A stretch of DNA of 36,586 bases from Nitrospinota bacterium (GTDB lineage Bacteria; JAUXIQ01), in the NCBI GenBank assembly GCA_030620925.1, contig JAUXIQ010000001.1, forward strand, positions 1 to 36,586, in the 5' to 3' direction. Position 1 is the stretch's first letter. Each line of letters begins with the position of its first letter. A program made the translations under genes and the position numbers. Below are positions 1 to 36,586 of this stretch, one piece after another. The notes beneath the pieces are model-generated. The model had not been told where the DNA came from. It was given only the letters and a program-made list of their open reading frames with translations, and did no database searches.

Positions 1-84
1 AGCAACGCCGCCGACCCGGAAGAATACTCCGAGGGCCAGATCGCCACCCGGCTCCAGGCCTTCCTGGAACTGCTCACTTTTTAA
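1..84 (+). CDS. 3' fragment (27 codons) of an unidentified CDS entering from the left edge
   Basis: Frame 1 is open from base 1 to TAA at 82-84 (...SNAADPEEYSEGQIATRLQAFLELLTF*). Composition looks coding, and a strong hairpin begins 9 nt after the stop. Too short to assign a family. Confidence 0.3.
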   Translation, partial: SNAADPEEYSEGQIATRLQAFLELLTF

Positions 85-92
85 TGCAAAGC

Positions 93-154
93 TTTAAGGG
101 AACTTTTTTGAGAAAAAAGGTTCCCTTAAGAATCCTTCCAAAAACTTTTGTGTA
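93..154. repeat. Intergenic hairpin element, family R1, copy 1
   Basis: TTAAGGGAACTTTTTT (94-109) pairs with AAAAAGGTTCCCTTAA (114-129), giving a 16-bp stem with one G-U and a GAGA loop. The tail CCAAAAACTTTTGTGTA (138-154) recurs after copy 2. Confidence 0.75.
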
Positions 155-306
155 CCCCTGGTACCACCCTTCTTCCTTCTCAAACACCCCTCAGAGAAAT
201 TTTTTCGTTGTAAAGGGCGACCCGTTTTAAATAATATTAAGGGTCGGAGCGTCTTCGTAGTGGTGATGTCATTAAATTATTACAACTTACGGGGAGGGGT
301 GAGGAC

Positions 307-1551
307 ATGAAGTACGGAAAACGAAACGGTGTGAACCGCAGGGAGTTCATCAAAACGACGGGACTGGCGGCGGGAGCGCTGGCTCTGGGCGTGCCGCAAG
401 TATTGGCGGCGTCTCGACCCATCAAGATCGGCACCCTCATGCCCTACACCGGCGCGCTGGCGGCATACGGCCCGGCCATACGCAACGGGGCCATCCTGGC
501 CGCCAAACATATCAACCAGGCCGGCGGTCTGCTGGGCAGGGAGGTGGTGCTGGTGCAGCGCGATTCCCAGACTTCACCCCAGGCAGCTACGGACGCAGCG
601 CAGAAGCTGGTGCAGCTTGACAAGGTGCCCGCGTTCATCGGGGCGCTCTCCAGCGGGGTGTCGCTGGCCGCGTCTTCCGTCTCCATACCTAACAAGGTGG
701 TGCAGATTTCCCCCGCTTCAACTTCTCCCCAGCTCACCGCCCTGGAGGACGACGGCTACGTTTTCAGGACCTGCCCTTCGGACGCCCTGCAGGGGGTGGT
801 GGCCGGGAAACTGGCCAAGGACCTGGGTTTCAAGAAGGTGTCCACCATTTACGTCAATAACGCCTACGGCGTGGGTCTATCCCACGAGTTCAGCAAGTCT
901 TTCAAGAAGCACGGAGGCAAAGTGACCGCCGAAGTGCCCTACGAAAAGGGCCAGCCCTCCTACCGCAGCGAGCTCAACAAGGCTCTCAAAGAGAAGCCGG
1001 ATTGCTTAGCCCTCTTCAGCTACCCCGAAAACGGCACCACCATCCTCCGCCAGGCCATCGAAGGGGGCTACAAGGGCAAGTTCCTCCTGGCTGACGGGAT
1101 GAAGGAACCGGGCCTGATCGATAACGTGGGCGCAAAATACCTCAACGGGACCTACGGCACCGCACCCGGCTCGAAAAGCACCAAATCCAACGAAATTTTC
1201 ACCGCAGAGTACAAGAAGGCGTTCGGCGAGCTGCCCCCCAAACCCTTCATCACCAACGCCTACGACGCCATGGCTACCATAGGCCTGGCCATGCAGAAAG
1301 GAGGCAAGGCAACCGGTGCCTCCATAAGAAATAACATCCGCTCCGTCTCCAACCCGCCCGGGGAGAAGATTTACGTGGGCGAGTTCGAGAAGGCTTTCGA
1401 CCTAATCAAGAAGGGCGCTGATATAGATTACGTGGGCGCCGCCGGGGACGTGGACTACGACAAGGATGGGGACGTGGTAACGCCCATCGAAATCTGGAAG
1501 ATTAAGGACGGCAAATTAACCCACGTCCGCGCCGAGGAGGTAAAAGATTAA
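307..1551 (+). CDS. ABC transporter substrate-binding protein (type-I periplasmic-binding fold, Leu/Ile/Val/amide-binding LivK-like family) with twin-arginine signal peptide
   Basis: 414-aa ORF with ATG preceded by GGGGAGGGGTGAGG. The N-terminus NRREFIKTTGLAAGALALGVPQVLAA has a Tat motif plus hydrophobic region. The mature part starts IKIGTLMPYTGALAAYG and shows the usual PBP1 pattern (DSQTSP, YVFRTCPSD, YVNNAYG). Confidence 0.85.
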   Translation: MKYGKRNGVNRREFIKTTGLAAGALALGVPQVLAASRPIKIGTLMPYTGALAAYGPAIRNGAILAAKHINQAGGLLGREVVLVQRDSQTSPQAATDAAQKLVQLDKVPAFIGALSSGVSLAASSVSIPNKVVQISPASTSPQLTALEDDGYVFRTCPSDALQGVVAGKLAKDLGFKKVSTIYVNNAYGVGLSHEFSKSFKKHGGKVTAEVPYEKGQPSYRSELNKALKEKPDCLALFSYPENGTTILRQAIEGGYKGKFLLADGMKEPGLIDNVGAKYLNGTYGTAPGSKSTKSNEIFTAEYKKAFGELPPKPFITNAYDAMATIGLAMQKGGKATGASIRNNIRSVSNPPGEKIYVGEFEKAFDLIKKGADIDYVGAAGDVDYDKDGDVVTPIEIWKIKDGKLTHVRAEEVKD

Positions 1552-1557
1552 GATTTT

Positions 1558-1617
1558 GTTTGAGGAACCCTTTTTGAAAAAAATGTCCCTCAAACTCCCC
1601 CCAAAAACTTTTATGTA
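1558..1617. repeat. Intergenic hairpin element, family R1, copy 2
   Basis: GTTTGAGG (1558-1565) pairs with CCTCAAAC (1588-1595) around a T5/A7 tract; the inner stem is imperfect. The tail CCAAAAACTTTTATGTA (1601-1617) matches the copy-1 tail at 16 of 17 positions. It starts 7 nt after the SBP stop codon. Confidence 0.7.
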
Positions 1618-1631
1618 TTGCGCATGCAGCA

Positions 1632-1665
1632 GGGGCGACCGTCCCGCGGCAGGCGGGATCGCCCC
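1632..1665. repeat. GC-rich nested palindrome, family R2 core unit
   Basis: GGGGCGA (1632-1638) and TCGCCCC (1659-1665) enclose TCCCGC-GGCAG-GCGGGA (1642-1658). The inner unit TCCCGCGG(A/C)AGGCGGGA recurs at 10688-10704. Degenerate forms occur at 10787-10803, 30732-30747 and 30849-30863. Confidence 0.7.
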
Positions 1666-1686
1666 TAAGCGGCAGAGCACTGAAAA

Positions 1687-3282
1687 ATGGCGAAAAAGAA
1701 CGCTGACAAATACGATCCGGTAAGGCTGGAGATTTACAAGAACCTCTTCTCATCGGTGGCCGAGGAGATGGGGGTCACCCTGGGGCGCACCGCGTTCTCC
1801 CCCAACATCAAGGAGCGGCGGGATTATTCCTGCGCCGTCTTCGACGGAACAGGCAGGATGGTGGCCCAGGCGCTGCACATCCCCGTGCACCTGGGGTCCA
1901 TGCCCCTTTCCGTCCAGTACGCCATCGAACACGTAGAGATGCAAGAGGGGGACGTCGTCCTCCTCAACGACCCCTACAACGGTGGCACCCACCTGCCGGA
2001 CATCACCGTCATATCCCCCGTCTTCCCCACCGGCGCCGGGGGACCCATGTTCTTCACCGCCAACCGCGCCCATCACGCCGACGTGGGGGGAATGGTGCCC
2101 GGCTCCATGCCCCTTTCCTCGGACATCTTCCAGGAGGGGATACGCATACCGCCGGTGAAGATATACGAAGGAGGCCGGCTTAACGGCAGCGTCATGGACC
2201 TGCTGCTGTGCAACGTGAGGACGCCGGACGAGCGCCGGGGCGACCTCGAGGCCCAGTTTGCTGCGAATGCCGTCGGCGCCCGGCGGCTGCTCGAGATACT
2301 GGGCAAATACGGGCGGGAAGAAACGGCCTTCTACATGGAGCAGTTGCAATCTTACGCCGAGCGGATGATGCGGGCCGCCATCCGGGAAATTCCTGATGGA
2401 AGCTATACTTTCGAAGACTACATGGACGAAGACGGCATCGAGCACCGGCCGGTCAAGATAAAGGCGACTATCAAAATAAAAGACGGCGAGGCCGTGGTGG
2501 ATTTCAGCGGCTCAGACCATCAGGTGGGGGGTTCTATCAACGCCTGCTATGCCATAACCCTCTTGGTGGTTTTCTACGTCTTCCGCTGTCTGGCCAGGTC
2601 GGACATACCCTCAAACTCAGGGTGCATGGAGCCCATAGAGGTTATCACCCCTGAAAGGAGCATCGTCGACGCCGATTTCCCCTCCGCCGTGGCCGGCGGC
2701 AACGTGGAGACCTCCCAGCGCATCGCCGACGTCCTTTTCGGGGCGCTGGCCAGAGCGCTTCCCGGCCGGATACCCGCAGCCAGCAGCGGGACCATGAACA
2801 ACGTCACCATCGGTGGCTACGACCCCCTGAAAAAGTCCAGCTTCACCTATTACGAGACCATAGGCGGCGGCATGGGCGCCCGCCCGGATAAAGACGGCAT
2901 AGACGCCATCCACACCCACATGACCAATACCCTGAACACGCCCATCGAGGCCATCGAGCACGCCTACCCCTTCAGGGTCACCGACTACTCGATAAGAAAA
3001 GGCTCCGGCGGCAGGGGGAAATTCCGCGGCGGATGCGGCATCCGGAGGGAATACGAGCTGTTTTGCGACGCACAGGTGACCATCCTCTCGGAGAGGAGGG
3101 TGCACAGCCCCTACGGCCTGAAAGGCGGAGAACCGGGCAAGAGGGGCGTGAACCGACTGGTGCGCGGTAAATCGAAGAGGACCCTCAATTCGAAGGTGAA
3201 CCTCCACGCCCGGAGCGGCGACCGCATCCTAATCCTGACCCCCGGCGGCGGGGGCCACGGCAAGGTTAAACACCGAGGCTGA
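1687..3282 (+). CDS. hyuB: Hydantoinase B / oxoprolinase family protein (N-methylhydantoinase B / acetone-carboxylase alpha-like)
   Basis: 531-aa ORF with family-typical strings DPVRLEIYKNLFSSVAEEMG, RRDYSCAVFD, LNDPYNGGTHLPD, HADVGG and a C-terminal TPGGGGHG. No hydantoinase-A-type gene lies adjacent. Confidence 0.9.
   Translation: MAKKNADKYDPVRLEIYKNLFSSVAEEMGVTLGRTAFSPNIKERRDYSCAVFDGTGRMVAQALHIPVHLGSMPLSVQYAIEHVEMQEGDVVLLNDPYNGGTHLPDITVISPVFPTGAGGPMFFTANRAHHADVGGMVPGSMPLSSDIFQEGIRIPPVKIYEGGRLNGSVMDLLLCNVRTPDERRGDLEAQFAANAVGARRLLEILGKYGREETAFYMEQLQSYAERMMRAAIREIPDGSYTFEDYMDEDGIEHRPVKIKATIKIKDGEAVVDFSGSDHQVGGSINACYAITLLVVFYVFRCLARSDIPSNSGCMEPIEVITPERSIVDADFPSAVAGGNVETSQRIADVLFGALARALPGRIPAASSGTMNNVTIGGYDPLKKSSFTYYETIGGGMGARPDKDGIDAIHTHMTNTLNTPIEAIEHAYPFRVTDYSIRKGSGGRGKFRGGCGIRREYELFCDAQVTILSERRVHSPYGLKGGEPGKRGVNRLVRGKSKRTLNSKVNLHARSGDRILILTPGGGGHGKVKHRG
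3063..3263 (+). repeat. Direct repeat copy 1 (last ~67 codons of hyuB), paired with 3988-4188
   Basis: TTGCGACGCACAGGTGACCATCC...GGGGGCCACGGCAA recurs 925 nt downstream in the same orientation. I count about nine mismatches by eye over ~201 nt. Confidence 0.9.
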
Positions 3283-3335
3283 GTTAAGATGTCTCTATTT
3301 TTTCATGCGGTTGCAATAATTGGAAACTATATTTA

Positions 3336-3683
3336 ATGCAAGAAGTCATTGCAGTGGTAAATTCCAAAGAAGGCAAGCCAATAAGAATAACGAAGTCTAT
3401 ATGGCGCGAAAAGATTCTGGCCGAGCATCAAGAGTTCGCTGCTGATAATAGGTATCTTAACGAAGTTCAGAAAACTATAGAAGACCCGGAATTCATTATG
3501 GAAGGCTGGTCGGGAGAAAGGCTGGCTTTACGATGGTGCGAAATCGCTCCCAAAGGGCCAAAACATTTATGTGTCGTTTATAGAGAACTGGAAGATGATG
3601 GATTCGTAATAACTGCATTTTTCATTTCGAGATTTGAAAAACTGACTAGAAGGAGAAACATCTTATGGCAAAAGAACTCCTGA
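3336..3683 (+). CDS. Small DUF4258-like putative toxin (hypothetical protein)
   Basis: 115-aa ORF that overlaps the downstream DUF2283 gene by 19 nt. The C-terminal strand pattern HLCVVYRELEDDGFVITAFF resembles the ...HVVV..D....V.VITVY end of DUF4258 proteins, which typically pair with DUF2283. This assignment is from memory and was not searched. Confidence 0.55.
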   Translation: MQEVIAVVNSKEGKPIRITKSIWREKILAEHQEFAADNRYLNEVQKTIEDPEFIMEGWSGERLALRWCEIAPKGPKHLCVVYRELEDDGFVITAFFISRFEKLTRRRNILWQKNS

Positions 3684-3862
3684 CAAAAGAAATTAAATTC
3701 AACTATGATTCAGAGGGTGACGTATTGTACATTAACTTCGGGAAGCCTGAAGCAGCCGATGATTCGGACGTAACAGATGGAGGTGTAATTATCCGTCTAA
3801 GAGAAGGGAAAATAGTGGGCCTCAGTATTCTCAATGCAAAGGAAAAGCTTTATATTCCTTAA
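3665..3862 (+). CDS. DUF2283 domain protein (putative antitoxin partner)
   Basis: 65-aa ORF with AGGAGAAA SD (3651-3658) upstream. The sequence FNYDSEGDVLYINFGKPEAADDSDVTDGGVIIRLREGKIVGLSILNAKEKL fits the DUF2283 pattern (YD.E.D.LYI......, ...G.IVGIEILNAS..). Confidence 0.75.
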   Translation: MAKELLTKEIKFNYDSEGDVLYINFGKPEAADDSDVTDGGVIIRLREGKIVGLSILNAKEKLYIP

Positions 3863-3987
3863 CTCTGACAACTCTTCAGAATAGTTCTTTCCAATTTCAG
3901 GGAGTATGCCTTCATTTTATCCCTCAATAAAGAACCAGCCCCCTGAGCCATCAGAATACAACTCCTTATTCTTACACCAATCCCTCA

Positions 3988-4198
3988 TTGCGACGCACAG
4001 GTGACCATCCTCTCGGAGAGGAGAGTGCACAGCCCCTACGGCCTGAAAGGCGGAAAACCGGGCAAGAGGTGCGTGAACAGGCTGGTGCGCGGTAAATCGA
4101 AGAGGACCCTCAATTCAAAGGTGAACCTCCGCGCCCGGAGCGGAGACCACATCCTAATCCTGACCCCCGGCGGCGGGGGCCACGGCAAAGCCGACTGA
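3988..4198 (+). pseudogene. Displaced 3' remnant of hyuB (direct repeat copy 2 plus its own stop codon)
   Basis: The ORF-track entry 4001-4198 (GTG start) reads TILSERRVHSPYGLKGGKPGKRCVNRLVRGKSKRTLNSKVNLRARSGDHILILTPGGGGHGKAD*, near-identical to HyuB residues ~464-526. It has no 5' part of the gene and no SD. Confidence 0.7.
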
Positions 4199-4288
4199 AT
4201 AACCTGAACTCATATCCATTTCCGGTTTATTCATGGACTATTACGTGGCGGGCCTCACCGCAGGGGCAATAAAATAGACGCTGTCTCC

Positions 4289-4900
4289 CTAATCCTTATC
4301 CAGAACCTTATCTTCCTTGTGTTTCCCCAGGGCCCGGGTGTAGCGGCTGGTTAGCCCGGGCATGATGGATTCTTCGGTAGGTCCTTGCTCCAGGCCGAAT
4401 ACCGTTCTGGGAAAGTTCAAAGGTCCCTGTACGGCCCAAATTTTCTCGTGGTCATTTGGAGCCAGAATCTCGGCGGGATCGCCCACTGCAATCCATCCGA
4501 TGGGCACCACGGCGTCTTCCGGGAGGGTTGTATTGATATGCACCACACCGTTGATACGCACCGTGGCGCGGGTTTTGATCTGAGCGCCGTTGAAGACGGA
4601 AGCGCCCGTGGCTATGAACACACTGTCCTCCACGGTACATCCACTCAGGTGAGCGTGCGGCCCCACCAGAACGTGGTCCCCGATATTAACGGGATGCCTG
4701 AGCGTACCCCTGATGACCGCGTTCTCCATAACGATGCATTGAGCACCGATGACCACCGGCCCGCCCTCGGCGGTGATGACCGCCCCGAAAAGAACGCGGC
4801 TGTTCTCTCCGATGGTTACGTCTCCGCAGATTGTCGCCGTGGGGGCGATATAGGCCGACTCATGAATTCGCGGGCTTTTCCCTTGATGTTCAAGCAGCAT
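4289..4900 (-). CDS. Gamma-carbonic-anhydrase-like / PaaY-YrdA-type left-handed beta-helix (hexapeptide repeat) protein
   Basis: 203-aa ORF with strong SD GAGGAGGT before the ATG. It has hexapeptide repeats (IAPTATICGDVTIGENSRVLFGAVI...), the family-typical NIGDHVLVGPHAHLSGCTVED, and a ~40-aa C-terminal extension. Confidence 0.8.
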   Translation of the reverse strand: MLLEHQGKSPRIHESAYIAPTATICGDVTIGENSRVLFGAVITAEGGPVVIGAQCIVMENAVIRGTLRHPVNIGDHVLVGPHAHLSGCTVEDSVFIATGASVFNGAQIKTRATVRINGVVHINTTLPEDAVVPIGWIAVGDPAEILAPNDHEKIWAVQGPLNFPRTVFGLEQGPTEESIMPGLTSRYTRALGKHKEDKVLDKD

Positions 4901-5058
4901 AGCTTTACCTCCTCTATTTTATAATCACCGTTGGAGCCGGGAGATTCTCAGGTGCGAATGCCGGCCAATCCATGTCATAGAGGCATGAAATGGGTCTCAG
5001 GCTTTAAAACCGGCCGCAGGAGACCTTTACTGAATTCTAATTGCTACCGATACCTAAT

Positions 5059-5103
5059 ATATAATAACCTTATTTTCTAAGAGGATACTCCTGGTTATTA
5101 TAT
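5059..5103. promoter_or_regulatory. 11-bp perfect inverted repeat in the divergent intergenic region (candidate operator or hairpin)
   Basis: ATATAATAACC (5059-5069) and GGTTATTATAT (5093-5103) are separated by 23 nt. The left arm overlaps a TATAAT-like hexamer. The repeat lies 60-100 nt upstream of the 5163 start. Confidence 0.3.
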
Positions 5104-5162
5104 TTTCGCAAACTCATAAACAAAAAAGTTTTAGAGTGATCGTCTGACTAAAAGATAACAAA

Positions 5163-5390
5163 ATGGGAATATTAACAGATATATGGCACCGCTGGAAAAA
5201 TATCGCTCATAAAATCGGCGATTTCCAGGCCCGATTGCTGCTTTCCGCATTCTATTTCGTAATTATAGTGCCTATCGGTTTGGCGGTAAAAACCTCCGAT
5301 CCACTGGGAATTAAAAAGAAGACAACCCCCCTGTGGAAAGGCTATGAAGACCCTCCCGGAAATCTGGAAGGCTCCAGGAGACAGTTCTAA
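5163..5390 (+). CDS. Small single-pass membrane protein, first gene of the carbamoyltransferase cluster
   Basis: 75-aa ORF whose TAA abuts the carbamoyltransferase ATG (TAAATG, 5388-5393). It has one hydrophobic helix (LLLSAFYFVIIVPIGLAV) and no clear SD. The family is not recognised with certainty; it may be the SxtJ-like companion of carbamoyltransferases. Confidence 0.5.
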   Translation: MGILTDIWHRWKNIAHKIGDFQARLLLSAFYFVIIVPIGLAVKTSDPLGIKKKTTPLWKGYEDPPGNLEGSRRQF

Positions 5391-7193
5391 ATGTACATAT
5401 TAGGCATATCCTGCTTTTACCACGATTCCGCCGCCGCCCTGCTGAGAGACGGTTCGCTCCTGGCCGCCGCCGAGGAAGAACGGTTCTCACGCGTCAAACA
5501 CGATTCCGGTTTTCCGGTTCATGCCATCAATTTTTGTCTTGATACGGCGGGGATAACCCCTCAGGATATCGACTACGTGGTCTTCTACGAAAAACCCTTC
5601 GTAAAGTTCGAACGCATCCTCATGAGCTCCTTCCAGACTGTTCCTCGATCGTGGAAGCTCTTCAGGGAAGCCATGGTTAACTGGCTTTTAGACAAGTTGT
5701 GGGTTAAAAACCGCATAAAAGACCATCTGAAAATAGAGGACAATAAAATTCTATTCAGCGGCCACCATCTCTCACACGCCGCGAGCAGCTTCTTCAGCTC
5801 CCCTTTCCAGGAAGCCGCCATACTCACCGTGGACGGAGTGGGCGAATGGACCACCACCGCCAGAGGTTTCGGAAAGGGTAACGATTTACAACTGCAAAAT
5901 GAAATCAGGTTTCCCCATTCCCTGGGGTTGCTCTACAGTGCTTTTACCGCCTTCCTGGGGTTCAAGGTCAACGAGGGAGAATACAAGGTAATGGGTATGG
6001 CCCCCTATGGTCGCCCAAAGTACGTAGAGGAAGTGGAGAAACTCATTCGTGTGGAAAACGATGGTGGCTTTGCCTTAAATATGGATTATTTTTGCTACCA
6101 TTCCTCAACAGAACGGACTTTCAACGGCAAATTCACAGAACTGTTCGGTGAACCGAGAGCGCCTGAATCACACTTCTTTACCTCCAACACCGAGTTCCCC
6201 TCATATTTCGGGGAAAAGCCGCCCGACTTCGACAAACAGTGCAGCGATAACGAACGCTACGCCGACATCGCCGCCAGTATCCAGGCCGTTACCGAAGATA
6301 TACTACTAAAAATGGCCTGCAGCCTGCATCGGGAAACCGGTCTGGAAAACCTGTGCATGGCGGGGGGCGTCGCCCTGAACAGCGTCGCCAACGGTCGTAT
6401 TCTAAGGGAGTCACCGTTCAAGGAAATCTACATCCAGCCGGCGGCGGGCGATGGCGGGGGCGCCCTCGGCGCCGCGCTCTACGTCTATCACTCACTGCTG
6501 GGTAATCCCCGAAAAGATGTGCTCGACCACGCTTATTGGGGCCAGGAATACCCGGATAACGAGATTAAAGAATTTCTCGATTCGAAGGGAATCCCTTACC
6601 AGTACCTGGAAAACGACGATATCCTTATGGAGCGCGTGGTAAACTGGCTCCAGGAGGGCATGGTCGTCGGCTGGTTTCAGGGCCGCTTCGAGTGGGGCCC
6701 CCGCGCGCTTGGGAACCGGAGCATCCTCGCCGACGCGCGCCGGGCGGACATGAAAGATATCGTCAACACCAAGATAAAGTTCCGCGAGCCCTACCGCCCC
6801 TTCGCGCCTTCAGTGCTGGCGGAGCGAGCGGAAGATTTCTTTTTGTTGGATAACGCGGCCGACAACTATCCTGCCAGGTTCATGCTGCTGGTTACAAAAG
6901 TAAAAGAAGAGATGCAGAGCCGCATCCCGGCCACTACTCATATAGGAGGCACCTCCCGCCTGCAAACGGTACACCGGGAAGTTAATCCGCGGTATCACAG
7001 ACTGATCGACACCTTCGGTGATGCCACCGGTGTGCCGCTGGTGCTGAACACCTCTTTCAACCTGAAAGGCGAGCCTATCGTCAATACGCCGGAGAACGCT
7101 TTTAATACTTTCAGAGCCAGCGGTATGGACGCACTCGTTCTGCAACGATTTCTTATTAAGAAAACCCAACTTCGACCATTCTCACAGGAATAG
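5391..7193 (+). CDS. Carbamoyltransferase, NodU/CmcH/SxtI family
   Basis: 600-aa ORF with the hallmark N-terminus MYILGISCFYHDSAAALLRDG. It also has GHHLSHAASSFF, LCMAGGVALNSVANG, GPRALGNRSI and C-terminal VLNTSFNLKGEPIV. Confidence 0.92.
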   Translation: MYILGISCFYHDSAAALLRDGSLLAAAEEERFSRVKHDSGFPVHAINFCLDTAGITPQDIDYVVFYEKPFVKFERILMSSFQTVPRSWKLFREAMVNWLLDKLWVKNRIKDHLKIEDNKILFSGHHLSHAASSFFSSPFQEAAILTVDGVGEWTTTARGFGKGNDLQLQNEIRFPHSLGLLYSAFTAFLGFKVNEGEYKVMGMAPYGRPKYVEEVEKLIRVENDGGFALNMDYFCYHSSTERTFNGKFTELFGEPRAPESHFFTSNTEFPSYFGEKPPDFDKQCSDNERYADIAASIQAVTEDILLKMACSLHRETGLENLCMAGGVALNSVANGRILRESPFKEIYIQPAAGDGGGALGAALYVYHSLLGNPRKDVLDHAYWGQEYPDNEIKEFLDSKGIPYQYLENDDILMERVVNWLQEGMVVGWFQGRFEWGPRALGNRSILADARRADMKDIVNTKIKFREPYRPFAPSVLAERAEDFFLLDNAADNYPARFMLLVTKVKEEMQSRIPATTHIGGTSRLQTVHREVNPRYHRLIDTFGDATGVPLVLNTSFNLKGEPIVNTPENAFNTFRASGMDALVLQRFLIKKTQLRPFSQE

Positions 7194-7196
7194 GCT

Positions 7197-7376
7197 ATGG
7201 GAATTTTTAAAAACACCGCGGATAGATTCGGGACGTTGATGGAACTTTTTCATTTCTTCTGGGAACGTAAGCTCTGGTGGCTTATCCCCGTTGTAGCCGT
7301 GTTAGCGCTTTTAGGCATACTGATGATTTTCGCCCAGGGGACGGGCATAGCGCCGTTCATTTATGCATTGTTCTAA
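7197..7376 (+). CDS. DUF5989 / SxtK-like 59-aa membrane protein (not in the supplied ORF track)
   Basis: ATG at 7197 lies 3 nt after the carbamoyltransferase stop, with AGGAA 6 nt upstream. Translation by hand gives MGIFKNTADRFGTLMELFHFFWERKLWWLIPVVAVLALLGILMIFAQGTGIAPFIYALF*, stop 7374-7376. The W..RK.WWLIP...LL.GLL.....G..IAPFIY.LF pattern is what I recall for DUF5989. Confidence 0.7.
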   Translation: MGIFKNTADRFGTLMELFHFFWERKLWWLIPVVAVLALLGILMIFAQGTGIAPFIYALF

Positions 7377-7504
7377 AGCGGACTATGTGCTCGAGACCGG
7401 GAAAAGAAAAAACACCGTAATCGACGGACTATCGCTCCCCGCGTTTCTCCGCGCTCTGAACGCCTTTATAAGCACGGGCCGTTAACCACTCCTGATAAAG
7501 GCTG

Positions 7505-8842
7505 GTGGATATGAAAAAAGAATGGATCATAGCGGCGGCAACCATCATCGTTACATTACTCGTAGCCCTCGGGCTTATCCGATGGATGGCGCCACAGCTT
7601 ATAGGGATACCGGCCGATTTGCAGTTGGTCAAGGTCAACAAAAAAATACCGCCATTTTATGAAGGCATCTTCCGACAGGAGGATTACCGTTCTCAAGCGA
7701 AGTTACTTAACGACCCCTACACGCGTGTGCGGGCAAGACCCTTATATCAAAAAAGTTTAACCTGGGGGCCTCATGATATTCTGGGTTTTCGGAACCGTTT
7801 CGTGCCCAACGTCGCGGATATCGTGGTTATCGGCGACAGCCAGACATACGGCAACAACGTTTTTTTGGAAGAGAACTGGCCGAGCCGGCTTGCATGGCAT
7901 CTGGGGGAGAAAAAACCGGTACTTTACAGCATGGCCACAGGTGGATGGGGCGCAGTCCAATATATGGATATTTTTGAAAAGGCTCTGCTGTTCAAGCCCC
8001 GTGTGGTTGTGGTCGCCTTTTATAGCGGCAACGATTCACTGGAATCCTTCCATCTGGCCTACAGCGTAAAGCGATGGGCTCATTTAAGGCCCAACCTGAA
8101 GCTCAACGCCTCTGATATGCCACCCGGTAAATATCCTCCACCCGAATCCGAATGGTGGCCGGTAGTTTTCAAGGACGGTGTTAAGACCACCTTTACGCCT
8201 AAACATCGATTGGGCTCAAACATGGATCATCCCGCCGTCAAAGCGGGTTATGCCATCATGAAGGAAACAGCGCGGCAGATGAGCGATTCGGCCGGAAAAT
8301 CGAACGTACGGGTGGTGTTCATCATCATTCCCACCAAGGAGCTGGTTTTCGCTGAAAAAGTCAGGCGCGAAGGGATCGATGCGTCTTCAGATTATCTGGC
8401 ATTGATCGGCTCCGAGGGAAAAAATTATAAAGACCTTGCTTCGGAGCTCAAAATGCTTCCTAATGCTGTATATGTTGACCTATTGACACCGATGCGGCAA
8501 GAAGCGCTTACGGTGCCGTTATATCCACCCACCACAGACGGCCACCCCGTCGCAGCGGGCTATAATTTTATAGCACGAGTAGTTGCGCCTGTCGTGGATG
8601 GATACATTCCTGTGAGGCCGAGGGGATTGCTGCTGCTGGAGACTTCTCCGAAGGATCACTTTCCTGTTCTGGCCGACGATGACGGCGTTTGGCTTTTCAG
8701 GTCACGGAAAATTATCATAGCCAATGGATGGAGAACCGGTAATATTCCTATAGTGCAGCCCAGGGATATAGCTACTCTTCCCCTGCGCGGTGTAATCACA
8801 ACGGTCGATCCCCAGCGTTTCGGCCCCCCATCCATCGAATAG
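7505..8842 (+). CDS. Membrane-anchored SGNH/GDSL-like hydrolase or O-acyltransferase (AlgJ/AlgX/DltD-like architecture)
   Basis: 445-aa ORF from GTG 7505; ATG at 7511 is an equally plausible start. It has an N-terminal TM helix (WIIAAATIIVTLLVALGLI). SGNH blocks are VVIGDSQTYG (I), ATGGWG (II), FYSGNDS (III) and TTDGHPV (V-like, D-x-H). An extra ~100-aa C-terminal region follows. Confidence 0.7.
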   Translation: MDMKKEWIIAAATIIVTLLVALGLIRWMAPQLIGIPADLQLVKVNKKIPPFYEGIFRQEDYRSQAKLLNDPYTRVRARPLYQKSLTWGPHDILGFRNRFVPNVADIVVIGDSQTYGNNVFLEENWPSRLAWHLGEKKPVLYSMATGGWGAVQYMDIFEKALLFKPRVVVVAFYSGNDSLESFHLAYSVKRWAHLRPNLKLNASDMPPGKYPPPESEWWPVVFKDGVKTTFTPKHRLGSNMDHPAVKAGYAIMKETARQMSDSAGKSNVRVVFIIIPTKELVFAEKVRREGIDASSDYLALIGSEGKNYKDLASELKMLPNAVYVDLLTPMRQEALTVPLYPPTTDGHPVAAGYNFIARVVAPVVDGYIPVRPRGLLLLETSPKDHFPVLADDDGVWLFRSRKIIIANGWRTGNIPIVQPRDIATLPLRGVITTVDPQRFGPPSIE

Positions 8843-8866
8843 GATAGTGAACCACTCTATAACACT

Positions 8867-9559
8867 CTATCTGAACTTATACCCTCTCGTAGAAATACAC
8901 ATTAAACAGGTGTCCACCACCCGGGGATCATACAAGATACCACTGTTCCTGGAGAGCTCCTGCAACGCGTAATCCATGTCCCGGGAGGGTCGGTAAGCTC
9001 TCTGAGAGGTAATGGCTTCCACAACGTCTGCTACGCCCAGAATCCTTGCTTCGATGGAAATGCTCTCACCCGTTAACCCTGAGGGGTAACCGGCACCATT
9101 AATCCGCTCATGGTGTTGAAGCACAATGTCCGCAACCGGCCAGGGAAATTCTACTTCCTTTAACATGTGGAATCCTACCTTGGGGTGAGTCCTGATGAGG
9201 TCTTTCTCGACTTCGGATAACGGGTCGGGCTTGATCAAAATTTCCGAAGGTATTATCAGCTTTCCGAGGTCATGAACAACTCCGGCCATACGAATGCCGT
9301 CAATCTGTCCCTCTGAAAGCCCCATCGCTGTTGCTATGGTGCGGGCCAGGTCGGCTGAACGGCGTTGATGCCCCGCCGAGTTGGGGTCCTTGCTTTCAAC
9401 AGTCAGTGCTATTACGTTTATCATCCCTCCCAGGGCTTTTCGTAGCTTATCGAGGTGCTGTTCAATCTCCCTGAGCTTCCGTTCCTGTTCTGCGAAGCTC
9501 TTTCTTAAAGCTTCCTTCGCATCTTCCGGCACATCTTGTCTATCAAATATCTCTTCCAT
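8867..9559 (-). CDS. HD-GYP domain protein (putative cyclic-di-GMP phosphodiesterase), stand-alone with short coiled-coil N-terminus
   Basis: 230-aa ORF with the motifs HQRRSADLA, VVHDLGKLIIP and HHERINGAGYPSGL (HHExxDGxGYP with D to N). Confidence 0.9.
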   Translation of the reverse strand: MEEIFDRQDVPEDAKEALRKSFAEQERKLREIEQHLDKLRKALGGMINVIALTVESKDPNSAGHQRRSADLARTIATAMGLSEGQIDGIRMAGVVHDLGKLIIPSEILIKPDPLSEVEKDLIRTHPKVGFHMLKEVEFPWPVADIVLQHHERINGAGYPSGLTGESISIEARILGVADVVEAITSQRAYRPSRDMDYALQELSRNSGILYDPRVVDTCLMCISTRGYKFR

Positions 9560-9592
9560 TTCTAAATTTTATAACCCCAATTTGGTCACTAC

Positions 9593-9622
9593 ATATTAGC
9601 AAAATATAACTTATATTGTCAA
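9593..9622 (-). promoter_or_regulatory. Candidate sigma70 promoter for the HD-GYP gene
   Basis: The minus strand reads TTGACA (9622-9617), an 18-nt spacer, then TAATAT (9598-9593), about 35 nt upstream of the ATG at 9559. Confidence 0.35.
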
Positions 9623-9859
9623 GTAATAAGCTTGCCTATGTATGTTTGCCGCAGGCTCCCCGCTGACCTTCTCTCGATACGACGAATCGCCCGCAAGCCG
9701 TCTCCTGCCCCATACTGTTTGGCATTAAACAACTGTATGAACTCCCCGCCTTGAAACAGGGATAGTTTAAAACCAGTATTTATTGTTATACTACCAAAAA
9801 TATGAGATAAAATATAGGTCGCATTTTCATAAAAGGCGAACATGAACCAGGGGTGAGCA

Positions 9860-10648
9860 ATGAAACTAAAAGATAAAGTTGCCATAGTGACAGGTGCGGG
9901 CAGGGGGGTGGGGAAGTTTATAGCAATGGCTTTTGCGGATGAAGGGGCCAAGGTCGCGGTGGCGGCCAGAACGGAGCAGGAGATAGAAGAGGTGGCCCTT
10001 GAGATAACGACCGCAGGAGGCCAGGCCACAGCGATTAGAGCGGATGTCTCGCAAGAAGCCGATGTAGACCGGCTGATGGAGGAAACCTGCCGCAGTTACG
10101 GCGCCATAGATATTCTGGTGAACAACGCCGCCGTAAGCGGCCCCTTCAGGCGGATAGAGGAGATCAGCCCGGAAGAATGGCGCCGGACGACCGATATAAA
10201 TTTTATCGGCCTGTTCCTCTGCTGCCGCGCCGCCATCCCTTACCTTAAGAAAAAGGGAAAGGGGAAAATTATCAACCTGTTATCGGCCAAGTCGAGCATG
10301 CCCATGCTATCCTCTTACTACTCCACGAAGTTGGCCGTTCGGGCTATCACCGAATCGCTGGCCGCGGAAACCAAGCATCTCAACATAGATGTGAACGGGT
10401 TTCATCCCGGCGGCGTGCATGAGGGCATGCTGGGTTCCCTCCTCGAGAACCTCAACACCCTCCAGGAAGACGACCCGGTGAAGGAGTACTTCGACCGGTG
10501 GCTGAAGCGTGTGGAGACGGGTACCGTGCCCCCTGATCATGCCGCCAGACTGGCCGTCTATCTGGCCTCAGAGGAGTCGGACGGCGTGACGGGCAACAAC
10601 TTCTCGGTCTACGACAAGAGGTTCAGCGAACTTTTCCAAGGGGTATAA
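9860..10648 (+). CDS. Short-chain dehydrogenase/reductase (SDR) family oxidoreductase
   Basis: 262-aa ORF with TGAGRGVGK (TGxxxGxG), NNAAV, and a YYSTK catalytic Y-x3-K. Confidence 0.85.
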   Translation: MKLKDKVAIVTGAGRGVGKFIAMAFADEGAKVAVAARTEQEIEEVALEITTAGGQATAIRADVSQEADVDRLMEETCRSYGAIDILVNNAAVSGPFRRIEEISPEEWRRTTDINFIGLFLCCRAAIPYLKKKGKGKIINLLSAKSSMPMLSSYYSTKLAVRAITESLAAETKHLNIDVNGFHPGGVHEGMLGSLLENLNTLQEDDPVKEYFDRWLKRVETGTVPPDHAARLAVYLASEESDGVTGNNFSVYDKRFSELFQGV

Positions 10649-10668
10649 TAGGTGTGGGGGAACCCTAT

Positions 10669-10717
10669 CATGTTATTCTGAACGGAGTCCCGCGGAAGGC
10701 GGGATTCAGAATGACAG
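10669..10717. repeat. Family R2 palindromic element (CAGAATGACA-type)
   Basis: ATTCTGAA (10675-10682) and TTCAGAAT (10705-10712) enclose TCCCGC-GGAAG-GCGGGA (10688-10704). It ends in CAGAATGACAG, the motif shared with copies at 30574, 30750 and 31712, and in reverse at 30415. Confidence 0.75.
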
Positions 10718-10785
10718 TGGCCGACTGGCGTGTTTACCTTTCGAATCGCGGCAAGATGCCGCTCCAACGATAATTTAATTCCGTA

Positions 10786-10803
10786 GTCCCGCGGAAGGCA
10801 GGG
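10786..10803. repeat. Degenerate R2 core unit
   Basis: GTCCCGCGGAAGGCAGGG is a direct repeat of 10687-10704 with two changes. It is followed by a half R1 hairpin (AAAAGGTCCCCTCAAGAC, 10811-10828) that overlaps the stop codon of the next gene. Confidence 0.6.
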
Positions 10804-10821
10804 TTTACTAAAAAGGTCCCC

Positions 10822-11619
10822 TCAAGACCCGTTCTTGCTCCCCGCGGGGCACACCCTCACGCACTCGAAGCAGGAGTAGAATTCCCCGGTCATGGCCGAC
10901 TGCCATAGCTCCCAGAAAACGGGGCTCTTAATCAGCTCGACCCCTTCTTCCTGAGGCAGGGTGGTCATCTTAAGGAAAAATTTTGTCCAGCCGTAGCTGC
11001 CGCCGTCTTTGAACAGGCTGCGGATACATTTTCCAAGGTCCGTTTTCCCCTCCTCGCTGAGCGCCTGCTGGGGACATGCCTCCAGGCAGAGCATGCAATC
11101 GGAGCAGAGGTCGTCTTCTATCTTCTCGTCGGGAGCGAGGTCGGCGTCGGTCATGATCGCCGTGAACCGGATGCGGGGGCCGAAGCGGGGAGTCAAGATC
11201 AAATTGTTCTTGCCGAAAACCCCCAGCCCCGATTCCCGGGCCAGATGGCGGTATGAGACGTCGGCCAGCATGCCGTTCGTCTCTTTGACCATGGGCTGCG
11301 GGAGGTGGGTGGGGAAGGGCATGGCTTTGAAACCCATATCCTCCAGGTAGCGGGCCACCACGTAGCTCTGGCGGTCCAACTCGTGGTAAAGGGCGCCCGT
11401 GCTCTGCAGGGCCATGCGCACGTTAACGTCTGCGCAGGCAATGGAAGAGTTCAGCATTCGCACCCCCCAAACCAGCACGGATTCGGCGCCGTCCATAACC
11501 GCACCATGGTTCTGTATATATCCGGGGAGACCTTTAAGATCATCGACTCTGCAGATGCCGACAACGTCCGCCCCCTGTTCGAGAACCTTGCTCTTCAGCT
11601 CTTCAGCCTTTATCTTCAT
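10822..11619 (-). CDS. 4Fe-4S cluster protein, epoxyqueuosine-reductase (QueG)-like / reductive-dehalogenase-related fold
   Basis: The ORF-track start is 11625, but GGGAGGAG lies directly against that ATG. The second ATG at 11619 has ~8-nt spacing and is preferred (MKIKAEEL...). Ferredoxin motifs are CSDCMLCLEACP and CFECVRVCP. Confidence 0.55.
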   Translation of the reverse strand: MKIKAEELKSKVLEQGADVVGICRVDDLKGLPGYIQNHGAVMDGAESVLVWGVRMLNSSIACADVNVRMALQSTGALYHELDRQSYVVARYLEDMGFKAMPFPTHLPQPMVKETNGMLADVSYRHLARESGLGVFGKNNLILTPRFGPRIRFTAIMTDADLAPDEKIEDDLCSDCMLCLEACPQQALSEEGKTDLGKCIRSLFKDGGSYGWTKFFLKMTTLPQEEGVELIKSPVFWELWQSAMTGEFYSCFECVRVCPAGSKNGS

Positions 11620-11745
11620 TATCATCTCCTCCCAAACACTTCATTTAAAGAAACCTTTAGGCCACAACCCTTCGCCTGATCATCATTGGTATCCGGGGCA
11701 GCTTTGTTTAGGCGGGTTATTGAAAGGAAGCCAGTGCCGCTGGTC

Positions 11746-12828
11746 TCACGCATGAACGGGGAGGTCTCTGGTTCTGCCCTCCCACTTCCGACCCTCCCAT
11801 TCCAGCAGCATCATGTCATCAGCCAGTCCGGGCATCGCTTTCACTTCCACGCCGTTAAGGGAGAAGGTTTCCTTCAGCAGTCTTACGTTGCCGTTCCTCT
11901 GCCCCCTGAAGTTGGACAGGTTGCGCGGAGAAAGGGTAAACAGCGCTCGCCCGCCTTCGGCTTCCATGCTCCGCAGACCCTGCTCTGCAACCCGTCTAAG
12001 AATATATGATTCCACAAGCTGACGCAGCGCCGGATGGTGCGGACCCGCCACCACTGCTCCGCTCTCCAGCATCCCGGTATGTTGAAGACCCAGCCTGATT
12101 ACGGGGATGCTTTCAACCCGGAAGGCAGTCAGCATGCGGGCGGAAAGCGGGATAACTTCCTCCAGCCCCAGAGGCCGGTATTCCCCTCGCAGGTACATCC
12201 CGCACAGCTCGGTGCCCCTGATCACCACCGTGGGATATATGCGCACCATGTGGGGCTTGAGCTTTATGACTTTCCCGGTGGTGAGCATATCGCTGGCTGC
12301 GTCCGCCCCCGGAAGCCCGGGCATCAACTGCACGCCGACGCTGAAGCCCTGCTCTTTCAGGTGTCGCACGGCTTCTTCTGATTGAAGCGCGGTATGGCCC
12401 CGGCGGGATAAACGGAGCACTGCATCGTCCATGGACTGCACACCCAGCTCCACCGTCTCCACCCCATGCCGCATTAACAACTCCAGAACAGGGCCGTCTA
12501 TTCCGTCGGGCCTGGTGGAAATCCTGATTCCCTGAACCAACCCTTCATCCCTGGCGGCCACAGCCTGCCTGAGATAGGCTTCCTGGACGTTAAGGGACAG
12601 GCAGGTGAAACTGCCTCCGTAAAAGGCAAGCTCCCGCAGGGCGGGCCGAGCATTCCCAGGCGCACAACGGTGGATGCGATTTGCCCGGAGAACTTCGAGG
12701 ATATCCCCAGGTTTTACACCGCGGCTGCGACCTGTTATCGAGTGCTGGTCGCAGAACACACAGAGGTGCGGACAACCCTCATGGGGAATGAAAAAAGGGA
12801 CGATTTTATACTTCCGGGTGCGGCTCAT
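11746..12828 (-). CDS. Radical SAM protein (Elp3/MiaB-like core)
   Basis: 360-aa ORF with the CPHLCVFCDQ CxxxCxxC motif near the N-terminus and GGSFT shortly after. It lies directly downstream of rnc. Confidence 0.8.
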   Translation of the reverse strand: MSRTRKYKIVPFFIPHEGCPHLCVFCDQHSITGRSRGVKPGDILEVLRANRIHRCAPGNARPALRELAFYGGSFTCLSLNVQEAYLRQAVAARDEGLVQGIRISTRPDGIDGPVLELLMRHGVETVELGVQSMDDAVLRLSRRGHTALQSEEAVRHLKEQGFSVGVQLMPGLPGADAASDMLTTGKVIKLKPHMVRIYPTVVIRGTELCGMYLRGEYRPLGLEEVIPLSARMLTAFRVESIPVIRLGLQHTGMLESGAVVAGPHHPALRQLVESYILRRVAEQGLRSMEAEGGRALFTLSPRNLSNFRGQRNGNVRLLKETFSLNGVEVKAMPGLADDMMLLEWEGRKWEGRTRDLPVHA

Positions 12829-12920
12829 TCGGGAACGGCCTTATCGGGATGCATGAAGTGATATTCTCGACAACCCGCATCAGGCGGGGTAAATAAGAGC
12901 CCTCACAAAATCTTATTCGA

Positions 12921-13652
12921 TCACTGAGGTTTCTCGTCTTCTATATCTTTTTCCAGCAGCTCTGTTAACGCCTCCCTGGCGGCGTGTTGTTCGGCGACTT
13001 TTTTGCTTTTCCCGCGTCCGCTGCCTATTACCCTACCTTCCAGCGCCAACTGAACCAGGAAGACCTTCTTATGATCAGGCCCCTCTTCGCTCACCACCCG
13101 ATAACGGGGGACACAGCCCAGCCTGTTCTGAGTATACTCCTGGAGTCTGCTCTTGTAATCCCCCTGATTGCCCCCCAGCGAAACTTTCTCGATATCCTGC
13201 TCCAGGAAGGGAAGGATGATCCGATACGCCTCATTGAAACCCCCATCGAGGTAAATGGCCGCAGCCACCGCCTCGAAGGCGTTTGCCAGCAGAGAATGCT
13301 TTTTTCTCCCGCCGCTCGATTCCTCGCCCTTGCCCATGAGCAGATGCTTCCCCAGCTCCATTCGGCGGGCGATGCTGGAGAGGGTGGTTTCGCTGGCCAC
13401 TGCTGACCGAAGCTTGGAAAGTTCCCCTTCGCTTCTCTCAGGAAAACGCTTGAGGGAATAATCTCTGATTACAAGGTCAATGACGGCGTCCCCGACGAAC
13501 TCCAGGCGCTCGTTATCCCTGCTCTTGACTCCGTTTTGATCTACGTAGGATTTATGGGTGAGCGCTCGATCGAGGAGGGAAAGTTCTCGAAAACGAAACC
13601 TCAAACTTTTCTGGAACTTTTTCAGCTCCTGTTGTCGTTCTTTGGCTATCAT
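12921..13652 (-). CDS. rnc: Ribonuclease III
   Basis: 243-aa ORF with the signature ERLEFVGDAVIDLVI and a C-terminal dsRBD (GPDHKKVFLVQL...GSGRGKSKKVAEQHAAREAL). Confidence 0.95.
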   Translation of the reverse strand: MIAKERQQELKKFQKSLRFRFRELSLLDRALTHKSYVDQNGVKSRDNERLEFVGDAVIDLVIRDYSLKRFPERSEGELSKLRSAVASETTLSSIARRMELGKHLLMGKGEESSGGRKKHSLLANAFEAVAAAIYLDGGFNEAYRIILPFLEQDIEKVSLGGNQGDYKSRLQEYTQNRLGCVPRYRVVSEEGPDHKKVFLVQLALEGRVIGSGRGKSKKVAEQHAAREALTELLEKDIEDEKPQ

Positions 13653-13667
13653 GTAAGGTATGCGGAT

Positions 13668-13705
13668 TTTGAGGGGAGCCTTTCCTCGGAAAAGTTCCCC
13701 TCAAG
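13668..13705. repeat. Intergenic hairpin element, family R1, copy 3
   Basis: TTGAGGGGAGC (13669-13679) pairs with GTTCCCCTCAA (13694-13704) around a T/A tract. The TTGAGG..CCTCAA arms match copy 2. It sits between the fabF stop and the rnc start. Confidence 0.7.
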
Positions 13706-13781
13706 ACCCCTTTTCTATCCTGTTCGGACCGGGGGGGGCGTTGTCCCTTCCGCCCCATGGCCCCGGTGTTATAACCTATGC

Positions 13782-15032
13782 TTATGCTTCGTACCTCTTC
13801 AAAACGATGCTGGCGTTTGTGCCTCCGAACCCGAAGGAGTTGGACATAGCATTAACCAAGTCCATCTTCCTCGCTTCATTGGGGACATAGTCCAGATCAC
13901 ACTCCGGATCGGGGGTCTCGTAGTTTATGGTGGGCGGTAACAGGCCGTGGTTAATGGCGTAGGTGGTGAAAATTGCCTCTATCCCACCGGCGCCGCCCAG
14001 CAGGTGCCCGGTCATTGATTTGGTAGAGCTTACCGCCAGCTTGTAGGCGTGCTCTCCGAAAACACGCCTGATGGCCAGGCTCTCGATCTTGTCGTTAAAC
14101 TGGGTGCCCGTCCCGTGGGCATTTATATACTGCAAATCGTGAGTCTCAATTCCGGCGTTCTTCAAGGCCGCCTTCATGCAACTGTAGGCCCCTTCGCCGT
14201 TGGGGTCGGGCATGGTGATATGGTATGCGTCGGCCGACATTCCGTATCCCACTATCTCGGCGTAGATATTGGCTTTCCTGGCCTTGGCGTGCTCCAGCTC
14301 CTCCAGTATCAGTATGCCCGCGCCTTCACCCACCACGAAGCCATCCCTGTCGAGGTCGAAGGGCCGGCTGGCGCTTTTAGGGTCTCCGTTTCTGGTGGAG
14401 AGAGCTCTCATACTACAAAATCCTCCAACCCCCAGGGGCGTGATAACCGACTCTGCGCCTCCGGCTATCATGGCGTCGGCGTCTCCCCTCTGAATGACTC
14501 TAAAGGATTCGCCGATAGCATGGGTTCCGGCCGTGCACGCGGTGGAAATACACGAGTTGGGCCCCTTGGCCCCCGTGCGCATGGATATATGTCCGGAGGC
14601 CAGATTGGGCAGCACGTAGGGGATGAAAAAGGGAGATATCCTGCGATTCCCTTTTTCCTCCAGGACGGAATGATATTTTTCTATCCCCGGCAGACCTCCC
14701 AGGCCCACACCCACTATCACCCCGACCCTGCCGGCATTACCGTTCTTAATGGTTAGAGCGGAATCTTCCACGGCCATGGTGCCAGCGGCTATGGCGTACT
14801 GAATGAAGACATCCATCTTTTTTTCTTCTTTTTTGTCTATGTACTCAAAGGGATCAAATCCCTTGACTTCGGCGGCGATACGCGTAGGGAAATCACTGGT
14901 ATCGAATCGCGTAATCTCCCCAATGCCTGACTCGCCCTTGCTCAGGGCCTCCCAGCTCTCCTTGGCGCTATTGCCCAGTGGAGTGATTGCGCCTACTCCT
15001 GGTATAACCACTCTTCTTTCCAGTATGATCAC
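13782..15032 (-). CDS. fabF: Beta-ketoacyl-ACP synthase II
   Basis: 416-aa ORF with a GTG start. Motifs are the active-site [18 protein letters not shown] and GHLLGGAGG. It sits directly after acpP. Confidence 0.95.
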
Positions 15033-15168
15033 CTCCTCGACACCATCCGTCCTTCATTCCTTGCTTTACACGGGCCGTAAGAATCACCGCAAGACAGCTT
15101 TCACCGATGGCGGATGCCAGTTATCAGCAGTCGGGCTTTCTCCACCTCCGAACCTGCTATCCTTTTAT

Positions 15169-15414
15169 CTATTCCGCGTTCAGGTTTCCCTTTATGTAAT
15201 TGACTGCATCCTTTACAGTCTTTATCTTTTCCGCATCCTCATCGGCTATTTCTATGTCAAATGCTTCCTCGAAAGCCATCACCAGCTCCACTGTATCCAG
15301 CGAATCCGCTCCCAGGTCGTCGATGAAAGAGGCCTCGGTAGTTACCTCGTTATCCTCTATACCGAGCTGTTCCACGATTATCTCTTTAACCTTTACTTCG
15401 ACAGTCGACTCCAC
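15169..15414 (-). CDS. acpP: Acyl carrier protein
   Basis: It has the phosphopantetheine site motif [12 protein letters not shown]. The ORF-track start (15432) is a TTG that overlaps the SD. I prefer GTG at 15414, preceded by GGGGAGGTG, which gives an 81-aa product. Confidence 0.93.
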
Positions 15415-15505
15415 CTCAAAACACCTCCCCAAGTTTTTTTAAATATTCTACCCCCTCACAAAGATTGCTGCAATCCAAAAGAAGAGAGGGCTCACTACCT
15501 GATTA

Positions 15506-16246
15506 TCACATATACATACCGCCGTTAACGTGAATCACCTGCCCTGTTATATAATCGGACTCCGGATGCACGAGGAACCTCACGCAGTTGGCTACGTCAG
15601 CGGGAGTTCCAAGTCTGTTTATAGGTATTTGCCCTATCATCTCCTCCCTGGCCTTTTCAGGGATGGCGCGGGTCATCTCCGTATCGATGAACCCCGGGGC
15701 AATCGCATTGACGGTTATACTTCGCGGGGCCAGCTCCCTGGCCACGGCTTTCGTAAAACCTATTATGCCCGCTTTGGAGGAAGCGTAATTGGCCTGCCCC
15801 ACGTTTCCGATGACGCCGATGACGGAAGCGATATTTACAATTCTTCCCGAGCGCTGCTTCACCATTGTGCGGACGGCGCTCTTGGTGCAGTTGAATGTCC
15901 CGTTAAGATTTATGTCGTGTACTAAATCCCAGTCTTCCTTCTTCATCCTGAGGAACAGGGCGTCGCGCGTCACCCCTGCGTTGTTGATGAGTATATCCAG
16001 GCGGCCGAACTTCTGGAGCGCGGCGTCTATCATCGAATCCACTTCCTCCACCACCGTGACGTTTGCGGCCACGGGCAGTGTCTCCACTCCCTCCTCCCTT
16101 ACCTTCTCCGCCGCCCCCTCCAGGGCCTCCCGGTTCACGTCCGCAAGCACTATATTCGCCCCCTGGCGGGCCAGTATACCGGCGCACTCAAGCCCAATGC
16201 CTCTGGCGCCGCCGGTCACCACGGCTACCTTATCCTTCAGTTCCAT
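15506..16246 (-). CDS. fabG: 3-oxoacyl-ACP reductase
   Basis: 246-aa SDR with TGGARGIG, NNAG and YASSKAG, in the conserved position between fabD and acpP. Confidence 0.93.
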   Translation of the reverse strand: MELKDKVAVVTGGARGIGLECAGILARQGANIVLADVNREALEGAAEKVREEGVETLPVAANVTVVEEVDSMIDAALQKFGRLDILINNAGVTRDALFLRMKKEDWDLVHDINLNGTFNCTKSAVRTMVKQRSGRIVNIASVIGVIGNVGQANYASSKAGIIGFTKAVARELAPRSITVNAIAPGFIDTEMTRAIPEKAREEMIGQIPINRLGTPADVANCVRFLVHPESDYITGQVIHVNGGMYM

Positions 16247-16273
16247 ACCTTATGCCTTGTGCAACGGGCTCTT

Positions 16274-17221
16274 TTACCCGGTTGTTTGACTGCGGATCTG
16301 GCTCAGGGCCTTCTCCAAGGTCTTGCAATCTTCGACGTTATGGGCCCTCGTACCGTCCCCTATGCGCCGCAACAGGCCGGAGAGGACCTTGCCCGGACCC
16401 ACCTCCAGGAACTCATCCATGCCCATCTCCAGCATTTTCCTCATGGACTGCTCCCAGAGCACGGGGGAACTCACCTGGTTAACCAGGGAAGGGCGAATCT
16501 GGTCGCCCTGCGTCACCGCTTCAGCGTTTACGTTGGCCACAACGGGAAATGCGGGAGCGCTGAAATCTATCTTCTGCAGGTCCGCCCCCAGTTTCTCCTT
16601 CACGGGCTTCATGAGGGAGGAATGAAAAGGGGCGCTCACCGAAAGCATCACGGCCTTCTTGGCTCCGTTGAGCTGGGATTGCTCAACGGCGTGCTCAACG
16701 GCTCTCTTTTGGCCGGAAATGACTATCTGCTCGGGGCTATTGTAGTTGGCGGGCGCCACCACTCCGAGGGAGGAAGCCTGCCTGCATACTTCCTCCACCT
16801 GCTCCGCCTCCATGCCCATAACGGCGGCCATGGCTCCCTCTCCCACGGGTACCGCCTCCTGCATGTATTCCCCGCGCTTGCGCACCACGGTTACCGCTTC
16901 CCTGAAGTTCATGGCCCCCGCCGCCGCCAGGGCGCTGTATTCACCGAGGCTGTGCCCTGCAGCCACCGCGGGCGTCACGCCTTCTTTTTCCAGCAACTTG
17001 CAGGCGATATAACTCACGGTGAGAATTGCAGGCTGGGTGTTGTAAGTCAGGCTGAGCTCTTCTTCGGGGCCCTGAAAACAGAGCGACGCCAGGTCTATGC
17101 CCAGGGCATCGTTTGCCTCCTCGAAAATCTCTCTGGCCAGTGGGTGGGCATCGTAAAAATCCTTCCCCATACCCACCTGCTGAGAACCCTGCCCCGGGAA
17201 AAGGAACGCGTAGTTTACCAT
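16274..17221 (-). CDS. fabD: Malonyl-CoA:ACP transacylase
   Basis: 315-aa ORF with FLFPGQGSQ and the active-site GHSLGEYSAL. Confidence 0.95.
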   Translation of the reverse strand: MVNYAFLFPGQGSQQVGMGKDFYDAHPLAREIFEEANDALGIDLASLCFQGPEEELSLTYNTQPAILTVSYIACKLLEKEGVTPAVAAGHSLGEYSALAAAGAMNFREAVTVVRKRGEYMQEAVPVGEGAMAAVMGMEAEQVEEVCRQASSLGVVAPANYNSPEQIVISGQKRAVEHAVEQSQLNGAKKAVMLSVSAPFHSSLMKPVKEKLGADLQKIDFSAPAFPVVANVNAEAVTQGDQIRPSLVNQVSSPVLWEQSMRKMLEMGMDEFLEVGPGKVLSGLLRRIGDGTRAHNVEDCKTLEKALSQIRSQTTG

Positions 17222-17327
17222 CTACTTTTCTGCCCCCTTAAAAGGCATCTTTCTGAGCCACAAGTGTTCAATTCAGTATCGGGCCGTCTTTAAGTGATAT
17301 CGACCCTTTAAAGTTGTATCTAAACGC

Positions 17328-18281
17328 TCAACCCGTTTTCAGGTTAAGCTTGTTGAGGCCGGCTATGGCCTCCACGGCTTCCGCCATTACCTGCTGGATA
17401 ATCTCGCTGACGGGTTTAATATCGCTGACAAGCCCCGAAATCTGGCCGGCCATCACCGAGCCATAATCTGTATCTCCATCGACCGCCGCCGCCTCCAGGC
17501 GGCCGGTGCCCAACTTGTCGTACTCCTCCATGGGCGCGCTCTCCTTTTCCAGTTGCTCAAACTGACGGGCGAGCTTGTTTTTTATGATCCTTACCGGGTG
17601 GCCCGTGGGCCTGCCGGTGACCACCGTGCCCCGGTCGGCAGCCTTGACTATAGCTTCTTTCCACGACTGGTGCACCGTACACTCCGAGGCGCAGACGAAC
17701 CGGGTGCCCATCTGGATTCCCTCCGCCCCCAGTGTGAGGGCGGCCAGAAGCCCCCTGCCGTCGGCGATGCCGCCGGCGGCAATCACTGGTATCTGCACCG
17801 CGTCCGACACCTGAGGCACCAGGGCCATGGTGGTCGTTTCGCCTATGTGGCCCCCGGCCTCCATCCCTTCGGCGATGAGCGCATCCACGCCCTGCTTCTC
17901 CAATCGTTTGGCCAGCGCAACCGAAGCCACCACGGGGATAACCTTGGTTCCCGCCTCTTTAAGGGGAGGGAGGTACTTGCCGGGGTTTCCGGCGCCGGTG
18001 GTGACTACGGGCACTTTTTCATCAATGATGATCTTGAAAATGTCGTCCACGTAAGGCGAAAGGAGCAAAACGTTCACACCGAAAGCCTTAGCGGTGAGCT
18101 CCTTAGCCTTTCGCACCTGTTCCCGAAGGAAATCGGGAGGATGGTTTCCGCAGGCGATTATTCCCAAGCCTCCGGCCTCTGAAACTGCGGCGGCCAGCTC
18201 GGCCGTGGATACCCAGGCCATTCCGCCCTGAAGGATGGGGTACTCCATGCCTAATAGATCACAAATCCTGGTGGCGAACAT
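17328..18281 (-). CDS. fabK: Enoyl-ACP reductase II (FMN-dependent, NPD/2-nitropropane-dioxygenase-like)
   Basis: 317-aa ORF with YPILQGGMAWVSTAELAAAVSEAGGLGII and GGIADGRG. Its position inside the fab cluster supports FabK rather than a generic NPD. Confidence 0.85.
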   Translation of the reverse strand: MFATRICDLLGMEYPILQGGMAWVSTAELAAAVSEAGGLGIIACGNHPPDFLREQVRKAKELTAKAFGVNVLLLSPYVDDIFKIIIDEKVPVVTTGAGNPGKYLPPLKEAGTKVIPVVASVALAKRLEKQGVDALIAEGMEAGGHIGETTTMALVPQVSDAVQIPVIAAGGIADGRGLLAALTLGAEGIQMGTRFVCASECTVHQSWKEAIVKAADRGTVVTGRPTGHPVRIIKNKLARQFEQLEKESAPMEEYDKLGTGRLEAAAVDGDTDYGSVMAGQISGLVSDIKPVSEIIQQVMAEAVEAIAGLNKLNLKTG

Positions 18282-18370
18282 GCACTACTCCGAAGAGCTA
18301 AGCGGGTATCCCGTTCGACCATCGTATGGTCACAATACGTGAAGGGAAGCCTCCAAAGGAAAGGGCCTTC

Positions 18371-19474
18371 TTACTTCTTGCCATGGGCATCTTGTCCCTG
18401 CCCGAAGGGTATGGATTCCTTAATGTTTCTCCAGATGCGGCCGCGCCGCTTGCCTATGACCTGTATTTCGGTGTTAAATTCCAGGTCTTCCTGGATACGC
18501 TCGTCTATCTTATTCACCACAAACTGCTGGGCGAGATGGACGGCGCTTTTGATGGCCTTGGGGGATGAGCGTCCGTGGGCGACGATGCAGGTGCCGTTGA
18601 CTCCCAGAAGGGGAGCGCCTCCGTATTCGGTATAGTCCATTATACTGCCTATCCTCTTCAGCTCCGGCTTCCACATGGAAAAACCGAGACGCCTGTACCA
18701 CGAGCCGTTAAAGGCGCTCTCCATGGCCCATTCGAACAGCTCGGCCACGCTCTCGCTGATTTTTATGGCTATGTTTCCCGCAAATCCGTCGCAAACGATC
18801 ACATCTGCATAACCTCGATAAACTTCTCGCCCTTCGATGTTTCCGATGAAGTTTATGGAACTGTTTTTGAGGAGTTGGAAGGCTACCTTGGTGGTTTCGT
18901 TGCCCTTGCTGTCTTCCTCTCCGATGCTCAGGAGCCCCACGGTGGGGCTGGGTTTATCGAAAATATATTTGGCGTACACACTGCCCATTATTCCGAATTG
19001 CTGCAACTGGGTGGGCCGGCAGTCCACATTTGCTCCCACGTCCAGAATAGTGGAGTGGCCCACCATGGTGGGCAGAATGGCGGCTAAGGCGGGTCTGTCT
19101 ATTCCTTTAAGGGGCCGCAGTATGAAGGTCGCTCCCGCCAGGCTGGCGCCGGTGTTGCCCGCGCTCACCACGGCCTGAGCCTCCCTGTATTTTACCAGTT
19201 CCAGGGCCCCCATGATGGATGACTGCCGTTTACGCCTGAAAGCCCTGCCCGGGTCTTCCTCCATCCCAATCACTTCAGGGGCGTGCCTAACCTCCACCAG
19301 GGCCTCATCGTATTCGTGCTCGGAGAGCTGCTTTTGGATGGCATCCTCCTGGCCCACCAGTACGACCGACAGGCCGTATTCCCGACAGGCCATCAAGGCG
19401 CCTTCCACGACCGACTGGGGGGCGTCGTCCCCTCCCATGGCGTCCACGGCTATTTTCAATTCTCTGCCGCTCAT
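18371..19474 (-). CDS. plsX: Phosphate:acyl-ACP acyltransferase
   Basis: 367-aa ORF with the IAVDAMGGD signature, in the conserved rpmF-plsX arrangement. Confidence 0.95.
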   Translation of the reverse strand: MSGRELKIAVDAMGGDDAPQSVVEGALMACREYGLSVVLVGQEDAIQKQLSEHEYDEALVEVRHAPEVIGMEEDPGRAFRRKRQSSIMGALELVKYREAQAVVSAGNTGASLAGATFILRPLKGIDRPALAAILPTMVGHSTILDVGANVDCRPTQLQQFGIMGSVYAKYIFDKPSPTVGLLSIGEEDSKGNETTKVAFQLLKNSSINFIGNIEGREVYRGYADVIVCDGFAGNIAIKISESVAELFEWAMESAFNGSWYRRLGFSMWKPELKRIGSIMDYTEYGGAPLLGVNGTCIVAHGRSSPKAIKSAVHLAQQFVVNKIDERIQEDLEFNTEIQVIGKRRGRIWRNIKESIPFGQGQDAHGKK

Positions 19475-19488
19475 GAATTACTAAAGCC

Positions 19489-19671
19489 TCACACTTCCTC
19501 TACGGGGAGGACTTCCCTCCCTGCGTAGAAACCGCAATTGGGGCATACCCTGTGCGGGAGCTTGGCCTCCTTGCACTGGGGACATTCCGACGTGGGCGGA
19601 AGATCAAGCCTCTTGTGCGTCCGGCGTTTATCTCTCCTGCTTTTTGAAGTCTTTCTCTTGGGGAGAGCCAT
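19489..19671 (-). CDS. rpmF: 50S ribosomal protein L32
   Basis: 60-aa ORF with [18 protein letters not shown] and a CxxC...CxxC zinc ribbon. Confidence 0.95.
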
Positions 19672-19676
19672 TAATC

Positions 19677-20204
19677 CTATTCCTCACGCCCCCTCCTGAA
19701 GGCTTTCAGTGCCTCCAGCCTGGGGTCAACGTTTTCCTGTGGGCAACCACAGGCACCTTGGTTCAGGTTAGCGCCACACCCGGGACACAACCCCTTGCAA
19801 TCGGTTAAACAGAGGGGCTTCAAGAGTACTGCCAGCAGTATCTGATCCCTCAGGGCCTCCTCCAGATTCAGCCTGTCCTGAGTGTAATAATAGACGTCTG
19901 CATCTTCTTCGATGAGTTCTATCTCTTCCTCTTGAGGTCTCTCAACCCTTAAACGATATTCGACTTCAACTGGGGACGATACGGGAAGCTGAAAGTTTTC
20001 CAGGCATCTCGCGCAGACCACATCCACAGTGGTATTCAGATTGCCCCGGACTATTACGTCCTTCTCCAGCCTGTCCAATCGCCCCTTGAATTCCAGGTGG
20101 CCGGATACCCTTATCTCGTCTATTTCCAGCTGGATATCCTGCGGGGACTCCCGCAACTCAAGACGAAGACCATTATCTGGTATATCGGAAAAATTAACCC
20201 ACAC
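19677..20204 (-). CDS. yceD: YceD/DUF177 family protein (ribosome-maturation associated)
   Basis: 175-aa ORF with a GTG start preceded by GGAGGGG. It has the C-terminal Cys cluster [19 protein letters not shown] and the conserved position upstream of rpmF. Confidence 0.9.
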
Positions 20205-20294
20205 TTTACCCCTCCGGTTGATTAATTATCGGGAACCGCTCCGAGGGGACATGCGCAGGGGTTACTCGCTTTCTGTGTGGTGAAAATCAGAATA

Positions 20295-20323
20295 ATTATA
20301 TCTTTGAAAGCGCCCCCTGTCAA
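20295..20323 (-). promoter_or_regulatory. Consensus sigma70 promoter of the yceD-rpmF-plsX-fab operon
   Basis: The minus strand reads TTGACA (20323-20318), exactly 17 nt, then TATAAT (20300-20295). Both hexamers are perfect. It lies ~90 nt upstream of the yceD GTG. Confidence 0.6.
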
Positions 20324-20632
20324 GCAAAAAGGCTTACTCGCAGGAAAAAGTAAAAAGCATGATTTTAAAGAACATTTCACTACGGATATTATATTTGAGC
20401 AACGCTTCATTTCAACAAAACCCACTCATGCAGAATATTTTTAAAGTATCCCCCCTGCCCGGACGGGCACGCGCCGCTGAACCTCGGACAATACAAGTCC
20501 TCCCTTTTTCAGGGGAGAAAAAGGGGGGTTTCCCCTATAAACGCTATACTACCCTGAAATTCTCTCTCCGGATGCCCCGCGCCATTCTACTCTATTTCGG
20601 TATGGACTTCGGAAAGCGTCGCATCCGGTCCG

Positions 20633-20866
20633 TCAGCAGAGATTTTCCTTTCTATAACCCTGAAGGATGGCCGCCATCCTGTCTTTGCCGGCCAGCTTTA
20701 TCTTCTGAAGCTTCTTTTTCTCCTGTTCCTCCTGCGTGTTCAGATACCTGATCCTGGTATACTCTTCAAGCTTCTTCTCAAGGGTCTGATGTTCGGTGAA
20801 GAGTTTGTCGAACTCGTCGCTCTCCTTCCTCACCCTCTCCACAAGCTCTGTTTCTTCCTCAAACAT
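20633..20866 (-). CDS. DUF465 (YdcH-like) small coiled-coil protein
   Basis: 77-aa ORF with the pattern ...EHQTLEKKLEEY......EEQEKKKLQKIKLAGKDRM, typical of DUF465. Confidence 0.75.
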   Translation of the reverse strand: MFEEETELVERVRKESDEFDKLFTEHQTLEKKLEEYTRIRYLNTQEEQEKKKLQKIKLAGKDRMAAILQGYRKENLC

Positions 20867-20900
20867 ATCGTTCCTCCCTATGCTTGATGGCCGGAACGCT

Positions 20901-21617
20901 TTAGGCGCCCCTCTTCGATCCCGAAACGGTTACGGCACTCCGTTGTCCATGTTTCAACTCGGCCTCTGAAGGCCTTATGTAGATGGGCTCCACCTCCTTA
21001 GCCGCCCGCCCGCTGTGCAGCATTTCCTGGCCCAACCTGGCTACCTGTGCAGCGGTGGAAACACCGGAGAAATGTTCGTGGAGTATTGCTTTCTCGCCCA
21101 GCCGGCTCCTGAAAAGGTCCCCGTAGGCCCTGATCCCGTCTCCGGTAAAAAGCGTAGGCTCTTTTATCAGCTCACACAGGGCCTCGGGCTCCAGCACCAT
21201 GTCTTCAGTGACGCGCCTCAACGCCTCCCCCTCTATCACAAACAGGGCGCAATAGACCTCTTTTTTCCTGGCGTCGATGACGGGGCAGACCTGTTTATCG
21301 ACGTGGACCTTGGTCAGCGCCATCGCCTCCAGCGTGGGCACGCCCACCGCCGTCTTCCCCGTGGCAAGGCTGAGGCCTTTAATTACGCTCAGCCCTATGC
21401 GCAGGCCGGTGAAAGAGCCCGGCCCTGCGGCCACACAGAAACCGTCGATATCCTGCAACTTGAGATGTGCTTGAGCTAAGAGGAAGTCGATCAGGGGAAG
21501 GACTTTCCTGGAATGCGATATGCCATCGTCTAAAAAATAGTCCGCCAGCAGATGGAAATCTTCCATTAAGGCCGCGCTGGCGGCAAGAGTAGAGGTATCT
21601 AAACCCAGAACGCGCAT
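20901..21617 (-). CDS. tsaB: tRNA t6A37 threonylcarbamoyl-transfer complex protein TsaB (YeaZ)
   Basis: 238-aa ORF starting MRVLGLDTSTLAASAAL and carrying GPGSFTGLRIG. Confidence 0.9.
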   Translation of the reverse strand: MRVLGLDTSTLAASAALMEDFHLLADYFLDDGISHSRKVLPLIDFLLAQAHLKLQDIDGFCVAAGPGSFTGLRIGLSVIKGLSLATGKTAVGVPTLEAMALTKVHVDKQVCPVIDARKKEVYCALFVIEGEALRRVTEDMVLEPEALCELIKEPTLFTGDGIRAYGDLFRSRLGEKAILHEHFSGVSTAAQVARLGQEMLHSGRAAKEVEPIYIRPSEAELKHGQRSAVTVSGSKRGA

Positions 21618-21722
21618 AAAACCTTTTTTCTTCGGTTTAGGCCTACCAGACTATCAGACCGCTACCCCACAATGCCTCCCTTAACCTGAAGTTTTCAGGA
21701 GGCGTACACTCTATTCACAACT

Positions 21723-21751
21723 ATTGTAATGCTCTTAACCGGTTTAGTCAA
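21723..21751 (-). promoter_or_regulatory. Candidate sigma70 promoter for tsaB
   Basis: The minus strand reads TTGACT (21751-21746), 17 nt, then TACAAT (21728-21723), ~100 nt upstream of the tsaB ATG. Confidence 0.5.
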
Positions 21752-21810
21752 GGAAGCCTTCGCCCTATTTCCGCTTGTCGCCCGTAAACCGGTTATTTTC
21801 AACTCTCAAT

Positions 21811-21840
21811 ATACTTCAATTCCGCATACTTCAATTCCGC
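21811..21840. repeat. Perfect tandem duplication of a 15-mer
   Basis: ATACTTCAATTCCGC occurs at 21811-21825 and again at 21826-21840. Confidence 0.9.
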
Positions 21841-21882
21841 CGGTCGATATGGCACCCGGTGAATCCCTGACGGGCTCATGGC

Positions 21883-23151
21883 CTAACTCGCCGCTTTGCT
21901 CTCCATCAGCTCGTCAAGAAACCTGTCAACTTTGGCCAGCGTGTCTTCTTCGTTGAAATCCCGCGGGTCCGCATTGCTGGCCTGAAAAACCATGCAGGGG
22001 ACGCCTGTATCCTGTTCAACGCTGCGCACCAGGTCCAGCCTGGCGCACGAGAGGTTCTTGCACCCCGCGTTGGAATGGATGAGGCAGCCGTCAACGCTGT
22101 AATCCCTCACGATCTGCGAGAACTGCCTGGTCTTAGCCGGGAGGTTGTGCCTCAGAGAGCTGCGCAGGTATTCCTTGGCCACCTCGCGGATGGCCTCCTG
22201 GATACTGGTGGGTTCGCTCTGTGCAACCAAGGCCTCGGCCTCCGGGGAAATCCCCGCCTGGGCCAGATTGCCGCCGCCGAAACCCAGCACGTAGGGCGAG
22301 ACTACCACCACCGCTCCCTTCTGCTCCACGTAGTTGAATATCTGCATGTAGTACCACATGGGGATGTTATCCCACAGGAGACGGACTTTTTCCTCCGGCA
22401 CTGCGGCGATGCCCTTCTTCACGCGTTCCTCCAGCTCGTCGAGGAGCATGTGGTAGAAATCCACCGCTTCTTTGGTCCCCTTGAGGGAGACCGCGGGCAT
22501 CATGAGGGAAAGCTGACTCTTGAAATTGAGCGGTGCGGGGACTTTTTGGCAGAACTCCAGCACCTCGGTCCAGAGCTCCCCGGCCTGCTGTGACAGCTTT
22601 ATAAACTCTACGAACTTCTCCTCGTCGGCCTTCCTGCCCAACATCTTTTCCAGGGACTCCAGGAACTCTGTGAGCTGATCCTCCAGATACTTCAAGTGGT
22701 GGGGGCCGGGTTCCTCGTAGAGCATAGGCGCGTCGATGGCGATGTAGGGTTTGTTTTTTATGCGGGCCAGTATCTCAAACCAGGTGATGTGGTCGTTGCA
22801 GCCGCTCTTGGTGCCCATGATGAAATCGGGTTCTGGCATCTCCCCCAGGGGCCCCTTGTTCTTCAACACCGAGCCCACGAAGTTTCTCGAGTAGGCGCAG
22901 AAGCTTCGGCCGAAACCGTACTCCTCGGTGGTTGCCATCAACTCCTCGGATAGCTGGTGTGCCGTACACAGAGCCCCGTATGGCTCGCCCAATATGGGCA
23001 CGATATCCATGGCCCTGATGATGTCACAGGGTATGCTGGCCCCGCCCCACACGATGGTCTTTCCTTCCGATTTTGCCCCGCGCTGCTTCTCGTAAAAATT
23101 GTTGGCCAGCTCTTTGCAAACCTTCCAACTCTGTAGCGGCTCTGTTAGCAC
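21883..23151 (-). CDS. 2-hydroxyacyl-CoA dehydratase / benzoyl-CoA reductase family subunit (HgdB/BcrB-BadE-like)
   Basis: 422-aa ORF with a GTG start preceded by GGGAGGG. Family-typical strings are EGKTIVWGGASIPCDIIRAMDIVPI, FCAYSRN and HSNAGCKNLSC. Confidence 0.8.
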   Translation of the reverse strand: MLTEPLQSWKVCKELANNFYEKQRGAKSEGKTIVWGGASIPCDIIRAMDIVPILGEPYGALCTAHQLSEELMATTEEYGFGRSFCAYSRNFVGSVLKNKGPLGEMPEPDFIMGTKSGCNDHITWFEILARIKNKPYIAIDAPMLYEEPGPHHLKYLEDQLTEFLESLEKMLGRKADEEKFVEFIKLSQQAGELWTEVLEFCQKVPAPLNFKSQLSLMMPAVSLKGTKEAVDFYHMLLDELEERVKKGIAAVPEEKVRLLWDNIPMWYYMQIFNYVEQKGAVVVVSPYVLGFGGGNLAQAGISPEAEALVAQSEPTSIQEAIREVAKEYLRSSLRHNLPAKTRQFSQIVRDYSVDGCLIHSNAGCKNLSCARLDLVRSVEQDTGVPCMVFQASNADPRDFNEEDTLAKVDRFLDELMESKAAS

Positions 23152-23236
23152 TTCGGTTTCCCTCCCTGTTAAGCCTATAAGAAAGAGGCTCCGGATTCTT
23201 CAGCCGTCATCCCTCACAATAAATTCACCTTATCGA

Positions 23237-24337
23237 TTAAAGCTTGGACTTCAGCTCGTCCACCGCATTCCTGATATTATCGGGGGAAAAGACTTCGTCA
23301 AGCTCCACTTTCACCACTGGGATATCCCTCTGTTTCAGCGTTTCCAGGATGAAGGGCATATCCCACTCGTTGGGGTCGCAGTGCCTGGGATGCAGCACCA
23401 GAGCCCCCTCGACTTTAAACTCTTCAGCCATATTTCCCAGATGGGCCATGCGCCCTGCGGCGGGTCTTTTTATGGGGCAATTGACGCCGGTGAGATAGCG
23501 ACGGGCGATGGCGGCCAGTGGGTCCCCGTTCTCATCCACGTTTTCCCAGACCAGCCTGGTGCCGGTGCACAGCTCATCAACCACCACCCTCGCCCCGGCC
23601 TCTTCAATGGCTTTCACCACCTCCGGATCGTGCAATTCCGTCCCCAGGAGCATTAACCGGGGGCCTGCTCCGGCGGGGTCTTCACGTTCGCCCAACTCTC
23701 TCAGGAAACCCGCCAGAAGGTCGTTATGCTCCTCCTTAGGGGCCACCGTGCTGGACATAACGGCGGCGAATACCTCCGCCCCCGACACCAGAGGCTCTTC
23801 GGCCATCTGGAGACCGTATATCTCTTTCAGCAGGGCCCTGTTCCTGTTGTGAAGCTTTATGGAAGCCATGAGGTTTTCTTTCGTTATGCGCGCATCGAAT
23901 GCGCTCTCCAGGCTGCCGGAAAAATTTTTCAGCTCTTCAACGAAGAACTCCTGTGCCTGGGGGAGGTCCGTCTGGCTGGGCATGTCGATGAAACGCGTGT
24001 AGCCCACCTCCATGTTGGCCCCCCAGCTATCGTAGATTGCGCGGCCATGTTCACAGGTATAGGGGAATATCAGGCCCTCCAGGTAATCGTAACTTCCCTT
24101 CAAGGCCTCATCCACAACCCCGTGGCAATGCTGGCAGTAATAGGGCTGGATGTGTTCCTTGCTCAGCTTGTAGGGGCCACCGGGGCCGAAGACGCGCACC
24201 GGCTGCAGGCCCGCGGCATATACTATCTCTTCCAGACCATAGGAACAGATATACCCGATTATCTTCTTCCCTTCACCTTTCCATCTATTAGCGTTTTCGT
24301 GCCTGCGCTCAAGCAGATTTTCAAAGTTGTCGGTCAT
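23237..24337 (-). CDS. 2-hydroxyacyl-CoA dehydratase / benzoyl-CoA reductase family subunit (HgdA/BcrC-BadD-like)
   Basis: The ORF-track start is TTG 24361. I prefer ATG 24337 (MTDNFENLLERR...). Supporting strings are GKKIIGYICSYGLEEIVYAAGLQPVRV, CEHGR, CTGTR and HPRHCDPNEWD. Confidence 0.8.
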   Translation of the reverse strand: MTDNFENLLERRHENANRWKGEGKKIIGYICSYGLEEIVYAAGLQPVRVFGPGGPYKLSKEHIQPYYCQHCHGVVDEALKGSYDYLEGLIFPYTCEHGRAIYDSWGANMEVGYTRFIDMPSQTDLPQAQEFFVEELKNFSGSLESAFDARITKENLMASIKLHNRNRALLKEIYGLQMAEEPLVSGAEVFAAVMSSTVAPKEEHNDLLAGFLRELGEREDPAGAGPRLMLLGTELHDPEVVKAIEEAGARVVVDELCTGTRLVWENVDENGDPLAAIARRYLTGVNCPIKRPAAGRMAHLGNMAEEFKVEGALVLHPRHCDPNEWDMPFILETLKQRDIPVVKVELDEVFSPDNIRNAVDELKSKL

Positions 24338-24404
24338 TTCCACTAATCCCCCGTTATTCAAACCGAAAGCTATATCCTGGATAAGACTTCAGACAGCGTG
24401 GACA

Positions 24405-24432
24405 ATTTTAACAGGTCAACAGGATTTGGCAA
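24405..24432 (-). promoter_or_regulatory. Candidate sigma70 promoter for the dehydratase gene pair
   Basis: The minus strand reads TTGCCA (24432-24427), 16 nt, then TAAAAT (24410-24405). It lies in the 139-nt gap after the MoxR gene. Confidence 0.4.
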
Positions 24433-24500
24433 GGCTAAAGGACTCGTTCTCAAGATATTCAGTCATCGCTGTTCGGCTTTACCCTCCCCGGCAAGCGCCC

Positions 24501-25457
24501 TTAACTCTCAGGGACCTTCTTAAGCACCTCATCTATTATACGGGCCGGCTCGATTCCTTCGGCTTCTCCCTCGAAGTTGAGTATTATACGATGACAAAGG
24601 CTGGGGGGCGTCATCCTGCGCACATCTTCAAGGCTGGCGTTATACCGCCCTTCCATCAACGCCCTCGCTTTGGACGCCATGATCACGCTCTGGAGGCCGC
24701 GAGGGCTGGAGCCGTACTTGACGAACCTGCGCACGTCGTCGGGGGCGCCTTCGTTTTGCGGGTGAGTGGCTATCACCAGGCGGAGGGCATAATCTTTAAC
24801 GCCGCTGGACACGGGCACCTCGCGCACCAGTTCCTTGAGTGGGTAGATGGAATCCGCATCCAGCACGGTACTCAGCTCCGCCAGATGGGGGGAGGTGGTG
24901 CGCTCCGCTATCTCCAGCAGCTCTTCTTTGCTGGGATAGAGGACCTGCAGTTTAAAAAAGAACCTGTCCATCTGTGCTTCCGGCAAGGGATACGTTCCCT
25001 CCATCTCGATGGGGTTCTGCGTTGCGATCACCATGAATGGATCGCCCAGCGGATACTCGATTCCGGCCACCGTTACGGTCTGCTCCTGCATGGCTTCCAG
25101 CAGGGCGGACTGTGTTTTGGGCGTAGCCCGGTTTATCTCATCGGCCAGGACGATGCTGGCGAAGATTGGCCCCTTTTGAAACTGAAAATACTTCCCCTTT
25201 TCCTCATCCTGCATAACTATGTTGGTGCCGGTTAGGTCCGCGGGCATGAGGTCGGGCGTGAACTGCACCCGGGAGAACTTGAGATTAAGCACCTTGCTCA
25301 GGCTCTTCACCAGCAAGGTCTTCCCCAGGCCCGGAACGCCTTCCAGCAACGCATGGCCGCCGCAGAGGAGGCAGGTTATCACCCCCTCGATGACTTCCTC
25401 CTGTCCGACGATGGCCTTGCCCAACTCCCCTCGCAGGAGGGATAGGGCCTCCATCAT
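24501..25457 (-). CDS. MoxR-family AAA+ ATPase
   Basis: 318-aa ORF with Walker A GVPGLGKT and Walker B plus the family string VLADEINRATPKTQSALLEAMQE. Overall it has the MoxR/AAA_3 pattern. Confidence 0.93.
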   Translation of the reverse strand: MMEALSLLRGELGKAIVGQEEVIEGVITCLLCGGHALLEGVPGLGKTLLVKSLSKVLNLKFSRVQFTPDLMPADLTGTNIVMQDEEKGKYFQFQKGPIFASIVLADEINRATPKTQSALLEAMQEQTVTVAGIEYPLGDPFMVIATQNPIEMEGTYPLPEAQMDRFFFKLQVLYPSKEELLEIAERTTSPHLAELSTVLDADSIYPLKELVREVPVSSGVKDYALRLVIATHPQNEGAPDDVRRFVKYGSSPRGLQSVIMASKARALMEGRYNASLEDVRRMTPPSLCHRIILNFEGEAEGIEPARIIDEVLKKVPES

Positions 25458-25480
25458 TCTCTCTACTTTCTCCTCTGTCT

Positions 25481-26914
25481 CTATCGCTCCTCACCTCCCT
25501 CTACAAGGCCGATGGCCAGGAAATACCGCTTGAGGTATTCTCTATAATCGGGGGGCAGCTCATACCTTTCCATCAGGCTTTCCGCCCGGTAGCGGTACTC
25601 CGCTATAACCTCTTCCGGCTCGGCGGTGGGCGGTGTCCGCGTCGGCATCGCCTTCACCAGCACCTTCAGAACCTCGCGCCCCCCCAACCTTCCCTTCACC
25701 GCTTCCTTCTTTTCAGTATCCCCCTCATGGGAGGCCGAGGCCGCGCCCGCCTCCGTACCGCGTTCCTCGCCGGGCTCACTGCCGGTAATGAGCCCTTGCT
25801 CTCCCCACTCATCCGACACCTCATCAAACAGGGAATCGATGCCCAGAAACTGCCCCGATTCCGCCTGAGCACCCGGCTCCCCTTCCCGGCCCGAAGAAGC
25901 CGTCATCCCCCTCCGGGATTTCGATGCTCTTCGATCGTCCCTTGCTCTCTCCCCCTCAATGGAGGACCGAATCGAGCCGGGGGAAATCTTATTACGTTCA
26001 GCGATCAACTCCTCCAGCAGGTTCCTCAGAGAATCCGAATCACCGCTTTTTAGAGCTTCCCTGAGCTCTTCCATCAGACGGGGATTGAAGGACCAGGAAC
26101 TTCTCTCCATTACTCCCTGCATCAGTTTTAACAACTGTTCATCGTCTAAATCCCGATAGTTTCCAAGCTCGCCTTCTTCCGACCAGAGCAGGGTCGATAA
26201 TTTCGCCGCCTCGAAGCGGGCGCTCCCTTCATCTCCGGCGCCCTCACCAGGTGCGCCCTCGCCCCCCCTGCCCGCACCTGTTGTCTCAGACCTCCTTTCA
26301 CCTCCCACCGCTTCAGCCAGGGACGCACTCTCTCCCCTCCCGTTGTTTTCAAGCTCCTCCTTCTGTTCGCCCGGCTTTATCAACTGCTCTTTCAAGTATC
26401 GGTGCCGGGCCGGCAGGGGGATTCGCTCGATTATACCGGTTGAGACGAGGATTATGGCAATAAAAATAAGGGACAACAGTGTGTGGCGCAGCCTCCACTC
26501 CAGACGGGGCCCGGGCTTGAACGAACCGAGATCGGCCCTCTGCGCGTGGGCGGCTGCGTCTCTGACCTGAAGCCCTTTGAACTCGCTTTCCTGTTCTCCG
26601 GCTAAAAGTTCGTAAGCAGTGCAAAGCCTCTCCTGCAGGGCGAACCGTCTGTCCGCCTCCGCCATGAGCCGAGGCGTTTCCGGCCTAACCCCTCCGGCCC
26701 TGAGAAAACCTACAAGCAGAAATGCCAGGAGAAGCAAGGCCAGGAGCCGGAACTCAAAGGACGGCCACACCCCGAAGTTCGCCAGAACGACGTAAACCGC
26801 GGCGGCAACGGCGCCCCAGTAAAAGGTGTTCAGAACCAGACCGGCCTTGATGCGCACGGCGGCCCTCCTGCTCAAGCGACTTGCGATCCCCTCAATCACC
26901 GCTTCAGGATGCAT
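25481..26914 (-). CDS. Membrane protein with a long E/G/R/S/A-rich low-complexity region (MoxR-operon component, family unknown)
   Basis: 477-aa ORF whose ATG overlaps the upstream gene's stop by 11 nt. It has three hydrophobic helices (residues ~28-48, ~57-72, ~145-162) and then ~200 residues of biased sequence. The C-terminus is YELPPDYREYLKRYFLAIGL. Confidence 0.7.
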   Translation of the reverse strand: MHPEAVIEGIASRLSRRAAVRIKAGLVLNTFYWGAVAAAVYVVLANFGVWPSFEFRLLALLLLAFLLVGFLRAGGVRPETPRLMAEADRRFALQERLCTAYELLAGEQESEFKGLQVRDAAAHAQRADLGSFKPGPRLEWRLRHTLLSLIFIAIILVSTGIIERIPLPARHRYLKEQLIKPGEQKEELENNGRGESASLAEAVGGERRSETTGAGRGGEGAPGEGAGDEGSARFEAAKLSTLLWSEEGELGNYRDLDDEQLLKLMQGVMERSSWSFNPRLMEELREALKSGDSDSLRNLLEELIAERNKISPGSIRSSIEGERARDDRRASKSRRGMTASSGREGEPGAQAESGQFLGIDSLFDEVSDEWGEQGLITGSEPGEERGTEAGAASASHEGDTEKKEAVKGRLGGREVLKVLVKAMPTRTPPTAEPEEVIAEYRYRAESLMERYELPPDYREYLKRYFLAIGLVEGGEER

Positions 26915-27668
26915 GGCCGACGGACCTCCTCATACCCAGCAACAGATCGGCGCTGACGATGGCGCAGATTATCAGGCCGTGCAGCAACACGGTGGTGATA
27001 TAGGTCCCCAGGGGATGATAGAAACTCAATCCATCTATCCTCAGGGCCGACAGCGAGCTTATTCTGTGAAGAGCGAAAAAGGGACTCAAGGGAGGATAAA
27101 GGCCCAGGGTCGCGAAAAGCAGAAACATGAACAGGAACCCCAGCACAAGGGACCGCACTATGTCGTGTCCCTCCAGGACACGCTCCAGTTGCAATGCTAT
27201 GAGACGGTAAGTGGTGAAACAGACCGCAATCAGAAGCAAGATAAGGACGATTTGACTAAATCGGAGCATGGTCAGGATGCGCACAGCGGCCAGAAAGGGG
27301 AAAGTCAAAAGTGCAAGGTATAAGGCGTTTAGCAGACAGTCCAGAAGAATCCACCCGGCCCCTGAGGGCGTTTCAATACCGAACTTCATACCGCCATTAA
27401 CGGCCGCGGCCGCTCTATTTGTCGTCGGTCTGGTAAACCCCAGGTAGGCCGCCCCCAGCAGCGACGCGTAGCCCAGGACGAAGTGCTCGTAATAGTAGGG
27501 CAGCTCGAGGGTAAAGGCGTCGTAGCTCTCCAACCAGGTCATTAACATGGCCAGGCTCAGGAATACCAGATATCCGGCGAAAGGATGACCGGGAGACCTT
27601 TCCATGGAAGGCACCCATCGTTGCATTGTCTCGGACCTTTCGTCCCCCTCTACCTTACTATTTTTCAT
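26904..27668 (-). CDS. Polytopic (about six-helix) integral membrane protein (MoxR-operon component)
   Basis: 254-aa ORF with 11-nt overlaps to both neighbours. It has six hydrophobic segments, for example FAGYLVFLSLAMLMTW and LVLGFLFMFLLFATLGLY. Confidence 0.7.
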   Translation of the reverse strand: MKNSKVEGDERSETMQRWVPSMERSPGHPFAGYLVFLSLAMLMTWLESYDAFTLELPYYYEHFVLGYASLLGAAYLGFTRPTTNRAAAAVNGGMKFGIETPSGAGWILLDCLLNALYLALLTFPFLAAVRILTMLRFSQIVLILLLIAVCFTTYRLIALQLERVLEGHDIVRSLVLGFLFMFLLFATLGLYPPLSPFFALHRISSLSALRIDGLSFYHPLGTYITTVLLHGLIICAIVSADLLLGMRRSVGHAS

Positions 27669-29550
27669 GGGAGAGGTTCCTCCACTCAGCCGGAATTTGA
27701 AACCTGGCTCGCACCATGGTCAGGGATACCCGGCGATGCTTCCTAACCGGGTTGAAACCGGAAGAGGGGGCTCCCTTCAGCCAGGCCAGGAAAACCGCCT
27801 CTCCTTCCCCGCTCTTAACACCGTCTCGCAAATAGCGTTCCAGCAAAATTTTCTTCAAAGGGCCGTGGGGGTCGCTCACCGCTTCCCTCATGCTGAAAGG
27901 TATCGAGCCGGCGCTCAATGCCTCCGGCGAGAGGTCCACCCTGAGCCTTCCGGCGGGGCTCAGGTCTTTCAGTATAAACAGCCGACCGCCCAGCATCAAT
28001 CTCCCGCCGCTGAGCGCGTAAGCTGCGTTGTTATCTATTTCAATATAGGCCCTCTCCCTTCTATCAGAAACCCGGATGCTCACCGGCGGCTCGACCAACT
28101 CCAGCATCCCGAAGGAACGTGCATCCCAGGGCCTTATGGGCGCTTCTATGGTCATCCTTCCAGAGGGGCTGGACTCTATCCGGTAGCTCCTCTCTCCGCT
28201 CCTGTAACTTTCCGGCGCAAAAGCCCTAACCACAGGCCCCGCATGGTTGCCCCGGGCAAGCATGGTCCTGCCCACGGAGGAGAATACGAGAACCTCGGTC
28301 GTCTTTTCCGCAGGCGACCCGTCGGGGTAAACGTCCACGGCGACCAATTGGTAGTTAAGATAGCCCTTGGGCAGATAAGGCCGGTAAAAAGAGAGCTCTG
28401 CCCAGAGCACGAAAGCCGCCGTCAAGCCTGAAACGACGAGCCAGAGAAGCCGCTTCCCCCCAAAATAGCGCCGGGCAAGGGGGTAGGCTATAAGGCATGC
28501 CAGCGCAAAGAGGGCGATCTGCCACTGGAGGGGAAAAGTTACCTTCGCTCGCTTGAGAACATCGGTTCCCCCCGCAAATGCGCCAGCAAAGGACATTTCG
28601 GTGGGCGCGGTTCCGGGGATAAGGTCCGCCCAGAGAGCGTCGAATCCGGACCAGCGGGAAAAAACAGGCAGAGAGGGATCGAACGCAAGGAAAAGCACCT
28701 CTCCCCTGCCCAATCGCCGTCGGACGATAAGCGGGGTTTCCCCTTCACGCAACATCACATCTCCTGAAATATCCTCCAGGGTAACCACGGGTAAGGGAGC
28801 GGGCAGAAAAAGTGTTTCCCCGTATCTGGAGCCAAAGCTCGAAAGCTGGTCCAGAGCTTTCATGCCCTTAACCCTTCCCGGAAGCAGCGCCTCATCCGCC
28901 AGGACCCTGTAGCGGGCCTGACCCGGCCCCCCCGTTATGACAAGCCTCCCGCCCAGAGCCGCCCAATCCTTTATGGCCTTTATCTGCTCCCTGGTCAGCA
29001 GCGACAGCTCGGCATCATGGAGGATTATAGCGCGTACACCGTCGTAACCTTCCGGCGCCGAGGGGAGGTGTTCGGGCCGCGGATGCACCACCCGACCCTG
29101 CGCCCCGAGACGGCTAGAAAGAAAATGGAAGGCTAACGTTCTGCTCAGGGCGATTATGAAATCGCCTGTGATTAAATTATCCCTCAAATCGTAACTGCGT
29201 GAAACCACTTTCCCGCGGCTATCGACCAGGGATACCTCCAGGGGGGACGAGACGTCATCTATCAAAACCACGAAATCGAACGTTTCACGTGAACGGGGAG
29301 GAAGGGTAACCGACCGGGAGTAGAGAACCAAGTGATCATCGCCTCTATACGCGTTTCCAGAAGGTACGGCGACCTCCAGAGTGCCCTCCATAGCCTCTTC
29401 CCTGCTCTCCAGTTGAACATGAAGAGGAGTCCAGGAATGGAGCTTATGGAATCCCTGATGACCCACTTGTAAATCGATGCCGGGCTGCGCCGGTGAATCA
29501 TCGGCTACCATGATCAGCAGGAGAACTAGAAGGATTGCACATCTTTTCAA
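27658..29550 (-). CDS. Large secreted/membrane protein with a GldG/DUF4350/ThuA-like segment (MoxR-operon component)
   Basis: 630-aa ORF with a TTG start preceded by AGGTGA and the signal peptide MKRCAILLVLLLIMVADDSPAQP. It has two adjacent hydrophobic helices near residues 345-395. The segment AIILHDAELSLLTREQIKAIKDWAALGGRLVITGG resembles glutamine-amidotransferase-like folds; this is a recollection, not a search result. Confidence 0.7.
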   Translation of the reverse strand: MKRCAILLVLLLIMVADDSPAQPGIDLQVGHQGFHKLHSWTPLHVQLESREEAMEGTLEVAVPSGNAYRGDDHLVLYSRSVTLPPRSRETFDFVVLIDDVSSPLEVSLVDSRGKVVSRSYDLRDNLITGDFIIALSRTLAFHFLSSRLGAQGRVVHPRPEHLPSAPEGYDGVRAIILHDAELSLLTREQIKAIKDWAALGGRLVITGGPGQARYRVLADEALLPGRVKGMKALDQLSSFGSRYGETLFLPAPLPVVTLEDISGDVMLREGETPLIVRRRLGRGEVLFLAFDPSLPVFSRWSGFDALWADLIPGTAPTEMSFAGAFAGGTDVLKRAKVTFPLQWQIALFALACLIAYPLARRYFGGKRLLWLVVSGLTAAFVLWAELSFYRPYLPKGYLNYQLVAVDVYPDGSPAEKTTEVLVFSSVGRTMLARGNHAGPVVRAFAPESYRSGERSYRIESSPSGRMTIEAPIRPWDARSFGMLELVEPPVSIRVSDRRERAYIEIDNNAAYALSGGRLMLGGRLFILKDLSPAGRLRVDLSPEALSAGSIPFSMREAVSDPHGPLKKILLERYLRDGVKSGEGEAVFLAWLKGAPSSGFNPVRKHRRVSLTMVRARFQIPAEWRNLSHEK

Positions 29551-29680
29551 TGTTCAAATTCACCTAAGCTGTTGTTCTTAAACGGTCTCTCCCCTCCGGC
29601 CCCTACGCGCCTATGTTAACATACTTGAGATTGAAGTAAATCTTGAAATAGAGGAAGGAACATTGGAGGGCGACCTCAAT

Positions 29681-29711
29681 AAAAAAAGCGGCGCCCTTAA
29701 AAGACGCCGCT
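29681..29711 (-). terminator. Rho-independent terminator after the 124-aa gene
   Basis: The minus strand reads AGCGGCG-TCTTTTAAGGG-CGCCGCT followed by TTTTTT, 32 nt after the stop at 29743. Confidence 0.75.
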
Positions 29712-29742
29712 AACTACTTTAGAATTGATTTCCTGGCTAGAA

Positions 29743-30117
29743 CTATTCGCCGGCGGCACCTATACCGAGAATCAGCTCTTCCATCTCGATAGCCGAAAGC
29801 TCTTCAGCCATCTGCCCTCTTACTTTGACCTTCGTACCCGCCGGAAGGGACAGGTTCCTGATCAGTTTCTCCATCTTCTCGCTGCCGCCCAGCATCACCG
29901 CCCGACCGTCTTCAGTAATGATGACGTGGGCGATATGGTCCGCGGGGCACACGCCTGCTTTGATGTGCAGCTTACCGTCAAGGCCTATGCAGTGGATTGT
30001 CCCAGTCAAGGTGGTCAGTTCCGTCTTTATTTCTCTCGCCTCTCCAGAATTGGCCAGGGCCAGCATGAAAACCAGTGCTACGGCCAGGGAAATCGTCAAT
30101 AAAGTTTCTCTTCTCAT
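29743..30117 (-). CDS. Small secreted protein of unknown function
   Basis: 124-aa ORF with GGAGGA SD and the signal peptide MRRETLLTISLAVALVFMLALANSGEA. The mature part contains two Cys (HCIG, GVCPADH). It has its own terminator. Confidence 0.6.
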   Translation of the reverse strand: MRRETLLTISLAVALVFMLALANSGEAREIKTELTTLTGTIHCIGLDGKLHIKAGVCPADHIAHVIITEDGRAVMLGGSEKMEKLIRNLSLPAGTKVKVRGQMAEELSAIEMEELILGIGAAGE

Positions 30118-30397
30118 TTAAACATCCTCCAAATAAGTTTCAGATAGTCGCTTTTTATTAAAAAAAGCCGCATATATTGTCATCAGAAATAACCTTCTCT
30201 CACTCCCCTGTGCATCTGAATGTTTTTATAGTTAATATATCCAGCGCTATACAGAAAAAAAGACTATTTTTATCCAATTAATGTGCTTTGGCCGCTCCGT
30301 AAAAAACGTAATGGACACTACAACCATGATTTTTTTTCGATGCAGCCGAGGTGGGAAATCGGAGGGAGCTTCATTTGTGCCGCGACTTTTAAAAAAC

Positions 30398-30878
30398 CAT
30401 AGCCCGCCATAACCGTCATTCTGAGTCCCGCGTTTTGCGGGACGAATAATCTCGCCTACCCAGGCTGCAAGGCTCTTCTTTCCATAGCCCGCCAAGACCT
30501 CATTCTGGTTGATACTGTGGCCGGAGGAGCTGAATGGGCCTTCTCAATCAATAACGCGAGATTCTTCGCTTCGCTCAGAATGACAGACCATAGCGTCAGT
30601 CCTGCGAAACACGTGGGAAACATCTCGCTTAACCGTGCTTCCAGGTTCTTTTTCCCATAGTCCTCAGGATCAGGAGGATAGTGGCAGGAGCACAGTACCG
30701 CGGCATGCGGTAAGCCCTGCGGTCGGGCCTGTCCCGCGGAGGCGGGGTTCAGAATGACATAATGCGGCGCGGTAAGGACAGGGGGGTTGAAAAAAGGGAA
30801 TAGACGTAGGGGCAAGGCTAGCTTTGCCCAGATTTATCCCGAGAGACATCCCGCGGGGCGGGACATGAATTGTCTCTA
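30398..30878. repeat. Cluster of R2-family GC-rich palindromic units, downstream side of hsp20
   Basis: Units seen are GTCATTCTGAG-TCCCGCGTTTTGCGGGA-CGAATAATCTCGC (30415-30455) and AGCTGAATGGGCC...GCGAGATTCTTCGCTTCGCTCAGAATGACA (30528-30586). Further units are GTCCCGCGGAGGCGGGGTTCAGAATGACATAATGCGGCG (30731-30769), GTAGGGGCAAGGCTAGCTTTGCCC (30806-30829) and GAGACATCCCGCGGGGCGGGACATGAATTGTCTC (30843-30876). Confidence 0.8.
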
Positions 30879-30941
30879 CGAGTGCTTGAGTATCACTTGA
30901 AAAGGCTCTGAAAGGGTCTAGTTGTTCGCTAAAAAGGAAAT

Positions 30942-30968
30942 AAAAAAGGGGGGATGGGCTCCCCCCTT
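30942..30968 (-). terminator. Rho-independent terminator after hsp20
   Basis: The minus strand reads GGGGGG-AGCCCAT-CCCCCC followed by TTTTTTA, 15 nt after the hsp20 stop. Confidence 0.75.
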
Positions 30969-30982
30969 CACTGTTTCAGCAA

Positions 30983-31438
30983 CTACTTGCTTTCGATCTC
31001 GATGGCCTTTAGCTTGGCCTTCTCTACTTTGGGCAGGTTAACCTCCAGGACGCCATCCTTCATGCTGGCCTTGATTTCACCACCGTTCACAGTGGAAGGG
31101 AGGCTGAAGGACCTGTAGAACTTCCCGTAGGAGCGCTCCACCCGGTGAAAGTTTTCCTCGTTAATCTCTTTCTCGTGCTTCCTCTCACCGCTGAGCGTAA
31201 GGGTATGATCCCTGACTTCCAGGTGAATATCTTTCTTCTCCATGCCGGGGAGTTCTGCCTTGAGGACTACCTCATTCTCAGTTTCATAGATGTCCACTAC
31301 AGGGGCCCAGTTCCTGACAACAGTGGAATCTTCTAATAGACTGCCCACGCGCCCGAAGAAGCTGTCGGGGAACATCCTGTTGAGCCTCCCGTGCAAGCCT
31401 GCCATCTCTCTGAAAGGTTCCCATTTAATTAGTGACAT
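30983..31438 (-). CDS. hsp20: Hsp20/alpha-crystallin family small heat-shock protein
   Basis: 151-aa ORF with strong SD AAGGAGGTG. Alpha-crystallin domain strings are WAPVVDIYETENEVVLKAELPGMEKKDI, F.R.F.LP and GVLEVNLPK. Confidence 0.95.
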   Translation of the reverse strand: MSLIKWEPFREMAGLHGRLNRMFPDSFFGRVGSLLEDSTVVRNWAPVVDIYETENEVVLKAELPGMEKKDIHLEVRDHTLTLSGERKHEKEINEENFHRVERSYGKFYRSFSLPSTVNGGEIKASMKDGVLEVNLPKVEKAKLKAIEIESK

Positions 31439-31497
31439 ATCTCTACACCTCCTTAATTTGGATAGATTCTATAGTCTCGATGTCTGATTTCACTAAC

Positions 31498-31526
31498 AAT
31501 ATAATATCTGAGTGCTGTAATGTCAA
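31498..31526 (-). promoter_or_regulatory. Candidate sigma70 promoter for hsp20
   Basis: The minus strand reads TTGACA (31526-31521), 17 nt, then TATATT (31503-31498). The predicted leader is ~50 nt. Confidence 0.5.
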
Positions 31527-31651
31527 GTCATGTATGCAAGAATATTTATATTTTTTATCGTGATTGTGTTATAATCCAGCATCGGCCTTTTAAATAGTTG
31601 AATTATAACATATAATCCAGCTTGCATTCTCATGGATACCGTTGCCAGCGA

Positions 31652-32008
31652 AGCTGAATGGACCTTTTCTCATAATTAGACGAGATTCTTCGCCCCGCGA
31701 AACGCGGGACTCAGAATGACATAATGCGGCGTAGGGGCAGGCCCCTGTGCCTGCCCAAATAATATAAATACCAATGACGGGCAATCCCGCCTACCGCGAT
31801 TCTGCCAGCAATAAATTTCCCCTCCTCTGGACCCCGCCACACGCGGGGCGTTCCGGTTGAGGGGATTAAGGGGAGGGGGATTTTGAAAGCGCAATGGTTG
31901 TAGGTGCGTATTGCATACGCCCCAATAAGGCGAGTTACAAACCCGCCCCTACGTAATCCCGCCTGCGGCGGGTTGATCGTCCAGGGCAGGCACGAGACTT
32001 GCCCCTAC
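31652..32008. repeat. Cluster of R2-family GC-rich palindromic units, upstream side of hsp20
   Basis: AGCTGAATGGACC...CGAGATTCTTCGCCCCGCGAAACGCGGGACTCAGAATGACATAATGCGGCG-TAGGGGCAGGCCCCTGTGCCTGCCC spans 31652-31756. Further hairpins follow: CCCCGCCACACGCGGGG (31832-31848), GGTGCGTATTGCATACGCCCC, CCCGCCTGCGGCGGG and GGGCAGGCACGAGACTTGCCCCTAC (ending at 32008). Confidence 0.8.
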
Positions 32009-32128
32009 AATCGCGTCAGGGAGGCGCCCACAATAATACTTGACTTTGAGGAAACTATAAAGTAGTAGAGTTCAAGGCATAAGATAAAAGCATTTTTCAA
32101 CGGTTGATATTTTCCCCGGGGGGAGGCG

Positions 32129-34750
32129 ATGAAGGAAGGGGTTTGGGAGGACGTCTGGATTCCGTCCGCTTGCAGCATCTGCTACAACCAGTGCGGCATC
32201 CTGGTGCACCGCGTGAACGGGGTTGTGGTAAAAATCGAGGGAAATCCGGAGAGTCCGCTGGGACTGGGGCGGCTGTGCCCCAAAGGGCTTTCGGGCATAA
32301 TGATGCTCTACGATCCTCACCGCCTCAACGTCCCCCTGAAACGCACCAACCCGGAAAAAGGTATTGGGGTCGACCCCGGCTGGGTGGAGATAAGCTGGGA
32401 TGAGGCCCTGGAGATAATAACCGGGAAGCTGAAGAAAGTGCGGGAGGAAGACCCACGCAAGCTGATCATGACCGGGTGCATCCCCTCCATGTGGCCCCTC
32501 ACCTTCGCCATGGCAACCTTCATGCCCGCATTCGGCTCGTCAAATGTGTTCTTTTCCGACGGACACCAGTGCGGCAACGCCGAGCACCTGCTGGCGGGGA
32601 CGCTTCACGGCGCTCTCACCACCAACCCCGACCTGGAGCATTGCGACTACTTAATAATGTTCGGATGCCACTGCGGCACCGCCGCATATTACGCCTTCAC
32701 CACCATGGCCCAGCGGATGGCCGACGCCCGCGCCCGGGGCATGAAGCTGGTGGTGGTGGACCCCATGATGAACGCCGCCGGCGAGAAGGCGGACGAGTGG
32801 CTGCCCATCCGGCCCGGCACCGACGGGGCGCTGGCGCTGGCCATGCTCAACGTCCTGCTCAACGAAACCGGAATATACGACAGGGAATATCTGCGGGAAC
32901 ACACCAACGGGCCCTATCTCATCGGACCGGACGGTCATTACGTACGCAGCGGTGAGAACGGCAAACCCCTGGTATGGGACGAATCAAGGGGTGCTGCAGG
33001 GACCTGCGAAGAAGTTGAGTCTCACCAGAACGCAATAGAGGGCGCATACACCGTCGGAGGCGTGGAGTGCAGGCCCGCCTTCCAGTTGTTGAAAGATCAC
33101 GTCCAGAATTACACCCCGGAATGGGCGGAGAAGATAACCACCATCCCCGCTCAGGTTACCAGGCGCATCGCCAGAGAATTCGGGGAGGCCGCAAGCGTGG
33201 GCAGCACCATTACCATAGACGGCGTACAGCTCCCCAGCCGACCGGCCTCGTTGGTCTATTTCAAAGGGTCCCACGGGCATAACCATGCCTGGCTCACATC
33301 GCTGGCCATAGAACTGCTGTGCGAGGTGGTGGGGGCCAGCAACGTCCCCGGAGGCCTCATGGGCGCCAGCCCCGTCTGCTACGGCCATCCGGAGACGGAG
33401 CTGCCGCGCTGGGTGCCCAAGGCGGGCCCCGACGGGCTGCTCACCCCCGGTATCTGGATCGGGGCAACGGAGCCCGGCTATTCGGTGAAACCATACCCCG
33501 CCGTGGAGCCGCAGGCGCCTCAGAGCTACAATCTGATGGACCTTCTCCCCACCGCTCTATCCAGTCATTTGGCGGTGCTCACCATGCCCCGGGGGGAGGA
33601 GTTTAAAATCCCCTACAAACCGGAAGTGCTCCTCAACTACGGGGCCAACAGCCTGATGAGCATCGGCAACCCGGAGACCACCGCCGACGCACTGCGTGAG
33701 CTGTTCGTAATCTCATTCAACCTGTGGCTGGACGAAACCACCGATTTCGCGGACATCGTCCTCCCCGACACCTCATACCTCGAACGGCTTGACCCTTCAC
33801 CCAATCTGCACATCCACCACTTCCCCGTGGGCATGGGGGATTGGGGCTGGCAGATACGCCAGCCGGTGGTGGAGCCTATAGGGCAGCGGCGGCATTTCTG
33901 CGAGGTGCTCATGGACCTCTCGGAGCGCCTGGGCATGCTGGATGCCCACCACGCACTGATCAACCACTATTACGGATTGCAGGGCGAACACACGCTCAAG
34001 CCCGATGAAAAATATTCCTGGGAAGAAATAGGAGACCACATCTATAAATACTACTTCGGACCCGGCCACGGGCTGGACTGGTTCAAGAAAAACGGTGTCA
34101 TCAAATGGCCCAAGAACGTCAAGGAAGCCTTCTGGAAACCCTTCATCGAGGCCCGGGTGCCCATATATTTCGAATGGATGAAGGAGTTCGGGGAAAAGGT
34201 GGATTCCATCGTCAAGGAGAACGCGCTTCCCTGGCCCGAGGAGGGCGATTTTCAGGCTCTCCCGGATTGGAAGCCCTGCGCTGCTCTGGAGAGCGAGGAT
34301 GAAGAGTACGACATGCAGGCCGTCTATTACCGCGTGGCCTGGCACTCCTTCTCCATGACCTACCAGAACCCCTGGTTGGCCGAAATCTCGGAGAAGATGG
34401 ACCCCTACTCCTATTTCATCTCCGTAAACACGACTACGGCGAAAGAGAAGGGTATCGAGAGCGGCGACCAGATATGGGTGGAATCGAAAGACGCCGGTAA
34501 GGTGCGTGGTCTGGCGGTGCTGGTGGAAGGGATACACCCTCAGGTGGTGGGCATAGCCAACAACGGCGGTCATTGGAGCCCCAACTTGCCGATTGCAAAA
34601 GGCAAAGGGGTCTTCTTCGAGGCGCTCATGCCCTTGGACCTTAAGAAGACCGACCCGGTGACCATCACCATGGACTGCGACGCCAGAGTCAAAATCTACA
34701 AGGACGCTTCGGGAGAAAAATGGCAAGATACGGCATGGTCATCGACCTGA
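32129..34750 (+). CDS. Molybdopterin (bis-MGD) oxidoreductase catalytic subunit, DMSO-reductase superfamily, PsrA/SoeA-like, no signal peptide
   Basis: 873-aa ORF with GGGGGGAGG SD. The N-terminal 4Fe-4S motif CSICYNQC-x26-CPKG starts at residue 15. An in-frame TGA at 32105-32107 excludes any N-terminal extension. MGD-binding-type strings are KLVVVDPMMN and LPIRPGTDGALALAM. Confidence 0.9.
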   Translation: MKEGVWEDVWIPSACSICYNQCGILVHRVNGVVVKIEGNPESPLGLGRLCPKGLSGIMMLYDPHRLNVPLKRTNPEKGIGVDPGWVEISWDEALEIITGKLKKVREEDPRKLIMTGCIPSMWPLTFAMATFMPAFGSSNVFFSDGHQCGNAEHLLAGTLHGALTTNPDLEHCDYLIMFGCHCGTAAYYAFTTMAQRMADARARGMKLVVVDPMMNAAGEKADEWLPIRPGTDGALALAMLNVLLNETGIYDREYLREHTNGPYLIGPDGHYVRSGENGKPLVWDESRGAAGTCEEVESHQNAIEGAYTVGGVECRPAFQLLKDHVQNYTPEWAEKITTIPAQVTRRIAREFGEAASVGSTITIDGVQLPSRPASLVYFKGSHGHNHAWLTSLAIELLCEVVGASNVPGGLMGASPVCYGHPETELPRWVPKAGPDGLLTPGIWIGATEPGYSVKPYPAVEPQAPQSYNLMDLLPTALSSHLAVLTMPRGEEFKIPYKPEVLLNYGANSLMSIGNPETTADALRELFVISFNLWLDETTDFADIVLPDTSYLERLDPSPNLHIHHFPVGMGDWGWQIRQPVVEPIGQRRHFCEVLMDLSERLGMLDAHHALINHYYGLQGEHTLKPDEKYSWEEIGDHIYKYYFGPGHGLDWFKKNGVIKWPKNVKEAFWKPFIEARVPIYFEWMKEFGEKVDSIVKENALPWPEEGDFQALPDWKPCAALESEDEEYDMQAVYYRVAWHSFSMTYQNPWLAEISEKMDPYSYFISVNTTTAKEKGIESGDQIWVESKDAGKVRGLAVLVEGIHPQVVGIANNGGHWSPNLPIAKGKGVFFEALMPLDLKKTDPVTITMDCDARVKIYKDASGEKWQDTAWSST

Positions 34751-35358
34751 AACGGTGCATCGGCTGCTACGGCTGTCAGATAGCCTGCAAGGCTGAAAAT
34801 TTCACGCCGCCCGGTATCACCTGGGCGCTGGTGCTGAAGAACGAGCAGGGCAGCTTCCCCGCCGTGCGGCGGCTCTCCCTGCCCATGCTGTGCATGCACT
34901 GCGCAGAACCCGCCTGCGAGAAGGTCTGCCCCTCAGGGGCCACGGTGAAGGAAGAGGACGGGACGGTCACCGTGGACTACGAAACCTGCATCGGATGCCG
35001 ATACTGCATGGTGGCCTGTCCCTACGGCTCCCGTTATTTCAACGACCGGGAGCTGAACTATTACGGCGATCAGCGGACACCCTACGAAGAGGTCGGGGCC
35101 GATCCCCCGGAAGGATGGGAAAGTAAGCCGCGCCGCGCGCGTTGCACGGGCAGGGTTGAGAAATGCGACTTATGCTCCCATCGCCGGGAGCAGGAGCTGG
35201 AACCGGCCTGCGTGGCCAACTGCATGGCCAAGGCGCGCTACTTCGGCGACCTGGACGACCCCTACTCAGAGGTCTCCCGTCTGGTCAGGGAGAAAGGCGG
35301 CTTTCAGTTGAACCCCGAGCTGGGCACGGACCCCTCGGTCTATTATCTGCCCGTATGA
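34720..35358 (+). CDS. 4Fe-4S ferredoxin-type electron-transfer subunit (PsrB/DmsB/NrfC/SoeB-like)
   Basis: 212-aa ORF starting MARYGMVIDLKRCIGCYGCQIACKAEN. Its four Cys groups are CIGCYGCQIAC, CMHCAEPACEKVCP, CIGCRYCMVACP and CDLC...CVANC. It overlaps the catalytic-subunit gene by 31 nt and has no Tat signal. Confidence 0.92.
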   Translation: MARYGMVIDLKRCIGCYGCQIACKAENFTPPGITWALVLKNEQGSFPAVRRLSLPMLCMHCAEPACEKVCPSGATVKEEDGTVTVDYETCIGCRYCMVACPYGSRYFNDRELNYYGDQRTPYEEVGADPPEGWESKPRRARCTGRVEKCDLCSHRREQELEPACVANCMAKARYFGDLDDPYSEVSRLVREKGGFQLNPELGTDPSVYYLPV

Positions 35359-35367
35359 GGTGAACGT

Positions 35368-36330
35368 ATGACGAATACCGGCTTGCGAAACAGCCCGGGA
35401 GGGAGCGGACAAGCCGTCTGGGGCTGGAAAGTAGCCGCTTACCTCTTCCTAGCCGGTGTGGGGGCGGGAGCCTACGCGGCGGGAGCGGTTGCGGATTTCC
35501 TGGGGACGGGCTGGGAGACCGCGTCCCGGACGGGGATAACCCTGGGCCCGCTGCTGGTGCTGGTTTCAACGGTCTTCCTCATTGCGGACCTCGGCGTCCC
35601 CGGCGGGTTTTTAAGGGCCGGAGCACGGCCCCGATCATCGTGGATATCCAGGGGAGTATTAATACTTACGCCGTTCGTGATAATAGGACTTATAAACATA
35701 TTCCTGCTGGTCTGGCCCTGGCATCTGCTCCAGGGGGCTCCGACGGCGCGCCTGGCCCTGGAGGGAGTGGGGATCGCCCTGGCCCTGCTGACCATGGTCT
35801 ATACCGGCCTGCTTCTGGGCGCCGTGCGGCCCATCCTCTTCTGGAACAACGCCATGCTGCCAGTGCTGTTCCTGCTTTCGGCGCTGTCTACGGGGCTGAT
35901 GGTCCTCATGCTTGCGCTTTCGCTCTCTCCGGCCGCCTCCGGCTTCGGCTTGCACGCACAATTATACGGACTGGCCAGGGCTGACGCCCTGATACTGGGG
36001 TTCGAAGCGGTGGTGGTGTTCTTCTACCTTCAGGGATGCTACGCCTCGCCTGCGTCCAGACCCTCAGCGGAGCTGCTGCTAACCGGCTCGCTGGCCCCCA
36101 TTTTCTGGGCCGGCCTGGTGGCCTCCGGCATCGCGTTTCCACTGGTCTACGAGCTTGTCGCCCTTTCTCCCGCGTCCAAAGAGGTCGAAACGGCTCTGGC
36201 TATGGCCGCATCCATTTTCGGCCTGGCGGGGGGTCTCCTGCTGCGCTACCTGATAGTGGCGGGGGGCATGAGGGTCCCTCTCAAGGCGGCGGGAATGTTG
36301 CTGAACACTTCCGGCAAAGCCCGCTTCTGA
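35368..36330 (+). CDS. NrfD/PsrC-type integral membrane quinone-interacting subunit
   Basis: 320-aa ORF with GAGGTGA SD and about eight hydrophobic helices. The N-terminal WGWKVAAYLFLAGVGAGAY is typical of the NrfD family. Confidence 0.85.
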   Translation: MTNTGLRNSPGGSGQAVWGWKVAAYLFLAGVGAGAYAAGAVADFLGTGWETASRTGITLGPLLVLVSTVFLIADLGVPGGFLRAGARPRSSWISRGVLILTPFVIIGLINIFLLVWPWHLLQGAPTARLALEGVGIALALLTMVYTGLLLGAVRPILFWNNAMLPVLFLLSALSTGLMVLMLALSLSPAASGFGLHAQLYGLARADALILGFEAVVVFFYLQGCYASPASRPSAELLLTGSLAPIFWAGLVASGIAFPLVYELVALSPASKEVETALAMAASIFGLAGGLLLRYLIVAGGMRVPLKAAGMLLNTSGKARF

Positions 36331-36345
36331 AGTTGAGGTCTTACG

Positions 36346-36586
36346 GTGCTGGTAAAAATCAGTTTCTACGGCGTCTACCGAGATTTCCTCGACCGCTCGG
36401 GATTGGAGCTGGAACTGCCCCCGGAAGCCACCATCCGCGAGCTGCTCCAGGAGTTGAGCGAAATTCTGGGCAGTAAGTTCCGCCAGCGCATACTGGCCGA
36501 AGAAGGCGGGCTGCACCTGCACGTCAATCTTTCCGTCAACGACAGGCAGGTGAGCCCTTCCGAGATAGATGAGCGGCTATCCCCGG
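36346..36586 (+). CDS. MoaD/ThiS-like ubiquitin-fold protein (5' partial, runs off the right edge; not in the ORF track)
   Basis: GTG at 36346 is preceded by GAGG at 7-nt spacing. The hand translation is MLVKISFYGVYRDFLDRSGLELELPPEATIRELLQELSEILGSKFRQRILAEEGGLHLHVNLSVNDRQV..., open to the window end. This fits the MoaD/ThiS pattern (beta-strand start, LELPEGATV.ELL..L). Confidence 0.55.
   Translation, partial: MLVKISFYGVYRDFLDRSGLELELPPEATIRELLQELSEILGSKFRQRILAEEGGLHLHVNLSVNDRQVSPSEIDERLSP

Follow-up and report, generated by a model that had tools for sequence, protein, structure and literature searches.

The last part of hyuB is present twice in the 36.6-kb stretch of DNA analysed here (the window), on either side of a short insert that carries a putative toxin-antitoxin gene pair. 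The best explanation is that a single crossover of the Campbell type once took place in the hyuB 3' end and that the present arrangement is the relic of this integration, old, fixed, and lacking a recombinase. We would give this reading a probability of about 0.55. The locus adds one small case to a kind of structure that is already known. A small foreign DNA, presumably in circular form, would have brought in the PBECR2/DUF2283 module together with its own ~200 nt of hyuB 3' end, and recombination within the shared hyuB segment would have left hyuB intact, copy 1 being finished by a short insert-derived tail, while the native end would have moved downstream to become copy 2, a remnant without a promoter that retains the GKAD* ending. 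The recombinase would most likely have been a site-specific integrase, either supplied in trans or later lost by deletion, and the outcome would be the equivalent of a cis-mobilizable element (CIME), or of e14 in icd/icdC reduced to 0.7 kb. The features of the region are listed in Table 1.

Table 1. Features at the 3' end of hyuB, with positions in the window.
Feature	Positions	Strand	Basis
hyuB (hydantoinase B/oxoprolinase family), intact, 531 aa	1687..3282	+	Pfam PF02538
Repeat copy 1 (attL-like), in functional hyuB	3063..3263	+	Codons ...CDAQVTILSE...GGGGHGK; repeat search
Inserted, compositionally foreign DNA, 724 nt, 39.9% GC	3264..3987	+	GC scan; same sequence and junctions in relatives
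Putative toxin, 115 aa, PBECR2 (predicted Barnase-EndoU-ColicinE5/D-RelE-like nuclease)	3336..3683	+	PF18810
Putative antitoxin/partner, 65 aa, DUF2283	3665..3862	+	Pfam PF10049, E 6.6e-13
Non-coding right end of insert, abutting copy 2	3863..3987	.	Without ORF or family match
Repeat copy 2 (attR-like) and AD* tail, displaced, decaying hyuB 3' remnant	3988..4198	+	Pfam Hydantoinase_B 453-518

A repeat search of the window finds 3063-3263 again at 3988-4188 as a 201-nt direct repeat with an offset of 925, and this pair is the only long repeat of such quality there. Compared base by base, the copies have 9 mismatches (95.5% identity), at positions 3099, 3130, 3145, 3154, 3156, 3192, 3206, 3219, and 3224 of copy 1. 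These fall in 8 codons, with 4 synonymous and 4 non-synonymous changes (E/K, G/C, H/R, R/H). A repeat of this length at such identity cannot have arisen by chance. Copy 1 ends ...GHGKVKHRG*, whereas copy 2 ends ...GHGKAD*, the repeat proper stopping at 4188 and an ancestral-type AD* tail occupying 4189-4198. The original prediction had described the duplicated hyuB end in these terms, from the offset and the approximately nine mismatches to the residue changes and the differing tails, and it was read correctly. The repeat ends 8 nt short of the native stop codon, which means that the C-terminus of HyuB has been altered and not preserved, and the site is in this respect less tidy than is typical of element-supplied gene ends.

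Four other assemblies, each made independently, show the identical junction between the insert and copy 2 (L001, Logan SRR31656005; L002, ENA ERZ26800495; L083, JGI 3300060479; L187, NCBI GCA_044343285.1), and all 5 assemblies of this lineage are thus occupied. It had been foreseen that the duplication could prove to be an assembly chimera, here with variant hyuB 3' ends of two strains joined together, and the 4.5% difference between the copies is indeed a typical between-strain distance, the source being probably a metagenome assembly. A chimera is nevertheless effectively refuted, since the junction recurs base for base in L002, L083, and L187, which come from other samples and other pipelines, and in L083 a single contig runs from copy 1 through the insert and copy 2 into the downstream gene.

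Of the two copies, it is the upstream one that keeps hyuB at full length, with PF02538 (Hydantoinase_B) spanning HyuB residues 10-526 (E 2.9e-218). The last 6 codons and stop of the gene (VKHRG*, 3264-3282) come from the inserted DNA, and this tail varies between strains, being GKVKHRG* in the window and GKGKH* in L083. The native end has been displaced and now makes up the downstream copy, which lies within a 65-aa ORF (4001-4198) that matches the Hydantoinase_B profile at positions 453-518, and annotators should be warned that this downstream "hydantoinase B" ORF is a scar and not a gene. Its GKAD* resembles the GKAKD* of L003, the nearest other genome, and the DNA downstream of it is native sequence. 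Copy 1 has kept the conserved residues E, G, and R that are also present in the L003 orthologue, while copy 2 of the window has 5 private changes, of which 4 are non-synonymous and affect conserved residues. Copy 2 of L187 has 3 private non-synonymous changes of its own, different from those in the window. The fact that copy 2 gathers private non-synonymous changes in two strains identifies it as a displaced, decaying remnant.

There are strain-specific variants common to both copies within L083, and likewise within L002, and the two copies in one genome differ less than do orthologous copies from different strains. This pattern of shared variants points to gene conversion, or concerted evolution, between the two 201-nt repeats. 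Such conversion has homogenised the copies and has thereby erased any trace of whether copy 1 began as a foreign allele; the L003 outgroup, with saturated synonymous sites, is too distant to tell which copy was originally foreign.

Copy 2 might instead be what is left of a second hyuB, tandem or horizontally acquired, that was deleted down to its last 201 nt, with the toxin-antitoxin module as intergenic cargo. That copy 2 is in frame and still recognisable as Hydantoinase_B would agree with this, as would the differences between copy 2 and copy 1 in L002, which are all synonymous, but conversion from the functional copy accounts for the latter pattern. It is copy 2, and not copy 1, that has the ancestral-type tail and runs on into native sequence, no further hyuB fragment is present in the insert or the window, and the left edge of copy 2 is the same in all strains and abuts foreign, low-GC DNA. 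A second hyuB is therefore a very improbable source.

The insert has a GC content of 39.9%, whereas hyuB has 61.8% and the window as a whole 55.5%, and there is no 724-nt stretch of lower GC anywhere in the window; by its base composition it is foreign. It holds two overlapping ORFs (3336-3683 and 3665-3862), in agreement with the AT-rich ~0.7 kb with two overlapping small genes that had been predicted. Its non-coding right end (3863-3987) is 96% identical between the window and L083, and on the minus strand, considered as the possible end of a truncated integrase, this segment has a 42-codon frame with no recognisable motif. Neither ORF of the insert is an integrase or transposase, these being PBECR2 and DUF2283, and no recombinase families were found among 26 further ORFs across the window. 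There are no terminal inverted repeats at the ends of 3264-3987. The absence of integrase, transposase, and terminal inverted repeats noted at the outset is thus borne out by family, window-ORF, and inverted-repeat searches. No relaxase or transfer gene was found, while both attL/attR-like repeats are present, and no Rfam families were found.

Several familiar kinds of element do not fit. A transposon, MITE, or insertion sequence is rejected for want of inverted repeats and a transposase, and by a 201-nt duplication in place of a short one. A tRNA or tmRNA attachment site is ruled out, as there are no such genes in the window. An integron cassette is likewise rejected, the repeats being direct copies of coding sequence, and no IntI or tyrosine recombinase being present in the window.

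Comparison with orthologous hyuB loci had been expected to reveal an empty site carrying one copy, and it did not do so. None was found by looking up exact matches to HyuB and to the hexapeptide protein encoded downstream, by a protein search with the C-terminal 231 aa of HyuB (best match 83%), or in scans of genome contigs (best L003, 83% aa) and of metagenome contigs (best 70%). A carbamoyltransferase search for relatives gave one 98% match, on a 2.2-kb contig, and no empty site; the next match (P0168) is 67-72% identical and apparently misassembled. L003, with 83% aa identity in HyuB and the same upstream binding-protein gene, has no insert, but it is the sole unoccupied relative found and is distant. 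The predicted junction of an empty site would read hyuB ...GAGCTGTT, the repeat, and AGCCGACTGAATAAC, and that of a circle ...CAATCCCTCA, the repeat, and GGTTAAACACCGAGG.

There is no second hyuB C-terminal copy in any of 164 other hyuB loci, and no hyuB 3' end was found to harbour an element with an integrase, from which it follows that hyuB is not a habitual attachment site. No excised form of the cassette was found, and the further copies that had been looked for are likewise missing from the collections searched, the nearest toxin outside the hyuB locus (P0002, on a 533-bp contig) having 77% protein identity. The lack of an integrase in the insert and window, and of an empty site, an excised form, or a second copy, counts against the integration reading, and present-day mobility is not supported. 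It had also been argued that finding all relatives filled, with no other copies, would indicate an old local duplication. Age and fixation are upheld by these results, but a mere local duplication leaves the foreign insert unexplained.

The putative toxin scores 31.8 bits against PF18810 (cut-off 27.1), and residues H31, E33, K76, Y82, R83, R107, and W111 are invariant across 31 relatives. Between the window and L083 there are 9 synonymous to 2 non-synonymous codon changes in the toxin gene. Judged from such sequence comparisons, the gene pair is under purifying selection. The structural model of the toxin is confident (pLDDT 91.9), its best PDB fold match is not significant (E 0.13), and there is no PDB sequence match. 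The DUF2283 gene is co-directional and overlaps the toxin gene by 19 nt, and it is paired with a PBECR2 gene in every relative's locus seen. The pair thus consists of small, overlapping, and jointly conserved genes, as in type II toxin-antitoxin systems, which suggests that it may function as one; there are no PADLOC or NCBIfam matches. The ICE regulators FseA and QseM have been assigned to or near the DUF2283 family by one paper (PMC4755241). The toxin has no matches in phage or plasmid collections. A relative on one IMG/VR contig (51%) is without flanking repeats. The absence of flanking repeats from several relatives of the gene pair (L084, L183, and L185) speaks against the integration reading.

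Recombination between the 201-nt repeats would be expected to delete the insert, and this deletion is not seen in the five assemblies. Its absence, with repeats that still interact, would follow if the toxin-antitoxin pair were addictive and its loss counter-selected; the insert has probably been retained as an addiction module in this way. If the single-crossover reading is true, the locus is a natural example of an integrated element decayed to a minimum, two attachment-site repeats and a toxin-antitoxin pair, that has outlasted the divergence of the strains although repeats of 201 nt at a distance of 925 nt would be expected to recombine and remove it. It would fit with addiction modules being the last survivors of decayed mobile elements, and hyuB would join the protein-gene 3' ends that are used for integration.

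Among the closest parallels is the cryptic prophage e14 (or phage 21) in the icd 3' end, a textbook scar of integration, where a direct repeat from the last part of a metabolic gene likewise flanks the foreign DNA on both sides. In E. coli K-12 the repeat between the icd 3' end and icdC, in the same orientation, is 165 nt at 92.7% (measured here; PMC13626634), similar in size and divergence to the 201 nt at 95.5% in hyuB. The icd gene extends into the prophage as hyuB copy 1 extends into the insert, and icdC is a displaced C-terminal pseudogene, as is copy 2. In contrast, e14 is 15.2 kb with its own intE and xisE, where the hyuB insert has 0.72 kb, two small genes, and no recombinase of its own. 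Furthermore, e14 excises on SOS induction, whereas neither excision of the hyuB insert nor an empty site for it is known, and the e14-borne icd end keeps the frame to the stop codon, while the last residues of hyuB are replaced by an unrelated tail.

CIMEs are elements without integration and transfer genes that keep attL and attR, arise by decay of an integrated element, and accumulate in tandem at target gene 3' ends in the Streptococcus ICESt1/ICESt3 family (PMC5704250). The hyuB insert similarly lacks integration and transfer genes and keeps both repeats, which, from their sequence and placement, would serve as attL and attR. It differs in being far smaller than the described CIMEs and in having no known related intact element at its site, and its host is an uncultured lineage, with Nitrospinota and Tectomicrobia as nearest named relatives, rather than Streptococcus. 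The original prediction of an integrating element carrying its target's 3' end accordingly stands as far as the attL/attR-type geometry, the intact gene, and the decaying native end are concerned, but evidence of mobility did not follow. There is no need for the unrecognised route into gene ends that it suggested for toxin-antitoxin modules, as decay to a CIME or integration by a trans-acting recombinase has been described (PMC5704250).

In two lineages, relatives of the gene pair are flanked on both sides by repeated guaA 3' ends. In L172-L181 there are 135-nt and 50-nt guaA repeats, four copies in all, and in L166-L171 there are three copies of 31-40 nt with an adjacent hicBA-like cassette, while in L182 the pair lies directly after guaA. 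The cassettes are compact units of ~520-780 nt between 31-50-nt guaA-end repeats, and ORFs fill nearly all of the space. The order is a hicBA-like cassette and then the PBECR2/DUF2283 cassette in L168, and a 237-aa ORF cassette and then the gene-pair cassette in L172. In all four lineages the cassettes are 10-20 GC points below the host genes. There is no integrase on the guaA-array contigs, which are short; the guaA 3' end is a documented target of tyrosine integrases, and some guaA elements carry toxin-antitoxin genes (PMC5704250). The guaA cassette arrays are a more intriguing lead than the hyuB insert.

These arrays bear on whether the hyuB insert is an active cassette of 925 nt (insert plus one repeat), excised and re-integrated in trans, either by RecA acting on the 201-nt homology or by a recombinase whose gene lies elsewhere, as part of a wider class of toxin-antitoxin mini-cassettes at housekeeping-gene 3' ends. 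The compact guaA units of L168 and L172 would favour this, as would L002, whose 724-nt insert matches that of the window at every position (100%) but whose copy 2 has 14 differences from the window in 184 positions. The L002 contrast was rejected as a sign of recent transfer of the insert, since it is equally well explained by gene conversion together with purifying selection on the pair and the decay that copy 2 has undergone in the window. No presence/absence variation is seen in the 5 hyuB-locus assemblies, nor in the 6 L166-type or 10 L172-type array assemblies, and with neither an empty site nor a second location, and a nearest relative of only 77%, an active cassette is improbable. It is similarly doubtful that the hyuB insert and the guaA arrays form one undescribed class of 0.5-0.9 kb toxin-antitoxin mini-cassettes, in which a copy of a housekeeping-gene 3' end would be the sole mobility determinant, and serial, integron-like insertion by a recombinase encoded elsewhere, or by RecA for the longer repeats, would be followed by an addiction lock.

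Alternatively, foreign DNA may have been inserted illegitimately in a single step, with duplication of a long target. A replication fork would have broken or stalled in the end of hyuB, and a template switch into the foreign DNA and back to the chromosome 201 nt upstream of the point of departure, or the filling of a long-staggered break, would have produced the repeat with no circle carrying a hyuB segment and no integrase. In accord with this, the event is unique to the lineage among the hyuB loci compared, there is neither a recombinase nor a terminal repeat, and the repeat ends inside coding sequence and alters the C-terminus. Nor is there any sign that copy 1 was ever foreign, the sole clustered difference (CGA/AGG) being reachable by two synonymous steps. 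To our knowledge, however, target duplications of 201 nt are far beyond what bacterial insertion mechanisms yield. A single crossover with a homologous segment yields just this structure, and the recurrence of the same gene-pair family between guaA-end repeats, in ordered arrays with short, precise repeats, points to site-specific recombination and not to a series of rare accidents. An illegitimate insertion is for these reasons the less likely origin, if not a negligible one, and the single-crossover integration is preferred.

Arrays built up by serial integration are known from other systems. Small units of one or two genes, often promoterless and often toxin-antitoxin pairs, occur as integron cassettes, including those of chromosomal integrons, and as pdif modules of Acinetobacter plasmids. 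These are bounded by repeated recombination sites and are moved by a recombinase encoded outside the unit. The hyuB repeats differ from such sites in being plain direct copies of a protein-coding gene 3' end, not attC hairpins or XerC/D sites. Tycheposons are tandem islands at tRNA genes in Prochlorococcus, split by partial target genes (10.1101/2020.12.28.424599), and the ssrA islands in Dehalococcoides are reported to form tandem arrays at their target gene (PMC3146451). Such arrays resemble those at guaA in their serial integrations, in cargo blocks split by partial 3' ends, and in the persistence of degenerate, integrase-less remnants, but their targets are tRNA or tmRNA genes, their blocks are several kb, and integrases are nearby. 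The blocks of the guaA arrays are single toxin-antitoxin pairs of 0.5-0.8 kb. If the guaA pairs were inserted singly between 30-50-nt gene-end repeats, this would be an integron-like cassette system acting on ordinary gene ends.

In L172, the last ~35 nt of the gene-attached guaA copy are recoded, and the displaced copy is nearer to the guaA of the related L182 (89%) than the gene-attached copy is (84%), a pattern that, on sequence similarity, would be as expected for element-supplied gene ends.

The 3' end of hyuB is repeated downstream, with a start-to-start spacing of 925 nt, as the single long direct repeat in the window (201 nt, 95.5% identity). The nine mismatches between the copies affect eight codons, with four synonymous differences (AGG/AGA, CGA/AGG, TCG/TCA and GGC/GGA, copy 1/copy 2) and four non-synonymous ones (E/K, G/C, H/R and R/H). 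The 724 nt insert between the copies has a GC content of 39.9% (hyuB 61.8%, window 55.5%) and is the lowest-GC stretch of its length across all 36.6 kb. Two ORFs in the insert run in the same direction, with a 19 nt overlap. The original prediction, which had described the duplication, the differing tails of the copies and an AT-rich stretch of about 0.7 kb with two overlapping small genes, was accurate in all of these details.

Coordinates of features in the window and in contigs or loci from other assemblies (L-handles)
Feature	Location	Description
Repeated intergenic element	window 90-155 and 1560-1620	upstream of the binding-protein gene and of hyuB
Binding-protein gene and hyuB	window 307-3282; L003:69-2182	no adjacent hyuA; TAT-signal Peripla_BP_6 gene precedes hyuB
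hyuB	1687-3282	full-length Hydantoinase_B, 531 aa, ends ...GHGKVKHRG*; Pfam E 2.9e-218; 3' end is copy 1
Copy 1	3063-3263	3' end of intact hyuB
Insert	3264-3987
PBECR2 ORF	3336-3683	115 aa; Pfam 31.8 bits, curated threshold 27.1
DUF2283 ORF	3665-3862	65 aa; E 6.6e-13
Copy 2	3988-4188	downstream repeat
ORF holding copy 2	4001-4198	65 aa, ends ...GHGKAD*; matches last 66 Hydantoinase_B profile positions only
Three consecutive large ORFs	25481-29550, minus strand	477, 254 and 630 aa; beside MoxR-type AAA ATPase
74 nt direct repeat	30501-30574 and 31625-31698	74% identity, 1,124 nt apart
Small ORF	30456-30815	119 aa; overlapped by 74 nt repeat
Hsp20 gene	30983-31438, minus strand	flanked by 74 nt repeat
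Other window genes (Pfam scans)		plsX, fabD, fabG, fabF-type fatty-acid synthesis genes, RNase III
Other window genes (Pfam scans)		2-hydroxyglutaryl-CoA dehydratase-type proteins, MoxR ATPase, molybdopterin oxidoreductase with NrfD, Hsp20
Four-copy guaA-end array	L172:1331-3011	same in L173-L181
Two-cassette guaA-end array	L168:69-1204; L166:259-861	31-40 nt repeats include the stop codon
purD duplication	L166:1859-2863	~150 nt of purD upstream region and 5' end repeated
Short DUF2283 gene	L177:849-956	cut to 35 aa, toxin gene intact

Exact-protein look-ups retrieved four more contigs, from other samples and other assemblers: L001 (Logan SRR31656005), L002 (ENA ERZ26800495), L083 (JGI 3300060479) and L187 (NCBI GCA_044343285.1). 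The junction between unique insert sequence and the first base of copy 2 falls at the same nucleotide in L002, L083 and L187, and an assembly chimera, for which the original prediction had allowed, can therefore practically be dismissed. The L083 contig spans copy 1, the insert and copy 2 and continues into the downstream gene. Since its gene pair is 96-97% identical to that of the window, and copy 2 with the downstream flank about 94%, the insertion predates the divergence of these strains.

The same geometry, at twenty times the size, is present at icd in Escherichia coli K-12, where annotation places the start of prophage e14 within icd, 165 nt short of the gene's end, and the icdC pseudogene at the other extremity of the prophage. 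These final 165 nt of icd recur in direct orientation in icdC, offset by 15,204 nt and with 12 mismatches (92.7%); icd extends into e14, and icdC is a C-terminal fragment pseudogene (PMC13626634). However, e14 has intE and xisE, and the hyuB structure has neither. Scanning 26 more ORFs of the window against Pfam turned up ordinary chromosomal genes and no integrase, transposase or relaxase, there are no terminal inverted repeats in the insert, and the window contains no tRNA or tmRNA gene and no Rfam family. These absences had been noted in the original prediction as regards integrase, transposase and terminal inverted repeats, and its structural reading, an island-style attL/attR-type duplication with no recombinase, is supported. 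The favored explanation, with a probability of roughly 0.55, is single-crossover integration by a site-specific recombinase. A small DNA carrying the gene pair and a hyuB 3' segment would have been integrated, with the recombinase either acting in trans or deleted later, and the structure would now be a fixed relic resembling a cis-mobilizable element (CIME), probably retained by an addiction module.

The closest genome in the collections, the Nitrospinota MAG L003 (HyuB 83% amino-acid identity), has no insert and shares the upstream periplasmic binding-protein gene with the window; the order of the Peripla_BP_6 gene and hyuB is common to both. The L003 HyuB C-terminus is ...GFGKAKD*, like the GKAD* of copy 2 and unlike copy 1, the tail of which varies between strains (GKGKH* in L083). 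There are five private substitutions in copy 2 of the window, four of them non-synonymous, and at these four sites L003, L002 and L083 keep the copy 1 residue, apart from one site where L003 has a third residue. Copy 2 of L187 has three private non-synonymous changes, different from those of the window. The private changes and the ancestral-type tail argue that copy 2 is the displaced remnant, under relaxed selection, and that copy 1 is the working end of hyuB. It is very unlikely that copy 2 is instead the remnant of a second hyuB gene.

Both copies within one genome carry strain-specific variants, at four positions in L083 and one position in L002, and the within-genome copy distances are 1/78 and 4/78, against, for example, 9/78 for orthologous copies between strains. 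Given that the junction is identical everywhere, this points to concerted evolution through gene conversion, and hence recombination between the repeats, rather than to independent insertions. The 4.5% divergence of the copies is therefore no measure of the age of the insertion, and any trace of whether copy 1 began as a foreign allele has been overwritten. Repeats in direct orientation, about 200 nt long and within 1 kb of each other, are prone to deletion. The crossover product, a single hyuB end with the insert deleted, is absent from all five assemblies, and such persistence would be expected if loss of the insert is harmful, as for an addiction module.

The empty site sought in the original prediction was not found. 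Neither HyuB nor the downstream hexapeptide protein has an exact record elsewhere, searching proteins with the HyuB C-terminus gave nothing above 83%, and the closest matches in contig scans were 83% (genome collection) and 70% (metagenome collection). The PBECR2 protein has no match in phage and plasmid collections and one distant match, without flanking repeats, in IMG/VR. Of 164 other hyuB loci, mostly from Poribacteria and also from Acidobacteriota and others, none repeats the C-terminal 66 residues of HyuB in its flanks, and the evidence so far does not make the hyuB 3' end a regular attachment site. That the hyuB event is unique, and that it altered the C-terminus, would suit an isolated illegitimate insertion that duplicated a long stretch of the target, such as by template switching; this is the main rival and a possible, if rather unlikely, origin. 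All relatives are uniformly occupied, which by the criterion set in the original prediction marks an old, fixed event; its suggestions of present mobility or a new mechanism are not supported. An actively trans-mobilised cassette class is improbable and shows no positive evidence of movement.

PBECR2 is a Pfam family of predicted Barnase-EndoU-ColicinE5/D-RelE-like nucleases. Residues H31, E33, K76, Y82, R83, R107 and W111 of the protein are invariant in an alignment of 31 relatives, and a profile search of 1.84 billion representatives found about 1,100 clusters, consisting of stand-alone proteins near 100 aa in length. The AlphaFold model is confident (pLDDT 91.9) and has no significant structural neighbour in the PDB; sequence comparison with the PDB, PADLOC and NCBIfam yielded no hit. 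PBECR2 is paired with DUF2283 at every relative's locus that could be seen, and synonymous to non-synonymous codon changes between the window and L083 are 9:2 and 4:2 in the two genes. From family, architecture and selection, it is reasonable to regard the pair as a putative toxin-antitoxin module. A paper on ICEMlSymR7A counts the excision activator FseA among the homologues of DUF2283 and notes a weak resemblance of the antiactivator QseM to this domain (PMC4755241). Should this assignment hold, proteins with DUF2283 may be regulators associated with integrative elements and not classical antitoxins. The short DUF2283 gene of L177, one of the L172-type contigs, may reflect decay of the pair or a sequencing error.

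In three other lineages the gene pair is directly after guaA, with toxins 54-61% identical. In L172-L181, guaA (...KPPGTIEWE*) is followed by four copies of its 3' end, in L172 a 50 nt family at 1426, 1530, 2312 and 2962, the outermost pair reaching 135 nt at 87%. The copies separate a 104 nt spacer, which by eye starts with another short guaA-like fragment (GTGAACCGCGTGGT), a 237-aa ORF without a family match, the gene pair, and a 45-aa GMP_synt_C remnant ORF. The last ~35 nt of the gene-attached copy are recoded (AGC AAA CCC CCC GGT ACC ATA), the other three copies reading TCG AAG CCG CCG GGG ACG ATC, and the displaced outer copy is closer to guaA of the related L182 (89% vs 84%). Recoding of the attached copy together with this closeness of the outer one is what a gene end supplied by an element is expected to leave. 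In L166-L171, six contigs from different samples with the same cassette order, three 31-40 nt copies of ...AAGCCACCCAGCACCGTGGAGTGGGAGTAA bound first a UPF0150/HicB-like gene with a 59-aa HicA-like ORF and then PBECR2/DUF2283, and coding sequence occupies nearly all of the space between repeats. No contig of either array was seen to have gained or lost a cassette. In L182 the gene pair is 8 nt after the guaA stop with no second guaA copy. In all lineages the GC content of the cassettes is lower than that of the host genes, by 10-20 points. Other relatives of the pair (L084, L183 and L185) lack flanking repeats. The guaA 3' end is a documented tyrosine integrase target, and CIMEs are decayed elements keeping attL and attR, for which tandem accretion is known (PMC5704250); in tycheposon arrays, too, partial target genes stand between blocks of cargo, and degenerate remnants occur (10.1101/2020.12.28.424599). 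These guaA-end toxin-antitoxin cassette arrays are the most useful by-product of the analysis and deserve a systematic survey.

Another gene-end duplication is present in L166, at purD (88-94% identity, 857 nt offset), where a 91-aa ORF and an HTH gene of the excisionase family (TIGR01764, 32.8 bits) lie between the repeats and a 46-aa GARS_N fragment ORF is left. Elsewhere in the window, the three consecutive large minus-strand ORFs have no Pfam match at E <= 1e-4, and the 74 nt repeat around the Hsp20 gene may represent paralogous small ORFs. The intergenic element, 41 nt of which are 73% identical between its two copies, has no Rfam match; it consists of a hairpin-like GGGAAC TTTTTTGAGAAAAAAG GTTCCC followed by CCAAAAACTTTT(G/A)TGTA and could be a terminator, an operator or a REP-like element.
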